NCBI GenBank assembly: GCA_963777605.1
Contig: CAVZRV010000031.1
Coordinates: forward strand, 288,001 to 352,000
DNA length: 64,000 nucleotides
Source: an uncultured Acidobacteriota bacterium
GTDB taxonomy: Bacteria > Acidobacteriota > UBA6911 > RPQK01 > JAPXNP01
Reading direction: 5' to 3'
The translations under genes were made by a program, and so were the position numbers. Positions 1 to 64,000 of this stretch are shown here, piece by piece; positions within the stretch are counted from its first letter, which is position 1, and every line of letters starts with the position of its first letter. Under the pieces are notes generated by a model, which was given only the letters and a program-made list of their open reading frames with translations, searched no databases and was not told where the DNA came from.

Positions 1-513
1 GATCTCGCCGATCAGCTGTCCGATGGACTTCCCCGAGATCCGCCCCATCATGTCGAGAATGGCAAACTCAATCGTGGCGAGTGGTATCCCCAGGGCCATT
101 CCACTCAACCGGAAATTGAGGTTGTAGACGTAAACCTTGTCGAGCAGCAGATCGAGGTCGCGGGCGTCCTTGCCGATGAAAAAGGGCTGCAATGCGTGGG
201 TAAAGATCGGGTAGAGCGAGTTCAGCGTGCTGTGCCCCACCGAGAATCCCTCCGCCCCATCCGCCGACCGCACCCGACACAGGTAGCTGCTCCCGTTTCG
301 AAGCAGTTCGAGCGACTCGATGACTACCGGATCGGCGAACAGCGCCCGCTTCAACACCGGCTCTCGGAGCACCGAGTCGAGCTGATCGTAGCGATCCTTG
401 ATCGGACTCGAATGATTCGCCTGAGGTGGCGGGCCTCCACATGAAGAAACTGTAGCGGCCAGGCTACCGGCCAGCGCGGAGTTCACGAATTGACGTCGAC
501 TTGGCTTTCCCAT
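1..513 (-). CDS. Mandelate racemase/muconate lactonizing enzyme (enolase superfamily) protein with Tat-like leader; runs off the window edge
   Basis: Manual translation from ATG at 513: MGKPSRRQFVNSALAG...YLCRVRSADGAEG...FIGKDARDLD...ATIEFAILDMMGRISGKSIGQLIG, typical of the MR/MLE N-terminal domain. Not in the ORF track. Confidence 0.8.
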   Translation of the reverse strand, partial: MGKPSRRQFVNSALAGSLAATVSSCGGPPPQANHSSPIKDRYDQLDSVLREPVLKRALFADPVVIESLELLRNGSSYLCRVRSADGAEGFSVGHSTLNSLYPIFTHALQPFFIGKDARDLDLLLDKVYVYNLNFRLSGMALGIPLATIEFAILDMMGRISGKSIGQLIGEI

Positions 514-702
514 CCCGGCCCTGCCTTTCTTCATTACGCCCCCAGCGGTCCGACGACACCAGAACCGACAGCGAAGTCACATTTTTGCCGCTGAGAATCC
601 GATCCGACGGGGACCCAGCATTTTCCAGTTCGCCGGACAAGTCAACCCCCAGACTCCCAGCGACTGAATCAGGCGCCCGCGGGGGCCGCTCCCTCCGCAC
701 AG

Positions 703-1100
703 GAGATCATTCAGAGAGTGAAACGGGACCTGGCGCTGAAGGTCCTTGGTTCAGCCCAGGGCTTGCCCGGTCTGTGGTCCTGCACTTCGACTGCGGCCTG
801 TAAGGTCGCGCCCCGGATTCACCTCGTCCGACGAGGTATTCAGCCCTTTCAGGGCTGGATTCTTGATGGGTGGACCGTGCACCCAGGCAAATGCCTGGGC
901 TGGAAACAGGCCCCCTTCAGGGGCCCGCCCGGCGCCGATCCTGTGATCCTCACTCATCCACGTCTGCCACCTGACCAGGAACCAGGATCCAGCCGATAAT
1001 GGCGGCCTCATTGCTACTCCAGCGATCGCCTCAATCATCAGCCGGCCGCGTCCAAATCATCCAGGTTTTCCAACTCCTCCAAATTGAAGTTTAAAGTCAG
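703..1100. repeat. Dispersed ~400 bp REP/MITE-like element (copy 1)
   Basis: Near-identical inverted copy at ~41751-42196. Internal palindromes include CAGCCCTTTCAGGGCTG and CCCAGGCAAATGCCTGGG. Ends are GATCATTCAGAGAGTGAAAC and AAATTGAAGTTTAAAGTCAG. Confidence 0.85.
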
Positions 1101-2026
1101 GGTTGTTCCCGCAGGCGCTTGTAGGCTTTCGGATAGCGATTGGCCGGACCGTAGACCGGGTTCCAGGACGAGCGCTCACTGCGCAGGGCATCCAGGTCCA
1201 GATCTCCGACGAGTACCCCTTCCGACCGGTCGAGTTCATCCCGGGTGGAACCGAGAAAGTCGATGATCGAACTGGTGCCGCTGTTGCGTGGAGCCGCGAA
1301 GTTAACCCGCACCAGGAAAACCTGGTTCTCAAGCGCCCGCGTCTGAAAGAGGTGGACCAGCAAAGGCCGTGAGAAATCCGACGTGCAGTAGGGGATGAAC
1401 ACGACTTCAGCCCCACCCAGCGCGAGTTCCCGGGTCGATTCCGGATGCTGGATGTCGTAACAGATCTGGATTCCGATCCTGGTCCTGATTCCGTCAATCG
1501 TGACGTCCCAAACCGGAAACCCGTCTCCCCGGGTGACTCCCGAGGCGACCATCCAGTTCTGCAGATGCACCTTGCTGTACTTGCCGACGATCTCCCCCGC
1601 GGGATTCATCAACACTGCCGTGTTGAAAAGACGACCGCCGCGGTTCTCATCAATCCCAAAAACGATCCAGACACCCAATTCCCGTGCCAACCTGGCAAAG
1701 TGATCGGTCGCCGGCCCCGGAACCGGTTCCGCCGCTGCCAGAATCCGCGACCTCTCCTCGACCAGCCTGGGGTCGTCGCTCGACTGACCTTCGGAGAGGT
1801 GAACGCGCGGGTAACCCTGCACCGCCGATTCCGGTGTGCACACTATCCGGGCTCCCCGTGCCGCGGCGGCCCGGATCAGCCGGTCGGCCTGCTCCAGGTT
1901 GTAGCTCTTGTCGAGTGTCTTCCCATCCATCTGGATAAGCCCGACTCGCAGTCGCTCTCCTGCCCGGAGATCTGCGGCCGATACGAGAGCGACCACGAGG
2001 GCCAGAACGGCAATCCTGCTTCTCAT
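1097..2026 (-). CDS. Carbon-nitrogen hydrolase (nitrilase superfamily), secreted
   Basis: Catalytic E (TPES), K (YSKVHL) and C (ICYD) motifs; N-terminal signal peptide. Confidence 0.9.
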   Translation of the reverse strand: MRSRIAVLALVVALVSAADLRAGERLRVGLIQMDGKTLDKSYNLEQADRLIRAAAARGARIVCTPESAVQGYPRVHLSEGQSSDDPRLVEERSRILAAAEPVPGPATDHFARLARELGVWIVFGIDENRGGRLFNTAVLMNPAGEIVGKYSKVHLQNWMVASGVTRGDGFPVWDVTIDGIRTRIGIQICYDIQHPESTRELALGGAEVVFIPYCTSDFSRPLLVHLFQTRALENQVFLVRVNFAAPRNSGTSSIIDFLGSTRDELDRSEGVLVGDLDLDALRSERSSWNPVYGPANRYPKAYKRLREQP

Positions 2027-2085
2027 CTGCGGGTCTCCTTGACTGCGGCGGCGCAGTACGTCGCGAGGACGGGCCGCAAGGCATG

Positions 2086-3162
2086 TTAACTCCGATCCGC
2101 ATGGCCGAGCAATCGGAGGGTAAGGTTATTCTGGCCCGAGTTTGGCCCGTTGGAGGCGCTTTCAATCGGAATCAAGAGACTGTCCAGGTCAACGGGGTCA
2201 ACACTGCCCCGCCCTGCCAGTGCCTGATCCGACTCCCGATCGCGATCTCTTGTGCTGTCAGAAACCGGACTTGAAGATAGATTCCCGGCCGGAACCAGGA
2301 AAACGAACTCCCCCTGGCCGCTCCGCCCTATCTGAGGGTTCTGGCGCGCGTTCCAGTTGGCGAGAGCGGTCTGGGAAACGTTGGGCTCGATGTAGGCGTA
2401 GAGTTCACTTGAGGTAACGATCCCGTCTCCGTTGGCGTCGGCCTGTCCCTTGAGCCCTTCCAGAAAGAAGTAAGTGAAGAGGCCGTGCCCGTTCCATTCG
2501 TATGCCTGCTGGTCGCTCCGTCCCGCGGCGAGTGCCAACCGGACATCTTTTGAAAGCGCCTGGGCCAGGTAATTCGCCAGGGTTCTCGGGAGTCCGGTTG
2601 CCCGGGTCGAAAGCGCCAGCCCCGAGTAACAGGCGTCGGCAACGAACATGGAGTGTTTGGCGGCCTGGGCCGAAAGCCACGCCTGGACCTCGCGCATCGA
2701 AATTCCGGTCGAGACCCGCCTCTCGTTGTCTCCGTCAACCGGCATCAAATAGCCCATCATTCCATCGCCACTGCCTACCGTCACGGCATGCCCGGCGAAG
2801 TAGATCAGGACACGGTCGTTCTTTTCCACCTCCCGGGGAAGACGATCACCGATCGCTTCGGCAATCCGGCCCCGGGTCGCCTCCGCGTCCAGCAGAAGCG
2901 TTACCTCAAAGCCGCGCTCGGACAACAGCTGTGCCACCGAGCGCGCATCGCGGGCCGCTCCCGGGAGCTCGGGCAGGCTCCGGTATTGGCTGATTCCAAT
3001 GACGACGGCGTGAGAGCGGTCGTACAGGCGGACTTTCCCTTCCAGCCCGCTGTAGCCTTCCGGCGGAGCCTGGTATACCAGGGACTTCAAATCCTGCCGG
3101 GCCTGCGCCCCCATCCAGAAAGCGAAAATTGCGACGACCGCGGCAATCGAGCCGCGCCTCAT
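2086..3162 (-). CDS. Secreted caspase-like protease (peptidase C14 family)
   Basis: HAVVIGISQY, YFAGHA (His) and DACYSG (Cys) motifs; HGLFT; EF-hand-like DANGDGIVTSSEL; signal peptide. Confidence 0.88.
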   Translation of the reverse strand: MRRGSIAAVVAIFAFWMGAQARQDLKSLVYQAPPEGYSGLEGKVRLYDRSHAVVIGISQYRSLPELPGAARDARSVAQLLSERGFEVTLLLDAEATRGRIAEAIGDRLPREVEKNDRVLIYFAGHAVTVGSGDGMMGYLMPVDGDNERRVSTGISMREVQAWLSAQAAKHSMFVADACYSGLALSTRATGLPRTLANYLAQALSKDVRLALAAGRSDQQAYEWNGHGLFTYFFLEGLKGQADANGDGIVTSSELYAYIEPNVSQTALANWNARQNPQIGRSGQGEFVFLVPAGNLSSSPVSDSTRDRDRESDQALAGRGSVDPVDLDSLLIPIESASNGPNSGQNNLTLRLLGHADRS

Positions 3163-3429
3163 CAGGTCAGCCTTCTCTGTTTCGGCTGGTGGATCATTGC
3201 TCCGAGTTTACCCGATTACAGAGTGTGGAAAAAGTGCTGCCGGATGAGTGAATACTCCTGTATTGGGGAAGCCGGACCAGGGATTTGACACTCCTTTCAA
3301 GTCTGGTGTTCCGCGAGGGTTGATCTCAATATCAAGCCACCCGGCCTGGTCGAACTGGAGGCCAAGTTCGAACTCAAAGACATGCTCGTCGACGTCGAGA
3401 TCGAGCTCTGACTTCTTCCCGTTTGAGTT

Positions 3430-6400
3430 CTACTCGACCCGCATGAGGTGATCGACCACCATCCCCGAAGGGGCCGTCTTAAAGAGCGAAATCGTCACCA
3501 CCGAAAACGGGGTGTCGGACACGATTCCGCCAAAGAAGAGGCCAACACTAGAATCACCGGAATTGTTAAAGAAGTCGTACTCGGGGCCACCCGTTCGCAC
3601 TTCGAGTCCCTCCGCCGTCTTGACCGAAATGAAATCCGTCTCCCCCTGCTGGGCAAGCTCGGTATTGAAGAACAGCCCAAAGGCCCGGACCGGCTTGACG
3701 AACCGGATCCTCATCGATTCTCCGGGGATGAAGTAGTCCAGTTGGGGATCGTCCGAGCGGCTCAGCCCCAGGCACTCGTCGCCGATACTATTGTACTTGG
3801 CGTACGGGTTCCCCTGGCTGTCCTTCTCCCATGGCGTCACCAACCCCCGGGTTCCATTTGGATAATCCTGGGTCGGCCCCGGGAACTGCTCGTATCGAAT
3901 GCCGTGCAACTCGGTTCCCGGATTGAGAATGGTTCCCCACTCGATGCCGCCATAACTCTCCGTAATCAGGTCCGGATCCGGGCCGAGCGCTGCGATGAAA
4001 TCGAGGTAGTGCGTGTAGAGACCGGCTGTGGGCGCTGCAGGCAGGGACGTCACGACGCTTCGGCCCTCATCGTAGACTCCCGGCTCGGTCACCCGGCTGA
4101 TGTAGCCGGTGGAGTTACGAATCTCGGCCAGGTAGAACCCGTCGATCGCCCCGGATTCACTGTCCTGCCGCAGCGGTGCGATGTCCCGGATCCCCGCTAC
4201 AGTCAGCCAGGAAACCACACTTCCAGTCGACGGAACCACCAGGGATATTTCGTCGGAAGACTCCTCGACGACAAGCAGGTGGAAGGAATCGGGACAACTC
4301 AATCCGGAGCGCTGCAGCCCCAGAAGGTGCCCGGGCCCACCCAAACCGGAAACCACTTGCCGGCTGGATCCACTTGTACGGTCAACGGCGATAATCCGGC
4401 CATTCACGTGATCGGAAAGGTAGATCGTGCCGTCGCAGGGATCAACAGCGATCCCCGATCCTCCGGTTGAGGCCACCTTGACGAACGATCCTGGCTCGGT
4501 GCCTCGCACCGCCTCTGGCGCCATCCCGGACGAAAGGCCCTGGTTCAGCTGGACGGCTGGGATCAGCGTGACTTGGTTCTGCTCGGCTACCAGGAGCCCT
4601 CCGGTGATGGGGTCCACCACGGCGGCTGTCGGCGCTGTCAGCCCCGTCGCGATCTCAGCGACGGAAGAACTCGAAGCTACGTTCAATCGAAGCACGCGCC
4701 CACTGGTCTTGGCGACGAGGAGGAGCACTTCACTCCCGGACGGAGGTTGATAAGGAAGCAGCTTGACGATCTCATCACCAGAGAAACTCCGGACCGGTTG
4801 CTTGACCCCGTTGGTGACGTTGTCGAGTTCGGAAGAAATCGAAGCCTGTGGCACGAGGTCGGATGTCCCGGCCGTTCCTCCCGTAACCTCACAGGAATAG
4901 AGCCGCTTCAGTGAAGCCAGGTAGGCGACGGAGCGCACAATCCCGAGCCCGGTGATGAAGTCTTCTTTGCGCAGCAGGTCCACCGACGCGCCGACCACCT
5001 GGTCTCCCGCCGTCGCCGTCACCGTGACCGGGATCGAACTGGGGAGGTTCGCCGGCGCCTTGTATACCCCAGGCCTCAATCCGGCCGACCGCGGAATCTC
5101 CATCCGGTTCCCCGTTGACCGCCCAACTGACCAGGCCGGTGGCGCCCGAAGCTTTGAAACTCGTCTGGCTGCCCGGCTGAAGCACTGCCAGCTTGGGTGA
5201 AACTGTGAACTGGGTGCCGCCGTTTCCAGGTTGATACGAGACCGGTACCGGCTGAGGCGGGATATTGGCCAGGGCCAGGCTCTGGTAACTCCCGAAAAGC
5301 GAGATCGCATGAATCGGAATGTCGCTGCTGACCCAGATCAGGCCTCCCGTCTGATCGGCCGACTTCGGAATCAGCTCATCAATCCGCTTGCTCTGACGCT
5401 GTCCAGGTTGGAGGGTGGTCACGTAGGTTCCCAGCACCGTGCCGTCCGGCTTCTCGGCAACGACCTTGACATTCGCGGCCAGCGAGCCCGGATTGAGCAA
5501 CGCGATTCCGGTGAAGAAGGGGAACCGGGTTGCCACGTGTGAAAAAAGAGCGCGCGTCTTCCCTTCGGCCGAAGCCGCCACCGACGCATAGGAGTTCACC
5601 GACGGCACCCGGTAGCCCGCGGTCCCCACGATCTCCGTCGAACTCGACACGACTTCGACCCACCCCTCGAGAAGATTCGAGCCGTGGAAGCCAAAGAGGG
5701 TCTCCACGTCGAGCCGCACGAGCTCATGAGGCCCCAGCGACTGGGTGACCGGGTTGTTGGCGACATCGGCGACGCCGTAGATCTTGCCGTCCGGCCGGTG
5801 TGCCTTGAAAGTGAGGATGGTGGACGTGTCGCCAGGATTGAGCAGAACCAACTCGGTCTTGAACGAGGACAACACGGCCATCTGAGGGAAATAAAGAAGC
5901 TTCGCTCCCGGCTGGACGGGCACTCCGTTCAACCCGAGCAAATCGCCGGGTCCTTTCACGAATTCGAATCCAGCGATCGGGTTGGACGATTCGACAGTCA
6001 GGTAGGCCGCCCCGCTAACGGATCCAAACACCGTTCCAACGTCGAAACGCGCCGTTCCCGAGGCTGAGAGTACGTAGTCCGCAAAACGGACGCCGCTCGA
6101 AGAGTGAAATTCGATGTGAAGGGCTGAAGGCGTCCCGGACGGGTTCACCAGGCTGACTTCGGTCGAGTAGTCGTCATCGGCAAGAACCTGCAGGAAGGCA
6201 AGGTTGGTGGAGGACTGCGGGAGATCGGCACCGTCGAGAAAGGAGATGGAGGGGTTCAGATAGAGGAAAAATCCGGTGAGGTTGTCTGAACCGCTGGTGG
6301 CCCTGATCCAGGCGGTGGGCGCTTCATCCGGGGCAAATGAGCCCCCGAAAATCAAGGACGTGATCTGTGCATACTGCTGGCCGGCGGGGATCTTGACCTG

Positions 6401-6619
6401 AACCGGGTTCTTGATTCCGGTGCCGCTGACCCTGGTCCCCTCGGAATCGATGGCAGTGAGCGTTACCGTGGCTTCAGCGGCGTTCGGGTTTACGATGGCA
6501 ATCCCCGTGATGGTGTCGGCCTCAAATGAGAGTCGAGGAAAATTCAGTTGGCTGGAAGAAAAGACCGGAGAGAGGCAGGCAGCCAGAACCAGGGGAATCA
6601 GTGCGATGATCCTATTCAC
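3430..6619 (-). CDS. Large secreted multidomain protein (repeated beta-sandwich modules, Ig-like domain, NHL-like propeller); frameshift at ~5070
   Basis: GTG start at 6619 with AAGGAG RBS and a signal peptide. ORFs 4889-6742 and 3430-5310 join at ...AVGRIEA/GVYKAPA across a G-run. Contains LYFPQMAV and TGIALLNP modules. Confidence 0.7.
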
Positions 6620-6845
6620 GGGAGACTCCTTTGAACCGAATAACCAAACTATAGCGGAGCCTCGCGGAGGTGGAAACCCCTCCGACCCGGACATTGTCGG
6701 CTCTCTTGCGAAAACGCCGGGAGTTCCACTGGTCCAGGGCACTCCGCACTCAAAAAAACAAAGATCGACCCATTAGGGAGCCGAATATCCGCCAAAGACC
6801 CGTCCCCAGTCGAAGTCCCTTCTGTATGAGGACTGGAGCATGGCC

Positions 6846-7451
6846 TCAAGGCTGGTGCTCGGGGTGCGTGCAGCCGGGAAACTCGCTCAAGTAGGTGTTC
6901 CCCTGGAACTCGAGCACATCTATCAGCCCCACTTCCGAGGTGTAGAAGCCTTCGACCGTCATCTCCTTGGTCAGACGATAGAATTCGAATCCCGGATGCC
7001 GCGCCTCGGGATCCCGTTCGGTGACGCTCATCTCGGTAAGGAGGGACTCCCGCTGAGAAGCTTCCAGGTCGCCGAACGTTTTCTGAAAACGCTCCCGGCT
7101 CAATCGATCCAGCAGCTCCAGGCCTTCGATCCAACTACGCTGAAGGGCCGGCTTGAATTCGGCGGCTGCATGGACGGTGAAGTCGATGAAGTCCGCCACG
7201 CGGGCCTCCCGGGCACCCGGTTTGTCGTCCGACGGGATAATGAGTTCGGTCAGAGCCTGAACGGTTCTAAACTCGTCCGGATTGAAGAAGAGAGGAGCGT
7301 ACGGAGCAGCGGCGGCGGTGGCCTGGGGAGCCGCCATAAGATTTCCTCTCGCGGGCAACCATCCGGCCAGGAACTCCTGTCCGGCAGCAGTTGCTGCAAT
7401 CAGCCCGAGGTACTTCAGGGCCTTGCGTCGTTCAATCATTGCATGCTTCAT
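6846..7451 (-). CDS. Gluconate 2-dehydrogenase subunit 3 family protein (Tat substrate)
   Basis: ERRKALKYLG twin-arginine leader; IIPSDDKPGA, TVEGFYTSEVG and C-terminal GCTHPEH motifs; adjacent to a GMC gene. Confidence 0.88.
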   Translation of the reverse strand: MKHAMIERRKALKYLGLIAATAAGQEFLAGWLPARGNLMAAPQATAAAAPYAPLFFNPDEFRTVQALTELIIPSDDKPGAREARVADFIDFTVHAAAEFKPALQRSWIEGLELLDRLSRERFQKTFGDLEASQRESLLTEMSVTERDPEARHPGFEFYRLTKEMTVEGFYTSEVGLIDVLEFQGNTYLSEFPGCTHPEHQP

Positions 7452-7525
7452 TTCAAAACCACTTCTCTCGATGAATTCCCCTTCTCGAGGGCAAAAATGA
7501 AAGGCTTCACCCGGCCGCACATCGG

Positions 7526-9226
7526 CTAAACATCCCCTCTCCGGAACCGTTCCGCCAGATGATCCGCAGCCCGGCAGGCAAGGGTCATGATGGTCAACGT
7601 CGTCTGCTTTTCGGGGTGGGTCACAAAGCTCGAAGCATCGACCACGTACAGGTTCGGTATGTCGTGAGTCCGACACCACTTGTCGAGTACCGAGGTCCTG
7701 GGATCGTCGCCCATACGGCATCCTCCGGCCTCGTGCGTAACGCTGCCGAGCGGATAGGGGTCCACCTTCTCGTAGGGGAAGATCTCGGCTCCAGAGGCCT
7801 TCAGAATCGCCTCGATCTCATCGTACATCGCATCGCGGATGGCAAATGCATGGTCGTACTTGGCGTTGGTGTGGAATCGGACCTGGGGGATCCCGTAGCG
7901 ATCGGTGAGACCGTCCGGGTCGATTTCGACATAGTTGTGTTCGAACGCCAGTCCCTCCCCGTAGCCTCCCATGGAGAAACCGGCCGGATAGAGTTCCTTG
8001 ATGCGTTTCTTGTATCCGCTGCCAAAACCCGCCAGCCGGGCGCCGGGTCCGGGCCCAATGCCGCACCCGGTAAAGAAATCGAGTCTCCACCCCCGAAGAT
8101 ACTTCTTCTTGCCCTCGTGTCCGTAGTTGTAGCGCGGAATGTAGAGACAGGAAGTTCCGGGCCCGTCGTCGTTCGTCGTCGGCCGGCCCGCCAACTCCGG
8201 AAAGAAACCCTCTATGCTGTTGAACGCCACGTGCTCGGTCAGATACTTTCCGAGAGTCCCGCTCGAGTTCGCGAGGCCTTGGGGGTGCTCCCGGTTGCGC
8301 GAGTTGAAGAGGATGCGGATCGACTCGATCATCGACGCTCCCAGGACCACCGCCTTGCCGTAGGCTTCGTACTCCTGACGGGTCCCGGTATCGAGGTAGG
8401 ACACGCCCCGGACCTTGCCGGTGTTGCGGTCCGTAAGAACGGTGTGGACGACAGAGTTGGGGCGGAGTTTGAAATTGGCCTTCTGCTGCAGCTTGGGAAT
8501 CAGAACGTCCAGACTGCTGTAGCGCGAGCGGGTCTGGCAGCCGTAGTTGCAGGAGCCGCAGAAATGACACGGCAGGCGGCCATCGTAGGGCTGGCTCAGG
8601 TTGGCGAGCGGAAGCGGAATCGCCTTGATTCCGAGCCTGGCGGCGCCCTTCTTGATCAGGAGTTCCCCGCAGCGCGGGTTGAAGGGCGGAAGGAGGTGCC
8701 TGCCCATCGGGGAGTTCGGAACACCTTCCGTACTTCCCGCTACCCCGATCAACTGCTCAACCCGATCGTAGTAAGGTTCGACATCGTCGTAGCTGATGGG
8801 CCAGTCTTCACCCCATCCGTCCTGCTGGCTCTTCGCCTTGAAATCGAGGGGACCGAATCGATCGGACCCGCGCCCCCAGAACAGGGTCCGCCCGCCGACG
8901 GCCCGCACCCGGGTCCAGGTGAACTTCGAACCCGGTGCCAACGCGTAAGGGTCTTCTTCGGGAATCGTGTAGATGTGGTCGGTCCACTCTTTGATCTTCC
9001 AACCCATGCCCTGCGGCAGTTTGCCGTACTGCCCCGGCTTCCCCTGCCCCCGGTAGGGCCAGTCGTAAGGCATTTTGTGGGGATGCAGGTCTTCGGCAGG
9101 ATCGATCATCCTGCCGGCTTCGAGACACAGGACATCGAGGCCCTGCATCGCGAGCACATAGGCCGCCATCCCACCCGACGCGCCCGAACCGACGACTATC
9201 ACGTCATGAACCGTTTTCGAAGGCAT
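7526..9226 (-). CDS. GMC family FAD oxidoreductase (glycoside 3-dehydrogenase-like large subunit)
   Basis: VVGSGASGG FAD motif, VGGRTLFWG, CHFCGSCNYGC Fe-S motif, HEAGGCRMG, NLYVVDAS. Confidence 0.92.
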   Translation of the reverse strand: MPSKTVHDVIVVGSGASGGMAAYVLAMQGLDVLCLEAGRMIDPAEDLHPHKMPYDWPYRGQGKPGQYGKLPQGMGWKIKEWTDHIYTIPEEDPYALAPGSKFTWTRVRAVGGRTLFWGRGSDRFGPLDFKAKSQQDGWGEDWPISYDDVEPYYDRVEQLIGVAGSTEGVPNSPMGRHLLPPFNPRCGELLIKKGAARLGIKAIPLPLANLSQPYDGRLPCHFCGSCNYGCQTRSRYSSLDVLIPKLQQKANFKLRPNSVVHTVLTDRNTGKVRGVSYLDTGTRQEYEAYGKAVVLGASMIESIRILFNSRNREHPQGLANSSGTLGKYLTEHVAFNSIEGFFPELAGRPTTNDDGPGTSCLYIPRYNYGHEGKKKYLRGWRLDFFTGCGIGPGPGARLAGFGSGYKKRIKELYPAGFSMGGYGEGLAFEHNYVEIDPDGLTDRYGIPQVRFHTNAKYDHAFAIRDAMYDEIEAILKASGAEIFPYEKVDPYPLGSVTHEAGGCRMGDDPRTSVLDKWCRTHDIPNLYVVDASSFVTHPEKQTTLTIMTLACRAADHLAERFRRGDV

Positions 9227-9781
9227 CCCACATTCCTTCCAGCCTGAGCGAACTCCGGACCCGACGCAGCGAACTAGCCCGGCGGGCGCTGGCCCGATTC
9301 GAACGGTTGAACCAGGCGTAACCATGAACAACGGAGACCCTGTTGAAGCGTTGAATTCGATTATAGGTATTCGGCTGCTCAAAAGCGAAAAGGGAAGGCA
9401 TCAGCAGCAGGGTGAGCGGTCAGAGATTCTGGGAGTGTGTTGCCCAGACTCGGACGGAGAATTGTCTCTGCATCCCTCGCTCATACGGTCCTTTCGCTTC
9501 CTCTCCCTCCGAGCGGCGCCTTCTCCACTTTTCTCACCCGGTCTCCTCGCACTTTTTCCAACACGTTCGTAATTAGTAGATGGGGTTAGGGGTTTGGCCA
9601 CCGCCGGAGGCTTTGCCCGGGGGTTTCGTGCGCCCGCCGACGGATTGGGCGCGGAAAGACGAGTCAGATTTGGCTCAGATTGCGATTCCGGAGCCCACCC
9701 CTGGAGTGCAGGGGCGGCCTCCCCGGGCGTTCGTCCGGCGAAAGCCCGGTTCGGCCGCGATACTGCTCTTGTTAAAAGCGC

Positions 9782-10519
9782 CTACTTGTTCCGGACGACA
9801 CTGATCTCCTTGAAATGCACGGTTTGCGGCTCGTGGTGATTCTGCACGCCAACGTAACCTTCCCTGGGTCGAGGGCCGCGGATCGGCTCGTAATCATGCT
9901 CCCTCAGGGGAACTCTCGTCATGTCCAGGTAATCGTTGACCTTTTCGCCGTTCAAAACGATGATCGTCCGGTCATCATCCAGCGTGATCTCCATGGTATT
10001 CCACTCGCCCGCCGGTTTCTGGACCTGCTTCTCCGCCTTGCTGAGCGAGTAGATCGCCCCGGTCAGGTGCCAATCATCCCCCATCAGTTTCTGATGCTCT
10101 GAACGCTCGTGGGTATCCTCCGGCCAGCTTGCCTGGATCTGGACTTCGTAACCAGTGTTGACGGCCTGCCATGGATCTTTGGGAGGTTTCGGGATCCGGA
10201 TGAATATCCCCGAGTTGTCGTTTACAGAGGTCGTCGTGTAGACAACTCGGAGGGTGCAATCCCCGAATTTTTCCCGCGTGTACCAGAGGAGGCCCATGCC
10301 GCCTTCGGTCTTCATGAGCCCGTCTTCGACGTAGACCCGGCCCGGCCCCACGTGTTCCCAGCCATCCAGGTCCGTGCCATTGAAAAGCTGCTGTCGCTCC
10401 CCAACCGGAGTTCTCTGCGCAGCTCCGGCATCGTCTTTGGCTGCTGCCGCTCCCTGTTGAGCACAGCCCGCCAGGCCGAGTACCAAGAGCAATCCCCCAA
10501 CGCAAACAAGTTTCTTCAT
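9782..10519 (-). CDS. DUF1080 (3-keto-disaccharide hydrolase family) lipoprotein
   Basis: Lipobox LAGC; LFNGTDLDGW, NSGIF, YEVQI, TGAIY, GEWN and GYVGVQNH motifs. Confidence 0.9.
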   Translation of the reverse strand: MKKLVCVGGLLLVLGLAGCAQQGAAAAKDDAGAAQRTPVGERQQLFNGTDLDGWEHVGPGRVYVEDGLMKTEGGMGLLWYTREKFGDCTLRVVYTTTSVNDNSGIFIRIPKPPKDPWQAVNTGYEVQIQASWPEDTHERSEHQKLMGDDWHLTGAIYSLSKAEKQVQKPAGEWNTMEITLDDDRTIIVLNGEKVNDYLDMTRVPLREHDYEPIRGPRPREGYVGVQNHHEPQTVHFKEISVVRNK

Positions 10520-10593
10520 CGTAGCAATCCTTACCTCAATCGCCAGATTGAGAATCAATTGTGAACATTGAGCCCTGCCGGGCTCGAAAATGG

Positions 10594-11716
10594 CTACAGC
10601 TTCAGAAAGATTCTCCGCCGATAAAGCCAATAACACGCGTACCACATCACCGCAAGGACGGTGCACGATTGCGCGACCGGTGCCAGCGTTCCAATCCACT
10701 GGTAATCAAACGTGAACACCCCAACAGCCCGATCCAGCCAGCCGTAAAGAACCATGCTGATCGAGTAGATGAAGATCGAGTTGGCCCCCACGACGACCAG
10801 TGGGAATGTCCACCGGCGAAATCCCCAGACCTCAACTACCACGTAGAAACCGATCATCATCACCAGGACCCAGCCCAGGCTGTACAGGATGAACGACGGC
10901 GTGCAGAGCTGCTTGACCATCGGGATCCAGGGATTTAGGCCAAATCCCAGGACAAACGACAGGACCATTCCGCCCGCTGAGGTAGGCCAATTTCTTTCCA
11001 TGAGAGGCCGAGGTCATGAGGAGGCGTCCACACCAGACTCCAGTCAGCGTCCAGACCGTGCTGGTCAGGAAGTTCAGGGTGGAGTAGGCCGGGTCGTAGT
11101 CATACCCGAAGATCCACCGATCGACCACCAGGCCGACATGATCGGTCCGCGAGAACGGCCCGTCCGGGCCGGGGAACGCGAACAGCAGTCCAGTCCAGAA
11201 CACCATCAGCCCGATTGCGGCCACGAGCTGCCAACGCCATCGCAACTGCATCAGCAGGTAACTGAGGAAGTAGGTGAAAGCAATCTGCGCCAGGACGTTG
11301 ATCAACTGGGGCTTGATCTGGTGGGCACCCACCCAGATCAACACCTCGCTCATGATGATCAACCGAACGGACCGGGCAACGACATGGTGGAAATTCTCCG
11401 CTCGGAGTAGCTCCCTGGGCCGTCCGTTTCGCAAAGGCAAAAGGCATCGCCACCCCCACCATGAACATGAAGGCTGGCTGGATCATGTCCCAGAAAACAC
11501 CTCCCTGCCAGGGAACGTGGTGGAACCAGCCCGCGACCCGGCCCCACATCGGGTCGTTGCGCAGTTCGGAGAATCCGAAAGCCTCGGATGCCAGCATGAG
11601 CATGATAAACCCCGGTAAGCATCGAGGGCGAGATAACGTTTGAGACCTTCCGCCGGAGAAGCGGCCCGCGGCTCCGACGGTGACTGTGCCACCTGCGACC
11701 CGCCAGAATCGTGCAT
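10594..11716 (-). CDS. HGSNAT/DUF5009-like membrane acyltransferase; about three frameshifts
   Basis: Successive frames give RYLALDAYRG, HVPWQG..FWDMIQPAFMFMVGVAMPF, INVLAQIAF and PMVKQLCTPSF...GANSIFIY. Confidence 0.8.
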
Positions 11717-11945
11717 CGCCGAAGTCTACTGCCATTAAAACCTGGAGTCGAGACCCTGGCCTGCGGCAATTGCAACGGCTGGGGCGGCCGGCATCTCCGC
11801 CCGCCTTCCAGATACCGGAAAGACGAACCGGCTGGCGATTCTTCCTGCGTGGACCCGCACTCACGTTCGCTCTCCTTTCGTCCGATGCGTGCGAACACTG
11901 GATGCAGCGGTATCATGATGCTGTTGCTGCTTTCCGGAGGTTGCC

Positions 11946-12170
11946 GTGATCACTGTGAGATTGAATTTTCTGGCGCTGGTGTTATTGCTATGCGCATCTG
12001 CTCCACTGGCCGCGAAAGACTACTACGTAAGTCCTCGCGGCAATGACCTGGGCCCGGGCAGTCGCATCCACCCCTGGAGGACTCTGGAGCAGGTCGCCCG
12101 GGTGATTGCGGACTGGATCGACAGCCTGGTTCTGCCAAACCCGGACAAGGTCCGGAAACAGGGTGATTGA
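11946..12170 (+). pseudogene. Truncated secreted right-handed beta-helix (DUF1565-like) gene
   Basis: Signal peptide plus DYYVSPRGND..PGS..HPWRTL N-terminal motif, then a stop after 74 aa directly before a repeat element. Confidence 0.6.
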
Positions 12171-12182
12171 GGGACCGTCTCC

Positions 12183-12500
12183 CAGAGAGTGAAACTGGTC
12201 AAGTTTAAGCTCAATATCGCGATTCGCCCGCATTCAGAACGCGAGTAACGCGAGCGCGTCGCCAGACCTCCACCAACTGCCGCGCTTGGATCTTGCCTCC
12301 CCGCCTACGCTTTCGGCCTCCTGCCGGACTTCCGGCGGATGCAGCGCGTCAGCAGTGGCGCTCGCTCCTCTCGCGTACTGAAACCAGGGCAACCAGAATC
12401 CCTCCAACAATGGCGGCCCCCAATACTCCAACGATCGCCTCAATCAAGAGCCGGCCGGCTCCAAATCTCGCAGGTTTTCCAACTCATCCAAATCGCAGTT
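12183..12500. repeat. Repeat-family copy 2, with a different internal inverted-repeat cargo
   Basis: Starts CAGAGAGTGAAACTGG and its end matches 1000-1085 (TGGCGGCC..TACTCCA.CGATCGCCTCAATCA..AGCCGGCCG...TCCAAATC..CAGGTTTTCCAACTC). Internal imperfect inverted repeat at 12235-12257 / 12358-12380. Confidence 0.7.
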
Positions 12501-12515
12501 CCAGGCCCGCCCGCC

Positions 12516-13253
12516 TCACGCCAAAATGGCGACCGCCCGAAGCTGTTCGTAATGGGGACGGCACTCCTCGGCAAGGCGTTCGAGGTGGTCCTCCAGTTCG
12601 ATGTGGTTTTCACGATAGGGATGGAACCCGGTTGACCGGTGGACGGAAGCGTACCAGTGTTTGGCCCACACACCGTCTTCCGGCCGTGCGCCTGCAGGCC
12701 ACTGCAGCATCCCGGTTTCGAACGGGATTCCCAGGCGCTCGCACAATTTCGAGAGGACTCCCGCCGGGTTGAGCAGAACCTCTTTGGCGTCCAGGACCGG
12801 AGGATCGTAGCCTCGCTCACGTAAAGAGCGATACAACTCGGCCTGGGCGGCAAAACCGGTGTCCTTAAGCGAAGGGTGATGCACGTTGCGTGAGAACGAA
12901 AGGACCACTTCTCGTGGGTTTCTGGTCAGGAGTACGTTGTCCAGGCGTTCCAGAAACCCCCAGTCGAGACCGACCAGGTGGTGGGTCATGTTCTTGAAGA
13001 AGAGAACCGGCTTGTCGTGCTCTCCCAACAGCACGTCATGGACGACCTTTTCCCCATCGGTCTCCATCGACCGGACGATTTCGTCGGCCCCGGGGTGGTA
13101 GTACCTGGCGTCGTCCCGACTCAGGTAATGGCCGTAAAGCGGTTCGTCGAAGACCCTGGTATCGCCCCGCTGAGCGAAGGAATACATCAGGGCCGTCGAG
13201 ATGTTGCGCGGTCCGGACCAGACCGATATGCGCCGCGTCGAGGTTCCGCTCAA
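12516..13253 (-). CDS. Sulfotransferase-like P-loop protein (partner of class IV aminotransferase)
   Basis: WSGPRNISTALMYSFAQRGD, DEPLY, FFKNMTHH and WAKHWY motifs. TTG start overlaps the upstream TGA (TTGA). Confidence 0.82.
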   Translation of the reverse strand: MSGTSTRRISVWSGPRNISTALMYSFAQRGDTRVFDEPLYGHYLSRDDARYYHPGADEIVRSMETDGEKVVHDVLLGEHDKPVLFFKNMTHHLVGLDWGFLERLDNVLLTRNPREVVLSFSRNVHHPSLKDTGFAAQAELYRSLRERGYDPPVLDAKEVLLNPAGVLSKLCERLGIPFETGMLQWPAGARPEDGVWAKHWYASVHRSTGFHPYRENHIELEDHLERLAEECRPHYEQLRAVAILA

Positions 13254-14188
13254 GAGGACTGCTCCTCCCGGTTGCACCGGCCCACTTCTTCGCTGATTCG
13301 GCTTTCGTAGAGTCGGCCCAGCCGTCCAGTGTAACGACCGGGCCTCCCGCTGCCGATCACACGGCCGTCAACCTGGACGACCGGGGTCACGCCACCGAAG
13401 GTCCCGGTCAGGAAAGCCTCGTCCGCATCGTAAACACTCGTCAGCGTGAAGTTCCGCTGGTAGACGGGAATGCCGTTCGTTCGGCAGATTTCTATGATCA
13501 GCCCCCGGGTGACACCGTTGAGACAGTAGTCGCCGGTCGAGGTCCAGACCTCCCCTTTTCTTACGATGAAGAAGTTGGTCGAATTGCAGGTACTGACAAA
13601 TCCGTGCAGATCCAGCATGAGCGCTTCATCACCCCCGGCCTGCAGGGCCTGGACCAGGGCGATCACCTCGTGCAGCTTGCTGTGACAATTGAGCTTCGGG
13701 TCGAGGTAATCGGGTGAGCCGCGCCGGATCGCCGAGGTCTGCAGCCTCAGGCCCGCCTCCGTCGTGGCCTGGTTGGCCAGCTTGTGTTCGGCGATGATGA
13801 CGATCGTGGGACCGCCCAAAGTGAGCCGGGGATCCTGACTCGGGGTCTTCTTGATGCCGCGGGTCACCATGAGGCGAACGTGAACGCCCGTCTCCATTCG
13901 GTTCGCCCGGATTGTCCGGAGAAGCGCGTCCGCGACTCCCTTCCGGTCCATCCCGATGTCGAGACCGATGGCGGCAGCCCCCTGGAAGAGGCGATCCAGG
14001 TGCCGGTCCAGGAAGACCAGCACGCCGTCGTGAAGTCTCAAACCCTCCCAGACTCCGTCTCCGACCAGAAAACCGCTGTCGAAAACGGAGATCTTCGCTT
14101 CAGAACGGGGGACGAGATCTCCATTGATGTAGATGAGGACGTCTTTGTTGCGCGCGTCGGCCAGCGCGTCGTGGGTGCTTCGGGACAC
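13250..14188 (-). CDS. Aminotransferase class IV (branched-chain/D-amino-acid aminotransferase-like)
   Basis: SVFDSGFLVGDGVWEGLR, HLDRL, LNGVTR and ADEAFLTGT motifs. Start is approximate. Confidence 0.9.
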   Translation of the reverse strand: MSRSTHDALADARNKDVLIYINGDLVPRSEAKISVFDSGFLVGDGVWEGLRLHDGVLVFLDRHLDRLFQGAAAIGLDIGMDRKGVADALLRTIRANRMETGVHVRLMVTRGIKKTPSQDPRLTLGGPTIVIIAEHKLANQATTEAGLRLQTSAIRRGSPDYLDPKLNCHSKLHEVIALVQALQAGGDEALMLDLHGFVSTCNSTNFFIVRKGEVWTSTGDYCLNGVTRGLIIEICRTNGIPVYQRNFTLTSVYDADEAFLTGTFGGVTPVVQVDGRVIGSGRPGRYTGRLGRLYESRISEEVGRCNREEQSS

Positions 14189-14362
14189 CCCTTCGGAACC
14201 GCTCGGGTTGAGAGTCATGAGTACCCGAATTGCTACTCCAGCAGGCAGGCCCATGTCAAGTCGGCCGACAGCCATGGCGTCGGCTCAGGCTCCGTGGCAT
14301 AATCATCCACAATCGTGTCCCGAACCGATTGATTCTTTTACTTTTGTGAAAGGAGTTTCACG

Positions 14363-14803
14363 ATGCGATCAACTGCGGTTTCGACGTTGCTTCTGGTTCT
14401 TCTGACGGGTGCTCGACTGATGGCGCATTGCCAGATGCCCTGTGGAATCTACGACGATGAACTCCGGGCAAAAATGATCGCGGAGTACATCACGACGATC
14501 GAGAAGTCGATGAATCAGATCGTCGAGCTGAGCAAGCAGTCTCCGGTCAACTACAACCAGCTCGTCCGATGGGTCAACACCAAGGAAGAGCACGCCGGTG
14601 AGATCCAGGAAGTTGTCTCCGACTACTTCCTGACTCAGAGAATCAAGCCGGAAGACAAGGACTACGAGAAGAAATTGAAAGTCCTCCACTCGATGCTGGT
14701 CTCGGCCATGAAGTGCAAGCAAACGACCGACCTGGCCAACGTGGAGGCCCTGCGAACCCAGCTCAAGGAGTTCTCGGCCCTCTATTTCGATCACACCCAT
14801 TGA
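14363..14803 (+). CDS. sodN: Nickel superoxide dismutase precursor
   Basis: Ni-hook HCQMPCGIYD follows a 21-aa hydrophobic leader; NQLVRWVNTKEEHA and YFLTQR motifs. Confidence 0.95.
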   Translation: MRSTAVSTLLLVLLTGARLMAHCQMPCGIYDDELRAKMIAEYITTIEKSMNQIVELSKQSPVNYNQLVRWVNTKEEHAGEIQEVVSDYFLTQRIKPEDKDYEKKLKVLHSMLVSAMKCKQTTDLANVEALRTQLKEFSALYFDHTH

Positions 14804-14890
14804 ACATTTTGGATTTGTGATTTTTGATGGGTTGGTGACGCGGGTGGCCGTTGAAATCGTAAATCGAAAACCGTAGATCGAAAATGTCAA

Positions 14891-15415
14891 CTACGGCGCG
14901 ATTCTTAGCCGGCGCAGCTCCTCTTCGAGGTTCGGCGTGAGGATCCCCCGGGCAACGTCTCCCCGAAGTTCCGATTCGGACCAGAAGCGGCCTTCTGAGA
15001 TCTCGGTCCGGTTGATCGTGAAAGGACCCTCCGACTCAACCCGAAACGTCCGGATGTACTCCGTCTCGGTTCCGCTTCTCCAGAAATAGGTGTGGAGCGG
15101 TTCCAGTGCGGCGACCCCGCCAATATCGTCCAGCCGAATCCCCAGTTCCTCCTCCATTTCCCGCGCGGCGGCCTCCTCGTAACTCTCTCCCGGAACCACG
15201 TGGCCACCCACCGAGGTGTCCCACCGGCCGGGTTGGACGTCCTTGTTCGCAGCCCGCTTCTGGAGGAAGATCGCGCGGGCCCGGTTCCGAATGAACACGT
15301 GAACCGCACGATGGGCCATCGCAGCGTTTCCATGACACTGCGAGCGCGGAGCAACTCCAACCGTTTCGCCCTTGTCGTTAACCAGCTCGAACAGTTCTTC
15401 GTCTCTTGTCGTCAT
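14891..15415 (-). CDS. NUDIX hydrolase (Idi-like subfamily)
   Basis: [15 protein letters not shown] and Nudix box [17 protein letters not shown]. Confidence 0.9.
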
Positions 15416-15581
15416 TGGCCTCCCCGTCCTTATCCTCCCACAGATTCCCTCAGACAACCGCACCCGGTCAACTTGCCAGATGTCCTCGAAGTTTCTACGA
15501 TCAGTACTTGTGCGGGGTCCCTCCGCACTGCTCTTCGCAGGTGGGCCCCACGCGATTACTATCGAAGCAAGAGGAGAATTT

Positions 15582-17259
<1,678 letters not shown>

Positions 17260-17493
17260 AAATGGAATCGGCCCGGGAAAAGAAGGCCAAACCCGGGCCG
17301 ATTCCAGTCGTCGGAACATCAGAAGGAGGAATTCGCTTTCCTCATCCTGATAATCGACTCTGCCAAAGTGCGGCATCAGGCTTTATGCCACCTGCAACTG
17401 GTTCAAAAGAACCGTCTGACGGGTCAGGCAGATCCGACTTCTCTGACTATTCCCTTCCCCCGGCCCCGACGCTTCACCACACCTCGCCCGCAC

Positions 17494-17524
17494 TTGATTC
17501 ACGGCAAAGTGATTCTGGTATACT
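17494..17524 (+). promoter_or_regulatory. Sigma-70-type promoter of tRNA-Pro
   Basis: TTGATT upstream and extended -10 TGGTATACT, ending 16 nt before the tRNA. Confidence 0.55.
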
Positions 17525-17540
17525 CTTGATTCTTCCGGGT

Positions 17541-17617
17541 CGGGACGTAGCGCAGCCTGGTAGCGCACCTGAATGGGGTTCAGGGGGCCGGGAGTTCAAA
17601 TCTCCCCGTCCCGACCA
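17541..17617 (+). tRNA. tRNA-Pro (GGG)
   Basis: 77 nt cloverleaf: acceptor CGGGACG/CGTCCCG, D-loop AGCCTGGTAG, anticodon arm CCTGA-ATGGGGT-TCAGG, T-loop TTCAAAT, encoded CCA. Confidence 0.97.
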
Positions 17618-17650
17618 GCTTTCTCCCTTTTACGCCGGGTTGTCGAAGGA

Positions 17651-18324
17651 TCATGGACTCTTCTCCGTTGCCTTCCATTCGGGCTTGCGTTCCGGTTGGG
17701 CCTGGGCAAGTGCGCGGCGCACGCCCTCGGCATCGTGGTCAGCCGTATAAACAGGAGTGCCGGGCTGTTGGCGCCAGGACTCATCCAATCCTCCCGCATC
17801 GATACCGTCGAATCCAAGTTCGTCGACAAGGCGAAGCACGACCGCCTTGGCCGCGGCGTCGTCCCCGGCGACCGGAAGTGCGATGCGGTCGGGACTTCCC
17901 GAGGGCTTGCCGAGATTCAGGAGGTGATCGGCGTAGATGTTGTTGAAGGCCTTGACGACGGGGCGACCGAGTTGCCGCTCGACCCAACGGCTCTCAGGTA
18001 TCCCGGCTTCGATCCCATCGATTCTGCCGTCGCGCTGACGGGGGTAGTAGTTGCCCGTATCCACGACAACCACGTCGTCCGGGACGCCGTCGAAAAGGTC
18101 GTCCGGCAGATCAGGAACATGGCCTTCGGGAATCGTCACGACGACGACCTCTCCTAAACGCGCCGCGTCCCTCGCCGTCACTGCGGCTGCGCCAGTCTCA
18201 GATTCCAGGTCACTGAGGGTCTCGGGTCCCCTCGAATTAGCCACGGCAACGTCGTGCCCGAGCGCTGTGAACGCCGGGTAAGCGTCCCGCCAATGTTTCC
18301 GGCTCCAATGATTCCGATCTTCAT
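17651..18324 (-). CDS. NADPH-dependent F420 reductase-like (NADP oxidoreductase) protein; frameshift at ~18270
   Basis: MKIGIIGAGNIGG, ANSRGPETL, DTGNYYPRQRDG, VVKAFNNI and SWRQQPGTP motifs. Confidence 0.88.
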
Positions 18325-18560
18325 GATTCTTCCTTCCTCTGATTGCTCGACTTTGCCGGTCGGAAGTCTCAAGAGGACCTCGGGCCGGCTGCCATGTTAT
18401 TCGGTCGAAAGCCCCGGACAGGCCTAGAATCCGGCATTTCTCGCCAGGCAACAGTGTCGGGTCCCATCCGGGTCTGCCTCTGAGATTGACTATATCGCCC
18501 CGGCGATCCGATCTTCCACTTTCATGGTGTGGCCGACCACAAAAGGCTTCGTTTCATACT

Positions 18561-18677
18561 CTACTTTGAATCCGACCCCCGGCAGACCTGCACGACTCGC
18601 GCCAGATACTCTGCCCAAACGCTTTCGAAAAGATTCAGGGCTTGCAGATACAGAGCCTTTTCAAAAACCGTCAACAT
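18561..18677 (-). pseudogene. Possible remnant of a cyclic-nucleotide-binding-domain protein N-terminus
   Basis: MLTVFEKALYLQALNLFESV..EYLARV resembles cNMP-domain leading helices; only 38 codons. Confidence 0.35.
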
Positions 18678-18965
18678 CTCACTCGGCCTTCCCTTGACGG
18701 GAACCATCAGCCCACAGGGCCGTCATCTCTCCTTCACCAGTTAAGGCGAGAAAGAGTGAGATTAAGTGGCATCCGGCGTCGATATTTTCGGGATTCCGGC
18801 GAGGTCGGCCGAGTAGAACTCCTGCCCCGTGGTCCGTCCAGGGCGGCGAGCCTCAGAAGACAATACAAATGAAAACTCTAGCCGTACCGCAAATCGAGAG
18901 CCAGGGCCGGCAGAGGGTGCCATCGCCGTCTTGATTGGTTACACAGTCACACGTATACTGTGCTG

Positions 18966-19196
18966 GTGAAGAACATTACCCTGAGTGTTGATGAGAAGGT
19001 CCTGGCCGACGCCAGGCGCTATGCTGCCAGCCGGGAATCCTCCGTGAACGCCTTGGTTCGCGACTTCCTCAAGAGCATCTCGGAGCGGGAAAACCGCGCC
19101 CAGATCGCGCGGGAACGACTCCTCGAACTCGGTCTCCGATCCAACGCGCGTATTGGGGTCAAGAACTGGGATCGAGACAGCCTCCATGAAGGTTGA
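18966..19196 (+). CDS. vapB: RHH antitoxin (DUF6364/VapB-like)
   Basis: KNITLSVDEKVL..ARRYAA..SVNALVRDFL and WDRDSLHE; overlaps the PIN gene. Confidence 0.8.
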   Translation: MKNITLSVDEKVLADARRYAASRESSVNALVRDFLKSISERENRAQIARERLLELGLRSNARIGVKNWDRDSLHEG

Positions 19197-19605
19197 GTGT
19201 TTTCTTGACACCAACATCCTGGTCTATGCCGCCGCCGGGCGTGGGCCTGAAGCAAGCAAGATGCGCCGAGCCCTCGACCTGATCTCCTCGGAGGACTTCG
19301 GCCTTTCCGCTCAGGTGCTCCAGGAGTTTTATGTGACGGTCACACGCAAGATCCAGGTCCCGATGACTCCGGTGGAAGCCGTCGATTGGATCGAAAACCT
19401 TGAGGTCTTCCCCTGCGTTACGATCGACTCGTCTTTGGTCAAACTGGCCGTCGAAGCGAGCGAACGATGGCGGTTGTCTTACTGGGACGGCGCCATTCTG
19501 GTTGCCGCGGAACTGCTCGGAGCCACCACCCTCTTCAGCGAGGACATGTCGCATGGACAGCGATACGGTTCGGTGCAGGTGATCGACCCGTTTCAAGATC
19601 GATAA
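19186..19605 (+). CDS. vapC: PIN-domain toxin
   Basis: FLDTNILVYA, QVLQEF, SYWDGAI and SED acidic residues. Confidence 0.9.
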   Translation: MKVECFLDTNILVYAAAGRGPEASKMRRALDLISSEDFGLSAQVLQEFYVTVTRKIQVPMTPVEAVDWIENLEVFPCVTIDSSLVKLAVEASERWRLSYWDGAILVAAELLGATTLFSEDMSHGQRYGSVQVIDPFQDR

Positions 19606-19635
19606 CAACAGGTCGATTAGGGCTACTTACTCACC

Positions 19636-19761
19636 TTACTCACCCTCACGGGGCTTCAGGCGACTGTACAGCCAAGCTTTTGCGAATTTCCAGTCGCGCA
19701 TCACCGTTTCCTGGGACACGTCGAGCAATGCGGCGGTCTCCTCCACGGTAAGCCCGACAAA
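19636..19761 (-). pseudogene. C-terminal (region 4) remnant of an ECF sigma factor
   Basis: Translates FVGLTVEETAALLDVSQETVMRDWKFAKAWLYSRL*, the signature C-terminus of TIGR02999-type ECFs; no region 2 upstream. Confidence 0.72.
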
Positions 19762-19835
19762 AGACAAATCTGTTCCAAGATCTTCCAGAAACGATGCCTA
19801 GCATCTGATGCGGATCGTGTTATCATCGCAACATC

Positions 19836-20078
19836 ATGAGCCGAACAACGGTAGACATTGACGATCCAATTCTCCGAGAAGTCAAGGCTCTTCGGGACCG
19901 TCAAGGGACCTCCCTGGGGCGGGTGATATCCGACTTGCTGGCTAAGGCGCTCAGGGAAAAAGGGGAGAACCGCAAGAACGAGCCTTTCTCCTGGATTTCC
20001 CGGCCGATGGCGCCTCGAGTTGAGATTGCGGATAAGGAAGCGCTCTACAAACTTCTGGATCAGGACGCTCCGAGATGA
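19836..20078 (+). CDS. vapB: VapB-family antitoxin
   Basis: MSRTTVDIDDPILREVK..SLGRVISDLL RHH motif; ATGA overlap with the toxin. Confidence 0.85.
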   Translation: MSRTTVDIDDPILREVKALRDRQGTSLGRVISDLLAKALREKGENRKNEPFSWISRPMAPRVEIADKEALYKLLDQDAPR

Positions 20079-20512
20079 GCTTTGCCGTTGACACGAACGT
20101 CCTGCTCTACGCGTCTGATCAAAAGAGCCGACATTGGAGAACAGCTACAACGCTACTGCAAAAATGGTCAACCAACGACCAACTCTTTTATCTCTGCTGG
20201 CCGGTGATCATGGGTTATCTGAGGATCTCGACCCATTCCACGGTGTTTGCATCCCCTCTGGAACCGAAGGAAGCGATGCATAACATAGAAATGCTGCTCG
20301 CTCTCCCTCAGACCCGCGTACTTTCAGAGGGACCCCGGTTTTGGAAAACATATCGGGAGATCACGGGCAAGCTTGCCGTCAGAGGTAATCTCGTTCCAGA
20401 CGCTCATATCGCCGCATTGCTGCTGGAAAACGGTGTTCGGGAAATCGTTACTAACGATGCCGACTTTCGTAAGTTCGACTTTATCCGCGTCGTCAACCCA
20501 TTTACCGCCTGA
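20075..20512 (+). CDS. vapC: VapC-family PIN ribonuclease toxin
   Basis: VDTNVLLYA, GNLVPDAHIAAL and TNDADF motifs. Confidence 0.9.
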   Translation: MSFAVDTNVLLYASDQKSRHWRTATTLLQKWSTNDQLFYLCWPVIMGYLRISTHSTVFASPLEPKEAMHNIEMLLALPQTRVLSEGPRFWKTYREITGKLAVRGNLVPDAHIAALLLENGVREIVTNDADFRKFDFIRVVNPFTA

Positions 20513-20755
20513 TGGGCGTTTCCGCAAGATTCCTTAAGGCGAAGCCGGACCCGCGAACCCGGGGGGCGCATCCAGGGACGCCATGGGACGCTGCAGGCGT
20601 GGGTTCCTGATTGCATCACCGAAGGAGCCCGCATCAAGCAGAACAAGCAGGCCAAGAACGTCTGGCGTTGGGCTATGGAAGTTCAGGCGATGCAACTCTT
20701 CGACAATCTTGAGTTCTCGCAGCAGCTTGGACTGGTTCCCCGCTAGCACATTAGG

Positions 20756-22360
20756 TCAGAAACGCCACCCTTTGGTTTTGACTTCAGGGGTCTTCAAGTA
20801 TTTCTCGAAGAACTCCAGGCGGGTCGGGTCGGTGACCGGCTTGGACTTGAAGGTGGTGCCCAGTTCCATGATCTCCGGTTTTTGCAGGTCGGTCGCGGGC
20901 CACTCGGGGAGGCCTTTTCCGTTGGGGTCACCGGTTTTAACGAAGTTGGCCCAGTACCACGACATAATCTTCGCGGTCCGTTGATCCTCTTCGGTGTACG
21001 GCCGGTCAGCCTTACCGAGATTGTCGAAGACGTAGGGGACCTCCGAGGAGTGAAACGCCCCGTAGTGCTCGGCATTGTGCCCGGGTTCGGCATGTCCCCA
21101 GATGTAGATAAAGGTGGGCCCTCGCCCGTCGGCAACCCTGCGGCGAGCCCAGTCGTAGGTCCCGACCCGGGTGCGATCCCGCGCGGCCTCTTTGGCAATC
21201 TCGCCGGCCATGGTGTCGTCGATGACAGGGTAGAGTTCCAGAAACTCGTCGGCCAGGTCCCCGTAGCGACGCCTCGCCTCTTTCTCGCATTCGTCAAGAG
21301 TGGTCTTCCCGTAGTTCGGTGACGAACTGCCTTCGTCGGTAGTGAACCCGGCAAGGATGGGGATGGGACGCCCCTGATCCACTTCGGGTGCCCCTGAGCC
21401 CGGCCACTGCTTCGGGAGAAACCAGCCGTCGAGGTCGGGGCCAAAACGGATCGGCGGAGTGTTCGTCCCGCTTTCCGAACCGGCCGATGAACTCTCCAGG
21501 TCGGCACCGACCGCAGGCAAGCCACGAAGTTCCGCGATCGATTGGGCTCCCTTCGATTTCATGTAGGCGATTCCATTCTCCTCGGCCTTCTGCAGGTTGG
21601 ACAGGCCGTAAAGGGCCGCGCCCGGGCCGCTTTCGATGATGCACTGCTGGAACAACCCCCTGGCCAGCGGCGAGGCGAGCAGATGCTGAACGGCGCCGGC
21701 TCCTGCCGATTGACCGGCGATCGTCACCCGCTCCGGGTCTCCTCCCAACTCCGCGATATTCTCCCTCGTCCAGTGAAGGGCGGCCAGAAGATCGAGCAAT
21801 CCATAATTCCCGGACGAGTGATGCTCGGACTCGGCCGTCAATTCCGGGTGAGCCAGAAACCCGAGCACTCCGACACGGTAATTGACGGTGATCACGATAA
21901 TCCCCTGCCGGGCCAGCGGTTCCCCGTCGTAGATTGCCACCGAGCCCGATCCGCTATTGTAGCCCCCACCGTGAATCCAGAAGAGCACCGGGAGACGGGC
22001 GGCGGCGGACTCGGCCGGAGTCCAGACGTTCAGGTAGAGGCAGTCTTCGCTGACCGGGCCGGGAATGATGTATTCCGGGGTCCAGGGTCCGAAGCCACCG
22101 GTCTGGTCTCTCTGCATGCAACTGGGAGAGAAGTGGTCGGCGGTCCGGGTCCCGCTCCATGAAGAGGCACCCTGGGGCGGGCTCCAGCGCAGTTCACCCA
22201 ACGGGGGCGCTGCAAACGGGATCCCCAAAAAGGCGGTGACCCCGCCCTTGTCCATTCCCTCAATCGCCCCCGCCTCAAGAAAAGCACGCCGGATGGCCGC
22301 ACTCGAATAAACCACAACGCAGGACAAAATCACCGTCAAGAGAAGGAACTTCCGCAGCAT
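20756..22360 (-). CDS. Type-B carboxylesterase, secreted
   Basis: FLGIPFAAPP, SEDCLYLNVW, HGGG, GQSAG nucleophile and FHSSE His motifs. Confidence 0.93.
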   Translation of the reverse strand: MLRKFLLLTVILSCVVVYSSAAIRRAFLEAGAIEGMDKGGVTAFLGIPFAAPPLGELRWSPPQGASSWSGTRTADHFSPSCMQRDQTGGFGPWTPEYIIPGPVSEDCLYLNVWTPAESAAARLPVLFWIHGGGYNSGSGSVAIYDGEPLARQGIIVITVNYRVGVLGFLAHPELTAESEHHSSGNYGLLDLLAALHWTRENIAELGGDPERVTIAGQSAGAGAVQHLLASPLARGLFQQCIIESGPGAALYGLSNLQKAEENGIAYMKSKGAQSIAELRGLPAVGADLESSSAGSESGTNTPPIRFGPDLDGWFLPKQWPGSGAPEVDQGRPIPILAGFTTDEGSSSPNYGKTTLDECEKEARRRYGDLADEFLELYPVIDDTMAGEIAKEAARDRTRVGTYDWARRRVADGRGPTFIYIWGHAEPGHNAEHYGAFHSSEVPYVFDNLGKADRPYTEEDQRTAKIMSWYWANFVKTGDPNGKGLPEWPATDLQKPEIMELGTTFKSKPVTDPTRLEFFEKYLKTPEVKTKGWRF

Positions 22361-22450
22361 TCGACACTCCTTGCCGCCGGACGCGACCATTCCATTCTCG
22401 GTCAAGCGGGATCCGGGGTCTACCCTGATTCCATCACACCACCGAAATCG

Positions 22451-22957
22451 TCACGGCCGGGGAGCGACTTGATAGAAGACCTCCCGTTCCTGGTGTGCCC
22501 AATCGATCAATGCTCCCGTCGCCGCTCCGGCTCCGAACCCCATGACAGCGGGTCCGAGGTAGACCGCCACGGCCTCGCCGTCCCAGAGAGGACCGCTTGC
22601 CGTCAAGTGTGCGTTGTAGGCGGCAGTTCCCAGAAAACCAGCGCCGAAGCCGATCAAACCTCCGGTCAACAGCCCGTTTCTTTGACTGTCCGGAACAGTG
22701 ACCGCAGATTCAATCCGCTCGATGCTGCCCCGGGAAACGAGCACCGGTGTGCTTCCGGGACTCCTGGAGACAATCAACATCTCAGGTTCCGAACCCAGGA
22801 ACGATGCAGCTTCCGTCCTCCCGTCCCTGAATGTCAGCAGGATTTCGGTTCCGACGCCGAGTTGCTCGACTTTCTCCCACCTTCCAGGCACGGTCGCGCC
22901 CATCGAAACAGAGGCAAGAAGCAGAATCCAACCAATCAGAATAATCACTTTCTTCAT
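22451..22957 (-). CDS. Hypothetical exported/membrane protein with glycine-zipper-like helices
   Basis: Signal peptide; Gly-rich segments GGLIGFGAG and GFGAGAATGALID. Confidence 0.65.
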   Translation of the reverse strand: MKKVIILIGWILLLASVSMGATVPGRWEKVEQLGVGTEILLTFRDGRTEAASFLGSEPEMLIVSRSPGSTPVLVSRGSIERIESAVTVPDSQRNGLLTGGLIGFGAGFLGTAAYNAHLTASGPLWDGEAVAVYLGPAVMGFGAGAATGALIDWAHQEREVFYQVAPRP

Positions 22958-23373
22958 TCGTCTTCTCCCGGACACGACAAGACGCACGAAAGGCGCCAGC
23001 GGGCACTCCAGGGCCGACGGGCTTCGGAGCCCTCATTCGGAAGAGAAGACGCAAGGCATTCACTGCACCCGGTGCAATGATTCCGTGCAGTTCAAAACGG
23101 ACGGCCTGGGCTGGAATAGGAGAGTCCAGCCCACTGGCAGTTCGGTCGTTGCCCCGGGCGGCGTGACCAGTGGATAGGTTCGGATAATTTGGAGGAGCTG
23201 GCAAGCCGGGGATGAGATTGCCCAGTATAAGATCGAGGCTTCGATTTCGGTTCCGCGCAAGCATCTGGGCGCCTTTGGCGTGTTGGTCTGGCGGTGCTTC
23301 CCGGCTGCGTTTTCTGAATGATCCCCCGCACCGCGGCGCGGGTGGGCAGGGGCCGGGGTCATTCACTTCGGAC

Positions 23374-23769
23374 TCAGGGGTTCTCGCCGGGAGGTGGCTG
23401 CCGATTCTCGAAGCGCTGCATGCGCTCCTCGTGGCGGCGGCGCATCTCGGCCAGCGTCGCTTTCTGCTCCTCCGTGAGAACGGGAAGGAGCTTGTCCTGG
23501 GCTTTATCCAGGATGGAATCCACCTTGGGCCGGACCGATCTGTGCAGCTCTTCGAGCTGTTTCTGGGCCTCCAGAATCGCGCCGTCGAAGACTTCCTTCT
23601 GTTCCGGGGTCAGCTGCAATTCGCGGACGACGCCGGCCTCCATTCGGGCGAGGAATTGATCGGGTGAGGGGGACCGCCTTCGGCTCGAGAACTGGTCGAA
23701 CGTGACTCCTGACAAAAAGCCGAGAATAAACAGAAGAATGACTCCTAGCAATGATTTCCAGCGCTTCAC
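23374..23769 (-). CDS. Periplasmic helical Spy/CpxP-like accessory protein
   Basis: N-terminal TM helix and two LTxEQ motifs; third gene of the ECF operon. Confidence 0.7.
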   Translation of the reverse strand: MKRWKSLLGVILLFILGFLSGVTFDQFSSRRRSPSPDQFLARMEAGVVRELQLTPEQKEVFDGAILEAQKQLEELHRSVRPKVDSILDKAQDKLLPVLTEEQKATLAEMRRRHEERMQRFENRQPPPGENP

Positions 23770-24146
23770 GGATTATCCTCCTCCCCCTCATGGGCAATGA
23801 CGGCAGTCGTCACCTGGTCGCGAGTGAGATCCACGTTTTCGGAAGCGGCAAACGTGCTCCAGAAAATCTGATCTGCGGCGGTGAAGGTCGATGTCTGAAG
23901 CGGCTTCATAATCAGAAAGCCTGCCAGCAGGAGCGTGATCATGGCGAAAATCGGTGCGAACCGCCAGCACAGATCTCCAATCATGAGTGGACTCCAACTG
24001 ACGATCTCAAGCTCGGCTGAAAGCTTGCTTCGGAAGCCGACCAGGAAGTCCGCGTCCGCCCTTCGCTCCGGGGAAACCGGGGTGCGGGACTGAAACAGCT
24101 CCTGTGCCAGTCGATCCAGTTGTTCAGAATTCAGCTTCTTCGCCAT
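23766..24146 (-). CDS. Probable single-TM anti-sigma factor
   Basis: Immediately downstream of the ECF sigma; one central TM helix. Confidence 0.6.
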   Translation of the reverse strand: MAKKLNSEQLDRLAQELFQSRTPVSPERRADADFLVGFRSKLSAELEIVSWSPLMIGDLCWRFAPIFAMITLLLAGFLIMKPLQTSTFTAADQIFWSTFAASENVDLTRDQVTTAVIAHEGEEDNP

Positions 24147-24182
24147 CTTGATTCCCTCTTTTCGAGTGGCCCTTTCCACTCC

Positions 24183-24884
24183 TCACTGATTCATCAATCT
24201 TTCCAGGGCCTTTCTCAGTGCTCTCTTGGCCCGGTGGGCCCGAACCCGAATGTTGACCTCGGAAGATCCCATAATCTCGGCAACTTCCGTTGAATTCATC
24301 CCTTCTCCGTAGAGCAAGTGCAATATCGCCTGGTCTTTGGGGGAAATCTGCGGCAGCACTTTCTCAAGAATCTCCCGGGCTTCCGTGCTGTCAGCAGTCC
24401 GGCCACCCTCATCGACCGATTCCCGCCCAAAAAAACGTTCCAGCCAGATTTCCTCATCTTCGCCGAGCTGCGAAATCGAGTGTTCAGGCCTGCGTTTCGA
24501 ATGCCGGATCCGGTCCAGGGAAAGATTGATGGCAATCCGAACCACCCAGTTCTCGAAAGGCACTCCCGTACGCAGCTTCTCCAACTTCAAAAACGCCCTC
24601 ACGAAGGTATCCTGGGCCACGTCCTCAGCATCTTCCAACCTGGGGAAGAAGCGCATCGCAACCCTCGTGACCCGGCCGCGATGGCGGAGAACCAGCTCTT
24701 CAAAGGCCCGATGCGATCCATTTCGAGCCAGTGCCACGAGACAGTCATCGTCCTGGCTGGAGAGATCCTGCGAGGTTTCCTTGCCGGCCGCCATCACCAG
24801 TAAGTTGGGAAGCCTCAACAGGCTGTTCAATCCACGCTCGACCGCAATCTCATTCAGCATTGGACCGCCACCGGTTTCATTCAC
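24183..24884 (-). CDS. ECF RNA polymerase sigma factor
   Basis: AFEELVLRH, DAEDVAQDTF, WVVRIAIN and region 4 EVAEIMG..NIRVRAHRA. Confidence 0.92.
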   Translation of the reverse strand: MNETGGGPMLNEIAVERGLNSLLRLPNLLVMAAGKETSQDLSSQDDDCLVALARNGSHRAFEELVLRHRGRVTRVAMRFFPRLEDAEDVAQDTFVRAFLKLEKLRTGVPFENWVVRIAINLSLDRIRHSKRRPEHSISQLGEDEEIWLERFFGRESVDEGGRTADSTEAREILEKVLPQISPKDQAILHLLYGEGMNSTEVAEIMGSSEVNIRVRAHRAKRALRKALERLMNQ

Positions 24885-25152
24885 GCTGTCTACGCCGACT
24901 CTCTACAAATCGTTACACACCCGCCCGGGGAATTCACCAGGACTCCGACGAGGGGAGAAGAATACCCACAGAACGCCTGACGTGCTGATTCCACTCCCCT
25001 TCTCCGGGAGGTCCCCGGTCTCAACAGTCAACCCGGTCGTCAACTGCGAATGTAACGGTTTGGCGAAATGCGGCGTTAGCGATGTGGTTGACGCGGCACC
25101 CGCTGACCAGGCGGTTTACGGAGGCCGCCGAATCCCACCACAAGGAGTCACT

Positions 25153-26647
25153 ATGAGACGGAATCGCTACATCGCACTTGCAGGAGTTGGGGTCGTCATC
25201 GCCGCCGTGGTTTTGGTCTCGGCTTTCGTCTCTAGAGGATCCGATCAGACCACGGCAAATGAATTCCTGACCGCCCCCGTTGGTCAAGGAAATATCGAGC
25301 GGAAGGTCACCTCTACCGGCACGCTCGAAGCAGTTATCACCGTCCAGGTCGGCAGCCAGGTTTCCGGTCGTATCAAGGAACTGAATGCCGACTTCAACAG
25401 TATCGTCAAGAAGGGTCAGGTTCTGGCCATCATCGACCCGGCGAACTATGAAGCCCGCCTCGAGAAGGCGGAAGCCGCCCTGGCGACCAACCGTGCCGGG
25501 GTCGAGAACGCCCAGGCGAACGTGCACAACCGGGAGGCTGAACTGACCGCAGCCAAGGCCAACGTGGACGGTCGCGAAGCTTCAGGTCGAGCAGGCTCAA
25601 CGGCTCCTGGACCGCTACCAGCGCCTCTGGAAAGAGAAACTCGTCACCGAGCAGGATCTGGAAGACACTCAGACCAAGCTCGAGTCGGCCCAGGGACAGG
25701 TCCAGCAACTGGAAGCGCAGATCACCCAGTCCGCCGCCGCAATTTCTTCATCCAAAGCTCAGCTCAACCAGTCTCGGGCCAACGTCCAGCAGGCAGAAGC
25801 GGACCTGAATATGGCAAAGATCGACCTGGCGTACACCAGTATCGCTTCCCCCATCGACGGGGTCGTCATCGAACGGAATGTGGACATCGGCCAGACCGTC
25901 GCCGCGACGCTGCAGGCTCCCACGCTCTTCCTGATCGCCAACGACCTGACCCGGATGCGGGTCGTGGCACAGGTTGACGAAGCCGACATCGGCTCGATCT
26001 CTGAAAACGCCGAAGCCACCTTTACGGTTGACTCGTTTCCCAACCAGGTCTTCAAGGGAAGGATCTCTGAGATCCGCCTGGGCAGCACGGCCAGCGAGGG
26101 CACGAGCAACTCCAACGTAGTCGTCTACAACGTCATTGTCGAAGTAGAAAACCCGAACCTTCAGCTGCGTCCGGGGATGACCGCAACGATCGATTTTACG
26201 GTTGCCAAGACGGACAACGCGCTCCTGGTACCCAATTCCGCCCTGCGCTTTGTTCCGCTCGGGATCCCCGCGAAAGAGAGACAGGAAAGCGGAGATGCGG
26301 CGCGGAAGCAGCGGCCTGAAGCCGAAGTCAATGAATCGAGCGGCACCCCGGTCTCGGTCTATACTTCGACCGAACAGTACGGGATCAAGCCCGGGCCCAA
26401 GATTCACTTTCCCAACCCGGAAGCCATCTCTTCCAACTGGGGATCGGTCTGGGTCCTCGGAGCGAACGGTCAACCCGAGCGGCGTGAGGTTTTGCTCGGC
26501 GTCACCGACGGCATCGAGACCGCCATCGTTGAGGGCAATCTGAAAAAGGACGATCCGGTTATCATCCGCCAATTCGAGAAGGCCAAGGATTCGAGCGGCA
26601 CGACCCGCTCTCCGTTCGGTCCCGCGGGGCGCAGAGGGGGAGGATAA
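25153..26647 (+). CDS. MacA-like periplasmic adaptor (membrane fusion protein); frameshift at ~25580
   Basis: VQVGSQVSGRI..DFNSIVKKGQ, then SPIDGVVIERNVDIGQTVAA and LRPGMTA in a second frame. Confidence 0.88.
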
Positions 26648-26651
26648 GTCG

Positions 26652-27402
26652 ATGGCAACTGCTAACGCTCAAGTTCAACGGCTCGCGGAGGAAACCCGCC
26701 GGATGGCAGAGCCGGCAGGCTCTGATCCGGATTCGGGACCTTTGGAAGATCTACGACCTGGGTGAAGTCAAGGTACAGGCATTGCGGGGTGTTTCCCTCG
26801 ACATCGAGGACGGGTCATTTGTCGCGATCATGGGCAGTTCCGGGTCCGGAAAGTCCACTTTGCTCAACATCCTGGGCTGCCTGGATCGTCCGACCAGGGG
26901 ATTCTACCTCCTCGACGGCATCGATGTTTCGACCTATTCGGCAGCAATGCGGGCCGACATTAGGAACGAGAAGATCGGATTCGTGTTTCAGAACTTCAAT
27001 CTCCTTCCCCGGTCCTCGGTCTGGGAGAACGTGGAAGCCCCGATGCTCTACGCCGGCGTCAACCGCGCGGAGCGGTCCCGGCGGGTCGAAGAGGCTCTGG
27101 AAATCGTGCGGATCCCCGAGAAAGCCAAGGCGTTTCCGAACCAGCTGTCAGGAGGGCAGCAGCAGCGTGTCGCAATCGCTCGAGCCATCATCAATCAACC
27201 GTCGATCCTGCTGGCCGATGAGCCGACCGGAAACCTGGACAGTGTCACCTCGAAAGAGCTCCTGATCTTCATGAGGGAACTCAATCAGATCAAGGGACTG
27301 ACTCTCGTCATGGTGACCCACGACGACGAGGCCGCCACCTATGCCTCGCGGTTGATCGTGATGAGAGATGGGCAAATCGAAAGCGATAACAGCCAGGACT
27401 AG
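26652..27402 (+). CDS. MacB/LolD-type ABC ATP-binding protein; probable frameshift near the 5' end
   Basis: LIRIRDLWKIYDLG precedes the tracked ORF in frame; GSSGSGKST, LSGGQQQR and LADEPTGNLD motifs. Confidence 0.9.
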
Positions 27403-27498
27403 TTCACAGGTGGGGTGGAACCGGCGTGAAACCAAGAGAGCGCAATTTGATTTTGTTTTGAGTGGGTCGCCGAGCACGGAACGTACCCACGGAAACAG

Positions 27499-28725
27499 GT
27501 GAGTATCATGAGCTTCTGGACGATTCTAAAAATAGCCGTTAAGGCAATGACCCGAAATAAATTTCGGGCGTTTCTGACGATGCTCGGGATCATCATCGGG
27601 GTCGGTGCCGTCATCGCGATGATTGCACTCGGCCAGGGGGCCCAGGAGCAGGTCAAGGAGAGGATCTCGTCCATGGGAACCGACATCCTCTGGGTCCGAG
27701 CCGGAAGTCGGATGTCTCGCGGAATCAGCGGCGGAGCCGGTTCGGTCACCACGCTCACACCGGAAGATTTCGACGCCATCGCGCGGGAATGTCCCTCGGT
27801 AGCAGGCACCAGTCCGACAGCAAACGCCGCCGGCCAGGTCGTCTACGGAAACCGCAATTGGAACGTTCGGGTCGAAGGCTTCAACCAAGAGTTCACTCAA
27901 CTCAGGGACTGGGATATCGCACAAGGCACATTCTTCGACGATCGTCACGTCCGTTCGGCCGCTCGAGTAGCGGTCCTCGGCCAGACCGTCGTCGACAAGC
28001 TCTTCCCGGACACGTCACCGATCGGCAAGACGATCCGGATTGCTCACCTTCCGTTTCGTGTGATCGGCGTTTTGGCGAAGAAAGGCTCGGGCATGCGCGG
28101 CGAAGACCAGGACGACACCATCATCGTCCCCTTCACGACCATCCAGAAGAAGTTTCAGTCCAGCGCCCTCTACGTCCAGTCGGGGATCATCAAGGCTGTC
28201 TCCGGACGATCGGCCTATGCCGAAGAGGAAATTCAGGCCCTTCTTCGCCAAAGGCACCAGATTGCATCAGGCCAGGATGACGACTTCAGCGTCATCAACT
28301 TGAGCGAAATGGCGGCCATGCTGGAGGAAACCCAGGGAGTCATGACCACGTTGCTGGCAGCGATCGCGGCCGTTTCACTGGTCGTGGGCGGCATTGGGAT
28401 CATGAATATCATGCTGGTGTCCGTTTCTGAACGGACCCGTGAAATCGGTATCCACATGAGCATCGGGGCCCGTCCCAGCCACGTGCGCATCCAGTTCCTG
28501 TCCGAGTCGATCCTGCTCTGCATCATGGGTGGGCTCATCGGTCTGCTCTTCGGGATCGCCAGTTCGCTGGGAGTTTCAACCTTTTTGGGCTGGCCCGTCC
28601 ATCTTACGCTTCAGTCGATCTGGGTTGCGCTCGTCTTCCCAACCGCTATCGGCGTCTTCTTCGGGTATTACCCGGCCCACAAGGCCGCCCTCCTGGATCC
28701 TATCGAAGCACTGCGCTACGAGTAG
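27499..28725 (+). CDS. MacB-type ABC permease
   Basis: LTMLGIIIGV, GGIGIMNIMLVSVSERTREIG and LDPIEALRYE motifs. Confidence 0.93.
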   Translation: MSIMSFWTILKIAVKAMTRNKFRAFLTMLGIIIGVGAVIAMIALGQGAQEQVKERISSMGTDILWVRAGSRMSRGISGGAGSVTTLTPEDFDAIARECPSVAGTSPTANAAGQVVYGNRNWNVRVEGFNQEFTQLRDWDIAQGTFFDDRHVRSAARVAVLGQTVVDKLFPDTSPIGKTIRIAHLPFRVIGVLAKKGSGMRGEDQDDTIIVPFTTIQKKFQSSALYVQSGIIKAVSGRSAYAEEEIQALLRQRHQIASGQDDDFSVINLSEMAAMLEETQGVMTTLLAAIAAVSLVVGGIGIMNIMLVSVSERTREIGIHMSIGARPSHVRIQFLSESILLCIMGGLIGLLFGIASSLGVSTFLGWPVHLTLQSIWVALVFPTAIGVFFGYYPAHKAALLDPIEALRYE

Positions 28726-28830
28726 GTTGGAGGGACTGGAAGGTTGGGAGGGTTTGGAGATCCTGGAGAAGCCAACCTGAAACTTCATTTGGGATGAGTT
28801 GGAAATCCTGGATGAACCTGGAGTTTGCAG

Positions 28831-30048
28831 TCAGATGCCGGTGAACAGAGAAGTGATCAGACCGGCCAGCAACACTGCCAGGAAAGCGAAGACGACAACC
28901 CGTTTCAAGCCGATCCCTGAACCGGACATGGAATGGCCCATTGCTTCACGGTCCTGCTGGTACTTTCTGTGGAACCAGATCAGCCACCCGGCAACTCCCG
29001 CAAACACCAGGTTCATCCAGAAAGTGTAGTCAACCTTGAACTGAACCAGTTCGGCAGTCTTCCCGACGGCGTCGGGAGTCAGGGACATCGCTTCGAAGAG
29101 CACGTCGAGCAGGAGTGCGGTCGCCACGATGCTGACGAACATTACCCCGGCAATGTAAAGCGCCACCCGCCAGCCGTAGTATTTCGCGTTGATCCGGACC
29201 AGGGGCGGCACCATCAGGTCCGAGTAGATGAATCCCATGATCCCGGCGAAGAGCACGCCGTTGGCATGCAGGACGGTGGCAAGCGGAATGTTTCCCATCG
29301 ACCCGATAAAGGTCGCCGCCGCAACGAACGGGGCAACCGCCGCATTTTCAACAACGACCAGCCAGTGCGGCAGGTCGAGGCCGGTCCCCTGAAGAAAGAT
29401 CGCCTCCCAGACCGACGCCGGCACGAAGACCGCCATGAAGCCGGCCACCGTGAAGCCGATGAGGATGTCCTCCCAGACCATCTTCCACTCCATCACGAAC
29501 TTGTGGCCGACCAGGTGCCATCCTTGCCGGCTCCGGATCCTTTTTCTCCAGTCGAAATCCCCTTCTTCGTCGTCCGCTTCGGCTTCGACCTTTTCCCGAG
29601 CCCGTTCCAGCCAGGCCTTGGGATAGGTGACCCGGATCAGAAGCGTGCTGATCACGATCAGCACTAATCCACCGACGATCTCGGCCGCGAGAAACGGCCA
29701 ACCGAGGAAAATAACGATCAGAATGCCCAGTTCGATGACCAGGTTGGTCGAGGCAAACATGAACGCAACCGCCGCCGTGAAATGAGCGCCCTTCATTACA
29801 AGGGAGCGGGCCGTGGCCAGGGCGGCGAATGAACAAGAGGAGGAGGCAGCCCCAAACAGGGTGGACAGTGAAATGCTCTTTGGATCGGGCCGCCCCATGT
29901 AGGGAGTCAATCGTCCCTTGGGCACAAAAGCCTGGATGACACCGCTGACAAAATAGCCCAATATGAACGCCCATCCCGACTTCCAGAAGAATCCAACAGC
30001 CGTTATGGCGGCCTCACCGTAAAGTTGCAAGAACCCAGTACTCATCAA
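28831..30048 (-). CDS. DUF318/ArsP-like predicted permease
   Basis: GAASSSCSFAA, FMFASTNLVIELG and SMGNIPLA motifs; multiple TM helices. Confidence 0.85.
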   Translation of the reverse strand: MMSTGFLQLYGEAAITAVGFFWKSGWAFILGYFVSGVIQAFVPKGRLTPYMGRPDPKSISLSTLFGAASSSCSFAALATARSLVMKGAHFTAAVAFMFASTNLVIELGILIVIFLGWPFLAAEIVGGLVLIVISTLLIRVTYPKAWLERAREKVEAEADDEEGDFDWRKRIRSRQGWHLVGHKFVMEWKMVWEDILIGFTVAGFMAVFVPASVWEAIFLQGTGLDLPHWLVVVENAAVAPFVAAATFIGSMGNIPLATVLHANGVLFAGIMGFIYSDLMVPPLVRINAKYYGWRVALYIAGVMFVSIVATALLLDVLFEAMSLTPDAVGKTAELVQFKVDYTFWMNLVFAGVAGWLIWFHRKYQQDREAMGHSMSGSGIGLKRVVVFAFLAVLLAGLITSLFTGI

Positions 30049-30112
30049 ATCAGGAACCCTTCCCCTTCACCACTTTGCGATCTCCTTGAATTGTTCTCTA
30101 CGACGGCAGCGG

Positions 30113-30349
30113 CTAGGATCTCAGACTCCTCATTCGTTCTTCGAATTCGTCCTTATCGATTTCGCCGCGGGCATACCGCTTTCTCAGGAGTTCCTCCGCC
30201 GACTCGGTGCGTTCGGACGGATTCCGCCTCCCGGCCTGTGTACCCCACCAGATTGCCCCGACGACCAGGGCCAACAGAAAAATCCAAATTAATCCCATTC
30301 CAGCCATACTTCCCATGCTCCCCATGTGTGACCATCCATATCCGTACAT
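30113..30349 (-). CDS. SHOCT-domain small membrane protein with Met/Gly-rich N-terminus
   Basis: AEELLRKRYARGEIDKDEFEE motif and one TM helix. Confidence 0.85.
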   Translation of the reverse strand: MYGYGWSHMGSMGSMAGMGLIWIFLLALVVGAIWWGTQAGRRNPSERTESAEELLRKRYARGEIDKDEFEERMRSLRS

Positions 30350-30440
30350 TGTATTTTCACTTTCTTTCTTAGACTCTTTAATTCCATGTTAACGAACCGC
30401 CTTCAATCTGCAAGCGGCTCACGATGTCACCATCCCTAAA

Positions 30441-30456
30441 AGCATTTTCCGTTCCA
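30441..30456 (-). promoter_or_regulatory. Sigma-54 -24/-12 promoter for SHOCT and permease genes
   Basis: Minus strand TGGAACGGAAAATGCT (GG-N10-GC). Confidence 0.6.
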
Positions 30457-30543
30457 CAATCAATTGCTGCATTTGAAACACCCTGGTGATTGAAACCAAC
30501 CAGATAAGCTTCATCCAAAAAGGCTTTCACTGGACGATTCTTC

Positions 30544-30559
30544 TGGAACAGATCGTGCT
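30544..30559 (+). promoter_or_regulatory. Sigma-54 -24/-12 promoter for the Met-rich protein
   Basis: TGGAACAGATCGTGCT (GG-N10-GC). Confidence 0.6.
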
Positions 30560-30641
30560 TCTTCTAACAATGTCAGTTGACAGTAAGCGAATCGAAAACC
30601 TCAATAACCAATCTCTCAAAGAGAGTGGGAGGATTACTGAA

Positions 30642-31070
30642 ATGAAACGCAACATACTTGGATTGGTCTTAATACTCGCGCTGGGACTCCTTCTTGGATT
30701 TTCCTATGCACAGAACAGTGGTAACAGCGGTTATCAGGGAATGTACGGGATGCACAACCAGCAGGGCATGATGGGACCCATGAGTCAGGGTCAAATGATG
30801 TCCCGATACCAGGGGATGCTCTCGCAAATGCAGGCGAGCGACCAGGAACTGGACTCCCTCGCCCAGAACCTGAAAGCGGCCAAGGACAACACCCAGAAAA
30901 TCCAGATCATGCAGAAGATGCTCGAAAGAATGGTCGCGAATAGAGGCCAGATGCGGGAGCAAATGATGGCCATGCTGCCGCAAATGATGGAACACATGTC
31001 CGAACACATGCAGTCGAATCAGAACGGGGGTAATTCTTCAATGGGCTCCGGTCACATGATGAACCCTTAG
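30642..31070 (+). CDS. Secreted methionine-rich helical protein (putative Cu/Ag binding)
   Basis: Signal peptide ending SYA-Q; very high Met content (e.g. QMMAMLPQMMEHMSEHMQ). Confidence 0.75.
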   Translation: MKRNILGLVLILALGLLLGFSYAQNSGNSGYQGMYGMHNQQGMMGPMSQGQMMSRYQGMLSQMQASDQELDSLAQNLKAAKDNTQKIQIMQKMLERMVANRGQMREQMMAMLPQMMEHMSEHMQSNQNGGNSSMGSGHMMNP

Positions 31071-31100
31071 AATCAGTAGATCTCATGATTCTCAGCGTAA

Positions 31101-31132
31101 AGGTGGAGCCGAGAGATCTCTCCGCTCCACCT
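31101..31132. terminator. Stem-loop after the Met-rich gene
   Basis: AGGTGGAGC-C-GAGAG-AT-CTCTC-C-GCTCCACCT; weak U-tract. Confidence 0.5.
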
Positions 31133-31273
31133 AAGAACTGAAACAGCGGAGAGATCGGTGCAACACAATTGTGAGGCAAAAATGCGGCCCGTGACAATTC
31201 TGAGGTACCGACACCTGCGTGATTTCAAGCAACTACACTGACAGCAGCAAAAGCACAGGGAGGACAAAGAACC

Positions 31274-31639
31274 ATGAATGCCATCGTGAAGAAGAGAACT
31301 CTCCACATTTCAGGATTCCATAGTGAAGAAGAGCGATCCCAAATCGAAGCTGCGATTCTCAGCTTGACTGGTGTCAGGGCTGTGGAACTGGCTGGCGATG
31401 GGACAGTCGTGATCGAGTATGACCTGATGGAAATCAACCTCGCGGAGATCGAGGAGGCGATCAAATCAGGGACTCATCACAGCCTGAAATCCGGCCTGGT
31501 CGGTCGACTGAGAAGGGCCTTTATCCACAACGCCGAGCAAAATGAAATGGACTACCTGACGGCGCCGAGCGCGCCCTGCTGCTCGAATCCGCGGTTCTGT
31601 TCCTACGACCGCAACCAGACAACGCAATCGCACTCTTGA
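31274..31639 (+). CDS. HMA-fold protein lacking the canonical CxxC
   Basis: TLHISG...IEAAILSLTGVRAV...VIEYD ferredoxin-like pattern; C-terminal PCCSNP..C. Confidence 0.65.
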   Translation: MNAIVKKRTLHISGFHSEEERSQIEAAILSLTGVRAVELAGDGTVVIEYDLMEINLAEIEEAIKSGTHHSLKSGLVGRLRRAFIHNAEQNEMDYLTAPSAPCCSNPRFCSYDRNQTTQSHS

Positions 31640-31745
31640 CGCAGGGCGCTGCCTGGTTTTGTCGGCCCCTCCGATGGGATCCTCGAAGCCGGCAGCGAGA
31701 GTGCACTCGGGTGAATCAGGGCAGGTCTCAAGGGCACAGAGGCCG

Positions 31746-32072
31746 TCAGACATCGTTTCCATCTGCAGGAGCCTTGTTTCGAATTCGGTAGAGTTCGTCG
31801 ACCGGTTGGACGGCAATCACGCCGTCTCCGGCTGTACCGGTGTGGGCCTCTTCCATGATGGCGTTGACAATCTCCTCGGCGCGATCCTGGTGGATGAAGA
31901 TCTCGAGGCGGACATGGCGAACCATCCAGTCCCGCCGGAAGAAGTTGGCGTACTCACCGAAACCCTTGACGTGGGTGACGGTCACTCCCCGCACTCCGAT
32001 GTTACGCAGTTTTTCCTCTACACATTCCAGACGCTCGGTGTGAATGATGGCTGTAATCTTTTTCCAATTCAT
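31746..32072 (-). CDS. P-II-like signal transduction protein (short T-loop, metal-efflux-associated type)
   Basis: KKITAII, GVTVTHVKGFG, TGTAGDG B-loop and YRIR motifs. Confidence 0.9.
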   Translation of the reverse strand: MNWKKITAIIHTERLECVEEKLRNIGVRGVTVTHVKGFGEYANFFRRDWMVRHVRLEIFIHQDRAEEIVNAIMEEAHTGTAGDGVIAVQPVDELYRIRNKAPADGNDV

Positions 32073-32095
32073 GGATGTCCTCGAAATCGTTGTGC

Positions 32096-32111
32096 AGCAA
32101 TACCTGTTCCA
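32096..32111 (-). promoter_or_regulatory. Sigma-54 promoter for the P-II gene
   Basis: Minus strand TGGAACAGGTATTGCT, about 24 nt before the ATG, with a GAGG RBS in between. Confidence 0.7.
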
Positions 32112-32137
32112 ATGGATCTTAGGCCAAGAGCCGTTGG

Positions 32138-32153
32138 TGGAACACAAATTGCT
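32138..32153 (+). promoter_or_regulatory. Sigma-54 promoter for copA
   Basis: TGGAACACAAATTGCT, about 45 nt before the ATG. Confidence 0.7.
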
Positions 32154-32197
32154 CCAGAAAGTAAGAGTTGAGGAAGGTAGAAAGACGAAGGCTAAGA

Positions 32198-34654
32198 ATG
32201 AATATGCAAGCAACCCCAGAATCCGCAAGAGCTGTGAAGGACCCGGTCTGCGGCATGACGGTGGACCCGGAACAGACCGAATTCCGCTCCGAATTTGCCG
32301 GAGAACCGGTCTACTTCTGCAGTCAATCGTGCATGGTTAGATTCCGCGAAGACCCGGCAAAGTTCCTGGCAACCGACCAGGATCGGGATCAGGCCGGAAA
32401 GCAGCCCTCGAGCGGAGCAAATCTGGAGACGGGGTCCTACACCTGCCCCATGCACCCGGGAATCGAAGAAGAAAGCCCGGGTTCCTGCGTCGAATGCGGG
32501 ATGGCCCTGGAGCCCAGGAATCCAACGAACTCAGTTTCCCGAGTTCAATACACCTGCCCGATGCACCCCGAGATCGTCCAGGACGGCCCCGGCACCTGTC
32601 CGAAATGCGGGATGGCCCTGGAACCGATGACCGTTGAGGCGGGGGAAGAAGACGACTCCGAACTGCGAGATATGATTCATCGTTTCAAGTTCGCCGTCGC
32701 ACTCGCGATACCCGTCCTGTTTCTGGCCATGGGACCGATGATCGGCATTCCGGTGCATCGCTGGATTTCGGCAAGAATCTCCAACTGGCTTGAACTGGCG
32801 ATTGCAACACCGGCGATCCTCTGGGCGGGTTGGCCTTTCTTCGTTCGAGGATACTTCTCGGTAAAGAGGATGAACCTGAACATGTTCACCCTCATCGCAC
32901 TGGGCACGGGGGTCGCCTGGACCTACAGCGTGGTCGCCACGGTTGCACCGGGGATTTTTCCGGCCGCATTTCGTCACGAAGGTGGTTCGGTTCCCGTCTA
33001 CTTCGAAGCCGCGGCCCTTATCGTCACCCTGGTCCTGCTCGGGCAGGTCCTCGAACTGCGGGCTCGCAAATCGACCAGCGGCGCCATCACGGCCCTATTG
33101 GGACTGGCCGCCAAGACTGCCCGTGTGGTTCACGATGATGGATCCGAAGAGGATATTCCTTTCGAATCGGTCAAGATCGGTAATCACCTGCGAGTGCGCC
33201 CCGGCGAGAAGGTGCCAGTTGACGGCAGAGTGGTTGAAGGAAGGACAACCGTCGATGAGTCCATGATCACCGGAGAGCCGATTCCCGTCGAAAAGAATCC
33301 GGGAGACGAAGTCGTCGGGGCAACCGTCAATCAGACCGGAAGCGTAGTCATAGTCGCGGAGAAAATCGGAAACGATACTGTCCTTGCCCGGATCGTCCAG
33401 ATGGTCAGCGAGGCCCAGCGGAGCCGGGCGCCGATTCAGCGACTGGCCGATCTGGTCGCAGCCTACTTTGTCCCGATTGTTGTCTCAGCCTCGGTAATTA
33501 CATTCATCGTGTGGTCGATCTGGGGCCCCCGTCCGGCCATGGCGTACGCCCTGGTCAATGCCGTTGCCGTCCTGATCATCGCTTGTCCCTGTGCGCTCGG
33601 ACTGGCCACGCCCATGTCGGTCATGGTGGGCGTGGGCAAAGGCGCCCAGAACGGGGTTCTGATCAAGAACGCCGAGGCCCTCGAAGTGATGGAGCAGATC
33701 GACACCCTGGTCGTTGACAAGACCGGAACTCTCACCGAAGGGCGCCCAAAGCTGGTGACGGTTCAGAGTGCCGGTGGGAGATCGGAACAGGAACTGCTTC
33801 GCCTCGCCGCCAGCCTGGAGCGAAATAGTGAACATCCCCTGGCCGCCGCCATCGTCCATGGGGCCGAGGAACAGGGCCTCACCCTGGTCAAAGCGGAGGA
33901 ATTTGACTCGATCACGGGTAAGGGTGTCAAGGGCAATGTCGATGGCCACGCGGTTGCCCTCGGTAACACGAAGATGCTGGAGGAAGTGAACGTCGATCCA
34001 TCTTCCCTCCAGGAAGTTGCGGATCGGCTTCGCGCTGATGGGCAAACTGTCATGTTCGTCTCCGTCGATGGAAAGGCAGCCGGCCTGCTGGGCGTTGCCG
34101 ACCCGATCAAGGAGTCGACTCCCGAAGCGGTCCAACATCTTCACGAGCTTGGCATTGAAATCATCATGCTCACTGGAGACAACCGGACGACCGCAGAAGC
34201 CGTAGCCCACAAGCTGGGAATCGATCGAGTCGAGGCCGAAGTGCTGCCCGATCAAAAAAACCAGGTGGTGCGGAAACTGCAGGCCGAAGGCCGAAAGGTG
34301 GGGATGGCGGGAGACGGCATCAACGATGCCCCGGCACTCGCCCAGGCCGATGTCGGGATCGCCATGGGGAGCGGGACCGACGTGGCGATGGAAAGCGCGG
34401 GAGTCACCTTAATGAAGGGAGACCTTCGAGGCATCTCCAAGGCGACGCAGCTGAGCCGGGCCACCATGCGAAACATTCGCCAGAATCTCTTTTTCGCGTT
34501 TATCTACAATTCCGTAGGTGTGCCGATCGCGGCCGGAGTCCTCTATCCCTTTTTCGGTATTTTGCTCAGCCCGATTATTGCGGCCGCGGCCATGAGCTTC
34601 AGTTCAGTATCAGTCGTGGGCAACGCACTCCGCCTCCGGAACCTGAGGCTCTGA
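32198..34654 (+). CDS. copA: Cu(I)-translocating P1B-type ATPase with YHS and two HMBD domains
   Basis: DPVCGM..YFCS, two YTCPMHP, TGE, CPCALG, DKTGT, SEHPL, GDGIND, YN and MSFSS motifs. Confidence 0.95.
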
Positions 34655-34732
34655 GCCCAACGTCGCTCAACAATTGCCTGCAAAACCGTATCCGAAAACC
34701 GAAACGAATCAAACAGGGAGCTGAATTCAATC

Positions 34733-35664
34733 ATGAGAACCATCAAATTGCTGATCTTCGTCAATCTTCCTATTTCCATCTGACCACCGCTGCATTCGCC
34801 CAGATGGGAGGAGGCATGGGACCCGGAGGAGAGCCCGGTTCTTTCTACGGATGGCAGGGACACGAGTTGCAGGACAACGTGATCCTGCCCCAGATCGCCG
34901 TGGGCGAATCGGTGAGCATGACCCTTATCTTCAGCAACATGGGCAGCCCCCAGCAAATGGGCTGGCTCGTCGATGAACAGGACTACACGGTTCACGCGAC
35001 CCTGAGGTTCTTCGCCAGCAATGGTGGTCCGCTGACCGTCAAAGTGAACGGGGTGACGGATTCGGAGTTCCCCCTCACGTTGGGCCCCTCCGGAATCTCC
35101 TACATGGATGTTTCAGCCCCGGCCGGAAGTGACATCCAAAAGGGTTGGCTCCTCGTGGAGGCTGATGACTCGAACCAGAGTAATTGGGGATACATGGACG
35201 GGCAGGGCATGTTCCGCGGCCGGCGCATCATGGTTTCGGCCTACTACTCGATCTTCGGACCCTCGGGTGACCTCTTGAGTCAGGTCGCCGTCCGGCCGAC
35301 CACTTTCGTCCATGGGACCTTCAGCAATTCAACCATGCCGGCACAGCTCAGACAGACCACGAGCGGGCTTGTCCGTACCGGGATCGCGATCGTCAACACG
35401 AGCGCTGACGATGCCGTTGTCAATCTGAGACTGATCGGGACTGACGGCCAGGAAGTCGCCACCACCGCGATCAGCATCCCGGCCGGAGGTCAGCTGGCCC
35501 GGTTCCTTGACGAATTGTTCGCATCGGTTCCAGCTGCTTTCCAGGGAGCCCTCGAATTATCAACCGATGGTGACGGGATTGTGACCATGGGACTCCTGCA
35601 GACTGGCCTGGTCACGACATCCCTCCCAGTTCATCACTACGGGAGCTGGACAGCCACCCAGTGA
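34733..35664 (+). CDS. Secreted protein with Met/Gly-rich start and paired beta-sandwich modules; frameshift in the signal peptide
   Basis: ATG 34733 MRTIKLLIF../LTTAAFAQ-MGGGMG; ILPQIAVG, TGIAIVN, QLARFLDELF and TTSLPV motifs. Confidence 0.65.
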
Positions 35665-36289
35665 GGACCGCTGAAGAAATCGATCGCAGCGAAACCCGCG
35701 GGGGCGCGTCCTTTCGCATGGCCCGCCAGGGTCGCACATCGAAAAAGCCGACTCCGACGACCGTGAGAAGGATGGAGATCACGACAAGCCCGGAGAGGGA
35801 GACGAAAACCGCTTTTCGAAGCTGAGCTGCGGTATCCTGACGCCGCCGATGCTCCAGCCACCCGGCAAGGACCGCGGCACTGAACGCCACGATCCAGGCG
35901 ATGCCGATTTCGGGCTGGTTCTTGCCCAGGAAGTACTCGTGAACCGTGGGCAGGGTGTTGCGGATGAAGATGTAAACGAGAATGTCCGTCACCCATCAAA
36001 AGGCGAGCAAATATCCTCCCAAGACCACGCCGTGTCGCAAAGGTCGCTTCGTATTGATCCACCTGAAATAAAGAAGGCGGGCGAACAGATTCACCCCGAT
36101 GACGTCGAGGAGATTGATCACGCCATAGTAAACGAACAGGTCCGAGGTTTTGAGGTAAGTGAGGCCATTGACTTTCTGGACGGGAAAGACGAACCACAAA
36201 TAGAATCCCGCAACCCCCAGGATTCCTGCAATCGCCAGGACCACCAGCGTCATCAAGCAGAGCTTCTTCCAGAGGGGATCGTCCTCCAT
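35612..36289 (-). CDS. Hypothetical polytopic membrane protein split by an in-frame TGA at 35996-35998
   Basis: ORFs 35996-36403 and 35612-35992 share a frame (...LLAF*WVTDILVY...) and both are hydrophobic. Confidence 0.5.
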
Positions 36290-36353
36290 TATCTGTTCTC
36301 CTCGCGTCAGTCGCGACTGCCATCCGAAGCGGCGGTCGACTCTCCGGCTGGAC

Positions 36354-37325
36354 TCAATCGTTGGTGTGGCCGAGGGTCTCCTGGATCTGTCGCCACGTGA
36401 CAAGCGTGATATTCTCCCGGCGCAGGAGTTCGCCGAACTCGACGCTGGTCAGGTAGTCCAGTTCCTGTTGTCTCCACGAAGCGCCATAATCGGAGTCACC
36501 CGCAATTCCCCTCAGTTCCTGATCGTCCGTGCCCAGGTGGACAATGAGTTGGGACACCCCCGGTCGCAGGCCCCCAATTGCACGCCTGTAGTAGGCAGGC
36601 CAGCCGCTCGCTGCTTCTTCGGGGGTTATCGACAGGACATCGTCGATCAGAACATCGCCGGGCTCGAGAAAGGACTCCCAGTCGGGAGCCGCAACGGCCA
36701 CCCGCTGACGGATCATTGCGAAGATCTGTTTCGAAAGCAGGATCGGTACTCCCGTTTCCCGCCCGACCTTCAGGTAGGCCTGAAACAGACCCGATCGAAG
36801 GAATAGTAGAAACTGATGCGAGTCCAGGTGGGTGGGCTCGATGCCGATGGTCCGAGCCAGGCCGACTTGCGCCCTGAGCTCGGTTTCCGCTTCGTGCGGA
36901 TCGATCTGGGCCAGCGCCTCGCGAATCGGGAGGAAATAGCCGAATGGGTTGATCAGGCTGGTGACATCAGTTTTTGAGGCCACAGGACCCCATTTGAAAG
37001 GATGCCATTCGCTGGTCAACGTCAGATGAAGGCCCACATCCGTCCCGGGATTGTCTCCGACGTAGTCTGCGACCTCCGGAAGCCAGGGACAGGGCACCAT
37101 GACGCTTGCCGAAGTCACGCGGCCCGATTCCAGGGCGCGGAACGTTGCCGTGTTTACCGCGTGGGCAACCCCGACATCGTCGGCATGAACAATGAGAAGC
37201 TTGTCACTACGCGAATAGCCCAATCGTTCTGCCAGGCTCGATTCGCGCGCCTGAGCCAGGGACGGGCCCATCAGGCTTACCGCGACAACGAAAATGATGG
37301 CGTTGGGCGAGATTCTCTTCTTCAC
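36354..37325 (-). CDS. YdjC/ChbG-family carbohydrate deacetylase, secreted
   Basis: IVHADDVG, GLHLTL, THLDSHQ and LIVHLG motifs; signal peptide. Confidence 0.88.
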   Translation of the reverse strand: MKKRISPNAIIFVVAVSLMGPSLAQARESSLAERLGYSRSDKLLIVHADDVGVAHAVNTATFRALESGRVTSASVMVPCPWLPEVADYVGDNPGTDVGLHLTLTSEWHPFKWGPVASKTDVTSLINPFGYFLPIREALAQIDPHEAETELRAQVGLARTIGIEPTHLDSHQFLLFLRSGLFQAYLKVGRETGVPILLSKQIFAMIRQRVAVAAPDWESFLEPGDVLIDDVLSITPEEAASGWPAYYRRAIGGLRPGVSQLIVHLGTDDQELRGIAGDSDYGASWRQQELDYLTSVEFGELLRRENITLVTWRQIQETLGHTND

Positions 37326-37347
37326 AGCGTCACCTCCCTGAACCGAA

Positions 37348-37842
37348 TCACTCCTGTCTTTCGAAGACCAGTTCTTGCTGGTCTTCACCGGACATGGCGA
37401 GCAGCCGGCGGGTGATCGTGAGTTTCCGGCCGTCTTCCGACAGGGTCCAGCGATCCACTAACTCGGGATAGAAAGGATCCATCGCCAGGCTGCTCCTGAC
37501 CACGAGTACGTCGCCGTCCCAGGCCAGCTTGCTGGTCAGAATGTACCCTTCGAGTTCATTGCGACACTCGGAGCCATCCGTGAGGTAGGTCAGATCCGCG
37601 CGGATCTCGCCCGAACCGCCCTGCTGGACCAACTCGATCTTGAGGACGGATCCGGCGTGATCGATGGTCTGGATCACTTCGTAAGGACCGAACAGCGTCC
37701 CCGATTCCTTCAGGAAGCCCAGGGCACTTTCCTGAGGGTTCATTCTCCATGTACCAGTGTAATTGGGTTCGGCAAGTGCGGCGACAGTCATCGTGTGGAG
37801 GGTTGTGAGGATAAGGAGGGCCTTGATTCTGGTGATCATCAT
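37348..37842 (-). CDS. Hypothetical secreted lipocalin-like beta-barrel protein
   Basis: Signal peptide; PNYTGTW..N..ES and WTLSEDGRKLTI motifs. Confidence 0.65.
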   Translation of the reverse strand: MMITRIKALLILTTLHTMTVAALAEPNYTGTWRMNPQESALGFLKESGTLFGPYEVIQTIDHAGSVLKIELVQQGGSGEIRADLTYLTDGSECRNELEGYILTSKLAWDGDVLVVRSSLAMDPFYPELVDRWTLSEDGRKLTITRRLLAMSGEDQQELVFERQE

Positions 37843-38253
37843 TCTCGGCTCCAGTTCTTCGGTCTCAAGAAAGACTTCCAGGTCTCCCTCGAAGCTTTCC
37901 TACTCTCTAAACGTTCAGTTTGCCTATTCATTAACAACAAATAGATAAGTGAAATGACGAACAGGCCGCGCATGACTGATGGAATCAGGTGGCGTCTTGG
38001 GACAACGAGAACGAGGCTCTTGAAGAGCGATTCGGACGAAGGAACTATTCAATGGTCTTGATACAGCGGAAAATGAGTCTGGGCCTTCGGCGAGAGATTC
38101 CAACGGGCAGGTTACCGGGGGCAAGATCCCGAAGCCGTCACGCCATCCGGACGGCTGCAAACCATCCAATTCTCCCGATCCAAATTATCCAGGTTCTCCA
38201 GTTCAGCCAGGGTTTCCAAATTGGCGTTTCAGGTCAAACCAGGCCGGGGACGA

Positions 38254-38883
38254 TCAGAAAAAACAGGACCACAACCAACCCAACTGCAACCGCAAATATC
38301 CCGGTGACACCCGTTCTCGCCGCCCTGCAGCGATCCATAGATAGAACCCGCTCAAGGCCCAGAAAATGAGTGCGGCGGAAAGCAGATCCATGGTGGCCGT
38401 CCACGCGCTGGTTACAATCCAGTCGCGCTCTCGGCCACCGTTCTCGAGATCAACCCCGTTGAAGGTGTGAAGCATGGAGACGAGTCCGAAACTATCCGTC
38501 GACGTTTCGTCGATCTCGACAAGTCCGGCGGCCTTATCAATCACGATCCGCGTAATGAAAGCCGGGCGGGCGACGGTGAGGCTATACCCGTCTGTGTTTG
38601 AGGACCAGGAGATCGACTCGAGTTCACCGGATATGCCCAACGCATTCATGAGCTCCACGGCGCGATCTTCGTCCTTTGCGGCCGTCAACTCCGGCAGGGG
38701 GACTCGGCGGTGGGTGGTTGTTCTCCTCCCCCAGAACTGGGATATCTGCCACTGGGGATGATTCAACATCAAGCCCGAGAACACAAAGATCCAAAGTTCC
38801 GCGAGCAGAAAGAGACCAACCAGGTAATGAAACCGCCTGGCCTGAACGAACAGTTTGCGAGAGCTCTTGATTGCCATGATCAA
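38254..38883 (-). CDS. PepSY-associated TM helix protein
   Basis: RRFHYLVGL, SGLMLNH, MLH and SGFYLW motifs; 3' end possibly frameshifted. Confidence 0.8.
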   Translation of the reverse strand: MIMAIKSSRKLFVQARRFHYLVGLFLLAELWIFVFSGLMLNHPQWQISQFWGRRTTTHRRVPLPELTAAKDEDRAVELMNALGISGELESISWSSNTDGYSLTVARPAFITRIVIDKAAGLVEIDETSTDSFGLVSMLHTFNGVDLENGGRERDWIVTSAWTATMDLLSAALIFWALSGFYLWIAAGRRERVSPGYLRLQLGWLWSCFF

Positions 38884-38886
38884 AGG

Positions 38887-39492
38887 TCATCCGAGCATCA
38901 GGACGAGGAGTACGTTCAGCGCCACTATTCCGAGAAACGCGAAGACGAGGCCGAGCCTCCTTTCACCAGGCAGACGAATCCAGAGGTAGATCCCGGTGAA
39001 AGACAGTAGGAAGACGCCGACCACCGAAAAATCGGTCACGTCCCGCCAGATTTTCAAAACCCACCAGTTGCCTCGAATTGACGCAACGTGGGGACCGGGC
39101 CGTTTGTGAAGGTATAGGATCCGGTCCAGTGCAGAGATTTTCCGTGTCAGGATTCGCGCCTTCCGATTCCTGGTGTCAACCCGAATCTCTATCCGCTGGG
39201 TCGGCTTCGACATCATCACCAGGACCTCTGCCTGCGCCGGACGCTTCTGGATCCAGTCCACCTCACCGTCGACTCCGGCCTGGGCCGCTACGGCCTGCGC
39301 CAATGGGAGACCGTCGAGGTCGGGCACGGTCAGGTTGGATACCGTTCTGACTCGAGGCTCATCAACCGTTTGCGACTCACCTGGATGGTTCAGGATGAGT
39401 GTGCTGAGGGCAAAAACAAGAAGAACAGGCGCCAGCACCAAACCCAAATGACGATGGACTCGAAGAGACCAGATTCGGACAAAACTGCGCAC
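38887..39492 (-). CDS. PepSY-associated TM helix protein (paralog)
   Basis: RVHRHLGL, LILNH, YLHK and TGIYLW motifs. Confidence 0.8.
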   Translation of the reverse strand: MRSFVRIWSLRVHRHLGLVLAPVLLVFALSTLILNHPGESQTVDEPRVRTVSNLTVPDLDGLPLAQAVAAQAGVDGEVDWIQKRPAQAEVLVMMSKPTQRIEIRVDTRNRKARILTRKISALDRILYLHKRPGPHVASIRGNWWVLKIWRDVTDFSVVGVFLLSFTGIYLWIRLPGERRLGLVFAFLGIVALNVLLVLMLG

Positions 39493-39603
39493 ACCCGGTT
39501 GACTCAAATCGATTCCAGTATTGGATGCTCCGAAACTCGCCGACCCCGACGGACATTGCACGCAGTTAGCGCGTCGTGGATCCGCAACCCAGGGCTGAAC
39601 AAC

Positions 39604-40326
39604 TTACTTCGACGCGACCACTTCAGCTCCGAGAACCCTTGGGTTCTTGGAGCGAGCGTTTCGAAACGTCCTCAGCAGTCGAGCCTCGCGGAAGCCGGCT
39701 CGTTTGAACTCTTCGAGGAAGGCTCCGCCTTCCCTGGCACCGGCGATTCAGGAGAACCAGTTTTCCGGTGCTGCCTCCACGGGAGCGGATGCCCCGTCTA
39801 TTGCGATCAACTCCGCCGCGAATACCTGTCCACCCGGCTTGACGACCCGGCCCAGTTCACGAAAGATACTGCTTCGATCCAGGTTCAGGTTGAAGATCCC
39901 GTTGACGAGAACCACGTCCACGGATTCGCTCGCGATCGGAAGAGATTCCGCGTCACCCGCCAGAAAATCCAGGTTCTGAATCCCAAGATCCTGCGCCGAA
40001 GCCCCTGCCTTGCGAACCATCGCCCTGCTGAAGTCGAGTCCAATTACGTGCCCCCCGGGACCAACCCTGCCAGCGGTCACGAAGGAATCCAGGCCCGCTC
40101 CGCATCCCAGATCCAGCACCGTCGAACATTCACTGATTTCAGCGACGATCGCGATATTGGAGACTCCTGTGAACGAAGCCTTTACCTGGTCAGGCAAGGC
40201 ATCAAGAACCTCCTGCGGATACCCAACGCTCGCCGCAAACCATTCTCCGCAGGGAAACGGCTGCTTCTTCGAGGGCTCGTCCGCTACCTCGGAATAAACG
40301 TCTCTGACTTGTTGTCGAATGCTCAT
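39604..40326 (-). CDS. ArsM-like SAM-dependent methyltransferase, probable selenoprotein (TGA at 39748-39750)
   Basis: VLDLGCGAGLD and NGIFNL motifs; reading through TGA gives ENWFS-U-IAGA...FKRAGF...TAA at 39604; hairpin GGAAGGC-GGA-GCCTTCC just downstream of the TGA. Confidence 0.8.
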
Positions 40327-40410
40327 TCCCTTTGTCACGACTTTCGAAACACGCACACTCCCAGTGAGCTGAAATTCAGAACTGGATGATCGGTGAATTG
40401 GGACCACCGA

Positions 40411-40437
40411 TTGGATCAGTTTAACAAACAGATCTAA
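40411..40437. promoter_or_regulatory. Imperfect 12-3-12 inverted repeat upstream of the methyltransferase (candidate repressor operator)
   Basis: TTGGATCAGTTT-AAC-AAACAGATCTAA, with 10 of 12 positions complementary. Confidence 0.45.
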
Positions 40438-40560
40438 ATCACACGCTGCAGGAGACAGACCACGCCGTCTCGAAACTCCGGCCTGGGACAGAAAACATGA
40501 CCTGCTGCGAAGTCAACCTGGCGGAGTCATCGTCAGAGCCCCTTCGCACCGCGCCGCAAA

Positions 40561-40800
40561 GAGATCATTCAGAGGGCGAAGCTGACTACCCTCCCGTTCG
40601 ATTGCAAATGCCATTTCGCCCTCCGGGCTTTAGCCCCCAATCGTCCATCGTCGTCGTGGAACGCGGAAGCTTCTCCCTGAAACTCGAAGATCGGTACCAC
40701 GCGGCTCCCGATACTGAACTCACCACTCCCCTAGAAGAAGGCAGGTGTTCAACCCCAGAATCCTCTAGGTTCTCCAGTTCATCCGAACCGAAGTTCCAGA
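40561..40800. repeat. Degenerate repeat-family copy 3
   Basis: Starts GAGATCATTCAGAG and ends AGGTTCTCCAGTTCATCCGAACCGAAGTT, resembling the two ends of copy 1; the interior is unrelated. Confidence 0.5.
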
Positions 40801-40874
40801 GGGACCACGGAAGCACAACCCTGTTGGATTTGCTGGTGAACATTGCTGCATATCCAACAGTGCCTCCTTGACGG

Positions 40875-40984
40875 ACAAGTGTCCAAAAGGACTCGCCGTC
40901 GAACCTTCAAAGACATAAGACATTCAAAATCAATTGTTTAATCGAAGGTACGAAGGAGAGGACGTATTTGGTACAGGCATTGCA
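40875..40984 (+). promoter_or_regulatory. Sigma-54 promoter with IHF site and candidate enhancer, upstream of the DUF3347-cus operon
   Basis: Palindrome GGACAAGTGTCC (~40875); IHF consensus AATCAATTGTTTA (40928-40940); TGGTACAGGCATTGCA (40969-40984). Confidence 0.75.
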
Positions 40985-41085
40985 ACCTTTGATCCCGAGT
41001 ATCGAACACGGCCCCGGGACGCTGCCTCAGTGAAAAACACGTTCCTCGGGCTCCGGTTCAAAACAGAATTCTCAGGAGAACACAG

Positions 41086-41559
41086 ATGAAGCAAAGATCG
41101 GTGAAGCGAACCCTGATGGCATTAGCAGTTCTCGCGTCGGTCAGCCTGGCCTGGGCCGAACCTGCAGACAAGTCAGTGGACATGATCCTTGGTGACTACT
41201 TCAAGATTCAGTCGGCCCTGGCTCAAGACAATACGACCGGCATTGACGGTGCCGCCCAGGCGATTCAGAAGACCGCCGAATCGGTCGAGACAACAGATCC
41301 TGAGGTCAAGACCCTGGTGACGCAAATCCAGTCAGCCGCCGAGAAAATCCAGGGGCAAAACCTGGAGGCGGCTCGAGGAACCTTCTTCGAACTGACCCGA
41401 CCGCTTCTCGCATACCTCAACAAGTTCCATTCGAGTAAAGACAGCTACTACCGCTTCTTCTGCCCAATGGCCAAGAAAGCGTGGATCCAGTCCGACAACG
41501 ATACCCGCAACCCGTACTACGGCAGTTCCATGCTCAAGTGTGGCCAGCTGATCACGTAA
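41086..41559 (+). CDS. DUF3347 periplasmic metal-binding protein
   Basis: YFKIQSALAQD, FCPMA..W and RNPYYGSSMLKCG motifs; signal peptide. Confidence 0.88.
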   Translation: MKQRSVKRTLMALAVLASVSLAWAEPADKSVDMILGDYFKIQSALAQDNTTGIDGAAQAIQKTAESVETTDPEVKTLVTQIQSAAEKIQGQNLEAARGTFFELTRPLLAYLNKFHSSKDSYYRFFCPMAKKAWIQSDNDTRNPYYGSSMLKCGQLIT

Positions 41560-41590
41560 TCAACGCGATTCTTCGGCTCTGAGGGCCGGG

Positions 41591-42196
41591 CTGACTTAAA
41601 ACTTCATTTTGGAGCTTGGACACTGGGTCGACTTGAAACGTGGAATGGCACGGACACAGAGCCGGGGGTAAGGCGAAGCCGCGCCCCCGGGTGCGCGGAC
41701 CCAGTTTCACTCTCTGAATGATCCGCGCAGGGCGCGGGGGCGGGGCTGGCCTGAGGCTTCAATTTGATGAACTGGAAATCCTGGATGATTTGGACGCGTT
41801 TGGATGGAAATTGGGCGATCGGTGGAGAGCCAGGGACGCGGTTATCGGCTGGCTCCTGGATCCTGGCCCGGTGCCAGACGTGGATGAGTGATGATCACAG
41901 GATCGGCGCCGGGCTGGCCCCTGAAGGGGGCCTGTTTCCAGGCCCACCCATCAAGAATCCAGCCCTGAAGGGGGCCTGTTTCCGGCCCACCCATCAAGAA
42001 TCCAGCCCTGAAGGGCTGACACTCGTCGGACGGGGTGAATCCGGGGCGCGACCTTACAGGCCGCAAACGAAGTGCGGGACCACAGACCCAGGGCAAGCCC
42101 TGGGCTGAAACCAAGGCGCCTTCAGCGCCCGACCCAGTTTCACTTTGCGAATGGTTTGGCGCCGCCCGGCCCAGTTTCACTCTCTGAATGGTTTCC
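41591..42196. repeat. Two tandem repeat-family units (41591-41724 short; 41751-42196 long, inverted relative to copy 1)
   Basis: Each begins CTGA..(A)CTTCA.TT and ends CCAGTTTCACTCTCTGAATG. The long unit has a ~43 bp internal tandem duplication (~41918-42005). Confidence 0.85.
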
Positions 42197-42310
42197 GCGC
42201 GCGGAGGGGGCCGGGCTGAGACGGCAGCGCCCAAAACGTGAGGTGACAGCCCGCCGCTCCCGGAATTTGGTTATTGGTACTTCACGAATCCACGTTGGAT
42301 ACTTGAAGCA

Positions 42311-43654
42311 GTGAAAATGAAGAACTTGCAGACGATGATTAGCCTGCTCCGGTCTCTTGCCCTGATAGGTTCGATCTTTTCCCTCGGGATCGGATCACTT
42401 TGCGCTGCCGGTTCCGACGATCCGGTGACAAGCGACTACTTCGTGGACAACCCTCAGCTGGGGGAGTACATCGAGAGGTCGCTGACGCATCACCCCGGTC
42501 TGCAGGAAGTACTGGCCCGGTACCGCGCAGCACTTCAAAAGGCGCCTCAGGTCGATTCCCTTCCCGACCCGATGCTCAATTTCACCCAGTTCGTCCGCAG
42601 CGTGGAAACCCGGGTCGGCCCCCAGGTCAACATCGTCAACCTGAGCCAGAAGTTCCCCTGGTTCGGAAAGCTCGACCTTCAGGGACAAATCGCAATCAAG
42701 CAGGCCGTCGTTGACTACCAACAGTACCGGGCGCTCGAACGCGACCTGATCGCCCAGGTCAAAGCCGCCTATTACGAACTGCTCTACGTCGATCGCGCCC
42801 TGCGAATCACGGCGGAAGAGCAATCACTGCACGATCATTATGAGAAGCTGGCCCAGTCCCGTTACGCCAGCGGCGACGGCCTCCAGCAGGGCGTGATCAA
42901 GATCCAGACCGAGCTCACCAAGCTGGTCGACCGGACCAAGCTGCTGACGCTGCAGCGGGGGTCGGTCATCGCCCAGCTCAATACGCTGATGGATCGGCCA
43001 CCGGAATCCGCGATTGCGGTCTCGGACACGTCCCAGCTTCCCAAGGTCAGCCTCAACCTGGAGGAGTTGTACCACCTCGGTGAGTTTCACCGACCGGAGT
43101 TGAAGGCGTCGATGGCCCGGATCGAGAAGAGCGAACGGGCCGTCGCACTGGAGAAAAAGAGCTACTGGCCCGACGTCACAGTGGGGGCCGGGTTCATCAA
43201 TGTTCAGGGTCGCGAGGACGCGGCCGGCATTGCCCAGCCTCCGCCCGACAACGGCAAGAATGCCTTCAACTTTTCGGTCGGCATCAACATTCCGATCTGG
43301 CGCGACAAGTACCGGGCCGGGGTGGTGGAGGCGGCCGAGAACCTGATCGCCAGTAAAAAGAATTACGCCAACATCCGCAACAACATCAAACTGTCGATCC
43401 TCGACCAGGTTCTTCGCCTGCAGACACTCGAAGAACAGATCGGCCTCTATCGGGACGTACTGATTCCCCAGGCCGAGGAATCACTCAAATCGACCGAATC
43501 GGCCTATGAAACGGGCCAGGTCAAGGTCCTGGACTTACTCGACAGCGAGCGCCTGCTGTTGTCTTCGCGACTGATGCAGGAACGCTATCGCATAGACTAC
43601 CTGAAAGCGCTCTCGGAACTGGAGCGGGCGGTGGGAACCCGGTTTCCCCGCTAA
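42311..43654 (+). CDS. TolC-family outer membrane factor (CusC-like)
   Basis: SLPDPML, SQKFPWFGKL, YWPD, INIPIW and AYETG motifs; first of the OMF-MFP-RND trio. Confidence 0.9.
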   Translation: MKMKNLQTMISLLRSLALIGSIFSLGIGSLCAAGSDDPVTSDYFVDNPQLGEYIERSLTHHPGLQEVLARYRAALQKAPQVDSLPDPMLNFTQFVRSVETRVGPQVNIVNLSQKFPWFGKLDLQGQIAIKQAVVDYQQYRALERDLIAQVKAAYYELLYVDRALRITAEEQSLHDHYEKLAQSRYASGDGLQQGVIKIQTELTKLVDRTKLLTLQRGSVIAQLNTLMDRPPESAIAVSDTSQLPKVSLNLEELYHLGEFHRPELKASMARIEKSERAVALEKKSYWPDVTVGAGFINVQGREDAAGIAQPPPDNGKNAFNFSVGINIPIWRDKYRAGVVEAAENLIASKKNYANIRNNIKLSILDQVLRLQTLEEQIGLYRDVLIPQAEESLKSTESAYETGQVKVLDLLDSERLLLSSRLMQERYRIDYLKALSELERAVGTRFPR

Positions 43655-43670
43655 CGAGGGATCGCACACC

Positions 43671-45240
43671 ATGAAGAAAGGAATTCTGATCGGCTTGCTG
43701 TCGTTCCTGCTGGGAATCACGGCGGCTGTGGTCATATTACTGAACCCGATGGGCTGGTCCTGGGCCGGCAGTGCCCATCACTACGTGCTGGCCGCACTGC
43801 AAAAGGTGGAACCCGCCGGAGCCGAAGGAGAATCCGGACAACTCTACACCTGCGGCATGCACCCCCAGGTCATCCAGGACCATCCGGGGACCTGCCCCAT
43901 CTGCGGAATGGACCTCATCCCCCTGAAGTCGTCGACCGGCGGCGCCGGGGCCGCAGCCGAGAAAACCGAGTCGTCCGGCGAGCGGAAGATCCTTTACTAC
44001 CGCGCACCGATGGACCCGACCTACACCTCGGACAAACCGGGCAAGTCCCCTATGGGGATGGACCTGGTCCCGGTCTACGCCGATGAGCAAGGTGCTGAAG
44101 AGCCGAAGAACACAGTCCACATCGACCCCTCGTTCGTCCAGACGATCGGGGTCCAGACCGCGGTGGTCAAACGCCAGGACATCCCCTACACGGTCCGCAC
44201 GGTCGGCAACATCACCTACAACGACGAGCAACTCCACTGGGTCACCACCAAGTACGAGGGCTGGATCGAGAAGGTCTACGTCAACTACGTAGGGCGAGCC
44301 GGTCGAAAAGGGACAGAGGCTCTTCGAGATCTACAGCCCGCAACTGGTGACGACCCAGAAGGAGTACCTGGATGCCCTGGAGTACGCCGAGCGCCTGAGC
44401 ACCGGCGATTACGAGGACGTCAAGAGACGTGCACGGGCGCTCCTCGAGTCAACGCGGGAACGGCTTGCCTACTGGGATATCAGCGCCGAACAGATCGAAG
44501 ACCTGGAGAAAACTCGCAAACTCCGGCGAACCCTGACGGTCTTCTCGCCGACCGGGGGCCTGGTGGTCGAGAAGATGAACCAGTCGCTCGAGGGGATGTT
44601 CGTCAAACCCGGCATGAACCTCTACAAGATCGTCGATCTGTCGACCATCTGGGTTGAAGCAGAGGTCTTCGAGAACCAGATTCCCTGGCTGAAGATCGGG
44701 CAGTCGGCCCTGCTCGAGTTTCCCTATCAACCGGGGCGCAAGTACCGGGCCCGGGTGCGCTTCATCTACCCCTACTTCAACGACAAGACGAGGACGATGA
44801 AGCTCTCCCTGTCGCTGCCCAATCCCGGATTCGAGTTTCGCAAGGACATGTACGTGGACGTGACGTTCAACGTTCCGAGCGCCCACAACGTCATTGCGGT
44901 TCCGGATGAGGCGGTGATCTTCTCCGGCACCCGCAACCTGGTCGTGACCAGCGTCGGAGAGGGCGAGTTTCAGGTCAAGGAAGTGACCCTGGGCCTGCAC
45001 GGCGAGGGCCTGTACGAAGTCAAGGAGGGCCTCAAGGAAGGGGAGACCATCGTCACCTCATCCCAGTTCCTGATCGATTCGGAAAGCAGCCTGAAGGAGG
45101 CGATCCAGAAGCTGGTGGCAGTCCGGAAAACCGGACAGGCCGATTCAAAGGCCACCGGCCAGGAATCGCCTGAAACTTCCAAGGCTCCCATGAAGATGCC
45201 CATGCCGAAGGAAGAGCAGAAAACGCCGCAGCAGCGGTAA
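43671..45240 (+). CDS. cusB: CusB-like periplasmic adaptor with HMBD domains; frameshift at ~44295
   Basis: YTCGMHP..CPICGMDL, YRAPMDP..SPMGMDLVP, GWIEK and QFLIDSES motifs. Confidence 0.88.
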
Positions 45241-45291
45241 TCGCCACGTCCGGGCGGTCAATCCGCCGGCACTCGCAATTAGAAGAGACTC

Positions 45292-48200
45292 ATGCTCGAA
45301 AAAATCATTGACTGGTCGATACGGAACAAGTTCTTCGTCATCCTCGCGACCCTTTTCGCAGTGCTGGCGGGCATCTATTCGATCCAGAACACGCCCGCTC
45401 GACGCCATTCCGGATCTGTCCGACGTCCAGGTCATCATCTACACCGATTATCCCGGCCAGGCCCCCCAGGTCGTCGAAGACCAGATCACCTACCCGATCA
45501 CGACCCAGATGCTGGCGGTGCCATTCGCGAAGGTGGTCCGCGGCTACTCCTTTTTCGGGTTCTCCTTCGTCTACATCATCTTCGAGGACGGAACCGACAT
45601 GTACTGGGCGCGCAGCCGGGTCCTGGAATACCTGAACTACGTTTCAGGACGGCTGCCCAAAGGGATTACCCCGTCACTCGGACCCGATGCCACCGGGGTG
45701 GGCTGGGCCTACATGTACGCCCTGAAGTCGAAGACCCGCAACCTGGCCGAACTGCGCAGCATCCAGGACTGGTTTCTGAAGTACGAGTTGACCTCGGTTG
45801 ACGGCGTCTCCGAGGTCGCCAGCATCGGCGGCTTCGTCAAGCAATACCAGATCACGGTCGATCCCAACAAACTGCGGGCCTACAACATTTCGATCTCCAA
45901 GATCCGCAACGCCGTCCAGCGGAGCAACAGCGACGTGGGCGGCCGGGTGCTGGAGATGGCCGAAACCGAGTTCATGATCCGGGGCCTGGGCTACATCGAA
46001 AACGCGGAGGACATCAAGGATATCGTCCTCGGCGTCGACCCCTCCGGGATCCCGATCCTGATGAGGGACGTCGCCATCGTCCAGATCGGCCCCGACATCC
46101 GCCGGGGCCTGGCCGAACTGGACGGTAAGGGGGAAACCGTTGGGGGGATCATCGTCGTTCGCTACGGCGCCAATGCGTACCAGGTCATCCAGGACGTCAA
46201 ACAGAAGATCGAGGATCTGAAACAGGGGCTGCCGAAAGACGTCGAGATCGTCCCGGTCTATGACCGGACCAACCTGATCGAGCGATCGGTTAGCACGCTG
46301 AAGGAGAAGCTGATCGAGGAGGGCCTGGCGGTTGCCCTGATCTGCATCCTCTTCCTGCTCCACTTCCGCTCCTCCCTGGTCGCCATCATCACGCTCCCGA
46401 TCGCCGTCCTGATGGCCTTCACCATCATGCACTACCAGGGCATCAACGCGAACATCATGTCGCTGGGGGGGATTGCCATCGCTGTGGGGGCCATGGTCGA
46501 TGCCGCCATCATCATGATCGAGAATGCCCACAAGCACCTCGAACAGGACCAGGGGAAGAAGGATCACTGGCAGATCATTGCCGATTCCGCCAAGGAAGTG
46601 GGCCCGACGCTGTTCTTCGCCCTCCTGGTCATCACCGTGTCCTTCGCCCCCGTCTTCACCCTGGAAGCCCAGGAAGGCCGTCTCTTCAAGCCCCTGGCCT
46701 ACACCAAGACTTACTCCATGGCGATGGCCTCGATTCTGGCGGTCACCATCGTGCCGGTGCTGATGGGCTACTGGATCCGGGGGAAGATCCGCTCGGAGGA
46801 ACGGAACCCGATCAGCCGGTTGCTGATTTGGATCTACGATCCGTTGCTTCACTTCATGCTCCGCTGGAAGTGGGTCGTCCTCCTGGTGGCGCTGTTAATC
46901 GTGGTCTCGATCTACATTCCCTACACCCATATCGGCTCGGAGTTCATGCCGCCGCTCTGGGAAGGGGACCTGCTCTACATGCCGACCACACTGCCCGGCA
47001 TTTCGATCACCAAGGCCCGAGAACTGCTCCAGCAGACCGACAAGATCATCGCGACGTTCCCCGAGGTGGAACGCGTCTTCGGCAAGGTCGGCCGGGCCGA
47101 CACGGCGACCGATCCCGCGCCCTTGTCCATGATTGAAACCACCATCACGCTCAAGCCCGAGGAGGAGTGGCGGCCGGGGATGACTCCGAAGAAACTGATC
47201 GCCGAGATGAACCAGGCCATCCAGTTCCCGGGCGTCACCAACGCCTGGACGATGCCCATCAAGACGCGCATCGACATGCTGTCGACCGGAATCAAGACAC
47301 CGGTCGGCATCAAGCTTTCAGGGCCGAATCTCCAGGTGTTGGAGGATGTCGGCAAGGAGGTTGAAGCCGTCGTCCGCAAGGTCCCCGGGACACTGTCGGT
47401 CTACGCGGAACGGGTCATGGGGGGCAACTTCCTCGACTTCGACATCGATCGGAAGGCGCTGGCCCGCTACGGTTTGACCGTGGGCGATGTCCAGGACGTG
47501 ATCCAGTCGGCTATCGGTGGGATGAACCTGACCACGACCGTGGAAGGACTGGAACGCTATCCGGTCAATCTCCGCTACAGCCGGGAACTGCGCGACAACA
47601 TCCAGGATCTGAAGGAGGTCCTGGTCGTCGACGCCCAACGGCGCCCAGGTGCCCCTCGGCTACCTGGCCAAAGTCGAGATCAAGAAGGGCGCTCCGTCGA
47701 TCAAGACCGAAAACTCGCGGCCCAATGCCTGGATCTACGTGGACATCTCCGACGTCGACGTCGGCACCTACGTCACCATGGCCCGTCGGGCCGTCGCCGA
47801 GCAGGTCCAGATCCCGGCCGGCTACAACCTGGTCTGGAGCGGACAGTTCGAGTACATGCAGCGGGCCCAGAAGCGCCTCATGTACGTGATTCCGATGACG
47901 CTGATGATCATCTTCGTCATCATCTATCTCAACACACAATCGGTGTTCGAAACCCTGATCGTCTTTCTCGCGGTGCCCTTCTCGCTGGTCGGGTGCATTC
48001 TGGTTCATCTGGCTATTGGGCTACGACATGAGTATCGCCGTCTGGGTGGGAATCATCGCGCTCGCAGGCCTTGACGCGGAGACTGGCGTGGTCATGCTCC
48101 TCTACCTGGACGTGGCTCACGAGAAGATGGTCAAGGAAGGTCGCATGAACTGGTTGCGGGACCTGGTCGAGGCCATCTACCACGGCGCCGTGCACCGGGT

Positions 48201-48435
48201 GCGGCCCAAGATCATGACCGCCAGCGTCATCCTGGCCGGGCTGCTCCCCATCATGTGGAGCCACGGCACGGGGGCCGACGTCATGAAACGCATCGCCGCC
48301 CCCATGGTGGGGGGCGTCGTGACCTCGGTCATCATGGAACTGGGCGTCTACCCGGTCATTTACTACATCTGGAAAGGATGGAAGCTGAAAGATGCTCCCG
48401 ACGAACCGGTTCAGGAAGAATCCGTTGTTGTATAG
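45292..48435 (+). CDS. cusA: CusA/CzcA heavy-metal RND permease; frameshifts at ~45395, ~47630 and ~48000
   Basis: DAIPDLSDVQVI, GPDATGVG, GAMVDAAI, GSEFMPPL.EG.LLYMP, AETGVVM and RPKIMT motifs. Confidence 0.93.
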
Positions 48436-49126
48436 ATTGTTTTGGGCGGTCGTCACCGTCGGGTTTCTGAGTGTCGGCGGCGCAGCAGCCGCCGGATCGA
48501 TCCACGTCCGCCATGATCACGATCCGTGGGGTGGATGTGAAGGAGAACTCACCGTCGATGATTCCGGCATCCAGTACCACAGTGAAGAAAAGCCGGAACA
48601 CGACCGGGACTGGACCTGGCTCGATATCCAGGCCGTGGATCGACGCTCCCCGGATCGCTTTATGATCCTGACTTACAAGGCTCAGAAATGGCTGCTGGGA
48701 AGAGACCGTCCCTGGGATTTCAACGTGCTGGATCCAGACTCCGCAGGACTCAGTGACGACCTGTTCCGCATCATCATGACCCGCCTGGAACGGCCCGTGG
48801 TCAACCGCGAGGCGCGACCGATCGACGTCCTCTACGAGGTGCCGGTCAAGCACCTGCACACCTTTGGCGGCTGCGAGGGCACGCTCCGGTTTGGAAAGGA
48901 CTGGATCGTCTATGCCACCGATCACGCGGAGGATCAGCGATCCTGGCGCCGCAACGTGGAAATCGCCAACCTGTGGTCCACGGGGAGGTATGATTTAGAG
49001 ATCGAGGTCTACGAAAAAGAAGGGGAAGACCTTCTGCGAACCCGCTCCTTTCGCTTCGAGTTGAAACGCCCTTTGGACGAGGACTTTTACGAGCAACTCA
49101 AGCGGGAGATGCTGCCTTCGAGGTAA
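48428..49126 (+). CDS. Exported protein with two tandem HxH..GGCEG domains
   Basis: Signal-like N-terminus; HDHDPWGGCEGELT and HLHTFGGCEGTLR repeats; overlaps the cusA stop. Confidence 0.7.
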   Translation: MYRLFWAVVTVGFLSVGGAAAAGSIHVRHDHDPWGGCEGELTVDDSGIQYHSEEKPEHDRDWTWLDIQAVDRRSPDRFMILTYKAQKWLLGRDRPWDFNVLDPDSAGLSDDLFRIIMTRLERPVVNREARPIDVLYEVPVKHLHTFGGCEGTLRFGKDWIVYATDHAEDQRSWRRNVEIANLWSTGRYDLEIEVYEKEGEDLLRTRSFRFELKRPLDEDFYEQLKREMLPSR

Positions 49127-49129
49127 ACC

Positions 49130-49621
49130 ATGTGGAAACAAATCCTTGCCGGCGTTGTGATCCTGGCCCTGGCCGGGGCCGCCGCCTACCGGTACTGGCC
49201 CGAGGAGATGCCGGTCTGCCAGATCTGCCGCCGTCCCATGCATGCATCGACCTCGTTTTTCGTGACCCTCCAGGACGGGCAGGAAGTGGAACTTTGCTGC
49301 CCCCGATGTGGGCTCCGTTTCCAGCAGGGACGCGACGATGTCCGTTCGATTGAAGTCACCGACTACCTGAGCCACCGCCGCCTCCAGGCTTCAGATGCGA
49401 TCTATGTCTCAGGGAGCTCCGTTCATCCCTGCTGCTCTCCGGAGGAGATCCTCAAAGACCAGGCCGGGATCGAGTACGAAAGGACCTGGGATCGCTGCCT
49501 CCCCAGCGTCATTGCCTTCAGTTCGCGAAAAGACGCCGAGGACTTCCGACTCGAACACGGCGGCGAACTCAGGACCTACGCAGAACTCCAGGCAGAGGAA
49601 TCCAACAACAGCGGGGTTTAG
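49130..49621 (+). CDS. NosL-like Cys-rich membrane-anchored protein
   Basis: CQIC..PM, CCPRC, VTDY, AIYV.GS and IAFSSRKDAEDF..EHGG motifs. Confidence 0.7.
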   Translation: MWKQILAGVVILALAGAAAYRYWPEEMPVCQICRRPMHASTSFFVTLQDGQEVELCCPRCGLRFQQGRDDVRSIEVTDYLSHRRLQASDAIYVSGSSVHPCCSPEEILKDQAGIEYERTWDRCLPSVIAFSSRKDAEDFRLEHGGELRTYAELQAEESNNSGV

Positions 49622-50105
49622 TCGGCGGTCAGACCGGTCCGACTCGACCGAAAGGTCGGACAGGTCAGGCCAGTTGTCAGCCCTGTCAGGCGAAGCTCCT
49701 GTTTCCATCCACACCCTGTCCTGCCGGCCAATCTAAAAATTACTCTTGCACTTTGCGCAAAAGCGTTGATAATAATATTAATAAGCCAATGTAGCGATCA
49801 CTATTGTGTAATCATCGCCGCCCCGAGGCAACGCGATCTTCCCTCCCGGATCCCGAATTCTGCCGGTGGTCCATTGGCCGATCGTTTCCATGTGATCCCA
49901 TTCTCCGGCGATTCAGGAGCACAGAATCCCGGAATCCGGCGTGATTGAGGTCCTTGCCTGCCGGGTGCAGCAGCAATCACAACCCGTCACCGGAGATCGC
50001 AGCCTTCGCTTTCAGCCGATTTCGGCCGGGCTTCGATTCTCTTGAGCGGCATTAAGCCGCGGAACGATGATACTTAGCAGGACTCCAGATTCGAGAGGAA
50101 AAACC

Positions 50106-51491
50106 ATGATAGACATGGAACCATACCAACCGGGCAACCACCAATTCCCCATCCTTGCTGCGCAACTCCAGCCGGAGCAAACGCCGGCTCATCGGCAACT
50201 CAGAGGGGGCGAGTTCTGGAGACAGATTCCAGCCTACCGGGACATAGCCGAATCTCAATTCAACGACCATGCGTGGCAGTTGAAGCATTCGGTCACGAAC
50301 ACACGCGAGTTGTTCGAAACCGTACAAGGTATGGCGGACCCCGCCTTCCTTCAGGACGCGGCCGCAGGATTCCTCAATGCCCCCATGGCGATCCGGGTGA
50401 CCCCGTACCTGATCGGGCTGATCGACTGGAACGATCCCTATCGCGATCCACTTCGGAAACAGTACATTCCCGTCTCGTCCGAGCAGAGGTTCGACCATCC
50501 GGAACTCGAGATGGATTCGCTGCACGAACAGGCCGGCTCTCCGGTTGCGGGCCTGACTCACCGATATCCGGACAAAGTCCTCCTGCTGGCACTGGATCAC
50601 TGTCCGGTCTACTGTCGCTATTGCACCCGGAGCTACGCCGTCGGGGGAAGTACCGGTACCGTGGAAAAGCGGAAACTCGGCCGGGCGAAGGACCGGCTCG
50701 AATCAGCGTTTGCCTACATTGCATCCCGGCCGGAAATCGAGGATGTGGTCGTCAGCGGAGGCGACACTGCGATGCTCCGTCCGGAGAGGATCAGGTGGAT
50801 AGGGGAAACTTTGCTCGGAATGGAAAACATCTGCCGGATCCGCTTCGCGACCAAGGCTCCCGCGATCCTTCCTCAGAAGATCCTGACCGATCTCGAGTGG
50901 TACCGTGCCATCGCGGACGTTCACCGGCTTGGCCGACAGCTTCATAAGGAAGTCTGCGTCCATACCCATTTCAGCCATCCAAACGAGGTCACTGAGATCT
51001 CCCAGAGGGCAATGAACCGGTTTATGGAAGACGGAATCACCGTCCGGAATCAGGCTGTTCTTCAGCGCAACGTCAATGACAGTGCCGAAACCATGATTCT
51101 CTTGATCCGCAGGTTGTCTTACCTGAACGTTCAGCCTTACTACGTGTACATGCACGACCTCGTCAAAGGCGTCGAAGACCTCCGCACTCCTCTTTCGGCG
51201 GGAATCAACATCGAGAAGCGCGTCCGTGGAACGACCGCCGGGTTCAACACTCCCTCCTTTGTTGTCGATCTCCCCGGGGGCGGAGGAAAGCGATCCGTTC
51301 ACAGTTTCGAGCACTACAATCGGGAGACCGGGATCTCGGTGTTCATCTCGCCCAGCGTCAACGGTGAGAAGCTGTTCCTCTATTACGACCCGGTACATGC
51401 CCTTTCTCCCGCAATCCAGCGGGACTGGTTCGACTCGGATCGACGACGGGAAATGATCGCCGCAGCCCTGGAGGCATTTGAGTGTCTATAA
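50106..51491 (+). CDS. KamA-family radical SAM/PLP enzyme (lysine 2,3-aminomutase-like)
   Basis: LTHRYPDK, CPVYCRYCTR, SGGD, NQAVL, PYY.Y.HD and DLPGGGGK motifs. Confidence 0.92.
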   Translation: MIDMEPYQPGNHQFPILAAQLQPEQTPAHRQLRGGEFWRQIPAYRDIAESQFNDHAWQLKHSVTNTRELFETVQGMADPAFLQDAAAGFLNAPMAIRVTPYLIGLIDWNDPYRDPLRKQYIPVSSEQRFDHPELEMDSLHEQAGSPVAGLTHRYPDKVLLLALDHCPVYCRYCTRSYAVGGSTGTVEKRKLGRAKDRLESAFAYIASRPEIEDVVVSGGDTAMLRPERIRWIGETLLGMENICRIRFATKAPAILPQKILTDLEWYRAIADVHRLGRQLHKEVCVHTHFSHPNEVTEISQRAMNRFMEDGITVRNQAVLQRNVNDSAETMILLIRRLSYLNVQPYYVYMHDLVKGVEDLRTPLSAGINIEKRVRGTTAGFNTPSFVVDLPGGGGKRSVHSFEHYNRETGISVFISPSVNGEKLFLYYDPVHALSPAIQRDWFDSDRRREMIAAALEAFECL

Positions 51492-51529
51492 TGGGCGCAC
51501 GAGCCTCTTAAACCACTTGGAGTGCTGCA

Positions 51530-52024
51530 ATGACCAAAAAGAAGGTCGCCATGATCGGGGCCTACGCGGTCGGCAAGACCAGCCTCGTTCGTCAGTTCGT
51601 GCGCTCACTTTTCGATGAGAAGTACCACAGCACGATCGGAGTGAAAATCGACGAGAAGGAGGTCCGAATCGGAGAGACCGAGGTCAAGCTGATGATCTGG
51701 GATATCGCCGGCGCCGAGGACCGTTTTTCGGTCCCCCTTTCCTACGTTCGGGGAACCTCCGGAATCCTTCTGGTAATCGACGGAACGAGACCCGAGACCC
51801 TGGACCGGGCGTTGGATCTCGTCGAGGAGATTGAGTCCGACATGGATCGCGTCCCCATCGTCGTCGTGCTCAACAAGAGTGATTTGACCGGCGACTGGAA
51901 ATTGGGACAGCAGGAACTGACCAGGCTCGACGTGCTCGACTGTCCACATTACCTGGGAAGCGCCAAGACGGGTGCTGGAGTTGAGGCTGCCTTCCGGGAT
52001 TTGGCCCGGCAAATCATCGACTAG
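51530..52024 (+). CDS. Rab/Ras-like small GTPase (Rup type)
   Basis: G1 GAYAVGKT, G2 STIGV, G3 WDIAG, G4 NKSD, G5 SAK; 164 aa standalone. Confidence 0.92.
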   Translation: MTKKKVAMIGAYAVGKTSLVRQFVRSLFDEKYHSTIGVKIDEKEVRIGETEVKLMIWDIAGAEDRFSVPLSYVRGTSGILLVIDGTRPETLDRALDLVEEIESDMDRVPIVVVLNKSDLTGDWKLGQQELTRLDVLDCPHYLGSAKTGAGVEAAFRDLARQIID

Positions 52025-53208
52025 AGTTCGACGACTGTCTCGGCGCAGGCCAATTCAAGACGACAGCCGCCGTCCAGGTTGCGTTGCAGTGCCTCATCAA
52101 TCCAGTTGCGTTCCGACCAATCCCGGTTCGGGTCATGGTGGCCAATGAGGGTCCGTTTCACGCGACAGCTTCGTGCCATCTCCTGAACGTCCTCGATGCA
52201 ACTGTGCCCCCAGTCCTGCCTCGGGACTGCGGAGGAGCTGCTGACACCTTTGATCCCGTCGTATTCAGCGCGCAGGAATTGCCCATCGCGGTAGAGGAGA
52301 TCGACGTCCATCGAGTTCCGGACGACTCGCTCTTCCGCTTCGAGGCTGGCCTTCTGCAAGGGGTCGTCGGAATCACCTCCCCGCCGGAGTTCATGATCCG
52401 TGCAAAACACGAAGACCTTTCCGCCGCGTTCGATTCGGTAGGCCAGACAGGGCGCCGGGTGAAAAACCTCGAAGGGGGCAATTCGGGTTTGACCCAACTG
52501 GATCGGGTCATGCAGGTGGTGGAAGCGCTGCGTGAGGCGGTCGCCCTTCCCGGGCGGCGTCTGTTCGAGATCACGAATCTCACAGGCTTCAAATTTCGTC
52601 GGCATCAGGCTGAAGAAGAGCGGGGTCTGAACCCCCTTCAAGGTCTCGTCGACATGTTTCGAGAAAATGCCCAGGTTGGTGTCCAACGATTTCAGAAACT
52701 GCCGGTTTCCGTGGATGTGCAGGGTGTTCCTCGGGTCAAAGCAAACGGCGGCCTGGTCAAATCCCTCGGTGTGGTCCAGGTGCGAATGGCTACCAAAGAT
52801 GTACAGTTCCCGCCCTGGACGATCAGCCCACTTGGCCTGGAGGTCCTTGGCGCAGTTGCGAAATCCGCTCCCGCAATCGAGCACGATATCGTAGCCGTCA
52901 GCGGTTTCAATTCGGACGCAGGTTGTCCAGCCCCCGTAGCTCCGGATTACGCGTCGGTCGAACCGGTTCCGGTAGGCCCGCAGGTTCCGTCGATTCACCG
53001 GCCCTCCGAGAAGGTCCTCAATTCGGAAGCGGATTTCCCCGGAAGTGGGTTCGGTGAATCGACTGAGATCGTTGAATACGGTTTGCAGTAGCTCGGTCTC
53101 GAGAAGTTCGCGCTGTGCAGCCCTCTCCGCCTGGTCAGGAAAGACAGACCCGCTGCCCTGGGTTCCGTAGAATCGAATCCGTAAGTTCAAAATCGGCTCA
53201 CTTACCAT
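52021..53208 (-). CDS. MBL-fold metallo-hydrolase (phosphodiesterase-like)
   Basis: GTQGS, YGGWTTCV, DCGSG, HSHLDH, TDHE, WGHS and HHDP motifs. Confidence 0.85.
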   Translation of the reverse strand: MVSEPILNLRIRFYGTQGSGSVFPDQAERAAQRELLETELLQTVFNDLSRFTEPTSGEIRFRIEDLLGGPVNRRNLRAYRNRFDRRVIRSYGGWTTCVRIETADGYDIVLDCGSGFRNCAKDLQAKWADRPGRELYIFGSHSHLDHTEGFDQAAVCFDPRNTLHIHGNRQFLKSLDTNLGIFSKHVDETLKGVQTPLFFSLMPTKFEACEIRDLEQTPPGKGDRLTQRFHHLHDPIQLGQTRIAPFEVFHPAPCLAYRIERGGKVFVFCTDHELRRGGDSDDPLQKASLEAEERVVRNSMDVDLLYRDGQFLRAEYDGIKGVSSSSAVPRQDWGHSCIEDVQEMARSCRVKRTLIGHHDPNRDWSERNWIDEALQRNLDGGCRLELACAETVVEL

Positions 53209-53322
53209 TGCTACCTCAATTTCCCGTTGAGTCCACTTCCCAAAGCACCCAGACTCGCAACGCCCGTCCGGGCAGAACGCCCTGGGACTTCCTCTGAAAA
53301 GGTCGAGTCAGCGACCCGACGA

Positions 53323-54228
53323 TCAGAGTCCGCTTCCGGAACGCGACACGGTGACGCGGACCTCGTTGCCACAACCCAGATACTTCAGAGTTTTAAAGCT
53401 CAACATCCGCGCCATCGCGATGCCTCGGCCATGGGCATCGAACGCACGATCCGGATCAAACTGGAGGAACGGCTTCCAGTCGAACCCCTTTCCCTGGTCC
53501 TTGATCCGGATGGCGATTTCATCATCCGCACCCTGAAAGAACACTTCCACAAACTTGTCCCGGTTGGAAGGCATTTGGAGGCGGCGCTCCACCTCCGTAT
53601 GCCAGCCGTCCCGCTGGAACAGGCACGTCTTCTCTGCGTAAGTGATTCCCAGGTTTCCATGTTCAACCGCGTTGACGAGCAGTTCGGAAAGGCCGGTCAC
53701 GACGAACTCCGGAGCCGGGCAGGCGTTTGACAGAAAGACAGCAAGATTGTCGGCTTCATCCAAATTCTGGTAGCGAAAGTAGCCCTCCCGCATCAGACCG
53801 CAAACCCGGGCGCTCTTCTTCTGTTGATCGTGCAATTCCTGGTAGCGGCGATACTCGGTAACTGCCGACCTCACAATCGGGCACAACAAGCTGACGTCAA
53901 ACGGCTTCACGAGGTAGTAATACGCCCCTGCCTCAAGGCCGGCCAGCACGTCCTCCCGCTCGCCGGCGGACGTAACCACAATGACCGGGATCGGAGCGAG
54001 CAACGGGTGGTCTTTGATGCGCGCCAGCAACTCCAGCCCATCCAGGTCAGGCATCGTGCGGTCGAGGATGATCGCCTGGAATCGACCCGGAGAGGCTTTA
54101 AGCTTTTCCCAGGCAGGCAGGCCTCGATCGACTGCCTCCAGTTGATAGTCCTCATCGATCAGGATTTCGGTGATGATTTCAACGCTGATGGGCTCGTCGT
54201 CAACGATCAAAACGCTCGGCTTCTTCAT
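53323..54228 (-). CDS. Response-regulator receiver fused to an RsbW-like HATPase domain
   Basis: VDDE, LDRTMP and KP receiver motifs; ELLVNAVEHGN, DQGKGF and HGRGI; no HisKA domain. Confidence 0.88.
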   Translation of the reverse strand: MKKPSVLIVDDEPISVEIITEILIDEDYQLEAVDRGLPAWEKLKASPGRFQAIILDRTMPDLDGLELLARIKDHPLLAPIPVIVVTSAGEREDVLAGLEAGAYYYLVKPFDVSLLCPIVRSAVTEYRRYQELHDQQKKSARVCGLMREGYFRYQNLDEADNLAVFLSNACPAPEFVVTGLSELLVNAVEHGNLGITYAEKTCLFQRDGWHTEVERRLQMPSNRDKFVEVFFQGADDEIAIRIKDQGKGFDWKPFLQFDPDRAFDAHGRGIAMARMLSFKTLKYLGCGNEVRVTVSRSGSGL

Positions 54229-54518
54229 GACCAGCAAGGCACTCCCAGAACCTTGCGAAACGCCGGAACAGAGTCACTCCGCGACATAAATCTGGATCCG
54301 GTCGACCCGCAGGCAGATTGCCGAGATAATACCGTGTTTCGTTTCGAAAGGCCTCCTCCCGTGAAATTGTAGCAACGGCTAACGCTGTTGATCGATATCC
54401 GGTAGAATTCGGGTAATTGAAGATGAGCCTTTCCTCGGTTTGAGCATTTTGTGACCGTCGTTAAGGTGCAAACACAGTTTGACTCATACGTTCCCAGGTA
54501 AAAGCAAGGAGTGCGCAT

Positions 54519-55109
54519 ATGGCTAGAAAGCAAGAAGAAGCCAAAGCTGGAACTACTCCGTCAGATGCCGCTTCGATCGACGGGCCCAGTTTGACCGGAT
54601 CGGGTGTGGAGCGGATCCGGGAAATCCTGTTCGGGGCCCAGATGGAGGACTATGATGCCCGCTTTTCGGGGCTCGAGAACAGCCTGAAGGACGCCGCAGC
54701 GGCGCTCCGCGGAGCAATATCCCAAGGGCTTTCAGCACTTCAAGAGGATGTCTCCGGAAAGAGTTCGAACCTGAACAGTCAGTTGGCGGAAACCGAGAGG
54801 GCCCTTCGTGAAGACGCCGGCAAACTATCGGAGCGGCAGAAGCAGGATTCGACACGGCTGGCGGAGACCATCGAGCAGGTACACACCACACTGGACAGCA
54901 AGATCGAGGCCGTCGTCGCGAGATTTGAGGAAGCCATCGCTACTCTGAGCAGTCAGATGGAGGCCCGGAATTCCGAAATGCTGAAGACCCTCGATACTCG
55001 CGTCAAGGAACTGAGTGCGGTGAAAGCAGACCGGGCAACGCTGGCTACGCTGCTCACCGACCTGGCCGGAAATCTGACCTCGGATTCCGAATCCCGGGAT
55101 AAAGAATAG
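54519..55109 (+). CDS. Coiled-coil protein typical of small-GTPase/OmpA loci
   Basis: VERIREILFGAQMEDYDARF N-terminus, heptad body and KADRATLA.LL C-terminus. Confidence 0.75.
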   Translation: MARKQEEAKAGTTPSDAASIDGPSLTGSGVERIREILFGAQMEDYDARFSGLENSLKDAAAALRGAISQGLSALQEDVSGKSSNLNSQLAETERALREDAGKLSERQKQDSTRLAETIEQVHTTLDSKIEAVVARFEEAIATLSSQMEARNSEMLKTLDTRVKELSAVKADRATLATLLTDLAGNLTSDSESRDKE

Positions 55110-55157
55110 GTAGCACCTGCCGGTCTTCAAAGGACTGAGGCCGCTGCGGTACTCACG

Positions 55158-56903
55158 ATGGGCAAGTCAAAGCCTCAACTTGAATGTGACAAGCAACCCG
55201 AACCGGGCTCCTCGAACGAGGGTCTCGAAGAGCTCCGGAGGATTCTGCTCGACCCGGATCGAGAAAGGCTTGCCCGGCTCGCGCGGCGGGTTGAGGGCCA
55301 TGAAGACCGGGCCAGCGACGTTGGCGAAGTATTCGTCGAAGCCCTCGAACTCAGAGATGCGGCGGACCAGACGGTAACCGAGGCGCTGTCGCCTCGCATC
55401 GAGGACGCTCTTCGCCGGACGATCCGGCGCAATCCCAGAATCCTGGTCGATATTCTCTTCCCGATTATCGGCCCGATGATCCGCAAGGCGATTTCCGAGT
55501 CCTTTCGTCGGCTTCTGGAATCGTTCAACGAAGGCCTTGAACACAGTTTCACTCTCCGGGGATTGCGCTGGCGATGGGAAGCCTGGAGATCGGGACGTCC
55601 ATTTTCCGAGGTCGTGCTGCTTCACACTCTGGAGTACCGGGTGGAGCAGGTCTTCCTTATACACAGTGAGAGTGGCCTCCTGATCGATCATGCAGCGATC
55701 GAGACGGTCATTGCTGAGAATCCTGATCTTGTTTCAGGAATGTTTACGGCACTCCGTGATTTCGTGAAAGATTCCTTTCGAGTAGACGAATCAGGATCAG
55801 TAGGAGAGCTCCAGGTGGGGGATCTCACAATCTGGGCGGAATCAGCGCCTTACACGACCTTGGCGGCAGTTATTCGCGGAACGGCCCCCAGCGAGTTAAG
55901 AGACTTGCTGCAAGACACCTCCGGGAGAATCCACCAGAGGTTGGGTACGGAACTGGCAAATTTCGACAGAGATCAATCGATCGGAAGCCAGGCCCATCCC
56001 TATTTGCAGGACTGCCTGCTGCAGAAGAGGGCTCCGAAGCAGAAGCCCGTGCTGGCCTGGGCACTTCTCAGCGCCATCGCCCTCGTTCTCCTGACCATTT
56101 TCGGATACTTCGCCGTCAGCCATTACCTTGACGGTCAAAAATTCGAGCAGTACCTCGAAACCCTGAGACGGGAACCCGGAATTGTGGTAACCCAGGCGGG
56201 CAGGGAGGGAGGAAAGTACCAGGTCGTCGGGCTGCGCGATCCGCTGGCCGTTGAGCCCGATACCGTTGCCCGGTCGGTCGGACTGACAGCGGACGAGCTT
56301 CAGACTTTCTGGAAGTCTTACGTTTCGACCGAAGATCTGCTTGTGGCGGCGCGCGTCCGGCAGGTCCTCCACGCACCCGATACGGTTCGTCTTGAGGTCT
56401 CCGAGGGAGTACTTCACATTTCTGGTTCCGCCGATCCGGACTGGCTCAGCCGGGCGGAGGATCTCATTCGACTCGTACCGGGAGTCGGTGTCGTCGACTT
56501 GACCGGTTTGAGCACATTGAACTCGCAGTGGTTTCGTGGGCTGAAAGATTCCATGGAGGGGACCCGGATCTTCTTCGAACCCGGGTCGCGGGAAATTTCT
56601 CCGGACGAGATTTCCAAATTGGAGTCTGCTGCCCAGGTGCTGACCCGGTTGCTGGCCGGTGCGATTCCACGGTCCGCCGTGCGGATCGAAGTCCTCGGGA
56701 TGGCTGACAGCGAGGGTGAAACCGAGTTCAACCAGAAGTTGAGTGAAGAGAGGGCCGAAGCCGTGAGACGTCAACTCGTTACGCTCGGGCTGGATGGCGA
56801 CAGCCTGATCGCCGTCGGACAAGGCGAGGGCGGGAGTGTAGTTTCGGCCCGGCGGGTCGGATTTCAGATCGTTGTGGCCTCCCCAGAACCTGCCGGTGAA
56901 TGA
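55158..56903 (+). CDS. Inner-membrane protein: cytoplasmic longin-like domain, TM helix, BON-like domain, OmpA-like peptidoglycan-binding domain
   Basis: YRVEQVFLIHSESGLLI..DLVSGMFTALRDFV; TM at LAWALL..; EPGIVV, GLRDPLA; G.AD.EG...NQKLS..RA..V. Confidence 0.85.
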   Translation: MGKSKPQLECDKQPEPGSSNEGLEELRRILLDPDRERLARLARRVEGHEDRASDVGEVFVEALELRDAADQTVTEALSPRIEDALRRTIRRNPRILVDILFPIIGPMIRKAISESFRRLLESFNEGLEHSFTLRGLRWRWEAWRSGRPFSEVVLLHTLEYRVEQVFLIHSESGLLIDHAAIETVIAENPDLVSGMFTALRDFVKDSFRVDESGSVGELQVGDLTIWAESAPYTTLAAVIRGTAPSELRDLLQDTSGRIHQRLGTELANFDRDQSIGSQAHPYLQDCLLQKRAPKQKPVLAWALLSAIALVLLTIFGYFAVSHYLDGQKFEQYLETLRREPGIVVTQAGREGGKYQVVGLRDPLAVEPDTVARSVGLTADELQTFWKSYVSTEDLLVAARVRQVLHAPDTVRLEVSEGVLHISGSADPDWLSRAEDLIRLVPGVGVVDLTGLSTLNSQWFRGLKDSMEGTRIFFEPGSREISPDEISKLESAAQVLTRLLAGAIPRSAVRIEVLGMADSEGETEFNQKLSEERAEAVRRQLVTLGLDGDSLIAVGQGEGGSVVSARRVGFQIVVASPEPAGE

Positions 56904-57171
56904 TCGATGCAAAAGACCGAACTGCCGGGCGGGGCAATCAATCCTGTGAACGGGCGCGAGGCTTCTGAGAACCAGTATGCCCACACCAACCTGCACAATA
57001 CTAACGAATTTTCGTGGGCTTCTGAGGGCCGTATCGATGCAGGAAGGGTTCCGACTCAGGCGCTTTCAGCCCGGAGTCGGCATCTGCCTGGCTCCGGCAT
57101 GAGGAGCGCCGCAGCGTTCATCGAATCGATCCAAACTTGAAGTAGGCCTCGCGCCATACTCCAATGAAGAA

Positions 57172-58251
57172 ATGGATTTCGCTCAAATCTGGAACCAAGT
57201 GCCCGATCCCGAAGTGATCCTGATGCCGGTCGCAGCCATCCTGGCGGCGATCGTCCTCGGCCTTCTGACTTACTTCGTCCTCTTCAGAATTCTGAATCGG
57301 TTCGCTTCGCGCACCCGGACGTTGGCGGACGATGCTTTCGTCAAACATTGTTCCCGGTCGGCGAAGTTGTTTCTCCCGCTCCTCTTCGTCTGGTTGAGCC
57401 TACCCTTCTTCAAGTCCGACTCCTCGGCGTTTGCGTTCGTCAGCCATCTCCTGGAGATCCTGGTGGTCGTGACTCTGACCATGATGCTCATCGATCTGAC
57501 GGGTGTTCTCCAGGACATTGTTCTGAGCCATGTCCGAATGGACGTTGAAGACAACCTGAGAGCCCGAAAAATCTGGACCCAGATCGACCTGTTGAGAAAG
57601 ATCTCGGTCGTCGTGATCGTCATCCTCGGAGCAGCTGCGATTCTGATGAGTTACGACCGGCTCAGACAGTTGGGAACGGGACTGCTCGCATCTGCCGGAG
57701 TGGCGGGGTTGATTATCGGCTTCGCCGCGCAGAAGACAATCGCCAACATGTTGGCAGGCCTGCAGATCGCCATCACCCAGCCGATCCGCATCGACGACGT
57801 GGTGGTCGTGGAAGGCGAATGGGGCCGCATCGAAGAGATCACCCTGACTTACGTGGTCGTCTGCATCTGGGATCTGAGGCGGCTGGTCCTGCCGATCAGC
57901 TACTTCATCGAGAAACCCTTTCAAAACTGGACGCGGGTGTCTGCGGACATCCTCGGAACCGTGTTCCTCTACGTCGATTACTCCATGCCCATCGAGGAAC
58001 TGCGGCAGGAACTCGGGCGAATAGTGGAGGGAAGCGACCACTGGAATCACGAGGTGTGGCGCCTGCACGTAACGAGCGCCACCGAGAAGACCGTTGAACT
58101 GCGGGCACTGATGAGTGCGGCTGACTCCCCGACGGCCTGGGAACTTCGTTGCGAAGTGCGTGAAAAGCTGATCACGTTCGTCCAGGAAAGATTCCCCGAT
58201 TGCCTGCCCCGGTTTCGCGCCGAACTCGACCCGCGGGGAGGGAACCAATAA
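57172..58251 (+). CDS. MscS-family mechanosensitive channel
   Basis: LLASAGVAG..IGFAAQ, QPIRIDD.V and GRIEEI motifs. Confidence 0.92.
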   Translation: MDFAQIWNQVPDPEVILMPVAAILAAIVLGLLTYFVLFRILNRFASRTRTLADDAFVKHCSRSAKLFLPLLFVWLSLPFFKSDSSAFAFVSHLLEILVVVTLTMMLIDLTGVLQDIVLSHVRMDVEDNLRARKIWTQIDLLRKISVVVIVILGAAAILMSYDRLRQLGTGLLASAGVAGLIIGFAAQKTIANMLAGLQIAITQPIRIDDVVVVEGEWGRIEEITLTYVVVCIWDLRRLVLPISYFIEKPFQNWTRVSADILGTVFLYVDYSMPIEELRQELGRIVEGSDHWNHEVWRLHVTSATEKTVELRALMSAADSPTAWELRCEVREKLITFVQERFPDCLPRFRAELDPRGGNQ

Positions 58252-58286
58252 GATATGGGACAATCAGCCCTCAGGAGGACACGATC

Positions 58287-58778
58287 ATGGCTATCTCTGA
58301 TTCTCTGATTGCAGAACTGAAACACGAAGTGATCGCTACCCGCAAGGTTCTGGAGCGGGTACCCGACGACCGGCTCGAATGGAGGCCCCACGCGAAATCC
58401 TGGGATTTCATTCACCTTGCTTCCCACGTTGCCACCATTCTCGAGTGGGTCGAGCCGACGCTGGATCTGGAGGAGATGATCCTGCCCGAGAACTACAAAC
58501 CTTGGCTGGGAACCTCGAGCGCGGAATTGGTCGCGAAATTCGACGAGAGCGTCGCCAAAGCGATCAAACATCTTTCCGGTTACCAGGACAGCGAACTGAT
58601 GAAACCCTGGAGCCTGAGGGACGCTCAGCAGGTCTATTTCACGCTGCCCAGGGTTGCGGTCCTCCGGTCGTTCGTGATGAACCACCTCGTCCACCACCGC
58701 GGTCAACTGACAATCTACCTTCGACTGAATGACATCCCAATGCCCGCGATCTACGGCCCGTCCGCCGACGAGTCCTGA
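58287..58778 (+). CDS. DinB family protein
   Basis: WRPHAKS..LASH and NHLVHHRGQL..YLR...IYGPSADE motifs. Confidence 0.9.
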   Translation: MAISDSLIAELKHEVIATRKVLERVPDDRLEWRPHAKSWDFIHLASHVATILEWVEPTLDLEEMILPENYKPWLGTSSAELVAKFDESVAKAIKHLSGYQDSELMKPWSLRDAQQVYFTLPRVAVLRSFVMNHLVHHRGQLTIYLRLNDIPMPAIYGPSADES

Positions 58779-58796
58779 ACCGGAGACTGCGTCAAC

Positions 58797-61202
58797 TCAA
58801 CGGGGGTGCAGCTCGGTCTTCGATTCCGCCCCGGCTTCAATCCTGTCCCGGGAATAGAGGAGCGGAAAGTACTCCCCGCCGGCCCAGGGCCGAGCCAGAT
58901 CCCGGTAGTGGGGGCTGTCGGGGTCGCCCGACTGCCCCGGCGAGTTGGTCCCGACGCTTCGATCCCAGTCATCCAGGTCGACGATGACTCGGAAGGATGC
59001 CCCCGACACCTGAAGATCCTGGCTGTTGGTCATGTTCACGGTCGATGCGCTCCCTCCCCGGGAGAGCGGGCCGACATCCAGCGTGCCGCGTCTGGACTCG
59101 CGAACGGAGGAACTGAGCGCGTGCTCGAACTCGATGTGATGGAGCGCCGGGTCCCCCCAACGCCACGATTTGTGATCCGGCCCGAATCGCTTCGTCAGGT
59201 CAGCGACCGACGCCTGGAGGCATTCCAGCAGCAGGCGGTCACGCCCCTCCAGCGGTTTGCTGCCGAATGCTGCGTCCGGGGCGAGGAGCCAGTCGATCGC
59301 TTTTCGGAGCGACCTGGAATCGAACGACTCCCGGATTTCATCGGGCAGGTGGAGGTCCCAGACCCGCTCGCTCAGCGTTCTCTCCCAGACCATGTAGAGG
59401 GCTGCCGCGGCGGAGTCCGGTTTGAGCCGAAAATCCCAACCTTCCAGCAGGGTCTTCACCTCCTGAATTGCCGGATCCGGGCTCTCCAGGTTCCGAAGCA
59501 GCGGCACCAGCCAGCGGGCCGGGAGGCTGAGGTAGTCCTGCTGCAATGACATCATGTCAGCCATCGACAAGAGCCGGCCCGAACCCAGGACTTCCTGGAT
59601 CCGGGCGTAGCGGAACGGCTCCGCCCACTGCACTCCCAGTGGGAACGGGTAACTGCGTGGAAGATTCTCCTGGTTGGCCGTGGCCAGAAACCCTTCTGGA
59701 GGATTGATTCGGTGGGGCAGTTCGCTGACCGGCAGAAAGCCGTTCCACTCGAAGCGCCCGTCTCCGGGGACCGGGAGCAGCCCGTTCCAGTTGGGTCGGA
59801 GCGGGGCGATGCCGGTTGCCTGCCAACCGATGTTTCCGTTCCGGTCGGCCCACACCATGTTCTCCGATGGCGCCAGAAAGAAGTCGCACGCTGCCTTAAA
59901 CTCATCCCACGAGTGCGCCTGGTCGAATCTGAGACTGGCAAGGTAGGGCGCGGTGCCCGGTTCAAGCCAGGCCGCCCTCAACGCGTAGGCCCGGTGATTC
60001 TGCTCGTCCTGGTAAAGAACCGGGCCGTGGCGAGTGAATCGCAGCTTAACCCTGCGGGCTTCACTGCCCTTGACAGGAATTGTTTCCTCCAATTCCCGCA
60101 TCTGCTCCCAACCATCCCGGTAACGATAGCGAAGAGGGTTCGCCGGGTCGGTTTCGTAGACGTAGAGGTCCTCCTGATCGATGGAAAAGATCGTGAGTCC
60201 CCACGCCCCGTTGTCGTTGTGCCCGATGGAGACTCCGGGCAGAGCCGGTTCGCCACCGCCGATCACGTTCCATTGATCCGAAACCAGGTGGACAAAGTAG
60301 CGAAGTGACGGCACCTGCTGGGAACGGTGAGGATCGTTGGCAAGAAATGCCGACCGGGTCAGCGTTCGGGACGGACTGATCGCCCAGTTGTTGCTGCCAA
60401 GGTTTAGCCCTTCGAGGCGATCGAACGGCCTCCGAATCAAGGCGGTCTCGCCTGCCTGCTGAGGATTTCTCCAATCCGGGTCCACGATGTCTCCGGGCTT
60501 TGGCGAGAATTCGGAACGGGATGCCCGGTAGAGGTCGAGGATGGAGTCATTGATCAGGCCGAGCTTCAGCCCGTCGGGAACCTCGATCCGGTGGCGGCCC
60601 GGTTCCAGGGTCAGCAAAGCGCTCATGCGGTCCGCTCCGATCTTCGAAGTCCATTGGGCCAGCTTCACTTCGACCGAAGCATTGCGAAACAGCCCGTTGT
60701 GCCGTGAGACCACCACCTCGGGAGTCCATTTGCCCGGTTTGATCCCGAGCAGCTGAAACTCGATCGGCAACTTTCCGGGCTGCTGGTCGAGGAGATCGAT
60801 GTACGCATTGATTCCCCGAACGAAAGCTCCGACGATTCGTTCACCGCGGGGATGGTAATGCTTGAGTTCACTTGAAAGGTCACCGCGAAAACTCAACAAC
60901 CGAGCCCCAATGTCTTGTTGGAGTGCCTTCTCTCCAAGGACCTCGGAGACCGTGCCGGTCGCCGCCCGCCTCCAGACCTCCAGCTGAAAGAGCCGGTCCC
61001 GGGCGGCATTGAACCCCTGGGCAAAAAAGAGATCATCTTCGGAGGAAGCGTAGATATGGGAAATCCCCCAGGGATCCCGGACGATTTCGACCGAATCCCC
61101 GATTCCATCGATTGAAATGTTCTCGAGGGCCGGGTCCCTGGAGAGGAACCCGGTCCCGGCTACCAGCGAAAACAGAAGGAGGGCGAGAGAAAAACGCTTC
61201 AT
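58797..61202 (-). CDS. Penicillin acylase family Ntn-hydrolase (peptidase S45)
   Basis: RDPWGISHIYA, DRLFQL, GSNNW, ANDPH, TANQ and PGQSG.P.SPHY motifs. Confidence 0.93.
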   Translation of the reverse strand: MKRFSLALLLFSLVAGTGFLSRDPALENISIDGIGDSVEIVRDPWGISHIYASSEDDLFFAQGFNAARDRLFQLEVWRRAATGTVSEVLGEKALQQDIGARLLSFRGDLSSELKHYHPRGERIVGAFVRGINAYIDLLDQQPGKLPIEFQLLGIKPGKWTPEVVVSRHNGLFRNASVEVKLAQWTSKIGADRMSALLTLEPGRHRIEVPDGLKLGLINDSILDLYRASRSEFSPKPGDIVDPDWRNPQQAGETALIRRPFDRLEGLNLGSNNWAISPSRTLTRSAFLANDPHRSQQVPSLRYFVHLVSDQWNVIGGGEPALPGVSIGHNDNGAWGLTIFSIDQEDLYVYETDPANPLRYRYRDGWEQMRELEETIPVKGSEARRVKLRFTRHGPVLYQDEQNHRAYALRAAWLEPGTAPYLASLRFDQAHSWDEFKAACDFFLAPSENMVWADRNGNIGWQATGIAPLRPNWNGLLPVPGDGRFEWNGFLPVSELPHRINPPEGFLATANQENLPRSYPFPLGVQWAEPFRYARIQEVLGSGRLLSMADMMSLQQDYLSLPARWLVPLLRNLESPDPAIQEVKTLLEGWDFRLKPDSAAAALYMVWERTLSERVWDLHLPDEIRESFDSRSLRKAIDWLLAPDAAFGSKPLEGRDRLLLECLQASVADLTKRFGPDHKSWRWGDPALHHIEFEHALSSSVRESRRGTLDVGPLSRGGSASTVNMTNSQDLQVSGASFRVIVDLDDWDRSVGTNSPGQSGDPDSPHYRDLARPWAGGEYFPLLYSRDRIEAGAESKTELHPR

Positions 61203-61368
61203 TCCTCTTCTCTACCCAACCCGTTCCGGAAACGCAAGCACTCCGTCATCGGGACGGGGTGCAACTCAGACCGACTGGTTTTGGGTTTGGAGAGTTCGTC
61301 ATATGCTCAGGGTCGGGGACGGACCCCGACGGGTGGTGAGACAGGAGACACCCTCTTGGAAGATTGTC

Positions 61369-62619
61369 CTACGGTGCCTGGTTGCCGACACGGAGAACGT
61401 AGGCCTGGCGGCTTCCCGTGAAGGTGGAGTTGAAACCGATTTGGCGGCCGCTGGAACTCCAGCGAGGATGGAGGTCGCATCGCCATTCGCCGCCGAACGG
61501 CTCCGGCTCGACGAACCGGCCCACCGGGAGGACCGCTTCAGACTCCATGTCCATCAGGAAGAGGTGCTGTTCCCGAAGCTTGTTGGGATAGGTGTCGGTC
61601 ACCATCCACTTTCCGTCCGGCGAGAAGGTCCCGTGCCCGTCATAGTCCAGCAACCCACGTCCCAACCTGCGGTAGTTCTGACGGCCCACGGTGAACAGTA
61701 CGTGGCTCCATATCTTGCCCTCGAACAGACTGGTGATCATCAGGTTCTCTCCGTCGAGCCAGTCGAAGTGCGAGCCGCTCCAGCCGTCCGGGAAACAACG
61801 CCGCAACCCGGTCCCATCGACGTTCACGGTCAAAGCCGTCGTGTTCCGCTCGGGGATGGCACGGGCAAGCCAGAAGACCTTGCTGCCGTCACGGCTGAAG
61901 AGAGTGTGGTTGAAGTATTCGAGGCCATCCTCCGGGACATCGGGCACGAGTTCCTTTACGTCCGCGATCGAGACGAGGAGTCGCCTCGTCCCGGTTTCCA
62001 GGTCCACCAGGAAGAGGCCATCGTCGCCGGGGAATATTTCGCCTTCACGCGGAGCCTGCCCCCGTCCGCCATAACCGTAGTCGGGCCGGGTCCTTCTCAG
62101 GCGCGCAAAGTTGATACTGACCGCCCGGGTTCCGTCCGGAGAAACCGCACTCACCGGCCAGGGGATCACCCGGAGCTCCTTGCGGGTGCGGATATCGAAT
62201 ATGACTGAAACGAACTTTCCATCACGGAGATCGTTGAAAATCAGTTGCGACTCCGGATCGGTTCCCAGCCAGTGCGCCATGCAACCCTGCTGGAAATTCC
62301 AGGCCCGGGTCTCGAGCAGTGGCAGGAATTGCTTCGTCTCCATGTCCACGAGTCCGAGAGTCGCAGGGTCCGCATCGCTCGGCAGCCGGTCCCGGATCGA
62401 CGTCTCGAGGACGGTCGCATATCGTTCGGAACGATTCCACGAGTTGATCCCGTAGTAACTCGCGTAGAAATGCTCTTGTGGACCGTCCGTAACCGCTTCA
62501 TACCCCGCGACCCGGGGAAATCGAACAATCGTCTCCGGCCTCTCCGGCTGGCTGATCCCGGCCGGCACAAACAACAACGCAAAGAATGAGAGGCATACGG
62601 AGATCGAGCCCACCTTCAT
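61369..62619 (-). CDS. Secreted TolB-like beta-propeller protein
   Basis: Signal peptide; AWNFQQG, SPDG repeats, TDTYP and RCDLHPRWS motifs. Confidence 0.75.
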   Translation of the reverse strand: MKVGSISVCLSFFALLFVPAGISQPERPETIVRFPRVAGYEAVTDGPQEHFYASYYGINSWNRSERYATVLETSIRDRLPSDADPATLGLVDMETKQFLPLLETRAWNFQQGCMAHWLGTDPESQLIFNDLRDGKFVSVIFDIRTRKELRVIPWPVSAVSPDGTRAVSINFARLRRTRPDYGYGGRGQAPREGEIFPGDDGLFLVDLETGTRRLLVSIADVKELVPDVPEDGLEYFNHTLFSRDGSKVFWLARAIPERNTTALTVNVDGTGLRRCFPDGWSGSHFDWLDGENLMITSLFEGKIWSHVLFTVGRQNYRRLGRGLLDYDGHGTFSPDGKWMVTDTYPNKLREQHLFLMDMESEAVLPVGRFVEPEPFGGEWRCDLHPRWSSSGRQIGFNSTFTGSRQAYVLRVGNQAP

Positions 62620-62761
62620 AACGACTCCTCAGTTGGTTTCCCGGCCTGACCGATCAAACCTCCGTCGGCCAAAGACGAAAGTCCATCACCCGGTGCAATC
62701 ATCCGGTCTCTAAGACTACCGCGTTGAGGAGTCGCCCGCACTCAAAGAAAACCGCAAACAC

Positions 62762-64000
62762 CTACGGGATCGGTGTGACCGGCAGGGTCGTAAACTCGCC
62801 TGGCGCCGTCCCAAGTTCCAGGGCAGTGGCGACAATTAGGCCATTCAGGCTTCCCGTCGTCACGGTGATGGTCCCCTCGAAGTTAGTCAGGTCCGCGTTC
62901 GGGAACAGCTCGTCTATGAACTTGGCCAGGTGCTCTCCGGCAGCGAGGGCCAGGCTCCGAAGACCACCCTGAACCTGGAGTCCGTCAAGTCCCCGAAGCC
63001 TCAGCGTGACGCCAATTTGTTCCCCCAGGGGATTCGCGACAGCGATTCCCGTGTTGACCGCCTGCTTGCGGACCGGGGTAATGAAACCTCGCACGAGCTG
63101 ACTCGAGCCAACGCCGGCGGTCCCGAACGGAGTGAGTCTGAATCGGATTACCCCACCCAAAGGGTTGTCGAACGCCACGGTTACCGACCCTGTGAGCAGT
63201 TCTCCCAGCCCGTCCGTGGCTATCCGAACAGCTCCGAGCGCGGCTACCGTAACGTCCAACTGGCTTACTTCAGACTGCTGCTCGGCGGTTCCCGGATCGC
63301 CTGTCACCGTCAGGTTCAATGGAAAAGGGCTCCCGTCGTCCCGGCGCAGGGTCACTGTTGCATGGGACGGAGATGCCTCGGACGAGTTGGTGAGAAGGAT
63401 TTCCGAGACCACGTTGGAGGCGCCCGCCCCACCATTACCGAACTGGGCAAAGTAAAGTGTCCCGGCATCGGATATCTCGACGAGAAAGCCGTCCTCGCTT
63501 CCCTTGAGTTGCGGCTGCACCGCGTTCAAGACGGGGAGGGTGCCCGTTGACAGATTGCCGGCCGCGAAAACACGGGTCCCAAACGTTGCGACAACGATAT
63601 CGGGGTCAGCTCCGCCGATCGGAGTCGAATAGACTAATTCCGAACCGTCCGGACTGAGTTTCGCCACGTAATTCTTGAGCCCGTCAAATGCACGGAAGGG
63701 GTCCCGGACCGGAAAATTGGCCGAGGCGTTGCCGGCCACGATCACCCTTCCCAGAGTGTCGAGAGCAATGTCGCCCGCGGTGTCTCCACCCGTTCCGCCC
63801 AGGTAAGTGGAAAATGAGAGGGTCTCACCTTGAGGCGCGATTTTGGCTACAAACGCGTCTCCAATTCCGGTCCCCCCACCGTAGGCAGCCTGGAACGGAT
63901 TGACCGTCGGGAAATCCGAAGAAAGCGTATTCCCCGCAACATAGGCATTTCCGGCCGCATCAGCGAAGATTCCCTGCCCGCTATCGTCTGCGCTGCCCCC
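62762..64000 (-). CDS. SBBP-repeat beta-propeller protein with C-terminal paired beta-sandwich modules; 5' end outside the window
   Basis: Frame is open to 64000: GNAYVAGNT.SSDFPT..DAFVAK..FSTYLGG; then LYFAQFGNGG, TGIAVAN, HLAKFIDELF and FTTLPV. Confidence 0.85.
   Translation of the reverse strand, partial: GGSADDSGQGIFADAAGNAYVAGNTLSSDFPTVNPFQAAYGGGTGIGDAFVAKIAPQGETLSFSTYLGGTGGDTAGDIALDTLGRVIVAGNASANFPVRDPFRAFDGLKNYVAKLSPDGSELVYSTPIGGADPDIVVATFGTRVFAAGNLSTGTLPVLNAVQPQLKGSEDGFLVEISDAGTLYFAQFGNGGAGASNVVSEILLTNSSEASPSHATVTLRRDDGSPFPLNLTVTGDPGTAEQQSEVSQLDVTVAALGAVRIATDGLGELLTGSVTVAFDNPLGGVIRFRLTPFGTAGVGSSQLVRGFITPVRKQAVNTGIAVANPLGEQIGVTLRLRGLDGLQVQGGLRSLALAAGEHLAKFIDELFPNADLTNFEGTITVTTGSLNGLIVATALELGTAPGEFTTLPVTPIP

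Follow-up and report, generated by a model that had tools for sequence, protein, structure and literature searches.

The window analysed here, a stretch of 64,000 nucleotides, carries on its minus strand a methyltransferase-like reading frame that is interrupted by an in-frame TGA and is stored in the public record as a truncated protein of 192 aa. This arrangement raises the question of whether the TGA ends the gene or encodes selenocysteine (Sec) within a longer enzyme, and what such an enzyme might act on. We conclude, with a probability of roughly 0.9, that the gene is an intact selenoprotein gene whose product, some 240-250 aa long, is a class-I SAM-dependent methyltransferase with the ArsM/AS3MT fold. 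More specifically, the gene is whole because its apparent internal stop is almost certainly read as selenocysteine.

The earlier note had claimed that the frame continues past the TGA, and this is what we find: on the minus strand, the ATG at 40326, the TGA at 39750-39748 (codon 193) and the TAA at 39606-39604 share a single frame of 240 sense codons. The resulting CDS (39604..40326), defined by its frame and by Pfam, NCBIfam and AlphaFold results, reads ...APENWFS-U-IAGAREGGAFLEEFKRAGF...VVASK around codon 193 and up to the TAA. Pfam finds only generic class-I methyltransferase domains (Methyltransf_31/25/11). The SAM-binding motif I, LDLGCGAG (residues 71-78; 40093..40116, minus strand), is located by Pfam and by the family alignment, in which D72, G74, G76 and G78 are invariant and C75 is kept in 81 of 82 members. 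An AlphaFold model built with 76 homologues as input has a mean pLDDT of 92.7, and the last two strands of the methyltransferase fold, both encoded after the TGA, are modelled with high confidence. When this model was searched with Foldseek, the top 12 rows were all ArsM/AS3MT chains (probability 1.00, TM 0.64-0.72), the best folds being those of CrArsM, CmArsM and human AS3MT with TM 0.70-0.72; Pfam and Foldseek together thus place the protein in the ArsM-type class-I SAM methyltransferase fold.

We are close to certain that UGA-193 (39748..39750, minus strand; motif U-I-A-G) would be decoded as Sec, inserted by SelB and tRNA-Sec on the cue of a small coding-sequence hairpin 21 nt downstream. 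The genome to which the window belongs (G000; 6.73 Mb in 53 contigs, 96.7% complete) contains the required machinery: selA (528 bits), selB (354 bits) and selD (363 bits) all score above their curated cut-offs, selD itself having one TGA, and a tRNA-Sec is found at 70.5 bits, also above cut-off, and called by ARAGORN as tRNA-SeC with anticodon TCA. Furthermore, selA and selB exceed their cut-offs in all five of the other TGA-form genomes that were checked.

To compare the TGA across relatives, 185,579 species genomes were searched for the peptide patterns VNGIFNLN and GCGAGLD[SA][LF], neither of which touches the Sec column. This genome scan confirmed 262 relatives, from which the best 80 of 262 were kept (L034-L113); adding the locus of the window itself, together with G045 and G098 from its phylum, makes a set of 83. 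TGA occupies the Sec column at 83/83 loci, including two that the search pattern missed and whose translations make the TGA evident. These loci come from Acidobacteriota, Chloroflexota, Planctomycetota, Nitrospirota, Rokubacteria and Methylomirabilota, as well as from delta-proteobacteria, Myxococcota, Verrucomicrobia and Gemmatimonadota. The sequence beyond the TGA is conserved: over 82 members the mean identity to the query is 65.5% for residues 194-240 vs 48% for residues 100-192, and G196, A197, E206, F207, F212 and N223 are invariant 3' of the UGA. The 82 family genes end at TAA (30), TAG (29) or TGA (23). Because 23 of them end at TGA, this codon otherwise serves as a stop in these organisms.

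Database homologues show the same column from the other side. Among the best 120, 113 cover just 72-80% of the query and seven are full length; we aligned 19 of them, 12 short and seven long. All 12 short homologues end at ...(N/D)W(F/L)(A/S), one residue ahead of the Sec column, and the seven long ones carry there C in three cases (P0003-P0005), W in two and R in one, the remaining one having a frameshifted tail. Cys also stands at the Sec column in 28 of the best 150 representatives of 50%-identity clusters, all of them of a cysteine-poor type described below. Contigs from sequencing runs gave three short matches, and one run gave no match. Only contig X2, a 151-nt contig from an RNA library (a metatranscriptome of another study), covers the TGA; it extends over 39677-39827 and has three mismatches, all of them away from the TGA, which is an agreement of sequence at that codon and not proof of transcription. 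That a TGC or TGT was misread or misassembled as TGA, or that the TGA specifies another amino acid under an alternative genetic code, is scarcely credible: W or R does occupy the Sec column in a few database homologues (P0006, P0007 and P0015), but the W entries sit on contigs of 1066 and 1455 nt and may stem from gene calling under a TGA=W table, the independent contig X2 and every one of the 83 loci from independent assemblies agree on TGA, family genes also terminate at TGA, and selA and selB read without internal stops under table 11.

The second element of Sec decoding, the hairpin, is where the earlier note had placed it, at 39716..39734 of the minus strand within the CDS. Its letters are GGGAAGGC-GGA-GCCTTCCT, with stems at 39734-39727 and 39723-39716 forming 8 bp and a 3-nt apical loop, GGA (39726-39724), that begins 21 nt downstream of the TGA. 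By itself, the hairpin folds at -11.6 kcal/mol. Published rules for bacterial SECIS elements give an apical loop of 3-9 nt, a stem of 4-16 bp, a G in the first two loop positions, a distance of 16-37 nt from the UGA and a minimum free energy of -7.5 kcal/mol or lower (PMC13188914, as stated in the legend of Fig. 2 and in section 5). The window's hairpin lies within all four constraints (GGA loop, 8 bp, 21 nt, -11.6 kcal/mol), as do 65 of 82 relatives when the 19-nt core is folded alone. The other 17 fall short of the energy threshold, at -4.6 to -7.4 kcal/mol, and in one of these, moreover, neither of the first two positions of the folded loop is a G. An Rfam scan of 39600-39800 at E <= 10 returned no SECIS family and two chance-level matches, a plastid 3'UTR element and a Brucella sRNA.

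We also considered single-sequence folding energy as support for the hairpin and rejected it: the 66-nt stretch folds at -21.7 kcal/mol, its shuffles average -21.1 (z = -0.20), and 73 of the 200 do equally well or better. The energy being not unusual, the case for the hairpin must rest on comparison. Accordingly, pairs were analysed in an ungapped alignment of 82 downstream stretches, with columns counted from the T of the TGA. Each of the seven core pairs (columns 17-23 with 29-35) is present in 87-100% of the 82 sequences. The covariation score of 0.152 is reached by 2 of 500 shuffles, and changes on both sides, seen in six of nine pairs, by 3 of 500; the overall share of paired cells is 81.4% vs 80.9% in shuffles, 57 of 500 of which reach the observed value. 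Covariation is modest and the paired share no better than shuffled because both arms encode conserved residues. One relative (L090) replaces A-U by U-A at columns 21/31 and thereby encodes D for E and I for F.

Synonymous-codon choice, strongly biased within the stem but not for identical amino acids directly beyond it, is stronger evidence for a SECIS stem than these pairing statistics. Within the stem, Phe203 is encoded by TTC in 73 sequences and by TTT in 7, as compared to 44:38 at Phe207 and 48:34 at Phe212 outside it. Likewise, Glu199 is GAA in 58 and GAG in 16 (30:52 at Glu206 outside), Gly200 uses GGC in 53/67 (28/82 at Gly196 and 20/79 at Gly211), and Ala202 uses GCC in 57/69 (42/82 at Ala197). 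The first loop base, G25, is invariant in 82/82 sequences even though its codon gives Gly, Val or Asp.

These data bear directly on the reading in which the TGA is a real stop, the product is a truncated or decaying methyltransferase of 192 aa and what follows in frame is a relic. A form of 192-198 aa is indeed what gene callers give and public records keep, but a TGA retained at every locus examined across many phyla, a post-TGA part that is more conserved than the pre-TGA part and holds the last two fold strands, a conserved hairpin with synonymous-site constraint, and the existence of full-length homologues with Cys make this reading highly improbable. The proposal of the earlier note, that an ArsM-like methyltransferase has Sec in the column of its catalytic Cys, gains support from the decoding machinery, the column comparison, the conservation past the TGA, the hairpin and the agreement of contig X2 at the TGA.

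The rival that survives best accepts the Sec and concerns function. It takes the gene for a plain arsenite methyltransferase (ArsM) in which Sec replaces Cys224 and the role is As(III) detoxification or volatilisation; we consider it doubtful. In its favour, the nearest structures and the best profiles are all ArsM/AS3MT. The top four NCBIfam models for the protein are of ArsM type, each of them scoring under its cut-off: NF047649, methyltransferase/UXPK-star double selenoprotein (181.8 bits, cut-off 460; the match spans profile positions 12-230 of 283); NF041537, ArsM/AhpD selenoprotein (177.8 bits, cut-off 510); NF008823, arsenite methyltransferase (165.8 bits, E = 1.3e-48, and 159.1 bits in the genome search; cut-off 263); and NF041536, ArsM/DUF2284 selenoprotein (162.4 bits, cut-off 575). 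The motif also agrees with the catalogued family: listing as a selenoprotein of the 'arsenite methyltransferase' family needs PRK11873 homology and a UxxG Sec motif (as given in Table 1 of PMC13188914), and the window protein shows both, through its E-value to NF008823 and through U-I-A-G. Its score against NF008823 itself, which models arsenite methyltransferase proper, is nonetheless under that model's cut-off and argues against a plain ArsM.

The cysteines argue in the same direction. In the alignment with CmArsM, U193 corresponds to Cys224, C26 to Cys44, V55 to Cys72 and G143 to Cys174. V55 belongs to GVSN (residues 54-57; 40156..40167, minus strand), which stands where canonical ArsM has GCGNP; the earlier note had pointed to this replacement, and both the CmArsM alignment and the genome's own paralogues bear it out. 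G143 belongs to NGIFNLN (residues 142-148; 39883..39903, minus strand), where canonical ArsM has SNCVINL, and Cys26 (40249..40251, minus strand) is rare within the family. Across 82 members, the Cys44 column holds Cys in 2 and Val in 65, the Cys72 column Cys in 0 and Val in 79, the Cys174 column Gly in all 82 and the Cys224 column Sec in all 82. A working definition of ArsM asks for at least three of the four conserved cysteines, CmArsM 44, 72, 174 and 224 (in the excerpt of PMC5552862 used here). Two of the four columns are filled in the window protein (C26 and U193) and one in the family; judged by sequence, the protein is not an ArsM under that definition.

Relatives at larger scale separate in the same way. 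Among 1.84 billion cluster representatives searched, 136 matched at E <= 1e-30. The best 150 representatives include 57 canonical ones (Cys at the 72, 174 and 224 columns), 29 cysteine-poor ones that end exactly at the Sec column, the 28 cysteine-poor ones with Cys at that column, and three canonical ones with W there. A FastTree phylogeny from 190 N-terminal columns, midpoint rooted and retaining the 148 of 151 sequences with at least 140 aligned columns, separates from canonical ArsM a clade of 41 (support 0.97) composed of the query, 26 of the 29 Sec-truncated clusters and seven Cys clusters. Another 38 sequences group together in a clade with 21 Cys and three Sec clusters, and the clade of the remaining 69 is canonical ArsM. 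GVSN, NGIFNLN and W-F-x-U-I-A-G are the motifs that mark the clade of the query. Twelve cysteine-poor representatives were scored against NF008823 and all stayed under its cut-off, which a canonical control passes at 319 bits, and the Cys-form cysteine-poor relatives score better on the selenoprotein-fusion models (NF047649, NF041537 and NF041536) than on ArsM proper. The window's genome carries, in addition, two canonical ArsM genes at 357.8 and 354.8 bits (cut-off 263) with the motifs LGCGNP, ISNCVINL and WIGCVAGA, which adjoin ACR3-like permease genes; canonical ArsM is also present in four of the five Sec-form genomes that were checked.

In contrast to these two paralogues, which lie in ars context, the gene under study lies outside any ars operon. 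Downstream on the same strand are two genes for PepSY_TM-like membrane proteins (38887-39561 and 38254-38883), and divergent from the methyltransferase gene are a DUF3347 gene and a CusC/CusB/CusA-like efflux system; a YdjC gene is also among the neighbours, and a YHS/HMBD P-type ATPase gene lies at 32168-34654. The metal-resistance region described in the earlier note therefore holds for the window, with its P-type ATPase, DUF3347 and CusC/B/A-like genes, and this heavy-metal efflux setting would suit a plain ArsM. It does not hold as a family trait: when ORFs lying up to 1.5 kb away were clustered by BLAST for 82 loci, no conserved partner gene emerged, and the largest cluster covered nine loci. 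Nor did any family dominate when the closest ORF on either side was assigned to Pfam (79 ORFs upstream and 75 downstream; the pair flanking the gene in the window was left out, and some loci had no such ORF within 700 nt). The neighbourhood offers no clear hint of function. The commonest are PNP_UDP_1 (5/79), ArsR HTH_5 (5/79), Phosphonate-bd (4/79 and 5/75) and LysR (4/79). An ArsR-type regulator as the nearest upstream neighbour at five of 79 loci counts toward a plain ArsM, as do a few metal efflux genes among the neighbours.

Returning to the Sec methyltransferase as a clade of its own, we do not think, from its sequence, that the protein is a canonical three-cysteine arsenite methyltransferase. 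In CmArsM, Cys224 and Cys174 are the two cysteines that hold As(III) beside the SAM methyl group. Since Val and Gly stand in for Cys72 and Cys174 in the whole clade, the selenolate would be the only conserved chalcogen ligand in the substrate pocket, and without these two cysteines the arsenite cycle described for canonical three-cysteine enzymes could not operate in that form. We infer that Sec at the Cys224 column probably acts as this sole conserved chalcogen ligand and covalently binds a soft, thiophilic substrate for SAM methylation. In the proposed mechanism, the selenolate would form a covalent Se-X bond (Se-As/Sb or Se-S/Se) with such a substrate, and the Se-bound substrate would then be offered to SAM for methyl transfer. 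Other conserved residues, candidates for lining the pocket around Sec, are Y11, H22, F24, Y36, N57, N142, N146, N148, R151, E172 and W190. Cys26, rare as it is, could serve as a resolving thiol in the window protein, which is speculation.

The Val and Gly at the Cys72 and Cys174 columns, the sub-cut-off scores and the co-occurrence with canonical ArsM suggest that the substrate may not be arsenite. Our tentative first candidate is a trivalent metalloid presented as a thiol conjugate or already methylated, such as As(GS)3, MAs(III) or Sb(III); something else is conceivable, and a chalcogen species (Se, Te or S) seems rather unlikely. This reasoning about the substrate starts solely from which cysteines are absent, and As(III) could still bind through Sec and external thiols. 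It is possible, and we put it forward tentatively, that the clade is no arsenite methyltransferase but an enzyme of its own, whose single selenolate would be the sole ligand contributed by the protein and which would methylate another soft substrate, such as Se, Te or S species or thiol-conjugated or organo-metalloid compounds, alongside canonical ArsM and not in its place.

A Sec-containing ArsM-like methyltransferase as a kind is already known. The source given for the arsenite methyltransferase selenoprotein family is reportedly a 2007 article in Science by Fomenko et al., and the selenoprotein models NF047649, NF041537 and NF041536 are said to come from a 2025 article in mSystems by Haft and Tolstoy. 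Sec arsenite methyltransferase, with the motif UxxG, has figured among the listed families of bacterial selenoproteins since 2007-2008 (according to excerpts of PMC2398784, one of the Zhang and Gladyshev catalogues, and of PMC13188914). The GOS survey found the Sec form in 8 sequences and the Cys form in 245 (excerpt of PMC2398784), and a later ranking places the family in the top 20 bacterial selenoprotein families, with 41 proteins from 39 organisms (excerpt of PMC5029168). Table 1 of PMC13188914 lists arsenite methyltransferase as 'experimentally verified' with motif UxxG, plus three fused double-Sec forms.

The window protein resembles the catalogued PRK11873/NF008823 family, known here by its listing (representative WP_011987699.1), in its ArsM-type domain, its Sec within U-x-x-G, the Sec/Cys pair at that column and a bacterial SECIS directly downstream; it differs in its sub-cut-off score and in lacking the Cys72 and Cys174 equivalents. 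The three selenoprotein-fusion models are its top-scoring profiles together with NF008823 and share the same UxxG Sec in the methyltransferase domain, but the scores lie far under their cut-offs and the window protein consists of this domain alone, with a single Sec. Its sequence closes with VVASK-TAA and has neither the second TGA nor the UXPK tail of NF047649, which places it outside that model, and it has neither the AhpD domain of NF041537 nor the DUF2284 domain of NF041536. With canonical ArsM/AS3MT (CmArsM 4fr0/6cx6, CrArsM 5evj and human AS3MT 8xt7), it shares the fold, the SAM motif and the position of the Cys224-column residue beside a conserved W..C/U.(A/G)GA element. Unlike these enzymes, to which its identity is 24-27%, it has Sec for Cys, no Cys72 or Cys174 equivalent and no C-terminal domain, at 240 aa vs chains of 377-387 residues.

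We found no discussion, in the literature searched, of the loss of Cys72 and Cys174 in Sec-containing ArsM homologues; searches of the same limited collection for AS3MT with selenocysteine, and for ArsM with dimethyl selenide or selenite, returned none. The family-wide loss of two arsenic-binding cysteines, the near-universal Sec and the scale of truncated annotation may be unpublished, and all three points may already be covered by Haft and Tolstoy 2025.

For annotation, reading the TGA as Sec restores the last two fold strands and a key active-site residue. At least 12 close homologues are stored truncated at the TGA (about 197 aa), as are probably, by query coverage, 113 of the best 120, and a profile for the stand-alone single-Sec form would mend many annotations in soil and sediment genomes. 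Of the four ArsM cysteine columns the clade retains a single one, occupied by Sec, and it usually occurs beside canonical ArsM, which makes it a cheap and well-defined target. It lets one ask what a methyltransferase gains from a lone selenolate, and whether genes of other function are being counted in environmental 'arsM' surveys.

The boundaries of the gene leave some latitude. The start codon is uncertain between ATG 40326 and the in-frame alternatives GTG 40338 and GTG 40356, which would give proteins of 244 and 250 aa; homologues are mostly 244-246 aa long, vs 240 aa from ATG 40326. A scan of 38000-41200 gave no promoter-like site and a single, weak terminator-like site at 38405-38389.

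The Sec methyltransferase encoded in the window carries a cysteine, Cys26 (window 40249-40251, minus strand), at the column of CmArsM Cys44. In the aligned family this residue is rare (Cys in 2 of 82 members), the column being occupied by valine in most of them. At the RNA level, the SECIS stem of one genomic relative (L090:3574-3639) has a U-A instead of an A-U pair at columns 21/31, numbered from the T of the TGA. With this swap both of the encoded amino acids differ, Glu becoming Asp and Phe becoming Ile; preservation of the RNA pair appears to have altered the protein in this relative.

Among database proteins, tryptophan is found exactly at the Sec column in the full-length homologues P0006 and P0007, in the 50%-identity cluster P0224, which has the canonical ArsM cysteines, and in two more canonical clusters. 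The source contigs of P0006 and P0007 are 1066 and 1455 nt long, respectively. Rather than reflecting genuine TGG codons, these tryptophans may be the product of gene calling on short contigs with a table that reads TGA as Trp.

Another genome of the same phylum, G045, contains, distinct from its homologue of the window's gene, an additional ArsM-like gene with one in-frame TGA (G045:C4:94836-95402, minus strand; 199.9 bits to NF008823, the NCBIfam arsenite methyltransferase profile, whose cut-off is 263 bits). Some genomes may thus carry two Sec methyltransferases of the ArsM-like superfamily.

In a Nitrospirota MAG (L034), the homologue is preceded by an ArsR-family regulator and followed by an ORF of 143 aa whose N-terminal domain is AIR-synthase-related, a domain family to which selenophosphate synthetase belongs (L034 ORFs at 2600-2938 and 3868-4296).

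The genome from which the window derives also has two closely alike canonical arsM genes (L023 1381-2208, minus strand; L024 1351-2169, plus strand), located on C11 and C31, near 200 kb, both with the motifs LGCGNP, ISNCVINL and WIGCVAGA. The same two membrane permease genes, one ACR3-like, adjoin each of them, and the two loci look like an ars cluster duplicated within this genome.

Copper/silver-type metal handling genes are abundant in the window, the flanks holding a P-type ATPase with YHS and HMBD domains (32168-34654), a DUF3347 protein (41086-41559) and a NosL-like protein (49130-49621), all on the plus strand. On the same strand, the CusB-like adaptor of a Cus-like efflux operon is split into two overlapping ORFs, one with HMBD and the start of HlyD_D23 (43671-44657) and the other with the remainder of HlyD_D23 (44347-45240). 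The CusA-like ORF (45308-48031) matches its 1021-position profile from 30 to 782 only. The operon may contain frameshifts or pseudogenes at these places, or may have been misassembled there.
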